Source: Infirmifilum sp. | GTDB taxonomy: Archaea > Thermoproteota > Thermoprotei > Thermofilales > Thermofilaceae | Length of the DNA: 64,000 nucleotides | Direction: 5' to 3' | Assembly: GCA_041287245.1 (NCBI GenBank) | Contig: JBEULP010000058.1 | Coordinates: forward strand, 1 to 64,000 | Part shown: piece after piece, positions 1-64,000 of the stretch | How positions within the stretch are numbered: the stretch's first letter is position 1 | How the letters are laid out: each line of letters opens with the position of its first letter | Program-made: the position numbers and the translations under genes | Notes under the pieces: generated by a model | Told to the model about the DNA's origin: nothing | The model's input: only the letters and a program-made list of their open reading frames with translations | Databases searched by the model: none

Positions 1-68
1 AAGCCACAAAAGGGCAAGATTCAGCAGGGATCACCCAGTGGGAAATAGAAAAATACTTCGAAAGATAA
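1..68 (+). CDS. 3' end of a CDS entering the window, possibly glutamine synthetase
   Basis: Frame 3 reads ATKGQDSAGITQWEIEKYFER*, resembling the GlnA C-terminal 'VTxWExxxY' motif; only 21 codons visible. Confidence 0.4.
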   Translation, partial: ATKGQDSAGITQWEIEKYFER

Positions 69-100
69 CCTCTATTTAACCCACTCCTCTAAATCCGGAA

Positions 101-156
101 GTGTGATGCACGTCTAAGTAAGCTCTGAGCCTGATTGCTTAATGCCGAGTGAACAC
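101..156 (+). ncRNA. candidate C/D-box sRNA with degenerate boxes
   Basis: GTGT..ACAC terminal stem, C-like GTGATGC, D' CTGA (125-128), C'-like CTGATTG, D-like GTGA (149-152); TATA-like TATTTAA about 25 nt upstream. Confidence 0.35.
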
Positions 157-448
157 GCGCCCGTACAGAGGATTAGTTCGTCCAACCATTCTCTCACGCA
201 ATAGCAATATGTGCAATAGCAGCGTGGGAGGAATTGAAAAACTTGTATTTGGACTAATATATGCAGGGTTTACCCTGCTGGAAGCCTCGCCATTTATAGC
301 TATGAATGAGTGAAAAAGGCTGTTAGTCTTGGTCTTGTCAGATACGTTAAGAGAGGCTAAGGGCATATCCCTCCGAGCTAAACCGTGATTCGGGACGGAC
401 TCCTTATAGAAAACAATAATAGGTTATGTTTGGGGAGATTAATAGCGG

Positions 449-838
449 TTGATCCTGGCTGTTTCTTTAGCTGAGAAGTTTTTGGAGAAGCTCGAGGCTG
501 ACTCCAGGCTTAGGAAGAGGCTTACAGAGCTTTTAGTATCTGAGCCTGATGTGAGGCTTACACTAATCAAAGCTGTTTTAACAGAAGTTGCCGCAAAGCA
601 GGACATAAGAGAACTTAGGAGCGAGATGTCCCAGCTGAGAGGTGAAGTAAGCAACGAGATAAACGGGCTCAGAAGCGAGATGTCCCAGCTAAGAACAGAG
701 ATAGGCGAGATCAGAAAAGATGTATTTTTGCTCAGGGGCGAGATGGGGAGCTACTTGCAATGGACAATCGGGATAATAATCACAGTATGGGGGGCAACTG
801 TAATACCAATACTACTTAAGCAAATAGGGGCAATATAA
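449..838 (+). CDS. coiled-coil protein with C-terminal transmembrane anchor (DUF1640/CCDC90-like or paREP-like)
   Basis: Heptad-rich region with LRSEMSQLR twice, followed by hydrophobic WTIGIIITVWGATVIPIL. Confidence 0.7.
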   Translation: MILAVSLAEKFLEKLEADSRLRKRLTELLVSEPDVRLTLIKAVLTEVAAKQDIRELRSEMSQLRGEVSNEINGLRSEMSQLRTEIGEIRKDVFLLRGEMGSYLQWTIGIIITVWGATVIPILLKQIGAI

Positions 839-1141
839 CTTTTTTGAGAGAAATAGACGCCCCTACCTCGCATCAAAATGCCTCGCATCCAACTTTTACA
901 TCCGTCATGAAATGCCAGTCTACTCTTGACGACCCGACAAGTCTCGTGTTGTTCTCGTCGACAGAGGTTAGAGGTAGTTTAGCCTCCTTCTGTCCCGGAT
1001 ATGAAAGTACCCACCGCTCTCATGGAGAGGCCGTGGCCGGTTTTATTTAGTCATATGATAGTGCAGGTTATTACACACTCGTGCTTTGTTAAAAACCCTG
1101 GAGCTTGCTTTTAAGCCGCACCAGGCGTAGTTTGGAGAAAG

Positions 1142-2179
1142 CTAACGGCTTAAAAGTTGTTCATACAGCTCTAAGTATTCATTTATAACACGTTCCCAGT
1201 TGAACTCTGTGATAATCTTCAGGTAAGCCCTCTCCACGAGCCCTCTCGGGTAGCTGTAGGTGTAGTCGGTTATAGCCTTTGCCAGCAGTCCAGCATCACC
1301 AGGGTGAATAAGAGCTGCGCAGGAGTCATCTAACACATCGAGTACACCTGGGATCCTTGACGCGAGGATTGGTGTACGAAGAGCCATGGCTTCTAGGAGG
1401 ACAGTCGGCATGCCCTCGACTCTTGATGGAAGAACGAGAAGGTCGCTACCTCTAATGACCTTTAATGCCTCCTCCCTTGGCTTGTAGCCCAGATAGTGAA
1501 AGTTCGACTGCCTTCTCGAGAGGATCCTAGCCTTCTCCTCGAGCTCCTTTACACCTGAGCCTAGAACGACGATGTGTATGCTAGGGTCAACTCTTTTGGC
1601 GGCTTCGAGGAGAATGTCGAAGCCTTTCTCACGGCTAAGCCTGCCGACGTACACAACCTGTTTATCGTAGAGGCGAAGGCTTTCCTGGGGCATTTCTCTA
1701 AGATCAACAGCATTAGGTATATAGTATGCCTCAACTCCTAGGCTCTTATAATGTTCACATGTGCTTCTTGATACACAGGTAAGAGCGTCAACGCTTTTTA
1801 TAGCTTTCTCCTCAACCCAGGAACCCAACCTGCCAAAAATTCGCCCATGTAAGAGCTCTATCTGTTGAGAGTAGATTCCGTGCTGCGTTATGATTTTAGC
1901 TTGTGAAGAAGAAGCCTGAACAGCAGGCCAGGACGGCACATTGTGCCCGTGAGCCACGTCGAAGCCCTGGCCTCTCAGTCTTTTGTAAAATGATCTGAAT
2001 AGAGCTGAGAGGGCAAAGCTCGGGTTATATAAGCCTTTGACAGGAATGTGCACCGTGTCCTCAACTGACATTGTTTCGACTTCTACCCCTCGACCCCTAA
2101 GCTCCGCTACTAGCTTTGAGACGTGCTGCGCCACGCCTCCAATGCCAGATAGACGTGGAGAGACCATGAGCACCTTCAT
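1142..2179 (-). CDS. glycosyltransferase family 4
   Basis: GGVAQH N-terminus, YVGRLSREKG, EGMPTVLLEAMA (EX7E). Confidence 0.93.
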   Translation of the reverse strand: MKVLMVSPRLSGIGGVAQHVSKLVAELRGRGVEVETMSVEDTVHIPVKGLYNPSFALSALFRSFYKRLRGQGFDVAHGHNVPSWPAVQASSSQAKIITQHGIYSQQIELLHGRIFGRLGSWVEEKAIKSVDALTCVSRSTCEHYKSLGVEAYYIPNAVDLREMPQESLRLYDKQVVYVGRLSREKGFDILLEAAKRVDPSIHIVVLGSGVKELEEKARILSRRQSNFHYLGYKPREEALKVIRGSDLLVLPSRVEGMPTVLLEAMALRTPILASRIPGVLDVLDDSCAALIHPGDAGLLAKAITDYTYSYPRGLVERAYLKIITEFNWERVINEYLELYEQLLSR

Positions 2180-2230
2180 TATTCACTCCCTCTAGTTGCG
2201 AATTAACAGATACATCTATTAATCTTTGGA

Positions 2231-3079
2231 CTATCCTAGTCGGTCCAGGAAAACGGCTAAATACATACCGATATTTTGCCAGTAATAAAGGAGTAGACCC
2301 CGCCACCCGAATAACTTCCTTAAAACGTACTTGCGACAGGTGTTCTTATGTTTGTCCAGAGCTATGTTGTAGCTTGGCTTTGGTGATTGTTTATGAACGC
2401 ATTTGGCAGATGGAGTTATGTAAAGGCCGCCTTGGTAAGCCTTATATATGGTATATGAGAGAAGGAGATCTTCCATGTAGGAGTAATCGCCAAGATTCTC
2501 GTCGAATCGAAAGTTTAGAAATACTTCGCGCTTGTATGCCACGTTAGACCCGCTTAACCACTGACAAGGTATCACCCTTGTGAGAGGCACAGGGTATTCA
2601 CCAAGTCCACACTTATTGGGGATATGTCGGTAGCCGTAACGGAAAATACGCCGAAAAATGTTTTTCATTCGAAGGAGCCTATCCCGCTGGGCGCTCTCAG
2701 CCACGTTAACCATGTAACCGGATACACCCACCGCGTCCGGTTTCTCTTTAAAGACACGTAGGATTTCTTCGACATAGTTAGGTAAAAGAATCACGTCGGA
2801 ATCAAGAAAAAGGAGTATATCCCCCGTAGCGAATTCCGCCCCGACATTTCTCGCAGTAGCGGCGGATCTGTTTTTTGGATTTCTAAGGTATAGCAACTTT
2901 ATTCCTTTCGCGAGGAAATCAGACTTTCGACCCTCACAAAGCAGTTTCACCTCATCTGATGGCGTATCGTCAACCAAAATTACTTCTACAGGTAGTATTG
3001 TTTGATTGAGAATACTATCAAAAAGCTCGGCAAGATCCTTAATTCTGTTAAAAGTCGGCACCACGATTGAGACTTTCAT
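2231..3079 (-). CDS. glycosyltransferase family 2
   Basis: VSIVVPTFNR, ILVDD, ARNVG, FLDSD (DxD), MED. Confidence 0.92.
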   Translation of the reverse strand: MKVSIVVPTFNRIKDLAELFDSILNQTILPVEVILVDDTPSDEVKLLCEGRKSDFLAKGIKLLYLRNPKNRSAATARNVGAEFATGDILLFLDSDVILLPNYVEEILRVFKEKPDAVGVSGYMVNVAESAQRDRLLRMKNIFRRIFRYGYRHIPNKCGLGEYPVPLTRVIPCQWLSGSNVAYKREVFLNFRFDENLGDYSYMEDLLLSYTIYKAYQGGLYITPSAKCVHKQSPKPSYNIALDKHKNTCRKYVLRKLFGWRGLLLYYWQNIGMYLAVFLDRLG

Positions 3080-4149
3080 CCCTTATACACCTTAGCGTAG
3101 AGCTTCGCGTATTTCAGCGCAGCTTCGCTCCATTTAAACCTAGTTGCCCTAGCCAAGCTGGCAGCTGAGAGCTTCTCGTAGAGCGTAGGGTCTTGCAACA
3201 CAGCTTCTAGTTTGTCGACCAGATCTTCCTCGCTACCGGCTTCAAAGGCAAGTGCAGCATTACCAGCCACTTCAAAAGCCCCTCCGGATCTGGGAACAAT
3301 AACCGGCAACGCAGATCCCATGGCTTCTAGCACAGACATTCCGAAAGGTTCACGTGAACAAGTATGGATGTAGATCGTTGCAGCTTTATAGAGGAGAGGT
3401 AGGGCTTTGAAGGGAAGTCGTCTTACAAAATGTACTTGGATGTATTGAAACTTTCGGGCAAAGGATTTGACCTGAGGTGCTAGAGGACCTTCGCCTCGTA
3501 CCAGAACTTTCAAACCCGGAGGTTTATCGAGTTTTTGAAGCGCTCTGAAAAAGAGGAGGGGTTCCTTAAAGAGGTTCAGGCGTGATACTAAAAGGAGCTT
3601 ATGCATGAAGGGATAATCACGCGTTTGAGTTGACAGAAAGGCCGGTAGCAGCCCATGATATATCACATCGACAACTCGGATGCCGTAAAGGGTACGCAGC
3701 TTCTCGGCTGTATAGTTGCTTATAGCTACGACCGGTACACCTGAATCCCTTATAATTTCAAAGCCTTTAATTTCTCGTAGGTGGCCTTCAAGCTCCTCAG
3801 GATCCAATCCAGGAAATGGAAATCCATGAGATGTCACGAGAATGTTATCCATAGAGCTTAGGGCGACAGCTTCAAATGCATAATTCAGGTGTAACACGTT
3901 AAAGAGATTATTGGCGGCTCTCAGCAAGATCATCCTAGACACGCCTCTTACCTTTGGAGGAAATATATAGTTCGGAAGAACCTTAACATCTACATGCATC
4001 GGTTTGTAAGCCAGTACTGTTAACTCAAAGAGTTTAGCAAGCTCTCGCGTTAGACCAACTGTGTAGTGTTCTATGTGTGAAGTGAAGAGAACGCGAGCTG
4101 ATTTTTTCATTTCCTCAGCTGAGACCATTCTCATTCCTCGCTCATGCAA
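3076..4149 (-). CDS. glycosyltransferase family 4
   Basis: EPFGMSVLEAMG (EX7E) GT-B signature; start codon uncertain. Confidence 0.9.
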   Translation of the reverse strand: MHERGMRMVSAEEMKKSARVLFTSHIEHYTVGLTRELAKLFELTVLAYKPMHVDVKVLPNYIFPPKVRGVSRMILLRAANNLFNVLHLNYAFEAVALSSMDNILVTSHGFPFPGLDPEELEGHLREIKGFEIIRDSGVPVVAISNYTAEKLRTLYGIRVVDVIYHGLLPAFLSTQTRDYPFMHKLLLVSRLNLFKEPLLFFRALQKLDKPPGLKVLVRGEGPLAPQVKSFARKFQYIQVHFVRRLPFKALPLLYKAATIYIHTCSREPFGMSVLEAMGSALPVIVPRSGGAFEVAGNAALAFEAGSEEDLVDKLEAVLQDPTLYEKLSAASLARATRFKWSEAALKYAKLYAKVYKG

Positions 4150-4219
4150 ATAATTGATTGATGACTAACCCTTCAAAAGCTATGTTTACCTACTTCTTAT
4201 TTTTTAGCCCACTAACAAC

Positions 4220-5305
4220 TTAGAGTCTGTTAGAGGTAGAGAGAGGTTTAAAAATTGGAAGCCCTTTCAAATGAGATCTAAAATCGTTGACTATAATGTA
4301 GAAGAGCATAAGAGACGTGAGAGGTAAACCTAGGAGAAAACTAGCTATAAAAACCTTAAGACCCTTTCCAAACCCCCTCTTTATAACTTGATAGATCAAA
4401 TAGCCCAGAATGTAACTGATTGGAAGGATAATAGCATAGGATAATTTTGCCACCACTCCATACAGCAAAAATGCAAGCATAGGCAGATATCCGAGATAAA
4501 AGCCGAATCTTTTGTATCTCAAGATATACCTAATGAAAGTTGAAATCGAAGGATTCAAGCTAAGTGTGAGAGCCTTTGCCCGAGCCTTCTTTCTAAGTCC
4601 TCTTAACAGTTCACTTATAGGCTTGTCTGTAAAAACATCGCCTTTACTGTCTCCGGCTCGATTCACATCCAAAGCTATAACTCCTTTATGAACAAAAAGC
4701 TTGTACCCTAGCTTTAATGCTCTTACACTGAAGTCAGCGTCCTCATACACCGTGAGATCAGGGTCAAAACCGACCTTCTCAGCTACCCTACGAGAGACTA
4801 AGGTGGCTCCCATACACACCCCGGCTACCTGAGTGAGTTCCCCTCCTATGGCTTGAGCCTGGGCTTCCTCCAAAAGCCTCCACGCCTCTCCTGGGTATTT
4901 TACATAGACTGTGAGCACATTCGCTGATACAACGTCGGCGTGCACTCTTTCCGCAGCATCGACTAGTTCACTAAGAGCGCGCGATCCCATTATTACATCG
5001 CTATCCCAAAAGAAGAGATAACTTCCCTTCATCTTTGATATACAGATGTTACGTGCCTCTGGAATAGTGCTAGGCTTTACTATGATCCCAAAGCTTGCAA
5101 CACTCGATCCCTCAAGCATTTTAGTGCAGATCTCAACCGTATTGTCAGTACTTCCACCGTCTACTATTATTACGTGAATCTTGTCCGAAGGGTAATCCTG
5201 TGTAAGTAGTGAACGAATAGCTTCACCAATAATCCACTCCCTATTCAACACTACAATTCCAACCGTGACTTCCGGTTTCATATGATCATGTGACATACCC
5301 TTCAC
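4220..5305 (-). CDS. glycosyltransferase family 2 with C-terminal membrane segments
   Basis: IIVDGGSTDNT, ARN, FWDSD, YED; hydrophobic C-terminus. Confidence 0.9.
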   Translation of the reverse strand: MKGMSHDHMKPEVTVGIVVLNREWIIGEAIRSLLTQDYPSDKIHVIIVDGGSTDNTVEICTKMLEGSSVASFGIIVKPSTIPEARNICISKMKGSYLFFWDSDVIMGSRALSELVDAAERVHADVVSANVLTVYVKYPGEAWRLLEEAQAQAIGGELTQVAGVCMGATLVSRRVAEKVGFDPDLTVYEDADFSVRALKLGYKLFVHKGVIALDVNRAGDSKGDVFTDKPISELLRGLRKKARAKALTLSLNPSISTFIRYILRYKRFGFYLGYLPMLAFLLYGVVAKLSYAIILPISYILGYLIYQVIKRGFGKGLKVFIASFLLGLPLTSLMLFYIIVNDFRSHLKGLPIFKPLSTSNRL

Positions 5306-5511
5306 ATCGGCTCTTGGCTCACATTTCCACCATATCTTTTTGAAATAGTTTAAATTTATTCCACTAAATCCTAAGAAATTTCAGGGAAAACTGTAATGAG
5401 AATAAAGGCTAGGCTAATTTGCCTTAGAGTAGTGTTAGCAGACTGCTAACTTAAGCAGCTTTCGGAATACACAGTTAAAAATTTTGAGTGAGTAAAGGAT
5501 AATATGCGCTT

Positions 5512-6810
5512 TTGCTTCTTTTCGCTGTGCCTGCCGGTGATATCTGGGGGCGTGCTGCCGGTCTAGCCATCATCGGTGTGGTTGTTGCAGGGCTCGTTCT
5601 GCGGAGTAAGAGACCTCAGGTGCCTGTTTGGAGTATTATGGCTTTTGCGTCTTTCCTGGCTGTGATTTCTGGCCTTGTCGGAGTGGATGAGGTTGGTAGC
5701 GTCGTTGAGCTAGATGTTATCCTTTTTCTCGTTGGGATGTTTAGCCTTGTTGCCCTTGCGGAGGAATCGGGGTTGCTGGATGCCCTGTCATACGCAGTTG
5801 TGTCTAGGGTACATAGCACGCTATGGCTTTATGTTCTATCAAGCTTTCTCTTTGGGTTGCTAGCCGCAATTACCGTCAATGATACTGTGGCCCTTGTGGG
5901 CCCTCCCATCGCTTACGTGGCTTCTCGTGCTTCAGGGGTAAAACCCGAGGCTTTCTTCCTCTTACTTGCCTTCTCGCTAACAATAGGGTCTGTCATGACC
6001 CCAATAGGCAATCCGCAGAACATGCTTATCGCGTCAGGATCTGGGGTTCAAGCCCCCTTTATTCTCTTCCTTTACAAACTGGCGTTACCCACCCTTGTCA
6101 ACCTTGCCGTTACGCCTCTCATTCTGGCAAGAGTTTTCAGGATTAGGAATGCAAGGGTAGAGGTGGTTCTCATCCCGGAGGAAGCCATTCAGAATAGAAG
6201 AGACGCACTGCTAGCTGGCGTCGGGATTACAGCAACGATCTTCGCACTGGTAGCGAACGACCTGTTTGAGCTTCTCGGCTTGCCCCACATGAGGAATAGG
6301 GGTTTTATCCCGTTTATCGTTGCCGCAGGACTATACCTGTTCGCAAGCGAGCCTAGGAAGGTTCTGAGCCGGGTTGACTGGGGCACGGTGGTCTTCTTTA
6401 TCTCCATGTTCATCGCGATGTCAGGTGTGTGGCGGAGCGGCGTTCTAGAGCCTCTTTTGCAGACGTTGTTGCCGGCACATATCGGTGGATGGTTGGGCTT
6501 GCTCCGCGTGACGACCGCCTCAATCGTGCTGAGCCAGTTCCTGAGCAATGTACCTGCGACGGGCATCCTTATAACGCAAGCTAAGATGTTGGGCTATACC
6601 GGGGCTGACACTGCCTTCTGGCTCGCCATGGCAGCTGCGACGACTGTTGCGGGTAACCTGACACTGCTTGGCGCCGCCTCAAACATCATTGTCCTAGAGT
6701 CGCTCGAGTCTAGGTATGGTTACACGATTTCCTTCACCAGATTCCTACGCGTAGGGGTCCTCGTCACGACCGTCAACACGCTGGTGTACCTCGTGTTCAT
6801 ATTGGTGTAG
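5512..6810 (+). CDS. ArsB/NhaD/SLC13-type anion permease
   Basis: Polytopic membrane protein with TPIGNPQN, SNVPA and GNLTLLGAASN motifs. Confidence 0.88.
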   Translation: MLLFAVPAGDIWGRAAGLAIIGVVVAGLVLRSKRPQVPVWSIMAFASFLAVISGLVGVDEVGSVVELDVILFLVGMFSLVALAEESGLLDALSYAVVSRVHSTLWLYVLSSFLFGLLAAITVNDTVALVGPPIAYVASRASGVKPEAFFLLLAFSLTIGSVMTPIGNPQNMLIASGSGVQAPFILFLYKLALPTLVNLAVTPLILARVFRIRNARVEVVLIPEEAIQNRRDALLAGVGITATIFALVANDLFELLGLPHMRNRGFIPFIVAAGLYLFASEPRKVLSRVDWGTVVFFISMFIAMSGVWRSGVLEPLLQTLLPAHIGGWLGLLRVTTASIVLSQFLSNVPATGILITQAKMLGYTGADTAFWLAMAAATTVAGNLTLLGAASNIIVLESLESRYGYTISFTRFLRVGVLVTTVNTLVYLVFILV

Positions 6811-6925
6811 CCCGGCGCGTGGGAACGGCTATGAGTGTTGACCAGGCTTGGCATCCGTAGAGCTTTGAGCCGTCCTGCACCTCTATATCGTCTAGGTTTA
6901 TATCTTCCTCGTCCTATTCTTCCAT

Positions 6926-8266
6926 GTGGAGCTGTTTTGGGACAAGGGTACTGTGCTGATAGATGGAGAGCTACCGCAGAGCCCGCCCGACTTCGTCAAG
7001 TATGATTCGAGGGTTGGCAAGTACAGGTGTCTCGCAATATATTATCCCCACCTCCTGGAGTTTCTCTCAAGAATTGGCGTGAAGTTCGAAGACCGTGTTT
7101 TGCAGCTGGCTTGTAAAAGAGTAGAGGCTAGGAATGAGCCTGAGCTTAGACCTTACCAGCGTGAGGCGCTTAGCCTGTGGCTTGAGAGGAGGAGAGGTGT
7201 CGTGGTCATGCCCACTGGTGCTGGGAAGACATTTGTCGCTGTAGAAGCCATAGCCAGGCTGGGGGTTCCAGCTATGATCGTTGTGCCCACGGTAGAGCTT
7301 GTGGAGCAATGGCACAGGCGACTTAGCCACTACTTCCCAGAGTTGGTAGGGGTTTGGTATGGAGAGGAGAAGAGGGGGAACTGTATCCTCGTGACGACCT
7401 ATGACTCGGCATACCTCTCAATCGAGTACCTGGGTCCTGGCTACCCGCTTCTTGTATTCGACGAGGTACATCACCTTCCGTCGGAGTCATACAGACAGAT
7501 AGCTGAGCTATCCCCCGCTCCCTACCGGCTGGGGTTAACGGCGACGCCTGAGCGCTCGGACGGGCTTCACGTCCTACTTGACGAGCTTGTGGGGCCTGTG
7601 GTTTACAGGATGAGTGTTTCTGAGGCTGCGGGGAGATACCTGGCGGAGTACGAGGTTGAGGTAGTGAGGGTCTCTTTAAGCCCTGAGGAGGAGCTGGAGT
7701 ACAGGAGGCTTGAGAAGGAGTATCTTAGCTTTATTAGAAAGAGAAGGCTCAAGTTTAGGCGCCCGTCGGATTTCCGTAAACTTGTCCTCCTCAGCGGACG
7801 TGACCCCACTGCCAGGAAGGCACTTGAGGCTTGGTTGAGGATGCGGGAGATTCTCTTCAACTCTGAGAGCAAAGTTGAGGTTGTAGCCGACATCCTGTCG
7901 AGACATATGAATGATAAGATACTGATTTTCACGGAGTACAAGTCCCTCGCCAGGGCTGTCTCCGAGAGATATCTCATCCCCATAATAACCCACGAGACTA
8001 ATACCCAGGAGAGGAGAACAATAATGGACGGGTTCAGAGAAGGTGTTTTCAAGGCTCTGGTGACCGGTAAGGTGCTGGACGAGGGGCTGGATGTCCCTGA
8101 TGTAAACGTTGTCGTAATACTCGGCGGTACCTCCTCGAAGAGGCAGTATGTGCAACGTGTGGGGCGTGCCCTTAGGCTCAAGCCGGGAAGGGCGAAGATA
8201 TACGAGGTGGTGACTGTGAGGACAAGGGAGGTTACATATTCGAGGAGGAGGCGAGGGGGGCTCTAG
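6926..8266 (+). CDS. xpb: XPB/Rad25-family SF2 helicase
   Basis: LRPYQ, MPTGAGKT, DEVHH, LTATPER, LDEGLDVP, QRVGR; coupled to a DUF790 gene. Confidence 0.9.
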   Translation: MELFWDKGTVLIDGELPQSPPDFVKYDSRVGKYRCLAIYYPHLLEFLSRIGVKFEDRVLQLACKRVEARNEPELRPYQREALSLWLERRRGVVVMPTGAGKTFVAVEAIARLGVPAMIVVPTVELVEQWHRRLSHYFPELVGVWYGEEKRGNCILVTTYDSAYLSIEYLGPGYPLLVFDEVHHLPSESYRQIAELSPAPYRLGLTATPERSDGLHVLLDELVGPVVYRMSVSEAAGRYLAEYEVEVVRVSLSPEEELEYRRLEKEYLSFIRKRRLKFRRPSDFRKLVLLSGRDPTARKALEAWLRMREILFNSESKVEVVADILSRHMNDKILIFTEYKSLARAVSERYLIPIITHETNTQERRTIMDGFREGVFKALVTGKVLDEGLDVPDVNVVVILGGTSSKRQYVQRVGRALRLKPGRAKIYEVVTVRTREVTYSRRRRGGL

Positions 8267-9402
8267 TGCTGCCTCTCGAGCTACTAAGAGTTTCGAGAAG
8301 AGGGGATTCTGTAAGGCCAGCATACCTGGATGACTTGCGTGCGGCTGAATATATCATCGATGCCTATAAACCCGGGTTGAGGCTTAGGGATGCACGAGAG
8401 AGGGTTAGGGAGGCCCCGTTCGACGCTAAGCTGGCTAGGGGACTTGCACACGTCCTCGAGAGGAGCCTCTCGCTGGAGGAGGTTGACAAGAGGCTTGTAA
8501 CGAGAGTAAGGGTAGAGGTTTTCAAGCATGCCTCAGCCCAGTTTCCCGTCGTCGATCCTGCGGATAGAGCCCTTGTCTTTGAAGCAGTAGCCGGGAAGCT
8601 TGGCTTAACGCCGGGTGAGGTTGAAAGGCTATTCTCGAAAGGGTTTGAAGATGAGCTGGAGATAGCCGACCTTCCGCCCCTTACACCTGGAGAGCTTGCT
8701 GCAAAGTATAACACCGCGCTCCTGCAAACTCTACTGTTCAGATGCTCGGAGCTTAAGGTAGAGATGAGGGGTTCGGGGGCTAGGGTGAAGGGAGCGTTAA
8801 GAACTCTGAAGGGTTACGGACTTATGTATACGGCTGAGGATGCCGGGGGTTATGTTAGGCTTATAGTGGACGGCCCTGTGTCGATCTTTAAGCAGACGGA
8901 GAGGTATGGTACTAGACTTGCTAAGTTCGTTCCTCTTATCTTCGGATTCGAGGACTGGCGTCTTGAGGCTAGGGTGAGGCTTCACGGGAAGACTTACACT
9001 TTCATCGAGGAGAAGAATGGAGCACCGTCATTAGCTGCGGGTGAAGTCTCATCCGAGGAATTCGACAGCCTTGTTGAAAAGGAGTTTTACAGGCAGCTCT
9101 CCCAGCTCTGTAGGGTTGAGAGAGAGCCCGAGGCACTGGTTGTTGACGGTAAGGTCTTTATCCCCGACTTCAGGGTGGGGGACTTATACATAGAGGTCGT
9201 AGGCTTCTGGACGCCCGAATACCTGCATAGAAAATATGATAAGCTGATGAAACTCGGGGTTCCGATTCTAGTACTCGTCGACGAGAAGCTGGCTGTCTCA
9301 AGCTGGAAGAGCCTTCCACATTACGTTGTTACGTACAGGGAGAGGCCGAGGATAGGCGACGTGTACAGGTTCATACGCCCCTTCTGCCATAACAGTAATT
9401 AG
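8266..9402 (+). CDS. bax1: Bax1 (DUF790) endonuclease
   Basis: YNxxLLQTLLF, ERYGxRLAK, PDF..IEVVGFWTPEYL; overlaps xpb stop. Confidence 0.88.
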   Translation: MLPLELLRVSRRGDSVRPAYLDDLRAAEYIIDAYKPGLRLRDARERVREAPFDAKLARGLAHVLERSLSLEEVDKRLVTRVRVEVFKHASAQFPVVDPADRALVFEAVAGKLGLTPGEVERLFSKGFEDELEIADLPPLTPGELAAKYNTALLQTLLFRCSELKVEMRGSGARVKGALRTLKGYGLMYTAEDAGGYVRLIVDGPVSIFKQTERYGTRLAKFVPLIFGFEDWRLEARVRLHGKTYTFIEEKNGAPSLAAGEVSSEEFDSLVEKEFYRQLSQLCRVEREPEALVVDGKVFIPDFRVGDLYIEVVGFWTPEYLHRKYDKLMKLGVPILVLVDEKLAVSSWKSLPHYVVTYRERPRIGDVYRFIRPFCHNSN

Positions 9403-9474
9403 GGTTGATTGTTTCTATAAATCTGGAATCGAAGAGGGATGTTAGGATCTCGTATAAATTTCAATGCTGAGGTT

Positions 9475-9660
9475 TTACTCTTTTTGTTCTGATTCCTCTA
9501 GGATGTTGCTTAGGGCTTCTCCTGCTTCCTCGAGATAGTAAAGGGTGTCTTCGAGGAGTGCAGCTATTTTTTTGTCTTCGCGCGCCGCCTCGCGTAGGAG
9601 GCTTATAGCATCGTCAATATTATCCAGTGCTACCCTAATCTTCTCTCTAACGTTTTTCAT
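9475..9660 (-). CDS. small helical acidic hypothetical protein
   Basis: ATG at 9660 gives MKNVREKIRVALDNIDDAISLL..., amphipathic; the longer ORF start overlaps the next gene. Confidence 0.6.
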   Translation of the reverse strand: MKNVREKIRVALDNIDDAISLLREAAREDKKIAALLEDTLYYLEEAGEALSNILEESEQKE

Positions 9661-9722
9661 AATTCTTAAGGGGGTTGGGCAGGTATAACATGTTTTCGCC
9701 CTAAGTAGCAATAGACTTATCC

Positions 9723-11384
9723 GTGTGGATGGGTTGGGAGCTTGTGAGCATAAGGGAGCGCTTGGTAACTCTTTACGAGTCACTAGGGGTTAACGACATC
9801 GTGGCAGGCTCTTCGGAGGAGCGTGTTGCCGCGGAGAAAATTAGAGGTTACTTGGAGGAGCTAAGATTGGAGGCTAGGGTCTTCGAGTTTGAAGCCATGT
9901 CTTGGCGTGAAAGATACGTGGAGACCTGTGTCGGAGGGTTGAAGGTTAGGTCTGTCGCCATGCCCTACGTGTTGAACGGGGAGGCTGAGGGAAAAGCCGT
10001 ATATGTTGGAAGCCGGATACTTGAGGAGGACTGGTCTTCCTTGAACCTTGAAGGAAAGATAGCTTTGGTGAAGTTTTATGAGAAGGTTGACGAGGCCGAG
10101 TGGCAGTATCTCCAGGCTGTGAGGGCAGGTGCTGAGGCGGTGGTATTCATGGATTCCTATCCAGGGCGTGTCAGGAGAATGGTTTTAACCCTTAACACTG
10201 ACTATAGGTTCGTCGAGGGCACTCCCCCGCCCATCCCCGCTGTTTCCGTGAGCCTAGAGGATGGCCTAAGGATAAAAAGGCTTGCAGAGAGTGGAGAAAA
10301 GGTTTCCGTTAGGGTTGAGGCTGAGGTTGACCATGGCGCTAGAAGCCGGGTTGTATACGCAGGCGACCTTTCAGGCCCTGTTTTCTCGGCGCACATCGAC
10401 AAGTGGCTAGGGGGCTTCAGGGATAACGCTTTAGGCGTGGGGCTTGTGCTCTACATGGCGGAGAAGCTACGCGACAAGGCGGGGTACATCTTTTTCGGAG
10501 CAGAGGAGTCCGGTGCTCCAGGCTTTAGCCCGTGGTACTGGATATGGGGGTCTAGGAGATTTGCCGAGTTCCTAGAGGCTCATGGCCTTCTAGGAGATTT
10601 TGGCCTCCTCTTGAACGTGGATGTCTTGGGTGGTAAATCGATCAGAATCTCAGCTTCTACTCCTGACGTGCAAGCTGGGCTCTCGCGTGTGGTGGGAGAG
10701 GAGGCTATGGTTTGCCCTGACCAGGTAATATTCGACAGTTTTAGCTTTACTCTCAAAGGCGTACCTTCCACGACGACGCATACCTTTCCTGAGGTTTTAC
10801 CCGTGTACCACACTGACCTCGACTCGCCGGGGTCTATAGACTGGTTTTCCGTTGAGAGAGCCTCGAAAATACTTGAAAGAATAGCTATTGAGTTCTCTTC
10901 TAAAAGGGAGGATTTGTTCGAATACAACGAGCTATTGCGAAGCATCGCCTCAAGGTTGGAGAGAGTGGCGTTCCTGCCCTCCGTTCAAGGCGTGTTGGAA
11001 CAGCTTGACAGATTACGGATAAGCGGGGAGGATGAGGCGAGGCAGGTTCGAAGATCCCTAACCGGTCCCATGTTCTGGGGAAGGTATGATAGGGTTTTCC
11101 GGGATAGCGAGGTTTTCTACCCGCTCTACACCGATGCTATAGATGACTTCTTACTTGTCTCCGACATCCTGTCGGGTGGTAGAGACGCGAGTGAAATAGT
11201 TCGGCTAAGAGGTATTAGGAGGATAGCTGGTCTTGAGAGAATCCTCCCAAGCGTTGAGCCGGTGTTCTACGGGCGTGTTTTCAGCTCTCCAGGGTTCCTC
11301 CGCGAGGTGTACTTCGTGCTAGAGAGAATTGTTGAGCGGGACGTCGAAGAGCTGTGGAATAAGTTGGAATACCTTAGAAAATAA
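9723..11384 (+). CDS. M28-family aminopeptidase with PA domain
   Basis: PA insert (GKIALVK, AGAEAVVF), SAHID, DNALG, GAEESG, NVD, YHT. Confidence 0.85.
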   Translation: MWMGWELVSIRERLVTLYESLGVNDIVAGSSEERVAAEKIRGYLEELRLEARVFEFEAMSWRERYVETCVGGLKVRSVAMPYVLNGEAEGKAVYVGSRILEEDWSSLNLEGKIALVKFYEKVDEAEWQYLQAVRAGAEAVVFMDSYPGRVRRMVLTLNTDYRFVEGTPPPIPAVSVSLEDGLRIKRLAESGEKVSVRVEAEVDHGARSRVVYAGDLSGPVFSAHIDKWLGGFRDNALGVGLVLYMAEKLRDKAGYIFFGAEESGAPGFSPWYWIWGSRRFAEFLEAHGLLGDFGLLLNVDVLGGKSIRISASTPDVQAGLSRVVGEEAMVCPDQVIFDSFSFTLKGVPSTTTHTFPEVLPVYHTDLDSPGSIDWFSVERASKILERIAIEFSSKREDLFEYNELLRSIASRLERVAFLPSVQGVLEQLDRLRISGEDEARQVRRSLTGPMFWGRYDRVFRDSEVFYPLYTDAIDDFLLVSDILSGGRDASEIVRLRGIRRIAGLERILPSVEPVFYGRVFSSPGFLREVYFVLERIVERDVEELWNKLEYLRK

Positions 11385-11390
11385 CACGTG

Positions 11391-12344
11391 CTACATTTGG
11401 GCTTTTGAGATTCTACCACCTTCAATGAAAATAACTTCGATTGGTTTATCTCCAAGTTCTTCCTTGAGCAGGGGTAGGACTTTTCTCAGCGCTTTTCCTA
11501 GGCTCACCGCTCGGAAAGAAGCGCCAGCCGCATACCTGTGCCCTCCTCCACCAAGTGGCGTGGTTACATTTGTCGCTGAATACCTTGAGTCGGGGTTCGC
11601 CCCAGCATAGACGCGGTATTTGAAGAGGCCTTTAGGGACAAGCAGGAAGGTGAACTCGGACCCTGCTCTTTCGAGGAGAATTGTGAGGTAACGGTAGGAG
11701 AGCCCCATGTCCTCCTTGAAGACTAAAACAGCCTCCCTGGGCGGTGGTTGTAGCAGCTTCGCAACCTCCTCTGTCCTGCTTTTGTTTTTCGAGAAGCGGT
11801 CAATGAAAACCTTTATTTTCTCGTCCTTCAAAGCTTCAATCCCCCTCTCAGCGAGCCTCTCTATAATGTATAACCTACCCTTGTAGTCTGCGCCTTTAAC
11901 CGCAGCTTCCAACTCCATCGCCTCAGTAGAGGTTATTTTAGCCGTGTCCGTCTCTATAGCATAGCGCACGAGCTCGGCAGCCTTCCCATCGTTTTCCAGC
12001 CCCAGCGCCTTTAACGCCATTACCGCGGCTGCAGGGGCTTCAGGGTCGTAGAACTCCTTTTCAGCACAGGGAGGGTTTGTTAAGTGGTGATCTGCCCTGA
12101 GCCTTGCCTTCCCGGGACACGGTAGGTCGGCTACGAAGTCCCAGGTAACCCTCCTTATCAGCGGGTGCTTCCTAACCTGGGAGGGATAGGCTAGGACAAC
12201 TATACCCTTGGGGTATCTTATTTTGAATAGTGCCCCGCTGACAATCCCGTCTGGGTCGCCCTCATCTACAAGCGCAAGCTCCCGACCTTCCAGCTTTGCC
12301 CTGAATATTGTATAAGCCTTGTAGAGCTCGGTATGGAGCCACAT
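11391..12344 (-). CDS. DHH/DHHA1 family phosphoesterase
   Basis: DPDG, ADHH, GGGHRYAAG. Confidence 0.85.
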   Translation of the reverse strand: MWLHTELYKAYTIFRAKLEGRELALVDEGDPDGIVSGALFKIRYPKGIVVLAYPSQVRKHPLIRRVTWDFVADLPCPGKARLRADHHLTNPPCAEKEFYDPEAPAAAVMALKALGLENDGKAAELVRYAIETDTAKITSTEAMELEAAVKGADYKGRLYIIERLAERGIEALKDEKIKVFIDRFSKNKSRTEEVAKLLQPPPREAVLVFKEDMGLSYRYLTILLERAGSEFTFLLVPKGLFKYRVYAGANPDSRYSATNVTTPLGGGGHRYAAGASFRAVSLGKALRKVLPLLKEELGDKPIEVIFIEGGRISKAQM

Positions 12345-12379
12345 AAGCGAAAGGTGTCTGTGGATATATAAAAAGCCAA

Positions 12380-13513
12380 CTAGCCTATCACGGCTAGCTC
12401 GTGCACTAGTTTTCCTGTCTGGAACCTTTCGAGAAGCAAGTTCTTAGCCTCTGATATGCTGGGCTCACCTCTCAGCAGCCAGTCGGCCATTATCTCGCCT
12501 ACAACAGGCCCCATCATGAAGCCGTGGCCGCTGAAGCCCCCGGCTATAAATAGGTTGTCATATCCCCCAACGGGGCCCAGGACAGGGTGATGGTCGGGTG
12601 TAATCTCATAGTAGCCGGACCAGCTTCGGAGTATGTTGGATCCAGGTAGCCAGGGAAGCCATCTTGACCACTCCTTTACAACCTTATTAAGGAATTCTAG
12701 GGAGACTCTAAGCTCCCCGAAGGGCTTTTCAGGAACCTCCACACCCATGAGAACATTGCCGTGGAATGTTTGCACCGCGTAGGCGCCGCTCTCAAAGTCT
12801 ATGATAAGAGGGTCGAAAAGCCTGTCAAACTCTTCTGTTATCGCGGCGTGGTGGGGGACAGGGGTGATACTTGGATCTACGCCTATAGGCTTCAAAAGCT
12901 CGCCTGCATAAGCCCCAGCTGCAACGACTATATTTTCCGCCTCGACCACCCCCCTTGAGGTCTCAAGGCCCACTGCAGCAGAACCGTCGACCCTTATCGA
13001 TGCCACGGATTCTCCTACTTGGAACTCCACACCTAGTCTCCTGGAAGCCATGTAAAGCTTGTATACCGTGTCGAACGGGCTCGCCTTACCAGCGAGCGGG
13101 TCGTAAAGCGCGCCTACCAGGCTCTCAGTGCTCAAGTGGGGGGCAACCTCGCGGATAAACCCTTCATCCACCATCCTTGTCGGAACCCCATTCTCATTAT
13201 GGATCCTCATATACCTCTTTAACTTATCATATCCCTGTTCACTGGAGGACAACCATAGATACCCGCTCCTAGAATATTTTATACCTAGCTCCCGGGCCCA
13301 CTCGCCCCACAACTCAATGCTTCTCCTCATCAGCACTATGTGTTCTCGACTAGTAAAGCTGGCTCTTATGCCGCCGGCGCATCTGAATGTAGAGCCTGAC
13401 CCGAGGTACCCTCGCTCAAAAACGACTATCTTATTAACTCCCCGCTTCGCTAGGCTGAAAGCGGTCGACAGGCCCGTTATACCTCCCCCGATGATAGCAA
13501 CCTCATATCTCAT
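12380..13513 (-). CDS. FAD-dependent oxidoreductase, dye-linked L-proline dehydrogenase/sarcosine oxidase beta-like subunit
   Basis: IIGGGITG, GSTFRCAGGIR, TPDHHP, GFSGHGFMMGP. Confidence 0.88.
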   Translation of the reverse strand: MRYEVAIIGGGITGLSTAFSLAKRGVNKIVVFERGYLGSGSTFRCAGGIRASFTSREHIVLMRRSIELWGEWARELGIKYSRSGYLWLSSSEQGYDKLKRYMRIHNENGVPTRMVDEGFIREVAPHLSTESLVGALYDPLAGKASPFDTVYKLYMASRRLGVEFQVGESVASIRVDGSAAVGLETSRGVVEAENIVVAAGAYAGELLKPIGVDPSITPVPHHAAITEEFDRLFDPLIIDFESGAYAVQTFHGNVLMGVEVPEKPFGELRVSLEFLNKVVKEWSRWLPWLPGSNILRSWSGYYEITPDHHPVLGPVGGYDNLFIAGGFSGHGFMMGPVVGEIMADWLLRGEPSISEAKNLLLERFQTGKLVHELAVIG

Positions 13514-13802
13514 GCCTCTTCACCCGTAGAAACACCTTAGCAGGGACCGGCTCCAGCGGCGGGCGTATAGTAGGATAGGCTAGCTTCTCCGGAGGGACGC
13601 CAAGCTTCCTACTTAGATAAGAGATGAGAACCGGGATGCAGAACCTCCCTTGACATGGACCCATCCCTATGCGTAGTAGTCTCTTCAGGGACTCCACGTC
13701 TGTGATACCGGCCTCTATCGCCCTGTCAACATCCTCTGTCGTAACCTTTTCGCACATGCAAATGTAGGTTTTCACCTCACCCGTATGCTCCTCACCTCCC
13801 AT
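13503..13802 (-). CDS. BFD-like [2Fe-2S] subunit of the proline dehydrogenase-like complex
   Basis: ICMCEKV, GMGPCQGRFC, IRPP; real start probably GTG at 13775. Confidence 0.85.
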   Translation of the reverse strand: MGGEEHTGEVKTYICMCEKVTTEDVDRAIEAGITDVESLKRLLRIGMGPCQGRFCIPVLISYLSRKLGVPPEKLAYPTIRPPLEPVPAKVFLRVKRHEI

Positions 13803-14248
13803 AGTAGTTCCCTCGGAACCTCCACAAACACAACCTGCGTCTTGTTGACCTCAAAGGCTCTTACAACCATACCCTCGCCGAGCTCCCTCCCATCGCGCCC
13901 CAAGAGGGCGACTTTTTGCCCCTTCTGGGCCTTCGGTAAGAACTCGTACGGCATGCCTACTACGTAGCGTTGCCCCATCCTCCCCACGACAAACATCGCC
14001 TGCCCTGGACAGCCCCCCACGCAGACCCCGCACGCCGTACACCTGGTCCAGTCGATACGTGGTCTCCCCCTTAGCCCCTCCACCCTAATGGCCTTAACCG
14101 GGCAGAGGGTTTGGCACACGTTGCACGGTATTTCTTCGACGCACTCTGTAACCGCAACCGCCTTTAACTCTATTGTTTCCTCGGGAGGAACGAAACCCGC
14201 GCTTTTAAGCTCGCTATACTCCACGTAACCCCTACGCCTGAAGCTCAC
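13772..14248 (-). CDS. 4Fe-4S ferredoxin subunit of the proline dehydrogenase-like complex
   Basis: ECVEEIPCNVCQTLCP and CTACGVCVGGCPG; start taken at GTG 14248. Confidence 0.85.
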   Translation of the reverse strand: MSFRRRGYVEYSELKSAGFVPPEETIELKAVAVTECVEEIPCNVCQTLCPVKAIRVEGLRGRPRIDWTRCTACGVCVGGCPGQAMFVVGRMGQRYVVGMPYEFLPKAQKGQKVALLGRDGRELGEGMVVRAFEVNKTQVVFVEVPRELLWEVRSIRVR

Positions 14249-15641
14249 CCAGCACCACCTTCCCAACACCACGTAGAACCTTCGCCGAGAAGGGCGTTTT
14301 ACGGGCAGAGTCCAGAAGCTCAAGCACCTTGTTCCGCTTATCTAGAAGGTCGCTCCTAGAACCTAAGATTTTTATCGCCGCCGAGTAACCTGCGATTCTA
14401 CCTGTGAGTATGGCAGTGGTAGCCTCCTCAATTCCTGAGGCATCACCGGCTATAAAAACACCGGGAAGGCTTGTCTCCATAAACTTGCTCCTGTAGGGAA
14501 CGTAACCGCCTAGCTCGCTTGACCACACCATCTTAGCCCCCATCTCGGCTAGAAGCCTAGCTTCCGGTGTAAGCCCGACAGCCAGGAGTAGAAGATCAAC
14601 GTCAAAAACCTTCTCGGAACCTGAAACAGGGGTCATTTTCTCGTCAACCTCTGCGACGACCACCCGCTCCACACGCTCCCTACCCTCCGCCCTAACCACA
14701 GTATGCCCTGTAAGTATCTGAATCCCCCTTCTCCGGAGCTTTGCCGCGTGTACAAGCCAACCTCCAATCTCTCGCATAACCTCTACGACAGCCGCAACCT
14801 CTACCCCAGCTTGTAAAAGCTGGTATGATACTATGAGGCCTACGTTCCCAGCGCCCACGACGACTGCCCTCTCCCCGGGCTTTACGCCGTACTCGTTCAT
14901 AAGTGTCTGGGCAGCGCCTGCCCCCATAACACCTGGAAGAGTATTTCCTGGGAAGGGTAGGAACCTCTCAACAGCCCCGGTGGAGACTACGGCGGTTTTC
15001 GGTTTCACCAGTACAAGCCTGCCGTTCTCGACGGCTGCAAACCCCTCGTCTTTAAACCAGCCTATAACTGGGGCCCTTGTGTGAATACGAACGCCCAGCG
15101 ACGAAGCCCTGGCGATAAGCTTCTCCGCAATCTGAAAACCCCTCTGCCCGCCGAAGAGCTCTCCAGAGCCGAAGAACTTGTGAGTCTGCTTTACAAGCTG
15201 GCCCCCGGCTCTAAAGTGCCTCTCAAACACATCCACCCTTAACCCCTCCTCTGCGGCTACAGCGGCAGCAGAGAGCCCTGCAGGGCCGCTGCCCACAACT
15301 AATACGTCTGTCTCGAGGGTTATCGCTTCTTCGCCGTCTAGAGGTTGTGGTGTAGGAACAGCTTTTTCCTCGCTTTCAACACGAAGCCCCTCTGCGACTG
15401 GCTCCAGGCACGTGCGGACTCTTGACCGGCCGTTCACCTTAGCCATGCAGCCTGAGCAGTAGCCTATCATGCAGAAGGGACCCTGCGGGGGGTGAGAGCC
15501 CTTAATATTTCGTATTCCACTCGCCCACAGGGCGGCGAGCACGCTCTCTCCCTCATAGCCTAGGAACTCTCTGCCGTTGAAGTAGAAATGAAGAGGCTTG
15601 CCCCTCTTGTAATCCAGGATAGGGTGTTGAAATATACGCAC
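14232..15641 (-). CDS. proline dehydrogenase/sarcosine oxidase alpha-like subunit (Fer2_4 plus FAD/NAD oxidoreductase)
   Basis: FCMIGYCSGC..RTC, VVGSGPAG, GGQLVKQTHKFFG, VGAGNVG, AGD. Confidence 0.88.
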   Translation of the reverse strand: MRIFQHPILDYKRGKPLHFYFNGREFLGYEGESVLAALWASGIRNIKGSHPPQGPFCMIGYCSGCMAKVNGRSRVRTCLEPVAEGLRVESEEKAVPTPQPLDGEEAITLETDVLVVGSGPAGLSAAAVAAEEGLRVDVFERHFRAGGQLVKQTHKFFGSGELFGGQRGFQIAEKLIARASSLGVRIHTRAPVIGWFKDEGFAAVENGRLVLVKPKTAVVSTGAVERFLPFPGNTLPGVMGAGAAQTLMNEYGVKPGERAVVVGAGNVGLIVSYQLLQAGVEVAAVVEVMREIGGWLVHAAKLRRRGIQILTGHTVVRAEGRERVERVVVAEVDEKMTPVSGSEKVFDVDLLLLAVGLTPEARLLAEMGAKMVWSSELGGYVPYRSKFMETSLPGVFIAGDASGIEEATTAILTGRIAGYSAAIKILGSRSDLLDKRNKVLELLDSARKTPFSAKVLRGVGKVVLGELQA

Positions 15642-15798
15642 ATCTAAGTTTTAATGTGGATGTTTAAATATTCTCTTATAGAAAATATTTACAGTTTGTG
15701 AGCCAGTTACCGCAAAACTGTTAAAGCATTATAGGAAGATGAATAAAGTTACTTTATTAACAAAGATTGTTATTCTTTTTCTAAAAAATACTGTGCTT

Positions 15799-16080
15799 CT
15801 AGAGCGATAAGGTCGTCAGCGTATATGTGCCACTGGTTGATTTTCCAATTAGAAGCTCCTCGTTAACGTATAGTTGAAGCTTTTTTGCCAGCCTGACCTC
15901 CCGAACCAGCCCTACGCGCTCCAGAATCACCAGGTGCCCGCTTAGGGTGCCTATGCTTATCCCCAACTGGCGCGCCAGTTGCCTAACGCTTAAACCCGGG
16001 TTCTCTATTAGGAAGGATACTATCTCGCGCCTCAAGGGGTGTTCTAGAGCTTCCCTTAAAGTCAGCACCTTATCAGGCAT
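15799..16080 (-). CDS. ArsR-like winged helix-turn-helix regulator
   Basis: HPLRREI..NPGLSVRQLARQLGISIGTLSGHLVILERVGLV. Confidence 0.82.
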   Translation of the reverse strand: MPDKVLTLREALEHPLRREIVSFLIENPGLSVRQLARQLGISIGTLSGHLVILERVGLVREVRLAKKLQLYVNEELLIGKSTSGTYTLTTLSL

Positions 16081-16274
16081 AGCTTATCACACACTATGAA
16101 TATGCTTCACGAAAAGAGACAACACCACCAAATAAATCCTCCGCCTCTCAGAACAGCCGAAGACCGTGTAGGGAGAATACACAGGGACTTTTATCGGCAG
16201 AGCCCCTCCTTGTCCCCCCATAGGGGCTGGAATAGAAAAATATTTGAATCAATTGAAGTCTTATTAGGGTTGGT

Positions 16275-16369
16275 GCGGCCGTAGTCTAGTCTGGAAGGAT
16301 GGCGGCCTGCCACGCCGCAGAGCCCTGTCGACGGCGCGGAGAACCCGGGTTCAAATCCCGGCGGCCGCA
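16275..16369 (+). tRNA. tRNA-Gly(GCC) with 21-nt intron in the variable loop (16321-16341)
   Basis: GCGGCCG/CGGCCGC acceptor stem, GCGGC-CTGCCAC-GCCGC anticodon arm, CCGGG-TTCAAAT-CCCGG T arm; insert flanked by AGA bulges and a CCGC/GCGG helix. Confidence 0.93.
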
Positions 16370-16381
16370 CTTTTGCGAATC

Positions 16382-17128
16382 TTAATTTTTATCTTGTAAT
16401 CCTCCCTTTTCTTTGAGTAGGCTTGCTAGCTTGGATGGTTCTGGGGTGTATAGCCTGATTCTCTGCTTCACCTCTGTCCCCATCACTTGCTGTTTTAGGA
16501 TTATTTCTACAAATTTACGCTTGTTATCTGTAGCTATCGTCCCGGTTAGTGGGAATTTAACTGGTAGCCTCTCGTCGACAATTATGCCCCTAGTTGTAAC
16601 CTTGTATTTTGTGGCTATCGTTAGTGTGCCCGTCTTAGCCTGGATACGCCTTGTATACAAGCCTGTCACCAGGGAGATAAAGTAGAACAGCCCGTACATG
16701 GAGAGAAAGGAGTAAAAGGTAGCAGTCTTCGGGTCCTGTGTTAACATGCTGCCGAGGCTGCTGAATGCTTCTCGGAGCTGGGGGATGTAGAAGACCATTA
16801 GGAAGAGTATCATCGTTATCATGGGTATCATGCTTGCCTTAAACTGGGCTGCGAGCTCGCCCTGAGTTTTCTCGACGTCCTTCTCTCGGAGCTTGAGGCT
16901 GAGGTCGGGGTCTGCCTGGTATATTGTCTCGCCCCTCTGCACCTCTTCGAGGTCGCGGAAAATGTTTCTCGCCTGTCTGCCTGTTACTAGGAATATTATG
17001 CCCATGAACACCAAGAGGTAGAGTGTGAAGAACAGCCACGTCTTGTCTGGATAGTTTGCGTTCATGTACGCGAAGGCGATCATGAGCACTAGACCTAATG
17101 CGTATTGGAGGAGTAACGCATGCCTCAT
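16382..17128 (-). CDS. DUF2208-like membrane protein
   Basis: Four predicted TM segments plus soluble C-terminal domain. Confidence 0.65.
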   Translation of the reverse strand: MRHALLLQYALGLVLMIAFAYMNANYPDKTWLFFTLYLLVFMGIIFLVTGRQARNIFRDLEEVQRGETIYQADPDLSLKLREKDVEKTQGELAAQFKASMIPMITMILFLMVFYIPQLREAFSSLGSMLTQDPKTATFYSFLSMYGLFYFISLVTGLYTRRIQAKTGTLTIATKYKVTTRGIIVDERLPVKFPLTGTIATDNKRKFVEIILKQQVMGTEVKQRIRLYTPEPSKLASLLKEKGGLQDKN

Positions 17129-17156
17129 AAACTAAACCAGGAGTTGTGAGACGCCC

Positions 17157-17636
17157 ATGTTTTTATATTTTAGCGTAATAGAGGAGTGTGTGGATAGGGC
17201 CAAGCTAGTGGCGGTTATAGCGGTGTTCTTAGCGCTAAGCGGATTGTTAGTTACTGCAGTATTGTCTCTGAAGTTGTCGGAGGTTCAAAGAGACCTCCGG
17301 GAGGCTTCTGAGCAGCTAAAAATATTGGAAGGCGCCCTCGACGGGCAAACAAAAAAGGTTGTTCTTGTCAACTACTGCATACTCGTGTATTCGGCTACGA
17401 CATGTTTCAATAATACTCCAATCTATAGTGGAGAACCGGTTCTGGCTGTAGCAGCCATGTTTGACGACGTGACTCTGGGTTCACGTAACGGGACCCTGGT
17501 AATCCTCTCGGTGAAACGGTTTCCTGAGTGCTCTCAGTGGTCCTTACTTGTCCGGGTCAACTCGGCATTAAAGTATGTGGACCCGATGTACCCTCTCTAT
17601 GGCGGAGAAAACATATTTTTAAGATGCGATGGTTAA
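17157..17636 (+). CDS. membrane-anchored hypothetical protein
   Basis: N-terminal hydrophobic helix, coiled coil, Cys-containing domain; start probably GTG near 17189. Confidence 0.6.
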   Translation: MFLYFSVIEECVDRAKLVAVIAVFLALSGLLVTAVLSLKLSEVQRDLREASEQLKILEGALDGQTKKVVLVNYCILVYSATTCFNNTPIYSGEPVLAVAAMFDDVTLGSRNGTLVILSVKRFPECSQWSLLVRVNSALKYVDPMYPLYGGENIFLRCDG

Positions 17637-17642
17637 ACAATT

Positions 17643-18218
17643 ATGTCTCGAAGCTGGTTCGTCATCCTAACTCTACTTCTATTCTTCCCCCTTGTAGGGG
17701 CGGGAGTCGCTCCCACCACGCGTTTAGACGAGAACCTTCAGCAAGGGCCGTTTCTAGTTATCAATGTTTTTCCTTCTATGTTAAACCTCACCGTCGGGGG
17801 AACCGGTACTGCCAGGCTTATAATCTATAATTATGGGAGTAGCCCAGCCTATAACGCTACCCTTACACTCATCGGACCTGAAACCGTGAACTTCACGTAT
17901 GACGGTGTAAAATGGGGGCGAAACCTAACACTAAGCTTTAAGGCGATACCGCAGGGGCAACAGCTACCTGTAACGCTCTTCGTTAAGCTATTGAAACCCC
18001 AAAATGCGACCATTGCTGTAACGCTTCTCTCCGACAACGCGGATCCTAGCATTTCAGCCATCCATATAAGAGCTGTACAAGCAGGAGGTGGGGCGGCGCA
18101 AACCCCTATTAACTACTATGTGGCAGCTGGGATCGTAATAATTCTCGTAGCCTTCGCCTTTTATGTGGCAAAAAGGTTTACGAAAAAACCTTCAAAGAGC
18201 CGACAGAAAAGAAGGTAA
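17643..18218 (+). CDS. secreted Ig/CARDB-like protein with C-terminal TM anchor
   Basis: Signal peptide, beta-rich NYGSSPAYNATL segment, several NxT sequons, TM helix and basic tail. Confidence 0.7.
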   Translation: MSRSWFVILTLLLFFPLVGAGVAPTTRLDENLQQGPFLVINVFPSMLNLTVGGTGTARLIIYNYGSSPAYNATLTLIGPETVNFTYDGVKWGRNLTLSFKAIPQGQQLPVTLFVKLLKPQNATIAVTLLSDNADPSISAIHIRAVQAGGGAAQTPINYYVAAGIVIILVAFAFYVAKRFTKKPSKSRQKRR

Positions 18219-18230
18219 GTTTTTATACCT

Positions 18231-18413
18231 TTAGAATTCCTCCTCTTCTTCCTCTTCCTCCCAGCCTTCCTCCTCTTCTTCCTCCTCTTCTTCTAGGAAT
18301 TCCTCTTCTTCGCCAAAGTCCTCCCATTCTTCTTCCTCTTCTTCCTCTTCGCCGAACTCTTCTTCCCATTCCTCATCTTCTTCGCTAAAGGCGTAAGGTT
18401 TCATGGTTATCAA
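18231..18413 (-). CDS. tiny hyperacidic protein
   Basis: Poly-Glu ORF punctuated by W/F; AT-rich promoter-like sequence upstream. Confidence 0.6.
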   Translation of the reverse strand: MITMKPYAFSEEDEEWEEEFGEEEEEEEEWEDFGEEEEFLEEEEEEEEEGWEEEEEEEEF

Positions 18414-18502
18414 TCCCTGACGTCAAATGCACACATATATTTTTAACGTCTAGGTATTAGCTGGGGAAATATTCATTAGGTTTTGTCGCGGTTTTATGTC
18501 TG

Positions 18503-18847
18503 GTGCTCTCTTTGAGTGACAGGCCCTTACTAGAGGTTGTCGCTGATGACGATGAGGAGATAATCAAGGCACTTAAGAACATGGGTGTTAGCCGTATAGT
18601 AGCGTTTACTCCCGAGAAAATAGTGTACCAGTACCCCCCCGCTGGCGATGTCTTGGATCTAAAGGCTTTTGCTTCATCTGCCCTAGCCATCATGAACGAA
18701 GTGGACCCCTGGCTAGCGCTCAAGCAAGGGAGTAGAAGCGTGATTATCTTTAAGAAGGATGGGATTGTGGTGGCGGTTGAGGGGGTTCTAGCTCCTGTAG
18801 ACTACGATGCCATAGTTATGCTTGCACGCATACTTAGCTTTGAGTAG
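18503..18847 (+). CDS. hypothetical protein, possibly roadblock/longin-like
   Basis: 114 aa alpha/beta ORF; fold is a guess from the pattern. Confidence 0.5.
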   Translation: MLSLSDRPLLEVVADDDEEIIKALKNMGVSRIVAFTPEKIVYQYPPAGDVLDLKAFASSALAIMNEVDPWLALKQGSRSVIIFKKDGIVVAVEGVLAPVDYDAIVMLARILSFE

Positions 18848-18851
18848 AGTA

Positions 18852-18907
18852 AAATCAGATGCGACGGTTTTCGGTCACACCTCCCATCTTTTAACCATCA
18901 TCATCCT
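18852..18907 (-). ncRNA. C/D-box guide sRNA candidate
   Basis: Minus strand: ATGATGA-TGGTTAAAAGAT-GGGA-GGTGTGA-CCGAAAACCGTCGCAT-CTGA; perfect C and D boxes about 50 nt apart, intergenic. Confidence 0.65.
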
Positions 18908-18959
18908 GAATGGCTTATAGGAGACTAAGCTTATAAGTTTAGGCTCTGGAGTTCAAACC

Positions 18960-19919
18960 GTGAAAAGCGCCATAGCAGTCGACATTGGGGCTACAAACAC
19001 TCGGGTAGCCTTGGGAGACAGCGATGGGGAGCTTCTCGAGATAGTCATCTTTAACACCTGGGACTCTCAAACTCCAGAGGAGTATGTCGCAAGGATAGCT
19101 GGGATAGCGCGGGAACTGGAGAGAAAGTTTAACGTCGAAGCTTTGGGCGTGGGGGTTGGTTCTCCGGGTCCAATTAATATAAAGACCGGTGAGATAGTTA
19201 ACGCTCCTAACATGCCCTTCAGGAGAATCGAGATTGTGAGGCTTCTCCGCGAAGCTTTAGGGAAGCCTGTAGCCTTTGCAAATGACGCCGTAACAGCCGC
19301 TGTGGGCGAGAAGTACTGGGGGTTAGGTAGAGATAAGGAGAACCTGGTTTATGTTACTCTTAGCACAGGCATAGGGGGAGGTGTGTACGTGGATGGTGAA
19401 CTCCTGCTAGGCAAGGAGGGTAATGCGCATGAGATAGGGCATGTCGTCGTAGACGCCGAGGGCTGGCTAACCTGTGGCTGCGGTAAGCGGGGGCACTGGG
19501 AGGCTTATTCCTCGGGCAGGGGCATACCTAACCTTGCGAGGTTTTTAGCAGATAGAGACCCTGTTGTTAGAATGGAGACTAGGCTAGATCTCGGGCCCGA
19601 CTTGAACGCTAAGAAGGTCTTTGACGCTTTTAGGTTAGGCGACGCACTGGCTAGGAAGGTTATTGAGCTTGTAAGCAAGTTTAACGCCTTTGGCTTTGCA
19701 AACATTGTAAACGTATACGACCCTGAACTTATCACGATTGGAGGCTCCGTGGCTCTCAACAACGCAGACGTGCTTGTTGAGGGCCTAAGAAGCCGGGTTG
19801 CCGAGTACGCCATTAACACTGTTCCACCTATAGTGCTCACACCCCTCGGCCAAAACGTTGGAATAATGGGTGCGCTGGCACTAGGACTCGGAATGGAGAA
19901 AAAAGTCCCGTTGCGTTAG
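18960..19919 (+). CDS. glk: ROK-family sugar kinase (glucokinase)
   Basis: VDIGAT, GSPG, ANDA, STGIGGG, EIGH, CGCGKRGHWE. Confidence 0.9.
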   Translation: MKSAIAVDIGATNTRVALGDSDGELLEIVIFNTWDSQTPEEYVARIAGIARELERKFNVEALGVGVGSPGPINIKTGEIVNAPNMPFRRIEIVRLLREALGKPVAFANDAVTAAVGEKYWGLGRDKENLVYVTLSTGIGGGVYVDGELLLGKEGNAHEIGHVVVDAEGWLTCGCGKRGHWEAYSSGRGIPNLARFLADRDPVVRMETRLDLGPDLNAKKVFDAFRLGDALARKVIELVSKFNAFGFANIVNVYDPELITIGGSVALNNADVLVEGLRSRVAEYAINTVPPIVLTPLGQNVGIMGALALGLGMEKKVPLR

Positions 19920-19962
19920 GATCATCCAAAGAAAAATAGAGAGGCTAGATGCGTTTGAATTC

Positions 19963-21384
19963 CTATTTAAGTATGAGCCAGCGAGTCTTGTCCTTCTCAT
20001 CCATTAAAACCACGCCGAGCTCAGAGAGTCTCGACCTGATATAGTCGCTTAGCTCCCAGTTCTTCTGTGCCCTTAGAGTGTTTCTGACCTCGACTAGGAG
20101 GTTTATTAGAGAGTCGACTGGTATAGCTTCCTTTACCGTCTCATACAGCACGTCGTCAAGTACTCCTAGAACACGGTTAAACTCTTCTAGGAGCTTGTAA
20201 GCCTTAAATACCGTGGAATAAGTTGGCTCCACAGCTATCCGTGAATAGACCATGTTTGTAAGCCTCATAACGGCGGCAAACGCCGCGCTAGCGTTAAAGT
20301 CTGAGTTAAGGGCTTCGTAGAAATCCTTCCTAAGCTGGGACATCTCCATTAGAACTTCGAGTTCCTTATCGGTTAGCCTACCTGTTGGCTCTACCTCCTT
20401 GAAAAGCTTTGACAGCGTTTGCGCCGCGCCTCTGAGACGCTGGAGGTTGGACTGTGCCTGCGTGAGAGCGTCGTCGCTGAAGCTCAGAATAGTTCTATAA
20501 TGCGCGCTGGCAAGCCAAAGCCTAACGACTAGTGGGTCGTATGAGTTGAACAAGTCTCTTAGTGGCACAATATTCTTCAGGCTTTTACTCATCTTCTCCC
20601 CGCCTACCTGCAACATGCCTGTATGCATCCAGTACTTGACCCATGGTCGTTCGCCGAAAAGCGATTCGCTCTGGGCCCTTTCATTCTCATGGTGCGGGAA
20701 GATTAAATCGGAGCCGCCCCCATGTATATCGAACCTCTTACCTAGGTATCGTGAAGACATAACGCTGCACTCGATGTGCCATCCAGGCCTCCCTGGACCC
20801 CAGGGTGACTCCCAGTAGGGCTCGCCGGGTTTGCGTGCCTTCCAGAGGGCAAAGTCGTAAGGGTTCTTTTTCTCAGTTGCGAACTCCTCCTGCGACCACA
20901 TCTTTTTATCCAGACGCCCGCTAAGCCTGCCGTAGTCATCGTAGGTGTCCACGTCGAAGTAGACGCTTCCGCTCGGAGCCACATACGCGTGCCCCGAGTC
21001 TATAAGCTTCTGGATGAACTCGATTATCTCGCCTATGTGTTCGGTTACCCTTGGGTGAGCGTCGACAAACACTCTTAGTTTTTTAAGAGCATCCAGGTAG
21101 TCTCGACTGTACTCGTCGACGATCTCCCTCCAGTCCCTGCCTTCGTCCCGTGCCCTGTTTATTATCTTGTCGTCAATATCAGTTATGTTCTGTATGTGGA
21201 TCACATCATATCCGAGGAGCCTGAGGTACCTCTTGACAACGTCAAACGCCACATAGGTTCGCGCGTGACCCACGTGCGAGAAATCGTAGACCGTGGGTCC
21301 GCATACATACATCAATACTCTGCCAGGGTTTACGGGTTCAAATGCCTCGATGCTCCGCGATAGCGTATTGTATACTTGTAACAC
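19963..21384 (-). CDS. cysS: cysteinyl-tRNA synthetase
   Basis: [28 protein letters not shown]. Confidence 0.97.
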
Positions 21385-21454
21385 AATATGCTTTCACCGG
21401 CAGTCATCTGTTCGATAAGATTGTTTTATATTTTTCTCGCCCCCAGAGAGAAAA

Positions 21455-22264
21455 GTGGCTAAAATCACGTTTGCCGAGGCCCTCGAGCTTAACTTGAATC
21501 CGAGTGAACTCTGTATCTCAGACGGTGTAGCCGAGAACAGGATACCACTAAACTGTATAAAAGTGGACACTCTCGACATTCTCTCGCTCGACAGTCTTCA
21601 CTCTGAAATTCATGCGAGAAAGCCCGAGAGGATAGTCGGCATTGGAGGATTTACAGCTGTAAACGCCGCAAAAGTATTGTCTGTTAAAAGGCTTAAAAAG
21701 GGCGGGTTAAAACAAGCTGTTTTTGAAAACCCCTTTCCCCTTATACCCGTAACCCTTGTTCCAACTGCTAGAGCCTTTTGTACAGAAGTTACCCCGCTAA
21801 CCATCTTCTTTGATTCGAGCGTACCAGTCTACAATGTTCTCTTTATCGACCCGGAGACCGTAAAAGTACCTTTAAATCTGTATTCCCGAAACCCCGAGCG
21901 AGAGAGAGGCGGGTACACGCCTACCAGCTGGGAGGAGGGGAAACTACAGGATTACATCTCATTTTGCAGCAGAGCTTATACAAGGCTACTTGACCTTGAA
22001 TTCATACTCTCCCTGAGCATAGCCGCCTTGACAGGGGTTAACCTTGAAGTTGCCTATTCCTGCATCAGGCAACTCTCCGAAAAGCCTTTAGACGAGATAG
22101 CTTTACAAGATACTTTCAGCCGTATAGCTCGCCAAGTTGAGAGAAAAGTCGACCACTACGTGGAGCACACATGGAGCTTTTATAGGAATTTTCTCGTTAA
22201 GTGGGGTGTAAGGAACAGGGCTCAATTATACAAAAAATACGTTTCTATTCTGTCCTACGAATAA
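21455..22264 (+). CDS. hypothetical protein with degenerate Fe-ADH/glycerol-1-phosphate dehydrogenase-like N-terminal domain
   Basis: ERIVGIGGFTAVNAAK and IPVTLVPTA resemble GGGxxxDxAK and IPT motifs. Confidence 0.5.
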   Translation: MAKITFAEALELNLNPSELCISDGVAENRIPLNCIKVDTLDILSLDSLHSEIHARKPERIVGIGGFTAVNAAKVLSVKRLKKGGLKQAVFENPFPLIPVTLVPTARAFCTEVTPLTIFFDSSVPVYNVLFIDPETVKVPLNLYSRNPERERGGYTPTSWEEGKLQDYISFCSRAYTRLLDLEFILSLSIAALTGVNLEVAYSCIRQLSEKPLDEIALQDTFSRIARQVERKVDHYVEHTWSFYRNFLVKWGVRNRAQLYKKYVSILSYE

Positions 22265-22988
22265 TATTAAGGAAACGGCGAGTTCTCTCGGTAGAAGGGT
22301 TCTCAAGCACCTTTCTCGCATCCCCCATTTCTACAACCACTCCATCCTCAAGTATTACAATAGTATCAGCTATGTCCCGTGTAAAGTCCAATTCATGCGT
22401 GACCGCTAACATCGCTATCCCCCTGTGTGCGACCTCTCGCAGCGTGTCTAGAACCTCCGCCTTCAGCTCTGGGTCTAGGGCAGACGTGGGCTCATCTAGC
22501 AACAGAATTATGGGATCCATCGCCAGGGCCCTAGCTATAGCAACCCTCTGCTGTTGACCCCCGCTTAGCTGAAGTGGGTATTTCTCTTCATACCCACGTA
22601 GGTTTACCAGTTCAAGCACCTCCAGCGCCTTCTTTCTAGCCTCCTCGGCGCTATACCCTTTTATAATCTTAAGCGGAAGAGTGATGTTGTCGATTACCTT
22701 CATGTGCGGGAAGAGATTATAGCTTTGAAAAACAAAACCCGTCTTCGCTCTAGCCGCCCGGAGGTCGACGTTGCCAGATGTAAGTTCCTCGCCGTCCAGA
22801 AAAACCTTCCCATGGAGGGGCTTTACCAGTAAAACCGCCGTCTTCAGAAGAGTACTTTTTCCGCTACCACTTGGACCCATTATCACCACTTTAGCCCCTC
22901 TCCTGACTTTTAGCGAGACTCCTTTAAGCACAGTCTGACCCTCGTAGCCAGCCCAGACATCCTGAAACTCAAGGACAACGTCCGACAT
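22245..22988 (-). CDS. glnQ: polar amino acid ABC transporter ATPase
   Basis: GPSGSGKST, LSGGQQQRVAIARAL, DEPTSALDPE. Confidence 0.92.
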   Translation of the reverse strand: MSDVVLEFQDVWAGYEGQTVLKGVSLKVRRGAKVVIMGPSGSGKSTLLKTAVLLVKPLHGKVFLDGEELTSGNVDLRAARAKTGFVFQSYNLFPHMKVIDNITLPLKIIKGYSAEEARKKALEVLELVNLRGYEEKYPLQLSGGQQQRVAIARALAMDPIILLLDEPTSALDPELKAEVLDTLREVAHRGIAMLAVTHELDFTRDIADTIVILEDGVVVEMGDARKVLENPSTERTRRFLNIIRRTE

Positions 22989-22991
22989 TGC

Positions 22992-23657
22992 TCAGGCACC
23001 CGCGTATCCAGGTATTTGGAGCTTTCTCTCAAGTATACGTGAGCTGTGAGAAAATGTGTAGCAGAGCACGAAGTAGAGTAGGGCTACTATAAGGTAAGCT
23101 TCGAAGGCCCTGTAAGTGTAAGCCGCGACGTATTGACCCCTTCTTGTGAGCTCTACAATACCGATAACTGCGGCTAAGGAGCTCTCTTTTACCACAGTTA
23201 CAAACTCGTTTACAAGGGATGGTATTGAAATCCTCAACGCCTGAGGCAGAATGACGTAGCGGAGTATCTGTGCCAGTGAGAAGCCTAGAGACTCTGCAGA
23301 CAGCACCTGGCTGTCTGGTATGCTTTTCACCGCTGATCTAAAAATCTCTGCCTGGTAGGCGCCGCTGTTCAAGCCCAACGCCAGTATACTCGCGGTGAAG
23401 GCGTCCAGCTTAATGCCTATCGAGGGCAGACCGAAGTAGAGCACAAAGAGTTGTACGAGGAGAGGGGTTCCACGTATCGGCTCTATATATGCACGAGCGA
23501 CAGGTCTGAGCGGGGAGAGCGAGAGTGCTAGGAGCGATGCCCCGAGGGAAAGCCCGATGGCGAAGGAGATCACAGACAGTTGCAGAGTGGTTATGAGCCC
23601 CTGGGATATAAATGGAAGATATTCTACTAGGAAATCTATAAAGCTCGTATAAACCAC
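22992..23657 (-). CDS. polar amino acid ABC transporter permease
   Basis: IRGTPLLVQL, AYQAEIFR, VILPQA. Confidence 0.92.
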   Translation of the reverse strand: MVYTSFIDFLVEYLPFISQGLITTLQLSVISFAIGLSLGASLLALSLSPLRPVARAYIEPIRGTPLLVQLFVLYFGLPSIGIKLDAFTASILALGLNSGAYQAEIFRSAVKSIPDSQVLSAESLGFSLAQILRYVILPQALRISIPSLVNEFVTVVKESSLAAVIGIVELTRRGQYVAAYTYRAFEAYLIVALLYFVLCYTFSHSSRILERKLQIPGYAGA

Positions 23658-23682
23658 CTAAAAAATAATTTTTGGAGGTTTA

Positions 23683-24516
23683 TTAACTTCCGCCTAGCCA
23701 TTTAATGGTCTCGTTCAGGAAGATCTGATCCATTTCTCCTGAGTTTATAAGGTCTTCAATAACCTTGTCCACTAGTACTTTAAGGTCGCCGGCGCCTTTA
23801 GGCATAGCCACGGCGGCACCGGCGGTCGGTTTTCCAATGGCGAAGGCAATCTTTAAATCCGGGTTCTTAACAACCAACGCACCAGCGATTTTTTCCCCAA
23901 TTATTATCGCATCAACGTCTCCACGCTGCAAGACCATAACCATGTCTGGATATACTTTGTCATAGGTTTTTATCTGTGCCTTGCCCTGTAGGTTCTGGTT
24001 AGCATACTCCTCCTGTATCGTCCCGGTTTGCACGCCAACGCTCTTCCCGTAGAGATCCTGAATACTGGATATCTGCGAGCTCTTCAACGTTACGACCACT
24101 CCTTTACTGGCGAAGTAGTAGGGGAAGGAAAAGTCCACTACCTGTTCACGCTCGGAGGTAGGGGTCATGTCTGCTAAGACTATATCAACCATTCCGTTTT
24201 TCACAGCTTCGATAAGAGCGGAGAACTGCATGTCCTTAACTTCTAGTTGTACCCCAAGAGCCTGAGCTATTCGTTTGGCGATCTCGATATCTATTCCCGC
24301 GAAATTTCCGTTCTTGTCTACGTATTCAAACGGTGGCCAGTCGGCTGAGGTTCCCATGATAAGTTTGCCACGTGCTTTAATCTTGTCAATATAGCTGGCC
24401 TGTGTAGTTGTCGAGACATGCCATAGCGGATAGCCTAGTCCGATGCCTATTAAAAGTCCTATAATGAATGCTGCTATCAGTTCAATTTTATTTAATTTTA
24501 TTGCCTTGTTCTGCAT
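23683..24516 (-). CDS. polar amino acid ABC transporter substrate-binding protein (family 3)
   Basis: GTSADWPPFEY, GIDIEIA, VDFSFPYY, GVQTGTIQE; N-terminal anchor. Confidence 0.92.
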   Translation of the reverse strand: MQNKAIKLNKIELIAAFIIGLLIGIGLGYPLWHVSTTTQASYIDKIKARGKLIMGTSADWPPFEYVDKNGNFAGIDIEIAKRIAQALGVQLEVKDMQFSALIEAVKNGMVDIVLADMTPTSEREQVVDFSFPYYFASKGVVVTLKSSQISSIQDLYGKSVGVQTGTIQEEYANQNLQGKAQIKTYDKVYPDMVMVLQRGDVDAIIIGEKIAGALVVKNPDLKIAFAIGKPTAGAAVAMPKGAGDLKVLVDKVIEDLINSGEMDQIFLNETIKWLGGS

Positions 24517-24542
24517 CGGTTTTCGAACATACTGGCTTATAT

Positions 24543-24581
24543 AAACGTTTCTTTTTGTTAAAAAATCTTTAAACGTTTAAA
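24543..24581. promoter_or_regulatory. palindromic candidate operator in a divergent promoter region
   Basis: AAACGTTT at 24543-24550 and perfect TTTAAACGTTTAAA at 24568-24581. Confidence 0.35.
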
Positions 24582-24645
24582 AATACTCTATATTTTAACC
24601 TTTCCTAAGAAAGTTTTAAAAAGGCTTCCACCGTTCTTCGTCAAC

Positions 24646-25323
24646 ATGCCTGCTAGGGACAACGTGGTGAAACACGTTAAGAGCGCTTTAATGACAAGAC
24701 CATACATACTTGAGTCAATGCGTCTCGGAATAGTCAACTATTCTGCCCTTGCAAGGCTCCTACACAGCGAGGTTGAGAGGCTTTCTGGTAGAAAACTAAC
24801 TCAGCTCTCAGTCAAGATGGCTGTCCTTAGAGCTTCTAAGGAGCTTTTAGAGGAGGGAGCCACAGCTAGAAAACTCGCTCTAGCTCTTGTTGGTAGCGAG
24901 ATTAAACTTGTAGGAGGACTTGGTGTTTTATCTGTAGACCCTTCGAAGGCAAACGTGATATTCTCTAGCCTTTCTTCGAGGCCCTCTAGTGAAGAATATG
25001 TACAGCTTGTAAGAGGGTCTAGCGCGTTGACGCTTATTGGGAGTGAGGAATTCCTGGAGCGCATCTACTCTTCCATTGAGAAAAGTAATGTTAAACAATT
25101 CCTGAGAAGGCAATCTGCAATTATCGTAACAGGACCTCCAGATATTCTAGTCACACCGGGTGTGGTATCCGTGGTATCAATGGCGCTTTCAGTCAGGGGA
25201 ATAAACTTGACGGAGGTAGTTTCGAGCTACAGGGACATAATATTTATTCTCAGCTCGGATGAGGCCCCTAAAGCATATAATATTCTCAGGGACCTTGTTT
25301 CGAGTTTGAAGTCTCTTCTTTAG
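24646..25323 (+). CDS. ACT-domain-containing putative regulator
   Basis: GIVNYSALAR helical N-terminus; C-terminal ACT (TPGVV..GINLTEVVSSYRD). Confidence 0.8.
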   Translation: MPARDNVVKHVKSALMTRPYILESMRLGIVNYSALARLLHSEVERLSGRKLTQLSVKMAVLRASKELLEEGATARKLALALVGSEIKLVGGLGVLSVDPSKANVIFSSLSSRPSSEEYVQLVRGSSALTLIGSEEFLERIYSSIEKSNVKQFLRRQSAIIVTGPPDILVTPGVVSVVSMALSVRGINLTEVVSSYRDIIFILSSDEAPKAYNILRDLVSSLKSLL

Positions 25324-26203
25324 GCTTCCCAGGGCTTGCCCCTAAAGTCCCAGCGATTTTTTCTGCCAGCCCAATTATGCTTTTTGCGGTCTCGCTATCA
25401 GGGTAGGCTATTACAAAAGGTATGCCGTTGTCGACTGACTCGCCTATCCGCGGGTCAATCGGGATCTCGGCGAGAAGCTTTATGCCTGTCTCCTCGGAGA
25501 GCCTTGCAGCCCCGCCCTGTCCGAATATGTAGTGTTTCGTACCGCATATAGGGCACGTGAAGTGGCTCATGTTATTCACGACTCCCAGCAGGGGGACGTT
25601 CAGCTGCTTGCAAAAAGTAATAGCTTTCTTAACAACAATTCGGGTTAGGTCACTGGGTGTAGTTATCACTATTGCCCCGTTAAGATCCTTTATTAGCTGA
25701 GCAATCGTTAGAGGCTCGTCCCCAGTGCCCGGTGGGAGATCTATCAATAGGAAGTCTAGGGAGCCCCATGCTACCATTGAGAGTAGCTCGCGTATAAAGC
25801 CCGTTTTGAGAGGGCCACGCCATATCAGCGCTGTGTCCTCATCCGGCAGCATTAAATCAGCTGATACAACTCGAACCCCACCTACCCCTACCATGGGTAG
25901 TAATCCGGCGGGACCAGCTACCATACCTTGCCCGTGAAGCCCGAACATCTTGGGAATGGAGGGTCCATGGATGTCTGCATCGAGTACGCCGACCTCGAAG
26001 CCCTTTGAGGCTAGAGCTGCTGCAAGGTTTGCAGTTACAAAGCTCTTCCCAACGCCTCCCTTACCGCTTAGAATAATTATCTTGTATTTAATCTGGCTTA
26101 GTCTCTTCCTTGCAGTTTCCTCTTGCTCTCTTATTTGCTTTAAAGTCTGCAGTTTTGCTTCACGCTCTTTAGCTGATGACACATTGCATACCTTGTTTTC
26201 CAA
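25286..26203 (-). CDS. mrp: Mrp/NBP35 Fe-S cluster carrier ATPase
   Basis: SGKGGVGKS, DADIHGPS, DLPPGTGD, CPIC. Confidence 0.93.
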   Translation of the reverse strand: MENKVCNVSSAKEREAKLQTLKQIREQEETARKRLSQIKYKIIILSGKGGVGKSFVTANLAAALASKGFEVGVLDADIHGPSIPKMFGLHGQGMVAGPAGLLPMVGVGGVRVVSADLMLPDEDTALIWRGPLKTGFIRELLSMVAWGSLDFLLIDLPPGTGDEPLTIAQLIKDLNGAIVITTPSDLTRIVVKKAITFCKQLNVPLLGVVNNMSHFTCPICGTKHYIFGQGGAARLSEETGIKLLAEIPIDPRIGESVDNGIPFVIAYPDSETAKSIIGLAEKIAGTLGASPGKPKEETSNSKQGP

Positions 26204-26309
26204 CTAATAAACCTTTAGATTCACGCGCTCAGAAGGCTACTTCAAAAAGATCTTCGAGAATTAAATCCCCCGTATAAGTAGTGAAGCTTTTTTAAGATTA
26301 TAAACATCT

Positions 26310-26933
26310 TTAAAGTAAGACCATCAGCAAGGATGCTAGGAGTAGAATTAGCCAAACAGGGATGCTCCAATTGAAAACCTTTCTGCCGTCTAGGGGACCG
26401 AACGGTAGAAGGTTGAAGAATGCTATCCAGCCGCTGAAGTTCATCACCGTCCTAGCGAATGGCCCTCCCGCGAGGAGCCCGACCAACCCTAAGATGATGT
26501 TAGTTACTGGACCCGCAGCTGAGATTATCCCGTTAGTTTTCTTGCTAATGCCCGTGCTTGTGTAGATGTATACTGTCCCCGGAGCGATAAATTTTATAGG
26601 GATGAATGGTATCGCGGATAAGAGGGTTAGGAAGAAAAACTCCCAAACTATGGAAAAACGCGCGGGGTAGCCGTAGAACTCCGCAGTAAACTTGTGTGCT
26701 AGTTCATGCGGGACGTAGATTACGAAGGCTAGGGTTAATACTCTTAAAAACTGTATGAAGTTTCCATAAGGCTGGTAAAGTATAAAGGTGTACCCGCTCG
26801 CCAAAACGGCGAATACTGCTAAGGTTGCGAGGGTGAGCTCTAGAACCTCACGCGGGTAAAATACTTCTCTAGCCATATTAGACCAGATGAAAGGTTTTAA
26901 TAATAATTTTTCCATTGGAGGTTCTCCCAACAA
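26310..26933 (-). CDS. M50 site-2 intramembrane metalloprotease
   Basis: HELAH, AGPVTN, FNLLPFGPLDG. Confidence 0.88.
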   Translation of the reverse strand: MLGEPPMEKLLLKPFIWSNMAREVFYPREVLELTLATLAVFAVLASGYTFILYQPYGNFIQFLRVLTLAFVIYVPHELAHKFTAEFYGYPARFSIVWEFFFLTLLSAIPFIPIKFIAPGTVYIYTSTGISKKTNGIISAAGPVTNIILGLVGLLAGGPFARTVMNFSGWIAFFNLLPFGPLDGRKVFNWSIPVWLILLLASLLMVLL

Positions 26934-27043
26934 CTTGCCTAATAGTGATTAATTCTATGAGTAAGCAGATTATAGAATTATCTTTTCCCAGTTTTTCTAA
27001 GCAACCTCACCCGGGTTATCTTTATATTCTGTAGTGGTACCCT

Positions 27044-28132
27044 TTGCTTGTGAAAATAAACAGAAGACAGTTCATTCTAGGTGCCGGTGCACTGGTAGCT
27101 GCCGCAGCCCTAGGGTATTATTACTTTACCTTTGGATCAAAGGCAAGGAAAACCTTGAAAGTCTACAACTACAGTGCTTACATAGACCCTGAGATAATCA
27201 AAGAGTTTGAACAAAAGTATAACGCTACCGTTATTTATGATGAGTACGAGTCTGCAGAAGAAGCGTACGCGAAGATCCAGTATGGGGGCGGCGGATACGA
27301 CGTTGTCGTGTTAACTGATCAGTTCGTACCTCAAGCTGTGAAGAAGGGTCTTGTAAAACCCATAGACAAATCTAGACTACCGAATCTTGGCAATATCGAC
27401 CCGTTCTTCTATAGTAACAAATTCGACCCTGGTCTCAACTACGCAATACCTTATGCGTGGGGCACTACGGGCATAGGCTATAATGGGAAATATGTCCAGA
27501 GTGGTGAAATAACAGGGTATGAGCAACTATTCGACACGCAGGACTTTCTACCCAGCCACAAGGGGAAGGTCTCGATGCTTGAGGAGTTCCTGGAGGTTGT
27601 AAATGCAGCTAAACTTTACCTCGGCATCCCGCTCGACGACTGGTCTGACGAGTCTGTCAACAAAATAATATCTCTCCTCAGAAGTCAACGCGATTTCCTA
27701 GCAGGTTACTATGGTGCTAGCATCTACATACCGCAGTTGGCTAAAGGTGATTTGCACGCCGCCCAGGCTTGGAGCGGTGACGTTATACAAGCGCAGAGTG
27801 AAGAACCCGCTGTAGGATACGTTTTGCCGAAGGAGGGCGCTTTCGTGTGGATTGATTTTATGACTATCCCTGCGGGAGCCCGGGAGGTTGACCTCGCGTA
27901 TGCGTGGATCAACTTCATCCTGGATAAAGAGATAGCCGCTAGAAACGTAAGCTATACCTACTACCCCAGCCCCGTAAAGAAGGATCTTCTTAAGGGCCTG
28001 GTGTCCGACGATATACTTGGAAACCCTGCCGTTTACCCGCCTTCTACGGCTAAGTTGATGTTTACGACTCCCGTCGACGAGAACATCTTAAACATAGTCG
28101 AAAGAATAAGCACAAGCGTGAAAAGAATCTAG
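27044..28132 (+). CDS. potD: spermidine/putrescine ABC transporter binding protein with Tat-like signal
   Basis: RRQFI signal, YNYSAYIDP, PYAWGTTGI, WSGD, PKEG..WID. Confidence 0.9.
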   Translation: MLVKINRRQFILGAGALVAAAALGYYYFTFGSKARKTLKVYNYSAYIDPEIIKEFEQKYNATVIYDEYESAEEAYAKIQYGGGGYDVVVLTDQFVPQAVKKGLVKPIDKSRLPNLGNIDPFFYSNKFDPGLNYAIPYAWGTTGIGYNGKYVQSGEITGYEQLFDTQDFLPSHKGKVSMLEEFLEVVNAAKLYLGIPLDDWSDESVNKIISLLRSQRDFLAGYYGASIYIPQLAKGDLHAAQAWSGDVIQAQSEEPAVGYVLPKEGAFVWIDFMTIPAGAREVDLAYAWINFILDKEIAARNVSYTYYPSPVKKDLLKGLVSDDILGNPAVYPPSTAKLMFTTPVDENILNIVERISTSVKRI

Positions 28133-28908
28133 CTTTTTTTAGTTGTAAAGACCTGTCTTGTATAAACATAGCTTGTCAAGAGGGAGATAACGATTAGAAC
28201 AGTTGCTAGTGCGTTAAGCTCCGAGGTAGCCCTACCGCGCGCAGCCCGGGCCCATATAACAAGCGGAAGTGTCTTGAAGCCCGGACCTGTGGTGAATGCA
28301 GTTTTTACGAAATCGTCGAAAGACATGGAGAACGTGATCAGAATAGACGAAATGACCCCGGGGAGGGCGAGAGGAAAATACACTCTTATAAAAACGTCGA
28401 ATGGCTTTGCGCCGAGCGTGTATGCCGCCTCCTCTACACTACTCGACGTCATTTTGAACTGGGGCTTAAGCGCGACGTATGAATAGGAGACGTTGTAGGC
28501 AGTGTGCCCAATGAGAACCGTCCAGAAACCTAGTTCTGAGTTAAGATAGTAGTATAGCATTAGCAGGCTTACGGATTCAACAATCTCGGGAATAACTATT
28601 GGTGCGTAGAAGAAGCTGTCCACAAATGAGGTTGACCCTTTCTTTGCGAAGTAATATGCAGCGATACCGCCTAGCGCTGTAGACAAGAGTGAGGAGAGCA
28701 GAGCCACGCTAAATCCGTTGAAGGTTGCGGTCAGGACCTCGGCGTCTCCGGCTAGTTGGAAATACCACTGAGTAGTAAAGCCCTTAATCTCCCCAGGATA
28801 TTTCGCTGTGTTAAAAGATTGGATTATGACGAAGAGTAGGGGTAGGTATATCGCTATAAGGAGAAAATACGTGTAAGCCTTTAAAGCCTTTTTAAACACT
28901 ACTACCAC
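28129..28908 (-). CDS. potC: polyamine ABC transporter permease
   Basis: YLPL..SFN, FTTQWY, EEAAYTLGA, SFDDF. Confidence 0.88.
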   Translation of the reverse strand: MVVVFKKALKAYTYFLLIAIYLPLLFVIIQSFNTAKYPGEIKGFTTQWYFQLAGDAEVLTATFNGFSVALLSSLLSTALGGIAAYYFAKKGSTSFVDSFFYAPIVIPEIVESVSLLMLYYYLNSELGFWTVLIGHTAYNVSYSYVALKPQFKMTSSSVEEAAYTLGAKPFDVFIRVYFPLALPGVISSILITFSMSFDDFVKTAFTTGPGFKTLPLVIWARAARGRATSELNALATVLIVISLLTSYVYTRQVFTTKKS

Positions 28909-29653
28909 CGTATTTCATGTAGAAATAAACGGCAACAATTGAAGTTAAAGTCACTATGAAGGCAAGCGCCGACCCCACCGCCCAGTTCCTATACTTCAAG
29001 AAGAGATCCCAGATAAGGTATCCGATCGTATAACCGTAAACTCCTCCGAGAAGGCCTGGCACGACAAATTCGGTGAACGCCATCAAGAATACCAGTATAA
29101 CCCCCGAGGCTATACCGGGAGCGGCTAACGGCAATGTTACTCTCAAAGTCGCCTGCCAGGGTTTAGCCCCAAGAGTCTCAGCCGCTTCAAGAAGCCTTCT
29201 CTCGATGCGTTCAAAGGTAGAGTAGATTGGTAGAAGCATGAAGGGCAGATACTCGTATATCATCCCTATGATCATACCTTGAAAAGTGTTGGATAAGCCT
29301 ATAAGAGAGAAGATGTTCATTAAGGCGTAAGCCCTTAAAAGGAAATTGACAAGCATGGGTACTGTGAAGGCGACTAGAATCTTGTTTTTGGTGTCAGCAT
29401 CATCGACCTCGAAGGATAGGTAGTAGGCGGCTGGGAGGGCTAAAGCTAAAGTCATCAGCGTTGTAATCAACGCGATCGCGGCAGAGTACCCCATTATCGA
29501 CAGATAGTCAGCGTTGGTGAGAACAGAAGCGTATAGCCCCACACCACCACGTCTGACACTTTCGAGAAACATAAGAATAAGCGGTACGTAGAAAGTTGAG
29601 ATAACGTACAACAATGGAAGAAGAGCAAGTATAATGACCGGGCTTTTCTTCAT
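28892..29653 (-). CDS. potB: polyamine ABC transporter permease
   Basis: LLRAYA, YLPFMLLPIY, EAAETLGA, NWAVGSAL. Confidence 0.88.
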   Translation of the reverse strand: MKKSPVIILALLPLLYVISTFYVPLILMFLESVRRGGVGLYASVLTNADYLSIMGYSAAIALITTLMTLALALPAAYYLSFEVDDADTKNKILVAFTVPMLVNFLLRAYALMNIFSLIGLSNTFQGMIIGMIYEYLPFMLLPIYSTFERIERRLLEAAETLGAKPWQATLRVTLPLAAPGIASGVILVFLMAFTEFVVPGLLGGVYGYTIGYLIWDLFLKYRNWAVGSALAFIVTLTSIVAVYFYMKYGGSSV

Positions 29654-29658
29654 CCTGT

Positions 29659-30738
29659 CTACCTAGTGAAGACTTTAATCGAAGAGGGCTCCAGATAGAT
29701 TCTAACGCGGCTACCCACGGCTAAATCGGCACTTTCACGCGTAGAGGCCAACGCCTCTAATCTAACATCACCCCAACCGTCTAAAACGACTTTGGTAAGG
29801 GGGCCTAGGAAAGTTTTCTCGATGACAACCCCCTCCAGCTCGATGTGGTTTTTAGAGCCGCCGGAGAGCTTCACATTCTCGGGACGCACGAACAAGAGAA
29901 CCTGCCCGTTAAATCCTTTTAGCTCTGGCGAGATTATGGAGAGATCTATTCTCGCCCCCTTTAGATCTATAATGCCACTTCGAGCCTCGACAGATATAAT
30001 GTTCGCCTCTCCAAGGAAGGACGCTACAAAGGTGTTAGCCGGCTTTTTATATACTTCCTCGGGGGTTCCGACCTGTTGTAGTATACCATCGTACATCAAA
30101 GCCAGCCGGTCTGAAAGCATCATAGCCTCGTTCTGGTCATGGGTAACGTATATCATGGTGACACCCGTCTCGCGTTGAAGTCTCTTAAGTTCTCGAATGA
30201 GCTCTATCCTGATTTTATAATCGAGGTGGCTGAAAGGCTCGTCTAGAAGTAGGACGCTGGGTTCCCTAGCTAGAGCCCTAGCCAGGGCTACTCGTTGCTG
30301 CTGCCCTCCGCTTAACTGAGTTATTCTTCTCTGGGCATAAATCTCATAAGGCAGCCGGACTAGCTCGAGCACTTCTCGTACTCTCCTCTCTGCCTTTTCT
30401 CTCGGCCAGCCCGCTATTTCCAGACTAAACGAAACGTTTCTGTAAACTGTTAAATGCGGAAAAAGGGCGAGATCCTGGAAAACCATGCCCACTGGTCTCT
30501 CGTATGCCGGCTTATCAGTAACATCGTTGTCTCCAAAGTAAACACGGCCGCTGTCAGGCCTCAAGAGTCCGGCTACAATCCTTAGAAGAGTTGTTTTGCC
30601 GCAGCCGCTGGGTCCGAGTATGCTGAAGAGTTCCCCGGGAGAAATGTCAATAGATATATTCCGCAATGCAGTGGTGACGCCCCTATCTCGATATGTTTTA
30701 CTCACATTTTGTATCTTGATGCCGACTCCGCTAACCAT
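29659..30738 (-). CDS. potA: polyamine ABC transporter ATPase
   Basis: GPSGCGKTT, LSGGQQQR, DEP, VTHDQ, TOBE-like tail. Confidence 0.88.
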   Translation of the reverse strand: MVSGVGIKIQNVSKTYRDRGVTTALRNISIDISPGELFSILGPSGCGKTTLLRIVAGLLRPDSGRVYFGDNDVTDKPAYERPVGMVFQDLALFPHLTVYRNVSFSLEIAGWPREKAERRVREVLELVRLPYEIYAQRRITQLSGGQQQRVALARALAREPSVLLLDEPFSHLDYKIRIELIRELKRLQRETGVTMIYVTHDQNEAMMLSDRLALMYDGILQQVGTPEEVYKKPANTFVASFLGEANIISVEARSGIIDLKGARIDLSIISPELKGFNGQVLLFVRPENVKLSGGSKNHIELEGVVIEKTFLGPLTKVVLDGWGDVRLEALASTRESADLAVGSRVRIYLEPSSIKVFTR

Positions 30739-30794
30739 CTTTCTGCCAGGACTAACAGTCTAGCTTTAAAAGGATATCGTTTAAAATATCCGGT

Positions 30795-31238
30795 CTAAAC
30801 CTGAATTTTGTACGGCTTTAGCCTCTCAATCTCCCTTAAGACTTTCGCTATAAAACCCTCTACATATGACCAGTTTACATTTTTCTCCCGAAGCACTTCC
30901 CTAACGTAGTTCTCTGTATCCCGATAGCTCTTAAACTTCTCATTTACCTCACGCCAAGGGATACCCTTTAATGCCTCAGCTAGCCTCGGATCATGAGGAA
31001 GAACCCCCTTCAACATTAGAAAAGCTATCGACGGGTAACCAAGGTAACCCTTGTAGACAGACCCGTTGTCAGTGGAGGCTATTCCGAGCTTTCCGTCCCA
31101 AACAACCCTGTATGTTCTCTTACCGTCGGAACCGATGACTCTAGCTTCGTACTCGCTTACAAACTCGATTCGGCCGTCCCCTATACAGCCAAGAGCTTCT
31201 AAAACCTTCACGCGCGGGGGAATCTTCCAATATTCCAC
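30795..31238 (-). CDS. conserved hypothetical protein
   Basis: 147 aa ORF with PPRVKVLEALG, STDNGS, GYLGYP; TATA-like sequence upstream. Confidence 0.7.
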   Translation of the reverse strand: MEYWKIPPRVKVLEALGCIGDGRIEFVSEYEARVIGSDGKRTYRVVWDGKLGIASTDNGSVYKGYLGYPSIAFLMLKGVLPHDPRLAEALKGIPWREVNEKFKSYRDTENYVREVLREKNVNWSYVEGFIAKVLREIERLKPYKIQV

Positions 31239-31331
31239 ATGACTAAAATGTATAAACCCTTATATAAAATGTGTTTAGAGGGCTGTTTTCTTTTTGATGT
31301 TCAGAAGAAATGTTTATAGTTTTTGGAGAGG

Positions 31332-31525
31332 ATGATGTCTGAAAAGCTGTTGAGACCTAAGGATGTTTGTGAGAGGCTTGGGATAAGCTATACTACTCTT
31401 CGCAGGTGGATTCAGGCTGGTTATATCAAGGCTGTTAAAACTGTCGGTGGCAGAGGAGCCACAAGAAAAAGAAGCTTGCAGAGGGATTCAAAAAGCTTTT
31501 AGAAGAGGTTGAGAAAAATGGTTAG
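31332..31525 (+). pseudogene. tnpA: IS607 serine-recombinase transposase with internal deletion
   Basis: MSEKLLRPKDVCERLGISYTTLRRWIQAGYIKAVKTVGG joined out of frame to RSHKKKKLAEGFKKLLEEVEKNG*; catalytic YARVS domain absent. Confidence 0.85.
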
Positions 31526-32822
31526 AGTAACAAGAACGGTTGTTGTTGAGAGCGTGAGATTGCCGAGGAAGGTGTTCAGGGTCTTCGTAGAGCTTGAAGG
31601 AATGTATAGAAATATGGTTGAGCAACTAGTCCTCTACGCTGTTAGAGAAGGTGTGAAGTCTTTTACAAAGCTTAAAGCGTCGAGATACAAGGATTTGAGA
31701 AAACTGTACCCTCTCTTGCCAAGCCACTATGTGTACACGGCGTGTCAAGACGCTAGTGTTAGGGCTAAGAGTTTTCTCAGGCTGAAGAAGCTTGGTCTTG
31801 CTGAAAAAGAGTATCCAGAGGTTAGAAGAGTCTCTATATGGCTTGACGATCACTTGTGGAAGCTGGATGGGTATACTAGAGTTAAAATCGCTACACACAA
31901 AGAGTGGATAAGTGTTGATTTGGAGCCCTATAAACAGTACTGGAGATATCTTAACGGTGGGTGGAGACTTGCTAGCGAGGCGAGGTTAAGACTGGATAGG
32001 AGGAGTAGACAGCTCATAATCCACCTAACATTTGTTAAAAATGTTGAAGAGTACGAGCCTAGAGGTTTCACAGCTGTTGATGTTAACGAGAACAACATTA
32101 CTATGCTCCTCGATGGCGATGTATTTCTCTTTGAAACAGGTTTGAAGAAAAATGTTCTCGGCTACTACTATAGGAGGATGAGAGTTCAGGAGAAATATGA
32201 TAAGTTCTATGGCGTGAATTCTAGGGTTAGGAGAAAAGTTTTGAGGAGGCTTAAAGAGAGGAAGAAGAATGATGTTAAGTGGAAGATTGCAAACATCATC
32301 GTTAGGACAGCTCATAAAAAACAGTATGCTGTTGTTTTGGAGAAACTTGGTAGATCCCCTGCTAAGAAAATGATTGGGAAAATTGAAGACAGCCAGCTTA
32401 GGCATAGAATCTATCAAGCGTCTTTCAAAGGTGTCCAGAGAGCTATTGAGGAGAAGGCTAGAGAATACGGTGTCCCAGTAATATATGTAGACCCGAGGAA
32501 CACTTCGAAGACCTGCCCGATACACAACACACCTATAATCTATAGTTCTAGGATTGGGAGGTGCAATGGAGGTGGCGAGTTGTGGCATAGAGATGTTGTT
32601 GCGTGTTGGAACATACTACTCAGAGCCCGTCTAGGCGATGGGAGCAATGCTCCAAGCCTAGACGGGTTATCTGTAGATGGGAGTCCCATGCCGTTGGGCT
32701 CGACAGCCACCCATGAACCCATAGAGATAAGCAGATCCCTATGGGCGAGGTGGAAGTCCCTGGATATGAGAGAATATAAAAGAACGTCAATGATTATCAA
32801 GGGACAAACGGCTTCCCGATAG
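31518..32822 (+). CDS. tnpB: TnpB RNA-guided endonuclease
   Basis: RuvC-I AVDVNE, RuvC-II VVLEKL, VDPRNTSKTCPIH zinc ribbon, RuvC-III HRDVVACWNI; ATG at 31518. Confidence 0.92.
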   Translation: MVRVTRTVVVESVRLPRKVFRVFVELEGMYRNMVEQLVLYAVREGVKSFTKLKASRYKDLRKLYPLLPSHYVYTACQDASVRAKSFLRLKKLGLAEKEYPEVRRVSIWLDDHLWKLDGYTRVKIATHKEWISVDLEPYKQYWRYLNGGWRLASEARLRLDRRSRQLIIHLTFVKNVEEYEPRGFTAVDVNENNITMLLDGDVFLFETGLKKNVLGYYYRRMRVQEKYDKFYGVNSRVRRKVLRRLKERKKNDVKWKIANIIVRTAHKKQYAVVLEKLGRSPAKKMIGKIEDSQLRHRIYQASFKGVQRAIEEKAREYGVPVIYVDPRNTSKTCPIHNTPIIYSSRIGRCNGGGELWHRDVVACWNILLRARLGDGSNAPSLDGLSVDGSPMPLGSTATHEPIEISRSLWARWKSLDMREYKRTSMIIKGQTASR

Positions 32823-33915
32823 GCATAAGGTATAGAGGGTTTTCAATTCCCGTTACTCTCGCGATATTTTCATCCTCAAAAGCACCTATAGCCACCGTAC
32901 CCAACCCCTCGTGTGTTACATTGAGATAGATGCTTTGCCCTACAACTCCCGACTCAACCTCTGCTTCATATCCACTACCCGAGAGTATTATCGTAGCAGG
33001 CGACTTTAGGAGTGGCTGCTGACGAAGCGAATACATCCAGAGTTGCTCTGAGAAATCCCCCGATTTTATAGGCTCAAGTCTCATCGTCTGAGAATTAAAG
33101 TAATACACCCCCGGCTCTAATCCCCGTACAAGACGGACGGTGACATAAGCTTCAACAAGGTATTCCCTAAAAATTTTTGGATACACTCTTCCTCCTTCAA
33201 TAACTCTCCCCAGGGACCACTTTAGAATCGTCAAGAGCTGTTCCTCTGTAATTCCTTCCCTTCTAAAGCTTCTTTGACTCGACCTCTTAGCTATAACCTC
33301 GTCTAGAGAGAGCCCGGGCTCTATAAGAAAACCTTTACAGAATCTCTCGGGAGCCTTTACCTCGACTTCGGCCACTTCTACCTCAGGAATATCGTCACCC
33401 ATGCTGAGGTCTAAAAGGCTCGTCTTCCAGTTGAAGCCGTGGCTGACTAGAGATAAAAAGAGGTTTAGAAGAGCGTGGCCCACCTCCTGCCTTATATACC
33501 TAAAGCCCCTTGAGCCGTAAAAGCTCGTGGTTTTTATGGGTGTGACTTTTATTTTAAAACCTTCAAAATCGGCTTCTCTACTCGTCTGCTCGAGAGTGTT
33601 AGAGGTTGGAATGTATTTGTATAGTCCTCGTTTTAAAGGAATAAAGTTATCGCCTGCAGAGACATATACGACGAGTGGGTATGTAGCGCCGGCTGAGGGA
33701 ACGGTTCGAAAGCCGTCAACCCTGATTCCCTGGATGTGATAAAGTATCCGTGCTATTCCCATTACGTCGCATCTAGAACATTCTATTGGCGTCTCATTCG
33801 CTAAGCACCAAAAAGCTTCTCGAAGCAGAGGTTTATCGCGAAATTTAACAGCGGGTAACTTATACTTATTTAACATAATTCTAGTAAGTCTAGACATAAC
33901 AAATTTAATAAACAT
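32797..33915 (-). CDS. SagB/ThcOx-family nitroreductase-like protein with duplicated domain
   Basis: RTVPSAGATYP..QEVGH in domain 1; KRSSQRSF..ESGVVGQSIYL..GLGTVAIGAF in domain 2. Confidence 0.82.
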   Translation of the reverse strand: MFIKFVMSRLTRIMLNKYKLPAVKFRDKPLLREAFWCLANETPIECSRCDVMGIARILYHIQGIRVDGFRTVPSAGATYPLVVYVSAGDNFIPLKRGLYKYIPTSNTLEQTSREADFEGFKIKVTPIKTTSFYGSRGFRYIRQEVGHALLNLFLSLVSHGFNWKTSLLDLSMGDDIPEVEVAEVEVKAPERFCKGFLIEPGLSLDEVIAKRSSQRSFRREGITEEQLLTILKWSLGRVIEGGRVYPKIFREYLVEAYVTVRLVRGLEPGVYYFNSQTMRLEPIKSGDFSEQLWMYSLRQQPLLKSPATIILSGSGYEAEVESGVVGQSIYLNVTHEGLGTVAIGAFEDENIARVTGIENPLYLMPIGKPFVP

Positions 33916-33958
33916 TATTCTCTTTCCCTATCGAAAATCCTCTTTAGACAACTCCGCG

Positions 33959-34531
33959 GTGAAACCTATGAAAATCTACATCGCGACGTCAAACCAGCAC
34001 AAACTCGCCGAATTATCACTAGCCCTTGCACCCTATCGTGTCCAGCTAGTTCCTGTTCGCGTGAAAAAGATAGAGATCCAGTCTAACAATGTCGAGGAAA
34101 TCGCCGCCAAGGCTGCTGAAAGCCTAAGCCCACTCGACCATCCCGTAGCAGTCGAGGATTCAGGGTTATACATCGAGGCTCTAAAGGGCTTTCCAGGGCC
34201 ATATAGTCATTACGCCTACGAGACTATAGGAATCATGGGTGTTTTAAAACTACTTGAGGGAGTAGAGAATAGGAGGGCGCTATTTGTATCAGCCATTGCT
34301 GTGAAAACGCCTGAGGGTAGGGTTGAGGTTTTTAAGGGGGAGACCGAGGGAAAAATTTCATTCCAGGCGAGAGGGGAAGGGGGGTTTGGATTTGATCCCA
34401 TCTTTCTCCCCGCGGGTTCTCAAAAAACGTTTGCTGAGATGAGCATCGAAGAGAAGAATGAATATTCCCATCGTGGCAAGGCTGCAAGGAAGCTGGGTGA
34501 ATGGCTAATAAAAAATTATTCATCTTTGTAG
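33959..34531 (+). CDS. rdgB: XTP/dITP diphosphatase (HAM1 family)
   Basis: ATSNQHK, EDSGL, GFPGPYS, GFGFDPIF, SHRGKA. Confidence 0.95.
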   Translation: MKPMKIYIATSNQHKLAELSLALAPYRVQLVPVRVKKIEIQSNNVEEIAAKAAESLSPLDHPVAVEDSGLYIEALKGFPGPYSHYAYETIGIMGVLKLLEGVENRRALFVSAIAVKTPEGRVEVFKGETEGKISFQARGEGGFGFDPIFLPAGSQKTFAEMSIEEKNEYSHRGKAARKLGEWLIKNYSSL

Positions 34532-34595
34532 CGAAAACTGCAAAAAAGTTTTATCAAAAAATCCGTAGCATATAAATAACCCTAATTATTTATAG

Positions 34596-34676
34596 GCACC
34601 AGGGGGTTCCTGGGGGCGCGGCAACCTCACCCGGGGTAGTGGGATATGTGTGCCGCAGCCCAACCCCCCTATGTTC
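34596..34676 (+). ncRNA. GC-rich hairpin, candidate structured ncRNA of unknown class
   Basis: Nested pairings GGGGGTT/AACCCCC, GGGC/GCCC, GCGGCA/TGCCGC; TATAAATA about 25 nt upstream. Confidence 0.45.
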
Positions 34677-34707
34677 TAGAACGTTTGCGAGGCGCGCGAA
34701 GAAGAAC

Positions 34708-35688
34708 TCATGTCAGTAGGGACTCCTTATTCAGTCTAACCCTCACCGAGTGAACTTTCTCAGCATATGATGGGTCTAGGTAGCCGCGGAAGAGGCAGGC
34801 TTTGCATACGGGTTTTGAGGAAGGCTCTCCGCAGATAATGCATTTTTGCGCTCCTCCTGGAGGTTGTGGAAGCTTGTTTCGTGTAAGCTCTTTTAAAGCT
34901 AGTATTCTATACTTGAAGCCTGGTTTCGTTGCTTCTTTTCGGTTGATCCAGTGTCTGATAGGATGCCTTAGGGCGTATATTATATATGGGCATTCCACGA
35001 AGGGCGTGTATATTCCCTTTAACAACGTATAGGTTAGGACTTCTTTCTCGGTTAGAAAGTAAAGAGGTTTTATGCGTGGCACTAGTCCTTCTGCAGTGGT
35101 TTTTGAGATAATTCCTTCGCGCTCAATGCCTTCCAGGTGAGCCTTGAGAGCATTCATCACGTACACCTGTACCTCGTCGTCCAAATTATGCCCTGTTGCG
35201 AGCTTGGTGGCTCCTAGTTCCCTGGCAAGCTTGTTCATAATATATCTCCTGAAGACGCCGCATATGCTGCAGGGCTTAAACTCCATGCCCTTGTCTTGTA
35301 GCCTTCTCACAGCTTCGTCTAAAGTAAGCCCAAAGTAGTCCTCGAATTTTCCCACGAAAATCTCAATTCCGAGCTTGCTGGCGAGATCAGATAAAGCCTG
35401 GAGCTTGTGCTCCCGGTAGTTGGAGATCCCCTCGTCAACCGCAACACCAAAAACTTCGGCTCCAAGCTCTTTAGAAAACTTGGACAGAAGGTATAATGTC
35501 GTGAGACTGTCCTTACCTCCGCTCACAGCTACAGCTACTCTATCCCCCTTCTCGACGAGATTGAAATGCCTAATGGTTTCAAGCACGCGTCTCTCAAAGT
35601 ACTGTACAAAGTGGTCCTTGCACAAGTATTCTCCAAGGTACGGCACATATGCTACGGCTCGCGCTCCACAAACAAAACACTTAGCCGT
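34708..35688 (-). CDS. ttuA: tRNA 2-thiolation protein (TtuA/Ncs6 family)
   Basis: SGGKDS PP-loop, CSICGVFRR, TGHNLDD, ECPY, C-terminal CIIC..CKAC; N-terminal KCFVCG lies upstream of the GTG at 35646. Confidence 0.9.
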   Translation of the reverse strand, partial: TAKCFVCGARAVAYVPYLGEYLCKDHFVQYFERRVLETIRHFNLVEKGDRVAVAVSGGKDSLTTLYLLSKFSKELGAEVFGVAVDEGISNYREHKLQALSDLASKLGIEIFVGKFEDYFGLTLDEAVRRLQDKGMEFKPCSICGVFRRYIMNKLARELGATKLATGHNLDDEVQVYVMNALKAHLEGIEREGIISKTTAEGLVPRIKPLYFLTEKEVLTYTLLKGIYTPFVECPYIIYALRHPIRHWINRKEATKPGFKYRILALKELTRNKLPQPPGGAQKCIICGEPSSKPVCKACLFRGYLDPSYAEKVHSVRVRLNKESLLT

Positions 35689-35690
35689 CG

Positions 35691-35924
35691 CTAGCCACCC
35701 GAGACGACGGAGTGTATGGTAACCTTGACGTGTGGGACGAGACCCTCGTCCTCCGCCACGACTTCTCCATTCACAGCTACAACTACCTCGCTCTCAGCTA
35801 AGCCGAGCTTTCTCAGAAGATCGCGGACTGTAGCTCCATTGTTCATGCAAATCTCAAAGGTTTCGCGTCCGAACTTTTCTACGAGCACCTTGAAGCCATC
35901 CTTGCAGTAATCTGCCATAAGCAT
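35691..35924 (-). CDS. ubiquitin-like sulfur carrier (ThiS/MoaD/SAMP/TtuB)
   Basis: TVRDLL..VAVNGE..VVSGG C-terminus; adjacent to ttuA. Confidence 0.88.
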   Translation of the reverse strand: MLMADYCKDGFKVLVEKFGRETFEICMNNGATVRDLLRKLGLAESEVVVAVNGEVVAEDEGLVPHVKVTIHSVVSGG

Positions 35925-35979
35925 ACTATTTAACCCTCTGTGAAAGAGTTAAGGTTAAAGATGTGTTTTTCGGAATGGT

Positions 35980-36243
35980 TTGTGGTGTTTCCTGACGAGC
36001 GTGTTCCAGGATCCTACTGTTGCTACAGTAAACATCGGGAAAAATGGTCTCAGCGAGAAGGTGATTGAGGAGATAGGGAACGTCTTGAAGACCCGTGGTC
36101 TCGTCAAAGTTAGGTTGCTGAAGAACTTTCTCGATGCTTATGGGTACACGCGTGAAGATGTGGCAGTTATTCTATCCGAGAGGCTCAACGCAGAGATTCT
36201 CGGGATAAGGGGGCATGTAATAGCTTTGAAGAAGAGGATGTGA
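35980..36243 (+). CDS. yhbY: YhbY/CRM RNA-binding protein
   Basis: VNIGKNGL, GLVKVRLL, IRGH. Confidence 0.88.
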   Translation: MWCFLTSVFQDPTVATVNIGKNGLSEKVIEEIGNVLKTRGLVKVRLLKNFLDAYGYTREDVAVILSERLNAEILGIRGHVIALKKRM

Positions 36244-36253
36244 AAGTTTTCAT

Positions 36254-36357
36254 CTTTGAATTCATTCCTTTCTCATACTGTTTCTTTTGTTTTTGTTTTA
36301 GCTTTCTTTTTATTGTTGTTTTGTCTTCTCTTGATTTTTAAATGTCGCGGCGGCTTT
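36254..36357 (-). CRISPR. orphan CRISPR leader-like sequence plus single repeat (copy B)
   Basis: Minus strand GTATGAGAAAGGAATGAATTCAAAG (36278-36254) preceded by an A-rich tract with GCGACATTTAAAAATCAAG, homologous to 62083-62216. Confidence 0.6.
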
Positions 36358-36740
36358 AAGTCTTTAAGCGGGGAGACTCACGCGCTAAGGGCTCACCCCC
36401 GGCTAGTCGCGCTCGCCGTACCAGGCTGAGCAGCCCCCATCTCCCAGGGAGGGGCCACCACTCAAGGTGGGAAGGTGTGCGGGGCAGGGAGAAAAACCTT
36501 ATTTTTAGGGGTTCCCGGGATTCCCCCTATGCGCTGGTAGGCTTTGTCGGGAGCTCTGCGCCCCCCCCCCCCCCGGCTTGTTCTTCCCCCGGGCACCCTG
36601 AGGGGTTGGTGGGCGCCTGGCCGGAGGTGCATTGGGCTCATAGCCGGGGCGCCTCGGCTTGCCTGGTGGGTGAAGGGGTCACAGCTGTGCTCAGTGCACA
36701 ACCCGCCCCCTCAGTGGCTGTATAGTATATTGTTTAAACT

Positions 36741-36788
36741 CTGACCTCCTCCCCGCCCTAAAAGGGCGAGGCTTTCAGCTTATGTAAA
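36741..36788 (-). mobile_element. isolated IS200/IS605-type end hairpin (MITE/PATE-like remnant)
   Basis: Minus strand GCTGAAAGCCTCGCCCTTTTAGGGCGGGGAGGAGGTCAG: imperfect hairpin plus GGAGGTCA tail typical of archaeal IS605 ends. Confidence 0.7.
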
Positions 36789-36899
36789 TCCATTTTTGCA
36801 AAGGTGGCATATGACCACGTGGTCCTCGATAGTAAGAAAAATTAACCCCACCGCCGGATTACGCGCGCCTCAAGGCAGCCTCCCGGGCCACGAAGGAAG

Positions 36900-36972
36900 A
36901 GGAGCTTAGGGGCAGGCTGTACGAGCTTATAACGAAGCTACAGCTATTAGCAACACAGCTGTAACAATAAAA
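36900..36972 (+). repeat. dispersed 73-bp repeat, copy 1
   Basis: 59/73 ungapped identity (hand count) to 44452-44524. Confidence 0.8.
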
Positions 36973-36978
36973 TTTTTT

Positions 36979-37755
36979 CTATCGCGCATCAACTAGCCTC
37001 AAGTAACGTATGTAGCCGAAGTCGAAGATACCCGCATCTAAATCAACAGCGTATGCCCTAAAATTCTCAATATTTGCTTCGCGGAGAAGGGGGGATAGGA
37101 GACTTCTTTCAATGTTAACCTCCGTACCAGGCATTAGGGGGCTGAGGGCTGGCAGTACTAAAACCCTCTTCCCCATGTATTCTCCATCGAGTAGAGCTTT
37201 AAGCTTCACTCGGGCACCCAACTCGTCGCGTAAGGTTAAAGCTGGGTGTTCATGCCCCATCACTATTGTCTTAACTTTCTCTTCAAACCCTTCTATAGGC
37301 AACGGTTTGTGTCCATGGAATAAAAGGATTTCACCCTCTAGGAGGTAGGGGTCATGCAATGGAATGTTCATTTTCTTCAACAGCGATATAAGATAGTTGT
37401 CATGATTACCGCGCACAACATCTATTTTCAACTTAAGATCCTCGAGGAGATAAGATAGGAGCTCGCTAGTCTCACGCCACTCCTGCCTTGTAACATCGCC
37501 GAACTCGTGCTTTATGTCGCCCAGCAAAATTATCCTCGAGGCGGCGGTCTCGTCGACCATCCTAGCTAGCATCTCTCGTATCTCCGAGGCTTGAACGGGC
37601 GGGATGAAAATCCCATCCTCCGAGAGAGCCTCCTCATAACCTATGTGTAGATCCGCAACCACAAGAGCATTAAGCCTTTTCAAGTAAAGCCCAAGACCCA
37701 CTATCTCCAAGTCCTTTGACAGGGCTAGACGAGGGACTCCTATGGACTCAGGCAT
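36979..37755 (-). CDS. calcineurin-like metallophosphoesterase
   Basis: ADLHIGYE, LGDIKH, RGNHD, HGH, GHEHP. Confidence 0.9.
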   Translation of the reverse strand: MPESIGVPRLALSKDLEIVGLGLYLKRLNALVVADLHIGYEEALSEDGIFIPPVQASEIREMLARMVDETAASRIILLGDIKHEFGDVTRQEWRETSELLSYLLEDLKLKIDVVRGNHDNYLISLLKKMNIPLHDPYLLEGEILLFHGHKPLPIEGFEEKVKTIVMGHEHPALTLRDELGARVKLKALLDGEYMGKRVLVLPALSPLMPGTEVNIERSLLSPLLREANIENFRAYAVDLDAGIFDFGYIRYLRLVDAR

Positions 37756-37891
37756 TAAAATACGTACCCTTTACAGGAAAATCGCCTCTGAGCCTAATTA
37801 ACATACCGGTCTGTTTCTATCTTCCTCTTGGACTGGAGTCGGAGAGCAGGTTCAGCAGAGCTAGGGGGAAGTCACATTTATATGAGGTGAT

Positions 37892-39199
37892 GTGCTAAAT
37901 TCTCTGATGAGTGAAAGTAAAACAAGTAGAATACCAGAGTTCTATAGGAAGAGCATAGACGAGAGGCTTCGAATAGTTGCCGAGTATGCTGGTCTTACAG
38001 AGGATGAGGTCAGGCTTCTCAAGAATTTCGGTAATCTAGATCCAAAGATAGCTGACTCTATGATTGAAAACGTTATTGGTGGTATGACCTATCCTTTTGC
38101 CGTGGCGGTCAACTTTCTCATAAACGGAAAGGACTATCTTGTGCCTATGGTTATTGAGGAGGCTAGCGTCGTCGCTGCGGCAAGCAACGCTGCACGTTTC
38201 ATGCGCCGGGATGGTGGTATAAAATCGATAACGACGGGTAGCCTGATGATCGGGCAGATACAGGTTGTCGGCTTGAAGGATCCCTGGTATAAGCGGATGC
38301 TCGTGCTTGAACATAAGGATGAAATACTCCAGCGGGCTAATGAGGCGGACGCGGCTTTGGTTAGCGTCGGCGGAGGTGCCAAGGATGTGGAGGCGAGGGT
38401 GGTAGAGCACTCTACAGGCCCCATGCTGATAGTTCACCTTATTGTAGACGTTAAAGATGCGATGGGAGCCAACGCTGTGAACACTATGGCTGAAAGAGTT
38501 GCCCCACTCATAGAGAGGATAACTGGCGGGAGGGTTTTACTCAGGATAATCTCGAACCTTGCAGATAAAAGGCTTGTAAGGAGCTATGTCAAAGTCTACA
38601 AGGAAGACATCGGAGGAGAAGAAGTAGTTGATGGAATTGTTAACGCGTGGGCTTTCGCCGCCGCCGACCCATATAGGGCCGCAACTCACAACAAGGGTAT
38701 TATGAACGGCGTTATCGCCGTGGCCCTTGCAACTGCACAGGATCACAGGGCAATCGAGGCTGGTGCCCATGCCTATGCTGCTAGAAACGGAAGGTATGAG
38801 CCGCTCTCAAGATGGGAAAAAGACCCTGACGGAAACCTCGTAGGCAGCCTCGAGATGCCAATGGCTGTAGGCACGATTGGAGGGGCAACGAAGGTGCATC
38901 CTGTTGCGAAGGTGGCTCTGAAGATACTTGGAGTGAAAAGCGCCGCTGAACTCGCCGAGGTCATGGGTGCAGTGGGTCTGGCACAGAATTTTGCGGCTTT
39001 GCGGGCTCTTGCTACGGAGGGGATTCAGAAGGGTCATATGCGTCTACACGCTAGGAACCTGGCTATAATGGCTGGTGCTACAGGAGACCTAATCGACAAG
39101 GTTGTTGAGATCATGGTCACCGAGGGTAAGATAAGTTTCGCGCGTGCAAGTGAACTTGTTGCGAAGCTTTCCAAGGAGCAAGAGGCAGACAGGAAATAA
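37892..39199 (+). CDS. mvaA: class II HMG-CoA reductase
   Basis: MIENVIG, EEASVVAAAS, DAMGAN, RAATHNKGIMNG, EGIQKGHMRLH; start probably ATG at 37907. Confidence 0.93.
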   Translation: MLNSLMSESKTSRIPEFYRKSIDERLRIVAEYAGLTEDEVRLLKNFGNLDPKIADSMIENVIGGMTYPFAVAVNFLINGKDYLVPMVIEEASVVAAASNAARFMRRDGGIKSITTGSLMIGQIQVVGLKDPWYKRMLVLEHKDEILQRANEADAALVSVGGGAKDVEARVVEHSTGPMLIVHLIVDVKDAMGANAVNTMAERVAPLIERITGGRVLLRIISNLADKRLVRSYVKVYKEDIGGEEVVDGIVNAWAFAAADPYRAATHNKGIMNGVIAVALATAQDHRAIEAGAHAYAARNGRYEPLSRWEKDPDGNLVGSLEMPMAVGTIGGATKVHPVAKVALKILGVKSAAELAEVMGAVGLAQNFAALRALATEGIQKGHMRLHARNLAIMAGATGDLIDKVVEIMVTEGKISFARASELVAKLSKEQEADRK

Positions 39200-39210
39200 G
39201 CCAACTCTTT

Positions 39211-39603
39211 TTAATTATCTTCAAAATCTGTGAGAATCCTAGTTAAGCCTGCATAGTATTTGCTTAATACTTCGTCCTGCATGAGGCCTAAATTCACTTC
39301 TCTCGTTGCTAAAGTTAAAAGAACGTCCTTTTCGCCTCCAGCCTTTTCAGAGGCTTTGAGCCTTTCCTCAGCCTTCACAAGATTTAGCTTGCTCAGCTCC
39401 TTTACCGCGTCCCTCAGTTCCTTTGGTTCTATTGGAGCCGCAGAGCCAAGGTACACCCTATTTATCGCGTCGGATAGCTCTGAGAGCCAGAGTGACCCGC
39501 CGAAAGCTACAAGCGCTCTAAGAATGTCAAGCATTAGAGCTGAGCGTGGATCTTTACGCTCTCTAAGGTTTTTTATTGTTGAAGCCACATAGCCTATATG
39601 CAT
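39211..39603 (-). CDS. hypothetical protein, possibly winged helix
   Basis: GGSLWLSEL..AVKELSKLNLV pattern. Confidence 0.55.
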   Translation of the reverse strand: MHIGYVASTIKNLRERKDPRSALMLDILRALVAFGGSLWLSELSDAINRVYLGSAAPIEPKELRDAVKELSKLNLVKAEERLKASEKAGGEKDVLLTLATREVNLGLMQDEVLSKYYAGLTRILTDFEDN

Positions 39604-39619
39604 TAACTTCTAATAAAGA

Positions 39620-40273
39620 TTGAGTCTAATACCTTACGTGTTTACGCGAAGCTTGGGTGAGAAGGCCTCTAGACTCTGGCTGCTTGTCTTCCTAGTTTAC
39701 CTTGCCATGCTTAACATAAACCAGATAGTTAACGCGTATACTCTTTTGCTTGTATTTACTGCCATAGCTGTGATCCCAGGGTTGCGGGAGCCTCCTAATC
39801 TAGGGTGTATGGAGGGCTTCGCACTCTTCCTATTGGGTCTCTCAGGTCACTTACCTCTCATACGTTTTTTCATTTTGAATGCCCCTCCCATACAAGCCTA
39901 CGTCTTTTCGTTATTGTCGGCTGTTATCGAGGAATTGTTTTTCCGGGGGTTTCTGCTCCCGAGACTAGGACTCCCTGTTCAGGCACTAGTTTTTATGTAC
40001 TCACACCTCAACTTTACCGACCCAGTGTTTCTAATCAACACGGCGCTCCTAGCTCCTCATTACTTTTTTCTCGGAATCATAACTGGGAAAATCGCTGCGA
40101 AGTGGGGGTTTGAGGGTTCCTCCATCTTTCACGCTTCATATAACATTGTAGCAATAAGCTATAGCTTGGGTTTTGACCTGAAAAGCGTGATTTGGCTTCT
40201 TCTCTCGGACCTTATACTCCTGTTGATTTTATGGTTATTATTTGAATTTTTACTTCTTAAAATAAGTGTTTGA
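39620..40273 (+). CDS. CPBP/Abi (CAAX protease) family intramembrane protease
   Basis: EELFFRG, FMYSH, HASYN. Confidence 0.85.
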   Translation: MSLIPYVFTRSLGEKASRLWLLVFLVYLAMLNINQIVNAYTLLLVFTAIAVIPGLREPPNLGCMEGFALFLLGLSGHLPLIRFFILNAPPIQAYVFSLLSAVIEELFFRGFLLPRLGLPVQALVFMYSHLNFTDPVFLINTALLAPHYFFLGIITGKIAAKWGFEGSSIFHASYNIVAISYSLGFDLKSVIWLLLSDLILLLILWLLFEFLLLKISV

Positions 40274-40333
40274 CAAAAAAGAATCCCTCAAATAAAATTA
40301 ATAAAATTAGAGGGGGTTTCCCCGGGGGTTTGC

Positions 40334-40870
40334 ATGCATAGAACACAGAAATTAGCAATTACAGCACTCATGGCTTCCCTAGCACTAGCCTTCTCGGTCT
40401 TAAAGCTGGAAGCCCCCTATCCAATGCTACCTTATTTGAAGTTCGACCTTGCAGAGATACCTGTTACGACGCTCTACTTTCTCTGTGGAATTAGCTGGAG
40501 CCTCGTAGCCGAGACCTTACACTTTGTCGGCTTACTTGCAAGGGGGGCTGACCCTCTTGGAGCCATGATGAAGTATCTGGCTGTGGTCTCTATGCTAGTA
40601 GGCACGTGGCTCACTGGAAAAGTGCTCCGAAAGAATATCATTGCGCAGGCGACGGGGGGCGCGATGCTGAGAATATTCGTAATGTTAGCTGCAAACTGGG
40701 CTTATTTCTCTTTTCTATACCCTAACCTGTTGAGCTATGCTGTCAAGCAGGCTGGGGGTGTTTTCCTGCTCTACCTCTACACCTCGTTATTCAACCTGAT
40801 ACATGCAGGGATCAGCTTAGGAATATCTTGGATCTTGTATGCTGAGATCAATAAGAGAATAAAACTTTAG
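40334..40870 (+). CDS. ECF transporter S component
   Basis: ALMASLALAFS, PYLKFDLAEIP, FNLIH; six TM segments. Confidence 0.8.
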   Translation: MHRTQKLAITALMASLALAFSVLKLEAPYPMLPYLKFDLAEIPVTTLYFLCGISWSLVAETLHFVGLLARGADPLGAMMKYLAVVSMLVGTWLTGKVLRKNIIAQATGGAMLRIFVMLAANWAYFSFLYPNLLSYAVKQAGGVFLLYLYTSLFNLIHAGISLGISWILYAEINKRIKL

Positions 40871-40898
40871 CTTTTTAATTGAGCAAGTGGTTTGTTAG

Positions 40899-41780
40899 AT
40901 GGATGCTGAGATGACACGTAAGGTGATAGACACCAAGGTGGTTATTTCTAGCCTCGCAACAATTACGGTTATCCTTGTCCTTTCAGCATACTTCGGGACT
41001 TTGCTTTCCGCCAAGGACTTGTCCTACATAGGGGTTCCTTTCTCCACTGAAAACAATTTAGAGTCAGCGATTATAAATGGTGCAGTATTCCTAGGACTCG
41101 TACTACTCGGAACCTTGCTAATGTTTCTTATTATAAAAGCGCGGCGGGCTCCCATGCTACCTTTAGTCATGGCTGGCGCTGTCTTGTTTTCGTTCTGGGG
41201 CATACTTGAAGTATTCTTAGACCTTGTCCTTCAAATCCCTCCCGAGTACTACCCCCTCTGCGAGGTGCTAATAGTAGGTATAGCCTTGGCGACATCCGTT
41301 CTAATTCTTAAACCCTTCAGCATCGTGCTTCTTGACGCCCTTCTAATACTCTATGGCTCGATGGCAGGGGCCCTCTTCTACGCTGTTCTACCGCCCTGGA
41401 GTGTAGCAACAGTCGCGGCGCTTCTAGCTACGTACGACCTTTACTCGGTCTTCAAAGGGCCCCTTCGACGTATTCTTGAGAGTACGGTCGGTGAGGGGGA
41501 GGGATCCTCGCGGCTGCCGAGTAATCTTAGAGGGGCCGTGGTTTATATAGGGGGCCTTGCACTCGGTATGGGCGACGTGCTCATATACTCGATGCTCTCC
41601 CCTCTCTATCTTCTATACCCGAAACCTTCTGTTCTCCGGTGGGCTATTGTATCCTTTTCACTCTTGATTGGCTTTCAACTAACTCTACAGCTACTTAAGA
41701 AGCGGCGCTTCATGCCTGCTCTTCCATTGCCTGTCACGCTGTCTCTACTTGTGTATCTTTTGAGCCTTAGGCTTCTCTAG
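40899..41780 (+). CDS. presenilin/SPP-family intramembrane aspartyl protease
   Basis: TYDLYSV, LGMGD, MPALP motifs. Confidence 0.88.
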   Translation: MDAEMTRKVIDTKVVISSLATITVILVLSAYFGTLLSAKDLSYIGVPFSTENNLESAIINGAVFLGLVLLGTLLMFLIIKARRAPMLPLVMAGAVLFSFWGILEVFLDLVLQIPPEYYPLCEVLIVGIALATSVLILKPFSIVLLDALLILYGSMAGALFYAVLPPWSVATVAALLATYDLYSVFKGPLRRILESTVGEGEGSSRLPSNLRGAVVYIGGLALGMGDVLIYSMLSPLYLLYPKPSVLRWAIVSFSLLIGFQLTLQLLKKRRFMPALPLPVTLSLLVYLLSLRLL

Positions 41781-41863
41781 TTAGCGAGGAAGAGAAAGTT
41801 CGAGTTGCTCTGGATCTACTCTCCTATCGAAGGGTCGAGTAAAAATAGAAGGAGAGAAAAGGC

Positions 41864-41923
41864 GGGGTCAGGACGCCCGTTGAAGCTCATCTTTTCTCAT
41901 ACACCAACGCGGTCCTCATCCCC
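41864..41923 (-). ncRNA. C/D-box guide sRNA candidate
   Basis: Minus strand GGGGATGA-GGACCGCGTTGGTGT-ATGA-GAA-AAGATGA-GCTTCAACGGGCGTC-CTGA-CCCC. Confidence 0.7.
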
Positions 41924-41931
41924 TAGAAGTC

Positions 41932-42201
41932 TTACCTTGAGGATGTTATTAAAGTTGAGGTCTTCGTTACGCCGTTCATTTTCCTTATGGTTGAGACTGT
42001 TTTTTCGAGAAGTTCAAGCGCGGGCAGGTTGAGCTTTACAATAATATCATACTCGCCGTATACGATGTAGGCTTCCTCCACGAACTCCATTGAACGTATT
42101 GTGCTTAGAACCTCGTCTTCCTTGCCCACTTGGGTATTGACAAGTATATAAACAGTTATCTTCTCACTCATTTTAGATTCACCAATATTTTTCTCTATCA
42201 T
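41932..42201 (-). CDS. Lrp/AsnC ligand-binding (RAM) domain protein
   Basis: VYILVNT..EAYIVYGEYDIIVK..GVTKTSTLI. Confidence 0.88.
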   Translation of the reverse strand: MIEKNIGESKMSEKITVYILVNTQVGKEDEVLSTIRSMEFVEEAYIVYGEYDIIVKLNLPALELLEKTVSTIRKMNGVTKTSTLITSSR

Positions 42202-42213
42202 CTTATAAAAAGT

Positions 42214-42732
42214 TTATTGGCTTGCTAAAAACTGTCTCCTGAAGTCCACCTCGCTAAACACCAGCGCAACAACCACGCTACCATAGTAGCCCTCAGGCAC
42301 CTCAAGCTCTTCCGTGAGATATCGGGGCTGCTCTATTTCCAGGTTTTTCTCCTGTCGTATTTCTTCCCACATTGCCTCTAGACTTGAGTGGGTATGCGAG
42401 TTGCTAGAGCCGGTGTGGAATTCCACCACATAGCCGTGAGGCTTACCGTGGGCCCAAGAGATCCCTGTGCTTATCTTTGCGGGTCCCTGCACTCTTCTCT
42501 CGCTCATAACTACGAATACAACAGAGCCTGGAGGTAGAGGGTGGGGCTTCTCTTCTTGGATCCCAGGTGGGAGAATCGAGGAGACTGCGACGAGGTTTAC
42601 GTTGTGTATACCCGCGTTTCTGAGCGCGTTGTTGAATGCCATGAGCGGCGATACTCTGCTGAGACCCTTTCCTTTTACAACGAAATATTTTGTTGGAACT
42701 ATCATATTCCTTGGACTCTTTTGTGGCTGCAT
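42214..42732 (-). CDS. pdaD: pyruvoyl-dependent arginine decarboxylase
   Basis: AFNNALRNAGI, NLVAVSSILPP (S-S cleavage site). Confidence 0.88.
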   Translation of the reverse strand: MQPQKSPRNMIVPTKYFVVKGKGLSRVSPLMAFNNALRNAGIHNVNLVAVSSILPPGIQEEKPHPLPPGSVVFVVMSERRVQGPAKISTGISWAHGKPHGYVVEFHTGSSNSHTHSSLEAMWEEIRQEKNLEIEQPRYLTEELEVPEGYYGSVVVALVFSEVDFRRQFLASQ

Positions 42733-43334
42733 TCTAGGATAAAAAGTTTTTCAAAAAGTGAGACCCCCCGTGTCCCTACAACCCCAACCTGTTGGAAAAG
42801 CTCCATAAGGGTCGTTGTTAGCCTGCCAACATCTGATAGAGACGAAGCTACCAGTAATACCCGGCCCTCCCCCTTCAAAACACTCACAGTTTGACTGATA
42901 AGTCTCAAAGTAAACTCGATACCAGTGGGCCCGCCGCACCATAATGGCTCTTCCTCATACATACAGGGTAGATAGGGGGGATTAGAGACCACCAGCTTAT
43001 AACCCTCTGGCCTAAACGGAGATGCAATATCAGTCACAACGAGATCCACGTTCCAAATGTTCTCCTGACGAAGTTTCTCCTTTATATGGTGGATAGCAGC
43101 CAATGAAATATCAGTTCCTACAACATAAGAGATTTTTTTCGAAAGTATTCGCGTAAGATAGCCATTGCCAACACCAATCTCGAGCGCTGTGTCTTCAGAG
43201 TCGAGGGCTTCAAGGTAGTCCGCAAGTAGGAAAGTATCTTCGGATGGAGGGTATATTTCACCATCGTCGAAAGAAGCATCTCCTACAGGCCTAGAAGCTT
43301 CCTCGCCTCGGGGTTCATTCTGTCCGGGGTCCAT
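42702..43334 (-). CDS. HemK2/MTQ2-family methyltransferase
   Basis: IYPPSEDTFLL, EIGVGNG, SNPPYLP; start uncertain. Confidence 0.88.
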   Translation of the reverse strand: MDPGQNEPRGEEASRPVGDASFDDGEIYPPSEDTFLLADYLEALDSEDTALEIGVGNGYLTRILSKKISYVVGTDISLAAIHHIKEKLRQENIWNVDLVVTDIASPFRPEGYKLVVSNPPYLPCMYEEEPLWCGGPTGIEFTLRLISQTVSVLKGEGRVLLVASSLSDVGRLTTTLMELFQQVGVVGTRGVSLFEKLFILECSHKRVQGI

Positions 43335-43588
43335 GGGGGGTCAAACACCAACTCTACTTCGACGTCTTCTACTTCAGGTATTTTTTCCTTTACAGTATCC
43401 CTAACCATGTCAACGAGAAAATACGACAGTGGGCAGCCGACTGCGGTAAGGGTCATTCGAATCTTCACCTTTTTACCCTCGATTTCAACACCATAAATTA
43501 GACCTAGGTCTACAACGTTGAACGGGATTTCAGGGTCGTATACGTCCTTCAATGCTTCAATCACCGCTTCCTTAGTTATCGTACTCAT
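43283..43588 (-). CDS. DUF59/SufT-like Fe-S assembly protein
   Basis: VYDPEI, VVDLGLIY, TLTAVGCP, FDPPW. Confidence 0.9.
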   Translation of the reverse strand: MSTITKEAVIEALKDVYDPEIPFNVVDLGLIYGVEIEGKKVKIRMTLTAVGCPLSYFLVDMVRDTVKEKIPEVEDVEVELVFDPPWTPDRMNPEARKLLGL

Positions 43589-44301
43589 TAGTATTCCCCT
43601 GTCATATCCGAGTCTTTATTAATAGGCTTTTCGTTCGAAGAAAGATTTTTCGCAGATACGTATATGGTGTCTAAAACAGCCATTATCTTTTGTATCTTTT
43701 TAGAACCAAGCCCTGGGATCCTGCGAAGTTCGCTAGCCGTAGCGGTGAAAAACTTCCGTGGTGTTTTAAACTCCGCTAAGATCCTTTCCGCCAACTCATA
43801 GCTTATTCCAGGTAAGGTTGCAACGAGGTTTAGCTGAGCCACAGGTATACTTGTATTCGACTTTATAACCTTAATTTTCACCGGAGGAGCGTAACGGCTC
43901 GGCTTTTTCTCAGTACGACGAGAGGTGATATAAATGAAAAGCGCCGTTTCTCGGGGGCCTCCCGTATTGACAACTGAGATGTTGTTCTCAGCCAGTGCTA
44001 GGATCGCCCCATATGCTTGGTTTAGAGATACCTCACGATACCTAGTTGCGTTTGAGAGGTCGCCTTCTATTATAACGACCGGCACGGCGTATACTTGTTT
44101 CAGATAGCGGGACTGTTCGAATAACCTCTTATCAAGTATCGAGTTTAGGAAATCATCAGGCGTCTTTCTCTCGATCCCATAAATGCCAGAAACGTCATAG
44201 TCGGCAACTTCAAGTCTTTTAAACTCGAATTTCACCCCCAGCCTGGCAAGCTCGGGTATAACTGGGGACTTCTTCTCTCTGTCGTCTATAATCACAGTCA
44301 C
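43588..44301 (-). CDS. xpf: short crenarchaeal-type XPF/ERCC4 endonuclease
   Basis: IIDDRE, ADY, IERKT..D, two HhH motifs. Confidence 0.9.
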   Translation of the reverse strand: MTVIIDDREKKSPVIPELARLGVKFEFKRLEVADYDVSGIYGIERKTPDDFLNSILDKRLFEQSRYLKQVYAVPVVIIEGDLSNATRYREVSLNQAYGAILALAENNISVVNTGGPRETALFIYITSRRTEKKPSRYAPPVKIKVIKSNTSIPVAQLNLVATLPGISYELAERILAEFKTPRKFFTATASELRRIPGLGSKKIQKIMAVLDTIYVSAKNLSSNEKPINKDSDMTGEY

Positions 44302-44451
44302 AACTACTTCAATATCTTCTAGGATTTATTTTTGGTGTAGATGTGTTCAGATCTAGAAAGGGTTCTGGGCCATGCGTGCGTGCCCGCTACACATAGCCCT
44401 TGGGGTTCATCTGCTTGAAAGCCCCTCAATCGCGCGCCCACACCACAAGAA

Positions 44452-44524
44452 AGGAGCATAGGGACAGGCTCTACGAGCTTATAACAGAGCTACATCTCCT
44501 AGCAGCCAAACCATAACAATAAAA
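44452..44524 (+). repeat. dispersed 73-bp repeat, copy 2
   Basis: Homologous to 36900-36972. Confidence 0.8.
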
Positions 44525-44535
44525 ATATTTTTTTC

Positions 44536-46443
44536 TCACTCGATTTTTTGCACTCGACGCGCGCGACGGCGTGTTTTACGAGATCTATTAGCACTCTTCT
44601 TCCTTGCGTCTTCGCCTGAAGCTGCCGAATAAACCTCAGCTATGACTGGTACGAGTTTCTCAGAGACATAGTCGATTCTCGCCGAGAGATTTTCATAAAA
44701 TTCGAGGAAGGACTCCTTTATCTCAGCTACTACTTCTCCCGGCTCTCGCTCTCCACTGGCTATTTTTGCAAGTTGCGACTCCATGTTTCCCCGAATCTCC
44801 GGCAAGACAAGCCGCGGCTCTACCTCTAGAAGAGACAGGATAAGCGTTTTACCTAGAGGCGTCGGGATACATCTCTTATCACGAATAGTGAAATATTTCC
44901 TCTCGATATTCGTGTGGATATGGTCTTGCATAGTAGCATCGGTGCCAATGCCATACCTTTTCATTAGTGAGAGGAGCTCGCTCTCGCTTAGGTAGGGCGG
45001 GGGCTGGGTGGTCCTTTCTTCCAGCTTAACATTTTTCACTGCTAGCTCATCTCCCTCTACTAGGTATGGTAGGGGTTTTTCCTCTGGCCTGGCGTAATAA
45101 TAAACATGGTAAAACCCGGGGTAGACTATACGCTTTCCCTCAGCGGATAGCTCAACACCCCCTAGTTTTACCTTGATCCTCTGCCGTTCTACCTGCGCCT
45201 TCTCGCTTATAGTTGCGAGAAAGTGTCGGGCGACTAACTCGTAGACCTTCCAGGCTTTGGGGCCCATAGACCTCTCAATCTGGGCGCGCGGGGCTGATCT
45301 AGTCGGGTGGATAGGCGGGTGTGCCTTGTCGTCTTCTCTACCCCGCGTGGGGGTAAAGCCGGCGGCTAAGATTTTAGATACATACCAGCCGATGTCCTCC
45401 CAGCTTGTAAACATGGATGCTAGGGATTTAAGATTGAGAGTAGGAGGGTAGATCGTCGTCTCCGTCCTAGGGTAGGATATATAGCCATACTGGTATAACC
45501 TCTCAGCTATGGCTAACGCCTCCTTCGGCCTTATGTTTAGAAAAGCTGAGGCGCGGCTCTCAAAGTCAACCGTGTTTAGAGGAATAGGTGGATGAACGTC
45601 TATGATCTCAGCCTCTGCCGACGTAACTGTGGCACGCTGCATTCCTTTCAGGGTGTTGTAGAGGTAAACAGCCTTCTCTTTATCCTCCCCGAGATTAATG
45701 GAGGCTGAAAAGACGTGCCCGTCGGCTTCAAGCTCGGCTGTTAAAACGTAGTATTTCTTCTTCTTAAACTGTTCACGTTCAAGGTCTCGTTTAACGACTA
45801 AATAGAGAACTGGAGTCTGGCACGGACCGTAACTAAGGAAACTTCCGAGGGGCAGGGCTGACTTACGTTTTTGGACTGCAAGGGTCAGGAGGCGTGTGAA
45901 GGATGCGCCTATGGTTAGATCAACTACCATCCGCGCAAATACTTTCTTAGCCCAAAGCTCGTTTGGCTCGCGAAGTTGTTTAAAGGCGCTAATAATATCG
46001 CTTCTCGTAACAGCGGAGAACCATGCGCGCTTAAACTCTAATGAAGCGTTTACCTGACTCATAATCTTTATAACTTCGAAGGCTATGCCTTCCCCCTCGA
46101 CGTCCGCGTCTAGAGCCAGAATAACAGTAGACGTTTGTGTTGCAAGGGACTGCAAAGCCTTTACGTATTTATAGGCGCCTTCGCGAGTAACCTGTATAGG
46201 GTTTATGTAGAATAACTGCTTCGGATCGGTAGAGTCCCACTTGTTGTATTCTCGGGGAAAATCGTAGTCTAAGATGTGCCCGATGAGGCCTATCGACAAG
46301 TACGTATCGCCGCTGTGTTTGAATACGAAGCTCTTAACACCGTTCACATAAACGGTTCTATAGCCACCCTCAGCGAGATAACGTGCAAAGGCAAGCGCCA
46401 CTGCAGGCTTCTCAGCCACGATAACGGCCTTGTACATTAGCAC
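44536..46443 (-). CDS. topA: type IA DNA topoisomerase (archaeal TopA/Top3)
   Basis: AEKP, DADVEGE, ISYPRT, AHPPIHPT, GIGTDAT. Confidence 0.95.
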   Translation of the reverse strand: MLMYKAVIVAEKPAVALAFARYLAEGGYRTVYVNGVKSFVFKHSGDTYLSIGLIGHILDYDFPREYNKWDSTDPKQLFYINPIQVTREGAYKYVKALQSLATQTSTVILALDADVEGEGIAFEVIKIMSQVNASLEFKRAWFSAVTRSDIISAFKQLREPNELWAKKVFARMVVDLTIGASFTRLLTLAVQKRKSALPLGSFLSYGPCQTPVLYLVVKRDLEREQFKKKKYYVLTAELEADGHVFSASINLGEDKEKAVYLYNTLKGMQRATVTSAEAEIIDVHPPIPLNTVDFESRASAFLNIRPKEALAIAERLYQYGYISYPRTETTIYPPTLNLKSLASMFTSWEDIGWYVSKILAAGFTPTRGREDDKAHPPIHPTRSAPRAQIERSMGPKAWKVYELVARHFLATISEKAQVERQRIKVKLGGVELSAEGKRIVYPGFYHVYYYARPEEKPLPYLVEGDELAVKNVKLEERTTQPPPYLSESELLSLMKRYGIGTDATMQDHIHTNIERKYFTIRDKRCIPTPLGKTLILSLLEVEPRLVLPEIRGNMESQLAKIASGEREPGEVVAEIKESFLEFYENLSARIDYVSEKLVPVIAEVYSAASGEDARKKSANRSRKTRRRARRVQKIE

Positions 46444-47582
46444 TACTTCCTCTTCTTCTCCTCAGCCCTATGTAGCTCAGCATGTCTTCCCCGAACCCCT
46501 ATTCCCAGGATGCGCTTCAACGCATCATCTAAGAATCGCACGTAGGCTCCCTCCTTCCCTACAAAAGCCCCGTACTCCTCAGGATTCACGTAGACTTCAA
46601 GCTCGCCGCCAGCCAGCTCCACTTTAACGATGTGCTTGTGAATCCAGCCAACCGGATGTATGGCCCTGATGATTTCTGAAAGGTCATTTGTCAGCTCTAT
46701 ACCTCGGATTTGAGCACCTGCCTCCTCCTGCGCTTTGTTTATCCTCTCTCCTCTCTTACCTATAAGCCTGCTTAGGGAGTTCTCCTTCACGATAACTAAT
46801 ACATCAGGGGAGGTTTTAGCTCCATACTTGTCCTTAAGGTCGCGAAGCCATATAACACTAATTATATCCGCATCGGGAGCATGTGAGAGCAATACCCCCC
46901 TGACCTTCTTCTCCTCCTCGGTGAGCGTTCGCCTCCTGAGCCTCGTCTCGAGCGCCAACCTGAAGCCTCTCTTTGACCCTGTCCTAACTATGTCCTCAAC
47001 GCCAAAATCTATGACTAGTGATTTCTCTTCTCCGAGTAACAGCTCTCTAGCTATGATGGCTGTATTACGCTCATTCCCAGATAGGATCTGTAAAACGGGA
47101 TCCCCGGCTATCACAAGTTTCGAGTTTGAGCCTATCCTTATCAGCGCCTCTGGAAGAATTAAGGGGTCTAAAAACTGCACATCGTCTAAAAACACAAGCG
47201 TGTTGTCGAATGTTCTTCCGGTGAGAAAACCGGGATCTATGAAAACTAGCTTCCCCTCCGACATGAGGTCTTTTATTGTTTTCTCCTCAATATATCCTGT
47301 GGCTATGTCGTAGAGATAAGCAGATGCCAGTTCATAGTAGAGTTTTCCAAGCTCCACAGAGTTAAACACGCGGGACTGCAACAGGCTTACCAGCGGACGT
47401 GCAACGACCATACGCTGATACTTCTGCTCTAGTATCGCCTTCACCCCATAAAGAATTACGACAAAACTTTTACCCGTACCGCTAGGCCCAAAGACTCCTA
47501 TAAGGTCGATTTCCTTGTTATCCAGAGTATTGTAAAGTAGCTTCTGCTTCTGAGTTGCAGGCTGAAATTCCTTTATAGACAT
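46443..47582 (-). CDS. PhoH-family ATPase fused to KH domains
   Basis: GPSGTGKS, VARP, GRTF, DDVQ, AGDPVLQ, DIVR; LIGKRG and FVGKEG KH GxxG loops; start at ATG 47582. Confidence 0.85.
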   Translation of the reverse strand: MSIKEFQPATQKQKLLYNTLDNKEIDLIGVFGPSGTGKSFVVILYGVKAILEQKYQRMVVARPLVSLLQSRVFNSVELGKLYYELASAYLYDIATGYIEEKTIKDLMSEGKLVFIDPGFLTGRTFDNTLVFLDDVQFLDPLILPEALIRIGSNSKLVIAGDPVLQILSGNERNTAIIARELLLGEEKSLVIDFGVEDIVRTGSKRGFRLALETRLRRRTLTEEEKKVRGVLLSHAPDADIISVIWLRDLKDKYGAKTSPDVLVIVKENSLSRLIGKRGERINKAQEEAGAQIRGIELTNDLSEIIRAIHPVGWIHKHIVKVELAGGELEVYVNPEEYGAFVGKEGAYVRFLDDALKRILGIGVRGRHAELHRAEEKKRK

Positions 47583-47655
47583 ATCATACTCCCCGTGGAT
47601 AATTAGATGAAAATATAAATTAATTCTCTCTAATGTGTTTTTAAGAGTGAGGTAA

Positions 47656-48540
47656 ATGACTATACCGAGCCCCAAGAGGCTACATTTCGGTCCAGCGGGG
47701 GTTCCAACAACGGTGAAGAAGGGGGGTGTTCTTGAAGGAATAATGGAGGTTAAGAGGCTGGGTCTCGATGCAATGGAGATAGAGTTTGTCAGGAAGATTT
47801 TTCTCGACGAAGAGCGGGCGGTAGAGGTTAAAAAGACGGCCTCGCAGCTAGGAGTTCTCTTAACGGTTCACGCGCCATATTATATCAACCTTAATAGTAA
47901 GGAGGAGGAAAAGGTAAAAGCCAGTATTGAAAGAATATTAGACTCTGCCAGGATTGGCTTTAAAGCTGGAGCTTGGAGCGTGTGTTTCCATGCAGGCTAC
48001 TATGAGGATAGAGAAAGAGAGGCAACGCATAGAAGAATAAAGGAGAGTCTTAGGGCAATAATTAAAACTTTAAGAGAGGAAGGTGTGGAGATCTGGATTA
48101 GGCCTGAGACAACCGGCAAGCCATCTCAGTACGGTTCCCTAGAAGAAATCCTAGACCTTAGCTCCGAGCTAGAGATGGTCATGCCTGTAATCGACTTTGC
48201 CCACTTGCACGCTAGGGGCAAGGGCGCCCTCAAACAATACCAGGACTTCACAGCGATCCTGGGACTTGTTGAGGAAAAATTGGGGAGATTCGGCTTAGAA
48301 AACATGCATATTCACGTGTCGGGAATTGAGTACAGCGAAAAAGGAGAGGTGAGGCACCTAAACCTCGCAGAGGCAGATCTTGATTATAAACTCCTCGTAA
48401 AGGCTCTTAGAGAGTTCAATGTAAAGGGGGCCTTAATATCAGAAAGCCCTAACCTTGAGGGGGACGCTATGCTTCTCAGAGACCTTTTCTACTCCTCCAG
48501 GAAGGTTAGATCAAAAGAGAGAGAGTCTCGAAGAGAATAG
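47656..48540 (+). CDS. nfo: endonuclease IV-like AP endonuclease (TIM barrel)
   Basis: HFGPAG, HAPYYINL, FHAGY, ETTGK, DFAH, HIH, RHL, ISESP. Confidence 0.88.
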   Translation: MTIPSPKRLHFGPAGVPTTVKKGGVLEGIMEVKRLGLDAMEIEFVRKIFLDEERAVEVKKTASQLGVLLTVHAPYYINLNSKEEEKVKASIERILDSARIGFKAGAWSVCFHAGYYEDREREATHRRIKESLRAIIKTLREEGVEIWIRPETTGKPSQYGSLEEILDLSSELEMVMPVIDFAHLHARGKGALKQYQDFTAILGLVEEKLGRFGLENMHIHVSGIEYSEKGEVRHLNLAEADLDYKLLVKALREFNVKGALISESPNLEGDAMLLRDLFYSSRKVRSKERESRRE

Positions 48541-49520
48541 CCTTCGAGAGACCCTCTTAAGACATACTTTACCTCGCCAAGGTTTATCGATGGGCCGGGG
48601 AAGATCTCTGGGTCATCGAGGACAAGCCTGGGACAAGCTGTGTTTATATAGGCTTCGAAGCCCCCTAGGTTTTCAAGCTGCTCATGGGAAACCTCGTTAA
48701 AAGATGCGATAACCACATTCTTTCCCTTATACTCTAATGCCTTTTTAACTTTGAAAGCTGTTCCAATTCGGTTTTGCCCGGGCTTCGTTGAAACAACAAT
48801 TAAAAACCTAGACGCGTCTAAAGCTCTGGAGAGAGAGAAAATCCTTACCGCCGCTATTTTTTCTAGGTCAATCCTCCTATAAGTTCTGGTGTAGGGGTCG
48901 AGGCTCCACGTGGGAAGGCCAGACCACACAGCGGCTCCTATTGCGTGAAAAAGACCGCCAGCAACAACCACTACTGCCTCGCTCTCAGGTAGAGATGCAT
49001 AGTTACAGCCTACAACTAATCCTTCAAACCCGCCGAAAACCCCCGTGCGAGTCTCGACGTTTTGCGTAGCTGCGATTTCCTTAAGTCTGGGAATCCATTT
49101 TACGTGCTGGATTGTGGTCAGCAGTGATATTGATCTGACCCCTGATTTTCCTAGTTCCTCAAGTAGCCTTGAGAATGCTTCAGAAGGATCAATACTCGAG
49201 TAGGCAGGTATGAATAACACCGGGGGGTGTGATGGAAGTTGAAACCATACAGGCCCGTGGTGACCAATGTGAATAATACCGTCAGCCCTGATGGCTTTAG
49301 CCTCGTCTAGGGCAACGTCACACCCGCCCCACGTGGGGCTTGCACTTAGGACGCCTTGAACCCCCAACCCCTCTACATATTTTAATACATCTAGAGCCAC
49401 CCTCTTCAACCCGTCGGGAGCCTGTACCAACAAAACCCTTATTTTGTGTCTTCTAACCCACCCCTTTATTTCTTCCTTGTCTATCTCATACCCGTTTACC
49501 TGCTCCTGCAATGAAAACAC
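48489..49520 (-). CDS. dph2: diphthamide biosynthesis enzyme Dph2
   Basis: QAPDGLK, WGGCD, HIGH, VVGCN, TKPGQ, TACPR. Confidence 0.92.
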   Translation of the reverse strand: MFSLQEQVNGYEIDKEEIKGWVRRHKIRVLLVQAPDGLKRVALDVLKYVEGLGVQGVLSASPTWGGCDVALDEAKAIRADGIIHIGHHGPVWFQLPSHPPVLFIPAYSSIDPSEAFSRLLEELGKSGVRSISLLTTIQHVKWIPRLKEIAATQNVETRTGVFGGFEGLVVGCNYASLPESEAVVVVAGGLFHAIGAAVWSGLPTWSLDPYTRTYRRIDLEKIAAVRIFSLSRALDASRFLIVVSTKPGQNRIGTAFKVKKALEYKGKNVVIASFNEVSHEQLENLGGFEAYINTACPRLVLDDPEIFPGPSINLGEVKYVLRGSLEGYSLRDSLSFDLTFLEE

Positions 49521-49529
49521 CCTTTCTCA

Positions 49530-50648
49530 TTAGCTAACTGGACGCCAGCATAAGCCAAGCTGGTCTGCAAGGTTATAAGCATCTTCCATCTCCTCTGCAC
49601 TAGGTCTCCTAGCAATGTCTTTCCATTTCTCAGGGTATCGTGCTACAAGGTGCTCAGGCCTATACTGATCCATTATGTTCACAAGTGCGTTCGGGCAGTT
49701 CTCAGAAATCCACTTTAGAACGGGTTTAGTACAGCATTCCACGTGACCTGGGAGCACAAGGTGCCTAACAATAATATCGCCTCTTCTCTCGCAGACGAAC
49801 TTATGGTTCCTCGCTACAGTAGCAAAGTATCTGGGAACCCCTGATAGCCGCCGAGCACACTCATCGTTGCCGTACTTGAAGTCAGGGAGCCATATGTCCA
49901 CCACGTCAAAGAGGACTTCTAAGAGCTCTGTAGTCATGTACATGTTAGTGTTCCAGAGTAGGGGTACGTCCACATCCATGAACCTCAACGATTCCACTAT
50001 AAGGTGTGCCTGCTGGTCGGGATTCCCGCCGACATAGTTTATATTCCGCGCCCCCTTAAGCCATAGGCGGGTTGCGATTGCAGCCAACTCATCTGCTTTG
50101 ACCTCTACCCCGTTTAGCGGCTGTGTCGAGATGTCCCAGTTCTGGCAGAATACGCATTTAAAGCTGCAGCCCGTGAAGAATATAGTGCCGGAGGGTACCA
50201 ACGGAGCCTCCTCACCCATATGTAGAAAAGCAGAGGCTACCCGAACCTTATAGTCGAGGCCGCATACCCCCTTCTGACCCCTGACTCGGTCTACGCTGCA
50301 TCTCCATTCACAGAGGTGGCACTTCCTAATTAACTTTTGGAGAATCGCTATCTTGAGGTCGAGAAAGGACCTCTCGGGGATTGGGATAGACGCCAAGTCT
50401 CGTTTTTCCTGAATAATTTCAGAGTATATCCTGTTAAACTCGCTGGACACGTTGTTATGGAGAGAGAGCAGTTCCTCGAGAGACATTCCAGGATTAAAGT
50501 CAACAGGAACTCTTTTTACAACACGGTACTTGGGCGGTCTGTCACCCGTCAAAATTGAGAAATAGTGGTGTAGTCTGCGTTTAACCTCGTCGTTCTCCCA
50601 AATTTTAATAGCATCAGGTCTAAGGAATTCGGTGAAGAACATTCCCAC
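49530..50648 (-). CDS. radical SAM protein (PflX-like)
   Basis: CHLCEWRC, CSFKCVFCQN, PDFKYG, VRHLVLPGH. Confidence 0.88.
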   Translation of the reverse strand: MGMFFTEFLRPDAIKIWENDEVKRRLHHYFSILTGDRPPKYRVVKRVPVDFNPGMSLEELLSLHNNVSSEFNRIYSEIIQEKRDLASIPIPERSFLDLKIAILQKLIRKCHLCEWRCSVDRVRGQKGVCGLDYKVRVASAFLHMGEEAPLVPSGTIFFTGCSFKCVFCQNWDISTQPLNGVEVKADELAAIATRLWLKGARNINYVGGNPDQQAHLIVESLRFMDVDVPLLWNTNMYMTTELLEVLFDVVDIWLPDFKYGNDECARRLSGVPRYFATVARNHKFVCERRGDIIVRHLVLPGHVECCTKPVLKWISENCPNALVNIMDQYRPEHLVARYPEKWKDIARRPSAEEMEDAYNLADQLGLCWRPVS

Positions 50649-50764
50649 TATTTGTAAACCAATCAGAGAATATAAAAGTTCGCCCGCGCGATTACCTCCT
50701 GCAAAAAGTCCCCTTAGGCTCTTTTATTAATACATAGTATTACATTGCGTCTATAGATAAGTGA

Positions 50765-51466
<702 letters not shown>

Positions 51467-51516
51467 AAATTACTGCGAAAAACTAGCGCGTGCGAACAGA
51501 AGATTACGGCATTAAG

Positions 51517-51573
51517 GGCTCATCACCTAGCCCTGTTCGTCACTCTTCCGAACCCGAGTTTTTAATCATAGCC
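51517..51573 (-). ncRNA. C/D-box sRNA candidate with degenerate boxes
   Basis: Minus strand GGCT-ATGATTA-AAAACTCGGGTT-CGGA-AGA-GTGACGA-ACAGGGCTAGGTG-ATGA-GCC. Confidence 0.45.
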
Positions 51574-51600
51574 TGTGTTTAACCTGGGTCGGGTTTAATA

Positions 51601-52146
51601 TTACTGTTTTGTTTTCGCTCGCCCATAGATCTCGAATTCTATTTTCTCATAACCGTAAATCCTCTCACCCTCGTCCAGATGAACAGACAGTAGATTCGGC
51701 CTGATAAGTGTTATATCTCCTGACATCTGCACGTTGTGTATTCTAGCTCCTGCTGGGAAAACCCAGTATGCAGTTATAGGATACTCGGCCACCTCGTTCT
51801 CGTAGAGGTTTTCATAGTAATTTAAACCGTTCCGGGGCTTTCCTTTAAAATATATAAAATAGGTGATGAAGACCTCCTCGGGAGGCTCTTTCAGACCTAT
51901 ATCCACGGCTTTCACGAGAGGCCTTACCCTTGTGCCATTAAGTATAACTTCCTCCCTATCTAGAAAATCTTGCATCACAACCGCTAGACGGTTCAACTCC
52001 TTCTCTAGTTCCTCCTCATCGTCAATTATAGTTGAATAGCTGCCTTCCGGGTCGAAGTACTCGAATACTATAGTCTGATATACTTCTAGTTTCCTTGTCA
52101 CCGTGAATAGTCCAAGAGCACTAATAGGTTGCAGTTCTTCCATCAT
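51601..52146 (-). CDS. acidic hypothetical protein
   Basis: 181 aa ORF with normal composition and no recognised motif. Confidence 0.65.
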   Translation of the reverse strand: MMEELQPISALGLFTVTRKLEVYQTIVFEYFDPEGSYSTIIDDEEELEKELNRLAVVMQDFLDREEVILNGTRVRPLVKAVDIGLKEPPEEVFITYFIYFKGKPRNGLNYYENLYENEVAEYPITAYWVFPAGARIHNVQMSGDITLIRPNLLSVHLDEGERIYGYEKIEFEIYGRAKTKQ

Positions 52147-52303
52147 TATACATTTTCATCGTCTAAGCCCACTATTTTTTCTTATTCATCGCATGTGCTA
52201 TTTGAGCTTCCTAGAACCCTAGAAAATGCTTGTACGGTATACGAAAAATCGCGCGTATTACATGGTTAAGATGGGGTCGAGCCCTTGGCGCGTGTGCCTC
52301 ACC

Positions 52304-52328
52304 ATATCAGAAAAGAATGAATTGAAGG
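52304..52328 (+). repeat. solitary CRISPR-like repeat (copy C, no leader)
   Basis: ATATCAGAAAAGAATGAATTGAAGG, 22/25 identical to 62192-62216. Confidence 0.6.
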
Positions 52329-52384
52329 GCTTATCCTTCGCGCAAAAGTAAATATGTATCAATAACAGTGATTAATTCGGAAAA

Positions 52385-53563
52385 ATGATTAAAACTGCTG
52401 TTGTTTTAGCCGGAGGTAAAGGTGTTCGCCTGCGACCGTTAACCTTAACCACCCCTAAGCCCCTTCTACCCGTCGGGAACAAGCCCATCATCGACCACAT
52501 TCTCTCTCTTTTAGCAACACATGGTTTCGAAAGGATCGTGGTGGCGGTTAACTATCTGGGCCACAAAATCCTTGCCCATGTCCTTGAAAGGTACCTAGAT
52601 GCTGGCCTCGAGATATTGATCCCTAGGATAAAGCCGAACGACACGGCTGATGCTGTCAGGAAAATCTCAGCATTTCTAGATGAAGACTTTATCGTCACGA
52701 TGGGAGATGTGTTGACGAACATGAATCTACGTCAGTTCGCCGATTTCCACTCGAGAAGCGACGCTATAGCTTCAGTTGCTTTGATTGAGGTGGGCTCGGT
52801 AAGGGAGTTCGGGGCTGTGATACTTGATGAGTCGGGAAGAATACTACATTTTATGGAGAAACCTGGAGCAAGCGAGTGGTATGTTGCAAACATAGCATAC
52901 TCCACGCTTCTGCGCAAATACTATAGACCGTATTCAAACCTTGCGAACAGCGGATTCTATGCCTTCAAATACGAAATATTAGAGGTGTTGTCCGAGAACC
53001 CATATCTCATGGATTTCGGCAGGCATGTTTTTCCCTGGCTTCTTGAAAATAATTACAAGGTTCTCGGGTGGAACGCTGAAGACACTTATTGGATAGACGT
53101 CGGTCGCCCGGCAACGTATCTAGCTGCGAATATGGATCTTTTAGACGGGGCTGCGCTGCCTTTGACACCATATGGTGAGAACTTTGGTGGTGTATGGCTT
53201 GGGAGAAACACAGTTATTAACGAGGAGGCCATCATTAACCCGCCTGTGGCGGTCGGCGATAATACAGTGGTTGACGGTGATGCAATAATAGGTCCTTATG
53301 CCGTCATAGGAAGTGGCGTTAAAATTGGAAAAGCCGCCCACGTGGCTCATGCTGTTATAATGGATGGCTGTGTCTTGGAGGATAGAACAAAAGTTAAGAA
53401 TAGCATTTTGGCAAAAAACATTTTAGTTAGATCTGATAGTACCGTAGAGGAGTACTCAGTTTTAGGTGACAACGCGGTGATAGAAAGCGGGTTGAGCATT
53501 GGTCCTGCAGTCTTGTTGAATCCAGGGTCTAAAATATCTGATAAAAGAGGAGGAGTTGCATGA
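52385..53563 (+). CDS. NDP-sugar pyrophosphorylase (mannose-1-phosphate guanylyltransferase-like) with left-handed beta-helix tail
   Basis: LAGGKGVRLRPLT..PKP, GD, FMEKP, YWIDVG, hexapeptide repeats. Confidence 0.9.
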   Translation: MIKTAVVLAGGKGVRLRPLTLTTPKPLLPVGNKPIIDHILSLLATHGFERIVVAVNYLGHKILAHVLERYLDAGLEILIPRIKPNDTADAVRKISAFLDEDFIVTMGDVLTNMNLRQFADFHSRSDAIASVALIEVGSVREFGAVILDESGRILHFMEKPGASEWYVANIAYSTLLRKYYRPYSNLANSGFYAFKYEILEVLSENPYLMDFGRHVFPWLLENNYKVLGWNAEDTYWIDVGRPATYLAANMDLLDGAALPLTPYGENFGGVWLGRNTVINEEAIINPPVAVGDNTVVDGDAIIGPYAVIGSGVKIGKAAHVAHAVIMDGCVLEDRTKVKNSILAKNILVRSDSTVEEYSVLGDNAVIESGLSIGPAVLLNPGSKISDKRGGVA

Positions 53564-54918
53564 GGAGGGCACCACTTCCCTATTATAATAACAAGGTCTA
53601 CGGAGTAGCTAACACACAGATGACTCCTGAGAACTCTGCGGAACTCGGAGCAGTTCTAGGAACGATAGTCGGCGAGGGCGCCCTAGTAACTGCCGCCAGG
53701 GACTATTATCCGCCGAGCAGAATGCTTAAGAGGGCATTTACCTCTGGTTTGATGTCCACCGGGGTTTCAGTTATTGACTTCCACTCGGCAACGTTACCTG
53801 AGGTGGCCTTTGCCGTTAAGAGGTTCGGGGCAAAAGCCGGTGTTCATTTTTCAGTTACCCCGTTCAACGACAACAGCATACAAATCCGAATACTGGACTC
53901 AGCGGGCATAGAGATTACGTCCGAAAGGCTTGAGGACATCTTATCTATGTTTGAGTCGCACCACGCTGTACGTGCCATTCCAACTCGAATCGGATGGGTC
54001 ACCTATGCCGAATACATCCATGAAATATACACCTCCTCCGCCACCGGCTATGTTGATACTTCCCCGATCTCTGCTAAAGAGCCCTTGGTTCTTGTAGACT
54101 TGAACTTTGGCCCTGCAAGTGAGCCCCTCCCCAACCTGTTAAGCTCTATTGGTGCCCGGTTTATAGCACTCAATTCGAGCAGGCCTCCGCCTAACCTTGT
54201 CCCCAGGCAGCTTCCATCCCTGAAGGCTCTTAGCATGCTGGGAGATCTGTGTAAGACTACGGGGGCAACGTTTGGAGTGGCATTGTCGAGTGACGCATCC
54301 CATGCGTATTTTGTTGATGATAAAGGAAGATATATCGACCCAGACCGCTTCCTTGCCATAGTTGCGTTAATGGTTCCGCAGGGGTCTCGGCTGGCGATCA
54401 CAGACTCTGCTTCTAGGATTGTAGACGCTATAGCGGAGAAGAACAAGCTGTCGCTTATAAGGGTTAAGGGTATAGCTGGAGATATATCCCGCGGGTTACG
54501 GCGTCTACGGGTAAACCTAGGTGCGACAGATTCAGGCGAGGTTATCTTCCCCCAGTTTTCACCTTCTCCCGACGGCATGCTTCTTATAGCAAAGCTTCTC
54601 GAAATGCTAGCGTCAGAGGAAGTAAGCCTCTCCAGCATTGTAGACGCTGTTCCGGAGCCTTCCCTGTACACCCTCGAGTTGGAGGCTGAACCCTTGATTG
54701 CTCAGAAAGTCCTAGACTCCCTGTTCCTAGAGCATAACGAGATTGCGGTTGCTCCCGGCGCGATTAAGTATAGGCTTGGAGACACGTGGGTCAAGGTATC
54801 CCAGGATTTAAACTCTAGTAAAATCTACGTTAGCGTTGAAGCCGTGAATAAAGTAGCTATTGAGATCGCTAAGAAGGAGTATGAAAGGATTGGAGAATTA
54901 ATTGAGAGCCTAAAGTAG
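53560..54918 (+). CDS. phosphomannomutase-fold protein with degenerate catalytic motifs
   Basis: VYGVAN, ARD, GLMSTG, DKGR, PDG present; TASHNP and DxDxDR motifs altered. Confidence 0.8.
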   Translation: MRRAPLPYYNNKVYGVANTQMTPENSAELGAVLGTIVGEGALVTAARDYYPPSRMLKRAFTSGLMSTGVSVIDFHSATLPEVAFAVKRFGAKAGVHFSVTPFNDNSIQIRILDSAGIEITSERLEDILSMFESHHAVRAIPTRIGWVTYAEYIHEIYTSSATGYVDTSPISAKEPLVLVDLNFGPASEPLPNLLSSIGARFIALNSSRPPPNLVPRQLPSLKALSMLGDLCKTTGATFGVALSSDASHAYFVDDKGRYIDPDRFLAIVALMVPQGSRLAITDSASRIVDAIAEKNKLSLIRVKGIAGDISRGLRRLRVNLGATDSGEVIFPQFSPSPDGMLLIAKLLEMLASEEVSLSSIVDAVPEPSLYTLELEAEPLIAQKVLDSLFLEHNEIAVAPGAIKYRLGDTWVKVSQDLNSSKIYVSVEAVNKVAIEIAKKEYERIGELIESLK

Positions 54919-54924
54919 GTTTCT

Positions 54925-55773
54925 ATGTTTTTTCCTAATGAGGAGAAGGCTAGGCAGGTTGGATTAACGCTTAGAGAGCCCCGATTAGCCGACGAGTTTG
55001 TGAGGGCCGACCCCCAGTATCATAGCGTGGAAAAAATACTGGGCAAGATGGGCTTCATAGAAGGGACGCTTTACATCGTCGGCATAGCGCTCGTCAGTTA
55101 TATGCTCACAACCAGGGGGGAGGACCATTGGTCCTTAACCGCCAAATATGCACAAGGATCTAGCTTTGAAGCCTTGCGAAGGTTCGTAATGGAGAGCCCC
55201 TCCCTAGCTAGATTTCGAGACCAGAAGGCCAGACGGATTGAAACGTACGTGTCCAAGGTCTCTCCGCATCTGCGGGAACTACTAGAGAAGAATACTATAA
55301 GCCTCGACGAGGTTCACCGACTAATAGCTGAAAACATTGAAGGCAGAATTGACGATAAAACTGTGGTTTTCGCTGTAAAAATGTTATATTACTCGCTCTT
55401 AGCTAGTAAAAAAATCTTCACAGGCGGTGAAAAAATACCAATACCAGTAGACTACCGTGTTTCATTAGTGACGTTCACATCAGGCATGCTCCAGGGGTGG
55501 AGGTGCAATGATAACCTAAGGGAGTTCGCACGGATAGCTAGATCGACTTACCGACCAGTAATAATCAAACTTTGGGGCATAGTTTCAGATGTCGCCGGGA
55601 TACCTTCCCTTAAACTGGACAGTATCGCTTGGGTTAGCGGGTTATGCATTGATGAGAACCTCGAGCAACCTGGAAGAGTAGAAGAATGTCTCCTTCGCAG
55701 ATACAACATAGAAAGCAGCCTCATTGGACATGCCCGTGTACTTTGGGGCGAGCTAATCAACTGTTCGCACTAA
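54925..55773 (+). CDS. archaeal 8-oxoguanine N-glycosylase/DNA lyase (AGOG)
   Basis: DPQY, ALVSYML..GEDHW, KTVVFAVKM, IPIPVDYRV, LDSIAW. Confidence 0.87.
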   Translation: MFFPNEEKARQVGLTLREPRLADEFVRADPQYHSVEKILGKMGFIEGTLYIVGIALVSYMLTTRGEDHWSLTAKYAQGSSFEALRRFVMESPSLARFRDQKARRIETYVSKVSPHLRELLEKNTISLDEVHRLIAENIEGRIDDKTVVFAVKMLYYSLLASKKIFTGGEKIPIPVDYRVSLVTFTSGMLQGWRCNDNLREFARIARSTYRPVIIKLWGIVSDVAGIPSLKLDSIAWVSGLCIDENLEQPGRVEECLLRRYNIESSLIGHARVLWGELINCSH

Positions 55774-56551
55774 TCCCGTAGTCTTCCGGCTCAAGATAAA
55801 ATGTGTTTTTCCCGGTTTGCCAATCCCTTATAACTATTCTTGCGGCCTCCTCGACGAGAGGTGTGCCACCCTTACCTATCAGGCCTCTTTTACGTGCTAG
55901 CTCCTCTAGAAATAGAATCCCATCATTCTTCCACTCGATATTGTATAGTTCCTTTAACAAGTGGGGCTTCTTCTTCGCTATAAGCTCCAAAAACTTTACA
56001 GCGACTGGAACGGGGTCGTCTAGAGATTCAGGGCGTAATGCGTTAACTAAAGCTAGCTCTCCCAAACGCCGAGGAACAACACCTGGGGTATCCAGTACTC
56101 TAAGCCAGCGGGCGACTCTAAGCCTTGTGACGTGCTGTGTATAACCCGGGATGGGAGAGGTGCCTACGCTATGGGCACCTTTAAGGTAATTAATTATCGT
56201 TGACTTTCCAACATTTGGTACCCCAACTATAGCCACGACGATAGGCCTCTTCACAGCTGTCCTAGAAAGTATTTTCCACAAAAACCTCGTGCCCAAGCGC
56301 TTTGTGGCACTGATGAACACTGTTGTTCTCTCTTTCCTTAGTATACGGGCCCACTTCTCAACATCCTCCTTAGGAACAAGATCCGCTTTATTTACAACTA
56401 TGATCAGTGGTTTTCCCATGGAGTCCGCCATTTTTTCTATCTCCTGACTCCTGGTGCCCAGTGGATCTCTCGCATCTACAACTTCTACTATAACGTCAGC
56501 CTTCCTAATAACATTCCGCACAAGCCGCCAATGCGAATCTACACGTTTCAC
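55757..56551 (-). CDS. circularly permuted YlqF/RbgA-family GTPase
   Basis: DARDP, NKADL, GVPNVGKS, DTPG in G4-G1-G3 order. Confidence 0.92.
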   Translation of the reverse strand: MKRVDSHWRLVRNVIRKADVIVEVVDARDPLGTRSQEIEKMADSMGKPLIIVVNKADLVPKEDVEKWARILRKERTTVFISATKRLGTRFLWKILSRTAVKRPIVVAIVGVPNVGKSTIINYLKGAHSVGTSPIPGYTQHVTRLRVARWLRVLDTPGVVPRRLGELALVNALRPESLDDPVPVAVKFLELIAKKKPHLLKELYNIEWKNDGILFLEELARKRGLIGKGGTPLVEEAARIVIRDWQTGKNTFYLEPEDYGISANS

Positions 56552-56589
56552 AGGGTTACAACCGCGCGCAAAAAAATAAATGAGAGTAA

Positions 56590-57603
56590 TTAGAGAACCT
56601 TTACCTTTTCGAGCGGCCTAACCTTTAAAACATCCTTGTTTACAAGTGCCGGAGGAATCTCACCTTTTAGAACAGCAATCAGGTTTCTCGCGGCAAGCTC
56701 CGCCATTCTCTGTCTAGCTTCAATGGTGGCACTAGCTATGTGGGGAGCCAGTACAACATTGTCGAACTTTGTTAAGGGATGGCTGGCAGGCAATGGCTCC
56801 TGTTCGAACACGTCGAGGGCTGCCCCAGCGATCCACCCTTCTTGAAGAGCCTTAACTAGGGCATTTGTATCAACTACGGGGCCCCTAGCCGTATTAATCA
56901 GGTATGCTGTCCTCTTCATCTTGCGAAGTCTTTCCTCATTGATCAAGTGGAACGTTTCTTTTGTTAGCGGAACGTGTACCGAGACTATATCCGAGACACT
57001 CAGCAGCGTGTCTAGGTCTGCAAACTCCATGTTGAGTACGCTTTCTACATCCCATCTACGCTCTACGTCATAGTAGACTATCTTGACGTCAAAGCCTGAG
57101 AGCCTTTTGGCTGTGGCAACTCCTATACGGCCCAGCCCTACAAGCCCGATTGTCTTGCCTTTAAGCTCTGGTCCGGTTAAGAAGTAGGGGTTCCAGGGTT
57201 TGTCCCACTGTCCCGTGCGAATAACCTTATCCGCCTCTACAATCCGCCTGGTCACGGCTATTATAAGGCCAACCGTGAACTCCGCCACAGCGTCCGTCAG
57301 AACCCCGGGGGTGTGGGTAACGTATATCCCTCGTTTAGTGGCCTCTGGAATGTCTATGTGATCGAATCCTACACTATAGGTACTTATCACCTTCAGGTTG
57401 GGCGCGGCGTCCATAACCTCGGCATCAATCTTGTCTGTTAACAAACAAAGCAAAGCGTCCTTATCACGCACCTTCTCGATAAGCTCCTGTCTTGAGGGGG
57501 GCCACTCTTTAGAATTGTGAAGCTCTACCTCGCAGCATTCCTTTAACATTGATAAGCCTGGTTCCGGTATAATTCGAGTCACATATACTTTGGGTTTTAC
57601 CAT
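56590..57603 (-). CDS. gyaR: glyoxylate reductase / D-2-hydroxyacid dehydrogenase
   Basis: GLGRIG, INTARG, LDVFEQEP, PHIAS; start at ATG 57603. Confidence 0.9.
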   Translation of the reverse strand: MVKPKVYVTRIIPEPGLSMLKECCEVELHNSKEWPPSRQELIEKVRDKDALLCLLTDKIDAEVMDAAPNLKVISTYSVGFDHIDIPEATKRGIYVTHTPGVLTDAVAEFTVGLIIAVTRRIVEADKVIRTGQWDKPWNPYFLTGPELKGKTIGLVGLGRIGVATAKRLSGFDVKIVYYDVERRWDVESVLNMEFADLDTLLSVSDIVSVHVPLTKETFHLINEERLRKMKRTAYLINTARGPVVDTNALVKALQEGWIAGAALDVFEQEPLPASHPLTKFDNVVLAPHIASATIEARQRMAELAARNLIAVLKGEIPPALVNKDVLKVRPLEKVKVL

Positions 57604-57651
57604 CGAAATATACAAAAAACGTTTATATTTAAATTTTTCCCCAAAAAAAGC

Positions 57652-58563
57652 TTAGTATTTAAAATCTCCTGGATTTGGCCAAACCTGCGGGACAACTCCC
57701 GGCGGATATGTCTTGTGAAGCCACTCAGTAAACTCTGTGATTCGCTGAATCGCTGTTTCAACAACAACTTCTCCCTTCTCCCGACTTGCCTTGCTAGGAT
57801 ATCCGACGCTACCCTTAGGATAGTGGTGTATCTCCATGAAGGCGCTGATATCATACCATCCGAAAGGTCTTCCATAAACGTTTCCAGCCTTGTCAGCCCA
57901 TTTATCGGGGATTACGCCCACCATCTTTTCGGCATCAGAGTCTTTGAACTTGCTTGGATCTACAAGCTTCGGTGCGACGTACCAGAGAACGCTGGCTTCA
58001 AGCTCGTCCGCATGGATAAACGGGGTTTCCAGCACCACGCCCGGCTTCAACTCGGTGCCCTGTTTTAGAATATCTCTAACCCATGCCCACCAGCTGGTTA
58101 CCAATATAAGTGCCTTGACACCTTCTTCTATTATAGCCTTGTCTTTCACAATAGGTAGAACATATTCTTGCCCATGACTGTTGAAGAGTATAATCTTTTT
58201 GAAGCCAGCGTGGCTCAACCATTTAACAACGCTGGTTACATAGTCGATGTATGCTTCTTTCTTGATTGGGATTGTCCCAACCATTCCATAGTGATGACTC
58301 GGGTGACTACCGTAGTACACCGGAGGCGCTACCGTAACTCCGGTTTCAAAGGCTACTCTCTCGGCAATGTATGTGCCGATGATTGTGTCTTCACCGGTTG
58401 CCTGGGCTATTCCATGTGACTCTACGGAGCCGCAGGGGACGAAAATAATGTCGTTCTTCTTTACCCGCTCCTGGATCTCTGACATCGTCATCTGGTCATA
58501 GTAGATTTTCTCGCCGTACTTATTGTAAATAGGCCGCGCAAACCTCGATTCATATTCAACCAT
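57652..58563 (-). CDS. iolN: creatininase-family hydrolase, IolN-like (3-dehydro-scyllo-inosose hydrolase)
   Basis: GSVESHG, GED, NSHGQEY, ETPFIHADELE; context next to iolM/iolO. Confidence 0.78.
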   Translation of the reverse strand: MVEYESRFARPIYNKYGEKIYYDQMTMSEIQERVKKNDIIFVPCGSVESHGIAQATGEDTIIGTYIAERVAFETGVTVAPPVYYGSHPSHHYGMVGTIPIKKEAYIDYVTSVVKWLSHAGFKKIILFNSHGQEYVLPIVKDKAIIEEGVKALILVTSWWAWVRDILKQGTELKPGVVLETPFIHADELEASVLWYVAPKLVDPSKFKDSDAEKMVGVIPDKWADKAGNVYGRPFGWYDISAFMEIHHYPKGSVGYPSKASREKGEVVVETAIQRITEFTEWLHKTYPPGVVPQVWPNPGDFKY

Positions 58564-58600
58564 GTTCTCACCTATATGCCTATGTCATATCATATATAAC

Positions 58601-59815
58601 TTACGGTTTAAGAGTTATCTTGCCATCGATCCTCTGATGGGCACGCTCAAACGCCTTGTCAACCTCGTCCAGTCTGAACTTCGAGGTTATTATCTGGGTC
58701 ATATCGATCCTGCCAGCAGCCATTAGACGTATAACGTTACCAAAGTTCCTGAAACCTGAGTGTCCCTGACTTCCAAAGAGCTGTCCTCTTCTCACCTGAA
58801 ATACCTCTATATAGATTGGAACCTCTTTAGGAGCCCTACCAATCCAAGCAACCTTTCCGTCAATAGCGAAGCTTTTCTGGATCTGTGGAAGAGTTTGCTG
58901 AGGCGAGCCTGCAGCTTCTACGTGAAAGTCGGCTCCCTGCCCGTCGGTAATTTCCATTATTTTCTCCCATGGTTCAATGCCGTTCTTCTGCAATTCTACA
59001 GGATTTAAGGTAAAGTCTGCGCCGACTTTCCTTGCCAGCTCTCTCCTAACGGGGCTTACCTCGAAAACTATTATCTTGCCGGCTCCTGCCGCCTTAGCTA
59101 AAGCAGTCGCTGCAAGGCCTATGGGCCCTGCTCCCCATACTACAACATAGCCGCCCGGCTTGAAGCCCCCAGCTCTCGTAAACATTGCGTGATATGCGAC
59201 TGAGGTTGGCTCGACGAGGCTTCCAGCCTCAAATGCTTTCTCCTCACTCCCATATCTTTCCAATAGAGAGTTTATCTTCCAAGCGTACTTAGCCTTCACC
59301 ACAACATAGTCGGCCATTGCGCCGTCGTGTGTAAAGCCGAGCTCTCCAAATTCGAGGTCGGCGGGATCATTAAGCCTGGTACAGTGGTTGAAATCTATAC
59401 CTCGGCAGGCGTCGCACTCCCCGCACCAGAACATTTCCTCAGATGTTACCATATCTCCCGGCTTTATTGTCTTGACGTTAGCCCCCACTTTCTCGACAAC
59501 GCCGCTGAACTCGTGTCCAATAACAACGGGAAACCTTGTAAGTCCTGGGTAGATTATGTAGCCCTCTTCATCGGTCTCTAGAAAGTGTATGTCGCTACCG
59601 CATATTCCCACAGCTTTTACCCTGATAAGTATCTCATCGGGTTTCGGTTCGGGAACAGGGTAATCGGTTCGCAGGACAAGCTTGGGGTTTTTCCACACCT
59701 TATTCCCCTCACGAACCTTATGTGTGCGCAACTCGTCCTGGGTTATCTTATAGCCTTGTCTTGGAGCGAAATCGGCATAAACGAGTGCTGCTCTCATTGA
59801 TGTCATTTTTCTCAA
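58601..59815 (-). CDS. iolM: zinc-dependent dehydrogenase, IolM-like (scyllo-inosose 3-dehydrogenase)
   Basis: GICGSD, GYIIYPGLTRFPVVIGHEFSG, EEMFWCGECDAC..C, GAGPIG, GSQGHSG. Confidence 0.82.
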   Translation of the reverse strand: MRKMTSMRAALVYADFAPRQGYKITQDELRTHKVREGNKVWKNPKLVLRTDYPVPEPKPDEILIRVKAVGICGSDIHFLETDEEGYIIYPGLTRFPVVIGHEFSGVVEKVGANVKTIKPGDMVTSEEMFWCGECDACRGIDFNHCTRLNDPADLEFGELGFTHDGAMADYVVVKAKYAWKINSLLERYGSEEKAFEAGSLVEPTSVAYHAMFTRAGGFKPGGYVVVWGAGPIGLAATALAKAAGAGKIIVFEVSPVRRELARKVGADFTLNPVELQKNGIEPWEKIMEITDGQGADFHVEAAGSPQQTLPQIQKSFAIDGKVAWIGRAPKEVPIYIEVFQVRRGQLFGSQGHSGFRNFGNVIRLMAAGRIDMTQIITSKFRLDEVDKAFERAHQRIDGKITLKP

Positions 59816-59940
59816 CCATTTTAGTTAGATTTTATCACCTCATATATTCAAATTTAGAAAAGCATATAAAGCCCTGCAGAAGAATTATGTAATCCCATAA
59901 TAATAGAAAGTGTTTATATGCTCCTTGCTCAAAGCGTTAT

Positions 59941-60753
59941 GTGTTCAAATACTCACTCGTTGTAGCACCGGAGCACGCCCAGTTCGAGGCGGTCGCCAGG
60001 GGGGAGGCAAAAAACGTGATAAATCTACTCTCACAGCTTGGGTATGATGGAGTTGAGTTTTCCCTTATAGAGCCATCGGCTCTTCCAGAGCTCGCAAGAT
60101 TAGCGGCTGAACATGGACTAAAAGTGCCAGCTGTAGGAACGGGGCTTAACTACATCCACTTGGGCCTTGATCTTACACACCCGGATGAAGGAGTAAGAAA
60201 GGCTGCACTGGAGAAGCTTATGAGCTTTGTTGACAAGGCCCACAAGGCTAACGTTGACGGTGTGATAGTTGGGTTAATAAGGGGACGCGGGGACGCTTAT
60301 AGATCTCGAGAGCAACCTTTGAAGTTGCTTTCTGAAAGTATAAGTGTCCTCTGCAAACACGCTGAGGACTTAGGAGTAAGGATACTTTTCGAGCCTCTGA
60401 ACCGCTACGAGACAAGGTTGATAAACAATGTGGAGGAGGCACTAGAGTTTATCAGTCGGATAGACTGTCCAAATCTATATTTGTTGCTAGACACCTTCCA
60501 TATGAACATTGAGGAACCGATTATTGAAGATTCCATACGCCTTGCAGGCGGCAAGATAGGACATTTTCATGTCGCAGACAGCAACCGCTATGCTCCCGGG
60601 ATGGGCCATCTCGACTTTTCTTCAATACTGAGCGCGTTGAGAGATACGGATTATGAGGGCTTCGTCTCAGCTGAGATTATAGTAAAACCGGATCTCGAGA
60701 CCGCTGCCCGGCTGACGCTTAATGTGTTAAGAATAGCATCACAACCCCCCTAA
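59941..60753 (+). CDS. iolO: TIM-barrel sugar epimerase, IolO-like (5-keto-L-gluconate epimerase)
   Basis: GYDGVE, VGLIRG, EPLNRYE, DTFHMNIEE, HVADSNR, SAE. Confidence 0.78.
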   Translation: MFKYSLVVAPEHAQFEAVARGEAKNVINLLSQLGYDGVEFSLIEPSALPELARLAAEHGLKVPAVGTGLNYIHLGLDLTHPDEGVRKAALEKLMSFVDKAHKANVDGVIVGLIRGRGDAYRSREQPLKLLSESISVLCKHAEDLGVRILFEPLNRYETRLINNVEEALEFISRIDCPNLYLLLDTFHMNIEEPIIEDSIRLAGGKIGHFHVADSNRYAPGMGHLDFSSILSALRDTDYEGFVSAEIIVKPDLETAARLTLNVLRIASQPP

Positions 60754-60815
60754 GGAGACAATTTTTTATTATAGCCTCACGGTCTCCATCATAGTAAAGC
60801 TAGTGTGAGAAGGTT

Positions 60816-61580
60816 ATGTCGCCTGGAAAAGCCCGGGTGTTTTTTCTCGGAACATCTGGGAGCACATTCACAGAAGACAATATACCTCCTTGCATATACG
60901 TGGAGGGATACTTGTTTGACTGCCCAGCAGCCTGTCCCCAAAAGCTGAAAATGTATGGATTGCTGGACTCTCTTCATACAATTTTACTTTCTCACACACA
61001 TATAGACCATTCGCTAGGCATATATGAGCTAGCATGGCATCTGGGAACAACTCAGGCGAATAAGAAAGTGACATTGTATCTTCCTGCGAGTGAGCAGGCT
61101 CATGTTGAGCAGACCTTTAGAATTCTCGGTAAAAACTTTGCAGACAAGCTTCTGAGTTTTGTAAACATTATAGGCGTGGATTCAGGCTTGCAAAGCAATG
61201 GAATAACTGTTGTCGCGGCGAAGCATTCTGTACCGGCGTTAGGGTATCGGCTTGACCTCAACGGCACCTCCATCTGCTACACGGGTGACACGGCGCCGTC
61301 GCGTGAAATGAGTGAAGCCTTCAAGGATTGTAAACTCCTAATACATGATTCCAGCTACCCTCCTGGGGAGGAGGAGAAGGCAGCTTTAGACGGCCATTCC
61401 ACGCCGATACAGGCTGCTGAAATCGCCAAGGAATCCGGAGCCAGGATGCTTGCTCTGGTTCATTTGCCCTATGCCAGGCTCGGTAGGACTATAGATGGAG
61501 AGTTTTTAAAGGCGGCTCGCAAGATTTTTCCAAATACTATTGTGCCCAAACCGGGAGACGCTATTGATTTGGTGGAGTAA
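60816..61580 (+). CDS. RNase Z/BN-like metallo-beta-lactamase-fold hydrolase
   Basis: FLGTSG, SHTHIDH, HSVP, YTGDT, GHST, LVH. Confidence 0.82.
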   Translation: MSPGKARVFFLGTSGSTFTEDNIPPCIYVEGYLFDCPAACPQKLKMYGLLDSLHTILLSHTHIDHSLGIYELAWHLGTTQANKKVTLYLPASEQAHVEQTFRILGKNFADKLLSFVNIIGVDSGLQSNGITVVAAKHSVPALGYRLDLNGTSICYTGDTAPSREMSEAFKDCKLLIHDSSYPPGEEEKAALDGHSTPIQAAEIAKESGARMLALVHLPYARLGRTIDGEFLKAARKIFPNTIVPKPGDAIDLVE

Positions 61581-61582
61581 AG

Positions 61583-62038
61583 ATGGAGATAGCTATCCGT
61601 GAGGTGAGGCCCGAAGACCTTTTTTACATTGTCGAGATTGAAGAGAAGAGTTTTGGGGTGGACGCTTTTAGCTTTAACTATCTTTTCTATTTATACGAGA
61701 ACTGTAAAGACTTCTTTCTAATAGCCGATTATAAAGGCTTACTAGTAGGTTATGTCATCTCCTGTCATGAGTCCGAGGATGAACTTCACGTACACAGCAT
61801 CGCCGTTGCAGACTGGTTTCGAGGACGAGGCGTGGGGAAAAAACTTATGGAGGAAACGTTAACCCTTGCCCGTCGGAAGAAAATTAAACGAGTAAGGCTA
61901 GAGGTTAAAACTGATAACACACCCGCTATAAATCTCTACGAGAAGCTAGGATTTAAGAGAAAAACTATTCTAAAAAACTTCTATGTAGACGGTAGCGACG
62001 CATATGTTTACATTTTAAATCTTGAAGCCCCATTCTAA
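61583..62038 (+). CDS. rimI: RimI/Ard1-type N-acetyltransferase
   Basis: SIAV..FRGRGVG, LEV..N..AINLYEKLGF, FYVDGSDA. Confidence 0.9.
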   Translation: MEIAIREVRPEDLFYIVEIEEKSFGVDAFSFNYLFYLYENCKDFFLIADYKGLLVGYVISCHESEDELHVHSIAVADWFRGRGVGKKLMEETLTLARRKKIKRVRLEVKTDNTPAINLYEKLGFKRKTILKNFYVDGSDAYVYILNLEAPF

Positions 62039-62082
62039 ACTAGTCTCAGTGCTCGTGGTTATTATTTCCAAACTGTATCGCC

Positions 62083-62216
62083 AAAGCCGCGGGCGACATT
62101 TAAAAATCAAGGAAAACAAGACACCAATAAAAAGAAAGCCAAAAAATAAAACCAAATAACCCAAACAAGTAATAAAAAACCAAGAGAAACAGTATAAGAA
62201 AAGAATGAATTGAAAG
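62083..62216 (+). CRISPR. orphan CRISPR leader-like sequence plus single repeat (copy A)
   Basis: A-rich tract with TATA-like TTTAAAAA followed by GTATAAGAAAAGAATGAATTGAAAG (62192-62216), which ends in the ATTGAAAG typical of archaeal repeats. Confidence 0.65.
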
Positions 62217-63665
62217 TCAATAGCTCTTAGCAACATATACTATTTGTCTTGCTGGAGCGCCGCACCAAGCGCACTTACCATAATTATTCTCTTGGAAGCC
62301 AATCTCGGTACCCCGGATCTTGCCCCCGTCGGTCTTTTCCTTTAAATCCATGGCGCACTCTTCCCGACCACAGAAGGGCATTCTCACCATGTATCCATCT
62401 TTAAGCGCTTTCTCAACATCCTCTCTTGTCGAAGCTTCCATAATGTGGGAGTCCATGAAGGCCTTAGCCCTTGTTTTTAGATTTTCAAGGATGTCTTTTT
62501 CGAGAGCCTCCAATTCATGTAAGAGATTTACATCATCTACCTGTTTTTTCTCCCCTGTATCCCTCCGGTAAACTGTAAGGGTGTGTGTCTCGACTTCACG
62601 TCGACCAATTTCTATGCGAATGGGAACTCCTTTCAGCTCCCAGTCGTTAAACTTCCAGCCTGGGGTATACTCTTCCCGATCGTCAATCAACACGCGATAG
62701 CCTTTGGAGGCCAATGCGTCGTAGACGTTGCGAGCCTTATCCAATACAACTTTTTTGTCTTGCTCCTTGTAGTAAATTGGCACAATCACCACTTGAATTG
62801 GGGCGACGGTGGGGGGTAAGACAAGTCCTTTGTCGTCCCCGTGAATAGCTATGAGAGCAGCCGCGATGCGCCAAACCCCCGGGCCATAGCAGGTTTGCCA
62901 AACGTGTTTTCTCGTGCCGTTTTGGTCAAGAAAAGTGACGTTAAACGCCTTTGCAAACCGCTGGCCCAGGTCATGCGTAGATGAAATCTGCAGAACCCTC
63001 CCATCCGGCATCAGAGTGTCGGCAGCATAGGTATCTTCGGCTCCAGCGAACTTATCCCAGGGGGGACGTCTAAGGAAGAGGAAGGGTATACCAAGCTTTT
63101 CCCATATAACTTTTCTCGAGTTCTCCATGTCTTCCTTAACCTGTTTCAACGCGTCCTCGTGGGTGGAAAATGCACAGTGAGCTTCAATCCAAAGAAACTC
63201 TCTTCCACGTATTAGAGGCCTAGTATTACTCTCATTCCTGTATACACTCACACTTTGATAAAGTTTTAAAGGAAGGTCTCTCCAACTCTGAATCCAGAAG
63301 CTATACATGTAGTAAAAGGCAGTCTCCGACGTGGGTCTCAGCGCAAGTCTCCGCTCTAGCTTCTCATCCCCCGCCTCAGTCACCCAGAATACCTCTGGGG
63401 AGAAACCCTTGACGTGCTCCTTTTCTCTCTCAAAGTTTTCTTCAGGTATAACTAGTGGGAAAAGCACTGGCTCATGTCCTGTCTTCTCAAGCTCTTCCTC
63501 AAAGAACCTATATATCCCCTTAATAATCCTCATGAGCCAAGGCCTATGTACGATAAAGCCTTGAACGTTATACCTCAAATCAACAAGCCCGGCTTTTAAC
63601 AGAACTTGGGTATACCACTCCGAGAAATTCTCGCTTTTTTTAACTGTAACACCCAACGACGTCAT
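62217..63665 (-). CDS. proS: prolyl-tRNA synthetase (archaeal/eukaryal type)
   Basis: FSEWY, LRPTSET, IRGREFLWIEAH, WELKGVP, AKSY C-terminus. Confidence 0.97.
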   Translation of the reverse strand: MTSLGVTVKKSENFSEWYTQVLLKAGLVDLRYNVQGFIVHRPWLMRIIKGIYRFFEEELEKTGHEPVLFPLVIPEENFEREKEHVKGFSPEVFWVTEAGDEKLERRLALRPTSETAFYYMYSFWIQSWRDLPLKLYQSVSVYRNESNTRPLIRGREFLWIEAHCAFSTHEDALKQVKEDMENSRKVIWEKLGIPFLFLRRPPWDKFAGAEDTYAADTLMPDGRVLQISSTHDLGQRFAKAFNVTFLDQNGTRKHVWQTCYGPGVWRIAAALIAIHGDDKGLVLPPTVAPIQVVIVPIYYKEQDKKVVLDKARNVYDALASKGYRVLIDDREEYTPGWKFNDWELKGVPIRIEIGRREVETHTLTVYRRDTGEKKQVDDVNLLHELEALEKDILENLKTRAKAFMDSHIMEASTREDVEKALKDGYMVRMPFCGREECAMDLKEKTDGGKIRGTEIGFQENNYGKCAWCGAPARQIVYVAKSY

Positions 63666-63735
63666 AGCTAAACTCCTTGAAACCCACCTTTAAAAATACC
63701 TTTCGCCCTCGCGCGTGAATATAAATGATAAACAA

Positions 63736-63839
63736 AGCCCCGGCCGGGATTTGAACCCGGGACCTCCGCCTTTTTGGTGCGTGGTGACCAGCAGGGCTAG
63801 TTACCAAGGCGGCGCTCCGCCAGTCTGAGCTACCGGGGC
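63736..63839 (-). tRNA. tRNA-Thr(GGT) with 30-nt canonical 37/38 intron (63772-63801)
   Basis: GCCCCGG/CCGGGGC acceptor stem, CCGCC-TTGGTA^A-GGCGG anticodon arm, TTCAAAT T loop; TTGG/CCAA central BHB helix. Confidence 0.93.
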
Positions 63840-64000
63840 TCAATGTATGTGAGGTTGGGGGAGGTTTATCAACTTTTTGTCTTTTAGCATGGAGTATTGT
63901 GAAGCTGATTTAGAGGCTTTATTTCTTCTCTTCGATTGTTACGCCTTTTTCCGTTATTTCTGTTGTGAGTACGCGGGGGCTTATTTCTTTAAGCTTGTCC

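What the first reader, a model, noticed from the sequence alone, without database searches (positions are those of the whole stretch)
36254..36357. Second leader plus solo repeat unit, again facing the 3' end of a convergent gene (yhbY)
Seen: the minus-strand copy shares GCGACATTTAAAAATCAAG, CAATAAAAAGAAAGC and AGAAACA with copy A, lacks about 30 nt of the middle, and has a repeat 22/25 identical (GTATGAGAAAGGAATGAATTCAAAG) ending 10 nt from the yhbY stop. Inference: two independent loci with the same architecture, both at translation or RNA-related genes, suggest a dispersed family of leader-repeat cassettes, either mobile or selected, and not a single accident. The G-to-C change in the 3' handle could alter processing.
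Basis: partly seen in the sequence, partly recalled or inferred. Interest (0 to 1): 0.72.

Follow-up and report, generated by a model that had tools for sequence, protein, structure and literature searches.

The report
Stray, decaying CRISPR array seed
This is a stray copy of a CRISPR leader with one repeat and no spacer, inserted behind a housekeeping gene of a hot-spring archaeon; it is likely a decaying seed of a new array rather than a purpose-built regulator, and it shows that such seeds are scattered through this genome.

Summary
It belongs to a real dispersed family: 9 stray single repeats in this genome, 3 with a recognisable leader. The site is empty in 7 of 7 same-genus genomes. A third copy (contig C64) shares about 190 nt and both repeat mutations with this one, so the unit was copied after it had mutated. 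A closed relative (G001) has 8 leader copies with 1-11 repeats and unshared spacers. Any insert between convergent genes faces a 3' end; C64 and a copy at 52304 face 5' ends; pooled, 9 of 17 face a 3' end; the neighbours are not mostly RNA genes. Leader deletions and mutations in the 8-nt handle point to decay. Best reading: a spacer-less, damaged array seed in a tolerant gap. A self-safe antisense Cmr guide against yhbY is feasible but unsupported. No RNA data. Noticed in passing: strand-asymmetric base composition flanking arrays of this repeat family.

The parts
36254..36278 (-). Single CRISPR repeat, two changes from the array repeat (positions 5 and 21; position 21 lies in the 8-nt handle)
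36279..36357 (-). A-rich proximal leader, 30 nt shorter than copy A, with a TATA-like box at 36335-36342 (promoter role inferred). Its plus strand is a T-rich tract behind the yhbY stop
36358..36506 (-). GC-rich distal part shared with the C64 copy (98.9% over 36358-36445; 77% over 36455-36506). Carries the hexamer seen about 110 nt upstream of arrays of this repeat family (36379-36384); likely distal leader
36507..36738 (.). Unique GC-rich non-coding stretch of the insertion; no other copy in the genome; folding not above shuffles
36728..36871 (-). IS200/IS605-type end hairpin (36739-36778; 21 matches in the genome) with a sub-threshold HgcC-like match; likely an independent insertion
36900..36983 (.). 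Second small dispersed element, 8 matches in the genome (one at window 44452-44536)
35980..36243 (+). yhbY (CRS1/YhbY domain), the convergent neighbour
36979..37755 (-). Metallophosphoesterase gene; abuts yhbY in relatives
62061..62216 (+). Copy A: longer leader plus single repeat, directly abutting the stop codon of prolyl-tRNA synthetase
52273..52328 (+). Eroded family member: the GC box of copy B joined directly to a repeat, with the A-rich leader lost; lies between divergent genes

Best explanation
It is an orphan CRISPR leader plus one repeat with no spacer, inserted into the short yhbY-phosphoesterase gap, and likely a damaged seed of a new array that is now decaying. Shown: leader and repeat are homologous to the genome's cas-linked ones, the site is empty in relatives, and the unit was copied to or from contig C64 with its mutations. 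Inferred: leader-repeat units are copied about the chromosome by recombination, possibly helped by Cas1 cuts at the repeat ends, and they survive where no promoter or coding sequence is hit. Intact ones gain their own spacers, as in G001; mutated ones such as this lose leader bases and end as bare repeats. The T-rich opposite strand may make landing behind a stop codon harmless by supplying a terminator (inferred).
For: Five leader copies stand out in a profile search: two cas-linked and A, B, C64; the next best hit is E 0.0018 and has no repeat. Empty site in 7 of 7 same-genus genomes. B and C64 share both repeat changes, and their homology ends at the last base of the repeat. Graded erosion: A 109-nt proximal leader, B 79, C64 51, window 52304 none. 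Changes in the handle are no rarer than elsewhere in the repeat (4 of 64 vs 13 of 128 positions, p 0.43). G001 has 8 leader copies, 75-97% alike, with 1-11 repeats and 25 spacers, none shared between loci. Two of its three cas-distant sites have the same gene pair without an array in relatives: alaS-NAC in 3 of 6 genomes, hypF-prs in 2 of 6. A leader plus one repeat suffices for adaptation, also at an ectopic site, in a type II-A system (PMC4330368, passages).
Against: The copying mechanism is not shown: no terminal inverted repeats, and only a 6-nt TSD-like match at C64. In this genome 7 of 9 stray repeats face a 3' end, mostly within 0-25 nt of the stop, and 5 of 9 lie in convergent gaps, while IS ends in the same genome do not (2-3 of 21), so some selection on position is possible. 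The TATA-like box is kept in A, B and C64. Relatives are only 52-77% identical in YhbY, so a short-lived array here cannot be excluded. Five of the eight G001 loci are next to cas genes and are not true orphans.
Confidence: 0.6

Rival explanations
1. Collapsed array: an array once stood here and lost all spacers by recombination between its first and last repeat, leaving the leader and one repeat.
For: The end product would look the same. Small arrays at ordinary intergenic sites exist in G001. Two degenerate positions fit a worn terminal repeat.
Against: No relative has a repeat at the site. B and C64 share derived changes, so at least one arrived as a spacer-less copy. The flank skew seen beside arrays of this repeat family is missing at B: phosphoesterase third positions +0.01, yhbY -0.29 (the opposite sign), against -0.6 to -0.97 beside G001 arrays. 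This test has limited power, since the cas-linked genes of G000 show only -0.25 and -0.52.
Confidence: 0.17
2. Selected antisense guide: the leader drives a transcript, Cas6 cuts the repeat, and the 8-nt tag plus the antisense of the yhbY 3' end (about 36218-36253) guides type III-B Cmr to cut yhbY mRNA, while tag pairing blocks attack on the DNA.
For: The genome has Cas6, type I-A, III-B and III-D-like modules. The geometry gives a perfectly complementary guide with a matching tag. In Sulfolobus a handle-matched target escapes DNA interference but its mRNA is cut (PMC4005642, passages). 7 of 9 stray repeats face a 3' end.
Against: The tag is mutated in B and doubly so in C64. The unit is not conserved in any relative. 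The orientation bias does not carry over to G001. There is no functional theme among neighbours, and no match of the 40 nt after any repeat to another site beyond 15 nt.
Confidence: 0.07
3. Exapted terminator: the unit is kept because the T-rich opposite strand of the leader ends yhbY (and proS) transcripts after the native gap was disrupted.
For: 16 T in 20 nt behind the yhbY stop, matched by 0.3% of 1765 gene ends; 15 of 20 behind proS. U-rich termination in archaea is recalled, not from a call.
Against: It explains neither the repeat nor the copies that face 5' ends or have lost the leader. No hairpin above shuffles (z -0.08). Relatives manage without it.
Confidence: 0.08
4. Passenger of an IS200/IS605 element or a MITE: the neighbouring IS end carried the leader-repeat in.
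For: An IS605-type end and a second small element lie in the same insertion.
Against: C64 and A have no such element nearby. The IS end points into the GC-rich part as its flank. No terminal inverted repeats or target duplication around the unit.
Confidence: 0.05
5. Assembly artefact of a metagenome-assembled genome.
For: 119 contigs, 5% contamination. Other repeat loci of this assembly look chimeric (C17, C19, C35). One run's contig joins yhbY to the C64 helicase through the shared part.
Against: The repeat variant is not the array's. Both outer flanks keep the gene order of relatives. The yhbY-repeat junction recurs in three runs at chromosomal depth.
Confidence: 0.03

Closest known systems
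Minimal leader-repeat (L-R) unit competent for spacer acquisition (Wei et al. 2015, PMC4330368; passages read)
   Same: Leader followed by one repeat, away from cas genes.
   Different: Natural, archaeal, type I-A/III context, with a shortened leader and a mutated repeat; activity untested.
Standalone repeats and mini-arrays giving crRNA-like regulators (Shmakov et al., 10.1101/2023.03.03.530964; passages read)
   Same: One repeat like the array's, no second repeat.
   Different: Those lie in or near cas loci, are conserved between related loci, mostly lack the adaptation leader and pair with cas promoters. This one is cas-distant, lineage-specific and keeps a leader, and no such target was found.
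Racr solitary repeat units of viruses (PMC10651486; search listing only)
   Same: Single repeat that could load Cas proteins.
   Different: Chromosomal, between core genes; no match in viral contigs.
Dispersed leader plus short-repeat loci of Methanocaldococcus jannaschii and leader-repeat units of Sulfolobales (recalled; not found in my searches)
   Same: Many leader copies spread over one archaeal genome, some with one repeat.
   Different: Here most copies are eroded; within-genome copying of a mutated unit is visible.
Neo-CRISPR arrays by off-target integration (Nivala 2018, seen only as described in passages of 10.1101/148544)
   Same: New array seeds at ectopic sites.
   Different: Here the native repeat and leader themselves are moved; in neo-CRISPRs a local sequence becomes the repeat (that detail recalled).

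Membership tests
CRISPR array | At least two repeats separated by a spacer | tested here: not met
   One repeat; host sequence follows within 10 nt
Orphan leader-repeat unit | Leader homologous to the leaders of cas-linked arrays | tested here: met
   78-82% to the C35 and C85 leaders over aligned bases; profile E 9e-19, but B was in the profile
Orphan leader-repeat unit | Repeat of the host's array family directly after the leader | tested here: met
   23/25 to the C85 array repeat
Orphan leader-repeat unit | Able to acquire spacers | not testable with these tools
   No spacer in this assembly, and none reported in contigs of three runs
crRNA-like regulator (mini-array / SRU) | Located in or near a cas locus | tested here: not met
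   cas genes lie on contigs C85, C35, C18, C91; the neighbours here are housekeeping genes
crRNA-like regulator (mini-array / SRU) | Conserved at the orthologous site in related genomes | tested here: not met
   Empty in 7 of 7 same-genus genomes
crRNA-like regulator (mini-array / SRU) | Guide partly complementary to a cas or cargo promoter | tested here: inconclusive
   Best match elsewhere 15 nt, E 0.039; only 12-13-nt chance-level matches on a cas contig. Short seeds cannot be excluded
crRNA-like regulator (mini-array / SRU) | Expressed and processed by Cas6 | not testable with these tools
   No RNA holder listed
Racr (viral SRU) | Encoded on a virus or other mobile element | tested here: not met
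   0 matches in viral contigs for two patterns; flanks are core genes
MITE / IS-derived element | Terminal inverted repeats or IS ends bounding the unit | tested here: not met
   None bounding the unit; the IS end lies 230 nt outside the part shared with C64
MITE / IS-derived element | Target site duplication | tested here: inconclusive
   4 nt at A and B, 6 nt at C64; boundaries uncertain

The most novel reading that the evidence does not exclude
Leader-repeat units in these archaea are self-spreading array seeds: the Cas1-Cas2-Cas4 integrase joins the repeat's far end to chromosomal DNA as if it were a spacer, planting new arrays around the genome. Those that land facing a gene end automatically yield perfectly matched, DNA-safe Cmr guides that tune host mRNAs such as yhbY and proS.
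Probability: 0.12. Interest if true: 0.75.

Novelty: new member of a known kind. Interest (0 to 1): 0.3.

Why it matters
As it stands it is a clear natural series of array birth and death: seeds with spacers in G001, and mutated, shrinking seeds and bare repeats here. How archaea come to carry many arrays with one leader type is not settled to my knowledge, and a copy made after mutation (B and C64) with a boundary at the repeat's last base is a handle on the mechanism. If the integrase moved the units, CRISPR loci would be weakly self-mobile. If the antisense guides were real, they would be natural endogenous mRNA silencing by type III. The skew noticed beside arrays may matter more than the finding itself, since it suggests that arrays bias mutation in neighbouring housekeeping genes.

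Tried and rejected
RNA: no RNA holder listed; this says nothing about expression. Rfam at gathering thresholds found only two tRNAs in the window. A metagenome scan with the leader motif gave one chance match inside an unrelated coding sequence; viral scans gave none. A hairpin between the yhbY end and the repeat, and structure in the GC-rich part, were not above shuffles. The sigma-70 scan is not suited to archaea and found nothing relevant. An integrative element ending at the C64 copy was considered after one run's contig joined yhbY to the C64 helicase. Rejected as unproven: two other runs break at the repeat with both flanks present, and G005 has a helicase-like gene at the same place without the unit. 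Homology of the GC-rich part to cas-linked leaders was weak by alignment; only the hexamer and its position support it. It was not found in 40 other genomes apart from one weak hit (E 9e-4). A leader-junction pattern found nothing in G003, G004, G006, G007; these lack this repeat, so dispersal there is untested. Downstream skew did not correlate with array length (rho -0.06, n 19). Earlier scan findings: none in three look-ups. Two papers wanted for precedent were not held. The Thermofilum-related papers read did not mention leader-repeat units in the passages shown. No supplements were read; leader tables there may bear on novelty.

Full report
Observation. The repeat is 36254-36278 on the minus strand, 22/25 to copy A, 10 nt from the yhbY stop, and the three quoted motifs occur in both copies. 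B lacks 30 nt relative to A and is 92% identical over the rest; the match is far above shuffles. The repeat is 23/25 to the repeat of the array on contig C85, which follows cas3, cas2, csa1 and cas1 of a type I-A module. The host appears to be a Thermofilaceae-type crenarchaeon; this is inferred from gene content and from a titled record with the same repeat family.

Anatomy. In 7 of 7 same-genus genomes yhbY and the phosphoesterase gene are separated by a short gap without any repeat. Here about 735 nt lie between them: repeat, A-rich leader (to 36357), a GC-rich part (to about 36506), a unique GC-rich stretch, an IS200/IS605-type end with a sub-threshold HgcC-like match (21 matches in the genome) and another small dispersed element (8 matches). 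The link of HgcC to TnpB RNAs is recalled. The GC-rich part carries a hexamer 106 nt upstream of the repeat. The same hexamer lies 108-123 nt upstream in 11 of 20 upstream regions of this repeat family, which are not independent, so it is probably distal leader.

The family. The genome has 9 stray single repeats: A, B, C64, C70, C6, C80, C96, C19:32956 and window 52304. I left out the C85 array, the two repeats at the end of C17, the cas-linked leader with one repeat on C35, the repeat-spacer-repeat in a DHH gene on C19, and a six-mismatch match in coding sequence on C18. A leader profile built from A, B, C35 and C85 finds these and C64 only, the next hit being E 0.0018 without a repeat. C64 shares about 190 nt with B, including both repeat changes, has lost a further 28 nt of leader and has a second handle change; the shared part stops at the repeat's last base. 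The 52304 copy joins B's GC box directly to a repeat (score 40, 0 of 1000 shuffles). Among the relatives aligned, none had a repeat at the orthologous places of A, C64, C70, C6, C96 or 52304, though gene order is not always kept; C80 and C19:32956 were not checked.

Orientation. A and B lie between convergent genes, so either orientation faces a 3' end. With a crude ORF caller, 303 of 1719 gene gaps are convergent. Five of 9 stray repeats lie in such gaps (p 0.011; 4 of 8, p 0.037, without C80, whose partner is a fragment at a contig end). Seven of 9 face a 3' end (p 0.04-0.09). IS ends of the same genome show no such preference (2 of 21 by the automatic call, 3 with the window's own copy corrected). 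But C64 and 52304 face 5' ends, and in the closed genome G001 only 2 of 8 leader-headed loci face a 3' end; its three cas-distant loci all face 5' ends. Pooled, the count is 9 of 17 (p 0.28). Neighbours include metK, DUF460, an oxidoreductase, a family 4 glycosidase, a sugar kinase, KaiC and an HTH gene, so there is no RNA-gene theme. A large IS survey reports family-dependent preferences for convergent gaps (PMC9208149, passages).

Birth and decay. G001 carries 8 leader copies, 75-97% alike, with 1 to 11 repeats. Its 25 spacers are not shared between loci, and alaS-NAC and hypF-prs are adjacent without arrays in 3 and 2 of 6 other genomes; for the third site the gene order differs. So leader-headed units appear at new sites and fill independently, as expected if a leader and one repeat suffice (PMC4330368, passages; shown there for type II-A). 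In G000 the orphans instead shrink and mutate, and the handle is not detectably spared (p 0.43, a small sample ascertained by similarity). How the unit is copied is not shown: no inverted ends, no convincing target duplication. Host sequence follows the repeat almost at once at A (0 nt), C6 (4), B (10) and C96 (11), which fits either an integrase-made junction or collapse of an array. Three G001 arrays end in truncated repeats, which argues against a strict boundary.

A test against a long-lived array here. Beside arrays of this repeat family the top strand is A/C-rich on the leader side and G/T-rich on the trailer side (18 of 19 arrays downstream). This reaches into housekeeping genes: third codon positions are -0.97 in G001 alaS against about 0 in three orthologs. 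B's flanks show none of this. The test is suggestive only, because G000's own cas-linked genes show a milder signal.

Regulatory reading. The genome encodes Cas6 and a III-B Cmr module. A transcript from the leader, cut in the repeat, would carry the tag plus the antisense of the yhbY end. In Sulfolobus such handle-matched targets escape DNA attack while the mRNA is cut (PMC4005642, passages). This is feasible, but B's tag is mutated, the unit is lineage-specific, and it fails the location and conservation criteria of crRNA-like regulators (10.1101/2023.03.03.530964, passages). The T-rich opposite strand (top 0.3% of gene ends) could act as a terminator and make such insertions harmless.

Reliability. 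Contigs of three DNA runs from one study hold the yhbY-repeat junction. In two, contigs break at the repeat with both the yhbY and the C64 flank present. In one, yhbY is joined to the C64 helicase, most simply an assembler path, though a recombined form is not excluded.

Verdict. A real, dispersed but ordinary kind of object: an orphan, damaged leader-repeat. Precedents in Methanocaldococcus and Sulfolobales are recalled; ten paper searches found no description of this family, nor of the flank skew (only), in a library that lacks most subscription papers. Interest 0.3.

Noticed in passing
L072:4317-7040, L074:5068-7425, L075:7190-7912, L073:9665-10495 (G001) and arrays in L167-L196: Strand-asymmetric composition around arrays of this repeat family: A/C-rich for 0.5-2 kb on the leader side, G/T-rich on the trailer side in 18 of 19 arrays. 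Third codon positions of G001 alaS run from -0.96 at the array-proximal end to about -0.3, against about 0 in orthologs without an array (baseline -0.07, sd 0.25, n 33). The polarity fits deamination of strands exposed by resection from integration nicks, or origin-like replication (both inferred). Possibly undescribed.
   Followed up: partly
L037:5412-6223 (G000 C19:46793-46881): Repeat-spacer-repeat replaces about 70 codons of a DHH gene, and the spacer is the antisense of that same gene at the junction. Either an assembly path through self-derived spacers or a real integrase-made junction at a chromosome break.
   Followed up: partly
L033:4939-5311 and L032:5247-5552: The cas-linked leader on C35 has one repeat that runs into the antisense of a truncated unknown ORF; C17 likewise. 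Possibly spacer-to-virus assembly chimeras; C17's nine ORFs have no Pfam match.
   Followed up: partly
L034:2571-2595 (G000 C70): A bare repeat supplies the last codons and the stop of the DUF460 gene.
   Followed up: partly
window 36728-36871 and 36900-36983: IS200/IS605-type end with an HgcC-like match, and a second small element; both are dispersed families in this genome (21 and 8 matches). A TnpB-like gene lies at window 31509-32822.
   Followed up: partly
L039:20-9575 (G000 C64:6019-15574): Cluster with a VirB4/CedD-like ATPase, membrane proteins, ParA, a VirB11-like ATPase and a DinG-like helicase: a Ced-like DNA transfer locus beside the C64 copy.
   Followed up: partly
L071:4300-5450 (G001): Two divergent leaders flank what reads as a cas1 fragment (read from the sequence, not scanned), a likely collapsed cas locus; G005 has two divergent arrays around intact cas genes.
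   Followed up: no
window 18234-18380: Low-complexity tandem repeats of 9-21 nt, likely an acidic protein tract on the minus strand.
   Followed up: no
window 16275-16369 and 63736-63839: Two tRNA matches longer than the model, likely intron-containing.
   Followed up: no

Follow-up and report, generated by a model that had tools for sequence, protein, structure and literature searches.

In the 64,000-nt stretch of Infirmifilum DNA analysed in this study (the window), rimI, which encodes a GNAT acetyltransferase (61583..62038, plus strand; TIGR01575), and proS, which encodes an archaeal-type prolyl-tRNA synthetase (62217..63665, minus strand; TIGR00408 above cut-off), converge on a 134-nt unit (62083-62216, 59% A) that the first-pass annotation had described as an orphan CRISPR leader with a solo repeat ending where the proS stop codon starts, at 62217; both the unit and its abutment on that codon are as described. 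An A-rich CRISPR leader (62083..62191, plus strand), recognised by its homology to the leaders on contigs C35 and C85, is followed by a solo CRISPR repeat on the same strand (62192..62216) with a single mismatch, at position 5, to the array repeat. The leader contains a TTTAAAAA box at −93 (62099..62106, plus strand), a candidate TATA box common to the sister solos and the C35 leader, as well as CAAATAA at −39 (62153..62159, plus strand), at the position where array leaders carry TAAATA. The repeat ends in an intact 8-nt ATTGAAAG (62209..62216, plus strand), the would-be crRNA 5′ handle, as the annotation had noted, and a Cas6 is encoded in the genome; the proS 3′ trailer would begin with the complement of this octamer.

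Alignment to the relative G007 showed that, although the 134-nt sequence was given correctly, the inserted unit is really 194 nt long and starts at 62023 (62023..62216, plus strand): it is a clean insertion from which no host base has been lost. The left flank ends in AAATCT, with at most one T duplicated and hence an ambiguity of 1 nt at the left edge, while on the proS side host DNA follows the repeat without an intervening base (0 nt), and from there on proS is collinear with its orthologs; synteny is preserved on both sides. The distal 60 nt (62023..62082, plus strand) gave no clear homologue in the genome or in the fetched loci (best E 0.27) and are possibly a diverged distal part of the leader. 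The insertion supplies the last codons of rimI (EAPF, stop); the G007 ortholog ends in LNLQ. A 73-aa minus-strand ORF (62015-62236) overlaps the unit; we attribute it to the T-richness of that strand. As RNA, the solo repeat has no predicted structure, the predicted folding of unit transcripts gave z-scores of −1.3 and −0.9, and an Rfam scan of the window returned tRNAs only. One of these, a 104-nt match at 63736-63839 on the minus strand, was found by Rfam and missed by ARAGORN, and likely contains an intron. Elsewhere in the window we observed a 437-aa ORF (31509-32822), which we take to encode a TnpB-family-like protein, and a low-complexity purine/pyrimidine repeat tract (18234-18380) that likely encodes a Glu-rich stretch on the minus strand.

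The assignment of the unit to the CRISPR system of this lineage is supported by both of its parts. The repeat is one base off the C19 and C35 repeats and two off that of C85, and differs from the array repeats of C19, C85 and C17 by 1-2 mismatches. Against the C35 leader, beside csa3, the leader of the unit shows 78% identity over 97 nt, and against the C85 leader, beside cas1, 73% over 81 nt; the local alignment scores are 86 and 55, with shuffle maxima of 34 and 24. Genome-wide, 19 sites lie within 4 mismatches of the array repeat, compared with none in any of three block shuffles and none in a reversed control, and the matches are thus not due to chance. Nine of the 19 belong to three small arrays (five repeats on C85, two each on C17 and C19) and ten are solos, located on C6, C19 (minus strand), C35, C64, C70, C80 and C96, with three on the contig of the window; the unit beside proS thus has nine solo counterparts. 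In the congeners G001 and G005, this repeat family makes up arrays with as many as 138 units. Two hallmarks of array membership are thus present at proS, namely a repeat near-identical to a cas-linked repeat and an AT-rich homologous leader, while a second repeat with a spacer in between is absent.

No cas gene had been noticed in the window, and genome-wide searches for cas1, RAMP and cas6 gave no match on its contig. The cas genes sit on other contigs (C18, C35, C85 and C91) and comprise the type I-A genes cas1, cas2, cas3′, cas3′′ (a match below the family cut-off), cas4, csa1, csa3, cas5a and cas7, a III-B set of cmr1-6 (cmr3 below its cut-off), a III-D-like module, csx1, and cas6, which was found by PF10040, PF01881 giving no match.

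The statement that no second repeat accompanies the unit stands as far as an array partner is concerned, the best downstream match (offsets 20-69) having 13 mismatches; it overlooked a third solo in the window, with 2 mismatches and without an A-rich leader (52304..52328, plus strand), upstream of which a 31-nt piece weakly resembles 36370-36399 (E 0.05). The inverted homologue 26 kb away was located at 36254-36357. It consists of a repeat with 3 mismatches (36254..36278, minus strand), whose end is separated by 10 nt from the stop codon of a yhbY-like gene that converges on it (35980-36243; TIGR00253 below cut-off), and a shortened sister leader from which the −40 box region is deleted (36279..36357, minus strand), and it belongs to an insertion of ~700 nt that is absent from G005, G006 and G007. 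Upstream of this leader lie 89 GC-rich nt (36357..36445, minus strand) that are 98.9% identical to C64:15704-15792; the GC-rich stretch (36357-36480) is better conserved than the adjoining leader, has no significant fold (z −0.5) and finds no match in 22 family genomes. The copies at 36 kb and on C64 have two repeat changes and the upstream 89-mer in common, and their sequences diverge immediately beyond the repeat, which points to a leader with a single repeat as the unit of copying. Also within the ~700-nt insertion are a ~36-nt multi-copy motif (36740-36790) present on at least six other contigs, which we take to be an IS200/IS605-like end, and an 84-nt unit (36900-36983) that recurs at 44452 and on C49, C61 and C70.

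The remaining solos occupy varied settings. Those on C96 and at 52304 lie in short variable intergenic gaps and that on C64 at a synteny break (L075 and L076 failed to align across the C64 repeat and were left out of the junction reading). On C70 (2571-2622), a leaderless repeat followed by ~27 nt is inserted between convergent genes, whose junction in G005, G006 and G007 is tight; host sequence meets the repeat within about 1 nt at the left junction, and a mismatch in the repeat provides the stop codon of the upstream gene. On C35 and C17 the repeat passes straight into ORFs without a family match, and these joins may be spacer-to-protospacer chimeras. At L062:4939-5311 and L064:2685-3053, repeats lead directly into ORFs of this kind, the stop of which falls within the repeat; these may be spacer-to-protospacer assembly chimeras or recombinants. 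In 27 orthologous stretches of relatives, covering eight of the ten solo sites and the DHH site described below (C80 was not among the sites compared), no repeat was found, the best match having 7 mismatches. As a raw count, six of the ten solos point at a convergent gene that ends within 25 nt.

At the rimI/proS junction itself, six of six relatives, with ~70-75% identical DNA, lack any repeat, and thus also the full array that had been considered as a possible counterpart. In five of them (G001, G004, G006, G007 and G010), rimI and proS overlap at their stops by 4-14 nt, and the sixth, G005, carries an independent, repeat-free 2.9-kb insert with two genes (L026:1832-4762). By eye, these two genes look glycosyltransferase-like and ATPase-like. 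The terminal residue of ProS is Tyr in all seven genomes, and the tail of RimI varies freely; the terminal Tyr of ProS is important for catalysis. Given the ancestral gene overlap and this conserved Tyr, few sites would tolerate an insertion: it is likely accepted only beyond the proS stop, within a handful of rimI codons, and its position at that stop is therefore no strong evidence of design. The leader found no match in 22 other genomes of the family, the nearest of which has ~70-75% identical DNA, and a metagenome scan with RimI returned only eight distant loci (24-43% identical). The leader motif gave eight matches across genome contigs, in unrelated taxa and taken as chance, and the repeat pattern no exact match in viral contigs. 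At the distance of the nearest relative, an arrival without spacers is inseparable from a later collapse.

The leaders of arrays and solos differ in their conserved boxes. Among 11 leaders that precede arrays of at least two repeats (the L047 leader was left out), 10 have TAAATA at −36 to −41, and its conservation suggests a promoter. This position reads CAAATA at −39 in the proS unit and is deleted in the copies at 36 kb and on C64, leaving none of the three intact; the CAAATAA at 62153-62159 is likely a damaged promoter box. These three solos share one leader type, with A-rich leaders of ~109, 79 and 51 nt and with 1, 3 and 4 repeat mismatches, respectively, and, read from their sequences, the shortening of the leader and the changes in the repeat form a decay series in which the sister copies are eroding. 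Counter to decay, the repeat at proS has only the one mismatch and its handle is intact. The TTTAAAAA box is retained in all three (at −93, −64 and −36) and in the C35 leader, and persists in the sister solos even where the remaining leader is gone. The plus strand contains no run of four T between 62023 and 62300, and read-through from rimI, or the TTTAAAAA box, could therefore still transcribe the repeat. In the opposite direction, the proS trailer, read from the reverse strand of the unit, is 63% T over 110 nt with seven T-runs.

Dispersal of leader-repeat units is a habit of the lineage. The single-contig complete genome G001 contains eight such units with 1-11 repeats and one long leader family (L038-L043). 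Of three that were tested, one lies at a short gap that is repeat-free in G004 and two at synteny breaks; the G001 solo is possibly an old array in which the repeats have decayed. Two of the G001 leader-repeat units are placed back to back, ~900 nt apart. Several arrays of the relatives end in a degenerate repeat followed by a trailer. When the repeat core was compared with 19 other family genomes, one had arrays and one a single weak match, which makes a wider census impossible with this repeat.

A further structure was found on C19, where a DHH/DHHA1 gene (C19:46411-47225, L057) is interrupted at C19:46793 by repeat-spacer-repeat. The gene is intact in all three relatives that aligned (L069 and L070 failed to align across the repeat and were left out of the junction reading). 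The spacer consists of a stretch of the interrupted gene in inverted orientation, and read backwards it encodes RVALYGCIGDYA, the next residues of that gene, with alignment scores of 41-47 against shuffle maxima of 32-36; ~60 further DHH residues are without a match in the assembly. Host sequence runs right up to the first repeat (0 nt) and resumes within 0-1 nt of the end of the second. A comparison of 267 spacers with the genome gave only self-array matches and matches of 15-20 nt, the inverted DHH match having been found separately. The structure may be a genuine scar, or the assembly may have followed a path through spacers derived from the genome itself; in both cases, spacers of host origin are involved. 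Together with the base-exact joins between host and repeat, it is a more surprising lead than the proS unit. Read support covers the proS site only and extends neither to the 36-kb copy nor to the DHH structure.

Among the origins and roles that had been put forward for the proS unit, a naive array seed fits best; a regulatory guide or a decoy is not supported for a unit that is lineage-specific and one of ten solos, whose box is altered and whose sisters are decaying. On balance, we consider the unit to be probably a spacerless copy of the genome's own leader and first repeat, that is, an array seed that is likely inert and decaying and has no selected guide function. It would have arrived as leader plus one repeat, and the chromosome end on the proS side would have become attached at the repeat's 3′ end in the manner of a spacer, either in a stray Cas1-Cas2 half-site reaction or by recombination between a spacer and its protospacer, both of which would give the same exact junction; the leader side would then have been closed by end-joining. 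Host DNA does start exactly at the repeat end at proS (0 nt), as in a Cas1-Cas2 product, the junctions that could be read being those at proS, in the DHH gene and on C70. In vitro, the P. furiosus enzymes yield half-site products at both repeat borders on a leader-single-repeat substrate (PMC6698737). A join at the spacer side of the repeat would produce leader-repeat-host, as at proS, a join at the leader side host-repeat-stub, as on C70, and both joins together the DHH structure. The bases retained before the proS junction are TCT, which has the form of a TCN motif of type I-A systems and may or may not represent a PAM here: the spacers of two G005 arrays gave no match in phage records from which the PAM of this system could be derived. 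The unit would have survived at a site just outside the proS stop where it harms neither gene, and it would provoke no autoimmunity, given that what lies in the place of a PAM is the repeat, which agrees with the crRNA handle. Read on the reverse strand, the unit would provide proS with a U-rich 3′ trailer and possibly a terminator. A bolder generalisation, which we regard as unlikely, is that the Cas1-Cas2 of this lineage joins broken chromosome ends to repeats, in which case the scattered CRISPR pieces would be break-patching scars, those with a leader would represent the birth of arrays, and each would by its geometry be an autoimmunity-proof Cmr guide directed at the mRNA of the adjacent gene.

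Of the alternatives, an array that collapsed in place is a tentative possibility: a leader-repeat unit would have landed, gained spacers and lost them again through recombination between its first and last repeats. The dispersed small arrays of one leader family in G001 are compatible with this, as is the C35 solo, which in a record of run X2 appears as a C35-type leader followed by two repeats where the assembly has one, so that losses, whether of spacers or in assembly, do happen in this population; the csa3-flanked counterpart of the C35 locus in G005 has 72 repeats. Precise excision of spacers is moreover reported in the Sulfolobales (PMC7951960). Yet none of the six relatives has an array or a remnant at rimI/proS, the site lacks a trailer such as follows the degenerate last repeat in several of the relatives' arrays, and a collapse leaves unexplained both the abutment of repeat and host and the changes shared by the copies at 36 kb and on C64. 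That the loss, or a chimeric path, arose during assembly is scarcely credible, even though the genome, drawn from runs labelled as hot-springs metagenome, is in 119 contigs with 5% contamination, and on C35 and C17 the repeats run into unannotated ORFs as spacer-to-protospacer chimeras would. When the contigs of three runs from one study (X1, X2 and X3, of which X1 may be the source of the assembly) were aligned to 61400-63000, contig 5 of X2 was found to span 61536-63000 in one piece, gapless and free of joints, with more than 500 nt on either side of the unit, which is therefore not a mis-assembly; in X1 and in X3 the two junctions are covered piecewise. None of the contigs of the three runs was seen to join this site to an empty allele or to additional repeats. 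The loose contig ends correspond to C35-type and C19 leaders and the flank of the C19 solo, those at 62217 being traced to that solo, and synteny is intact on both sides.

A functional role as a guide is improbable in our estimation. It would require Cas6 to cut a transcript of the unit at 62208/62209, and the resulting crRNA, loaded into Cmr, to slice the 3′ end of the proS mRNA, with Cas10 kept off by pairing between trailer and handle. Cas6 and Cmr1-6 are encoded, the handle is intact, the proS trailer is its perfect complement and six of ten solos aim at a nearby convergent gene end. In S. solfataricus, handle-matched targets are reported to be cut as RNA without DNA interference (PMC4005642, PMC7694759), handle pairing being described as shutting off all type III reactions but RNA cleavage (PMC7694759), and a terminal repeat can give rise to an active Cas12a crRNA (PMC6610086). 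However, any such insertion yields the same geometry automatically; the leader is not conserved (0 of 22 other family genomes), the genes that the solos would target are unrelated, and both the altered conserved box and the erosion of the sister copies speak against a guide. Strong silencing of an essential gene is, furthermore, reported not to be tolerated and to revert (PMC7951960), and the regulatory mini-arrays described in 10.1101/2023.03.03.530964 are conserved, reside in cas loci and pair partially with promoters. Still less probable is a Racr- or viral SRU-like decoy that titrates Cas6 or Cascade and was carried in by a mobile element. Multi-copy motifs, presumably insertion-sequence ends, do occur near the 36-kb and C6 copies. 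The solo repeat also resembles viral single repeat units (SRUs), which are reported to be solo repeats near-identical to the host array repeat (PMC8616872). The unit nevertheless sits between two core genes, has no mobile-element gene in its 194 nt and includes the host's own leader, in addition to which viral contigs contain no exact match to the repeat pattern; carriage by a virus or mobile element, which would characterise such a decoy, was not seen at proS.

Taken alone, the proS unit, as a spacerless copy of the genome's own leader and first repeat, is a modest finding, since lone repeats of this sort have been described before and most are inert. What gives it interest is that, with empty sites as controls, it captures a canonical leader-repeat unit reaching a new chromosomal place, a step that has yet to be explained for genomes rich in orphan arrays. 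Should the exact junctions and the DHH self-spacer scar both prove real, they would point to an undescribed route that links spacer acquisition, break repair and the birth of arrays. None of the titles and abstracts found, which stem mostly from outside subscription journals, describes insertions of a leader and solo repeat at core genes, of which the supplements of the SRU studies may hold cases, or a self-spacer lodged at its own protospacer.

Among known phenomena, the neo-CRISPR arrays of Nivala 2018 offer one comparison; in these, the duplicated unit is reportedly the host target site. The proS unit differs in being an imported canonical repeat with a real leader and at most 1 nt of target duplication, and no spacer flanked by a duplicated host target site is present. 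It would share with them the seeding of non-CRISPR chromosomal sites by the adaptation machinery (10.1101/148544). As one near-consensus repeat without a partner, the unit conforms to the definition of an SRU, and like the SRUs and mini-arrays of 10.1101/2023.03.03.530964 and PMC8616872 it has a single near-identical repeat with none downstream. In these sources, SRUs occur in cas loci or viruses, whereas the proS unit has a leader of ~110 nt, core-gene neighbours and the character of an empty-site insertion; most SRUs are considered spurious there, being found within cas loci while repeat-like matches are depleted elsewhere (10.1101/2023.03.03.530964).

With the regulatory systems CreA/CreR, scaRNA and the I-F1 mini-arrays (10.1101/2023.03.03.530964), the proS unit has in common that a repeat-derived handle and host-matching sequence could guide likewise without DNA cleavage. 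As described in that report, these mini-arrays have two repeat-like units in or beside a cas locus and are conserved among related loci, whereas the proS unit is without a second repeat, lies away from cas genes and is not conserved, six of six relatives, all distant, lacking it; moreover, they pair partly with a PAM-flanked promoter target, and the match of the proS unit is perfect, in cis and to the 3′ end of an mRNA. The miniCRISPR knock-downs in the Sulfolobales (PMC4005642, PMC7951960) have the same geometry, with a guide antisense to an mRNA and a flank complementary to the handle, but employ engineered spacers between two repeats, while the proS unit is known from its DNA sequence alone. 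A further parallel may be drawn with extraneous crRNAs (PMC6610086), in which the last repeat of an array and the DNA downstream of it make a working guide, such repeats tending to mutate to inactivity; these were described for Cas12a, whereas the proS unit would need Cas6 together with Cmr or Cascade, and its sole repeat is at once the first and the last.
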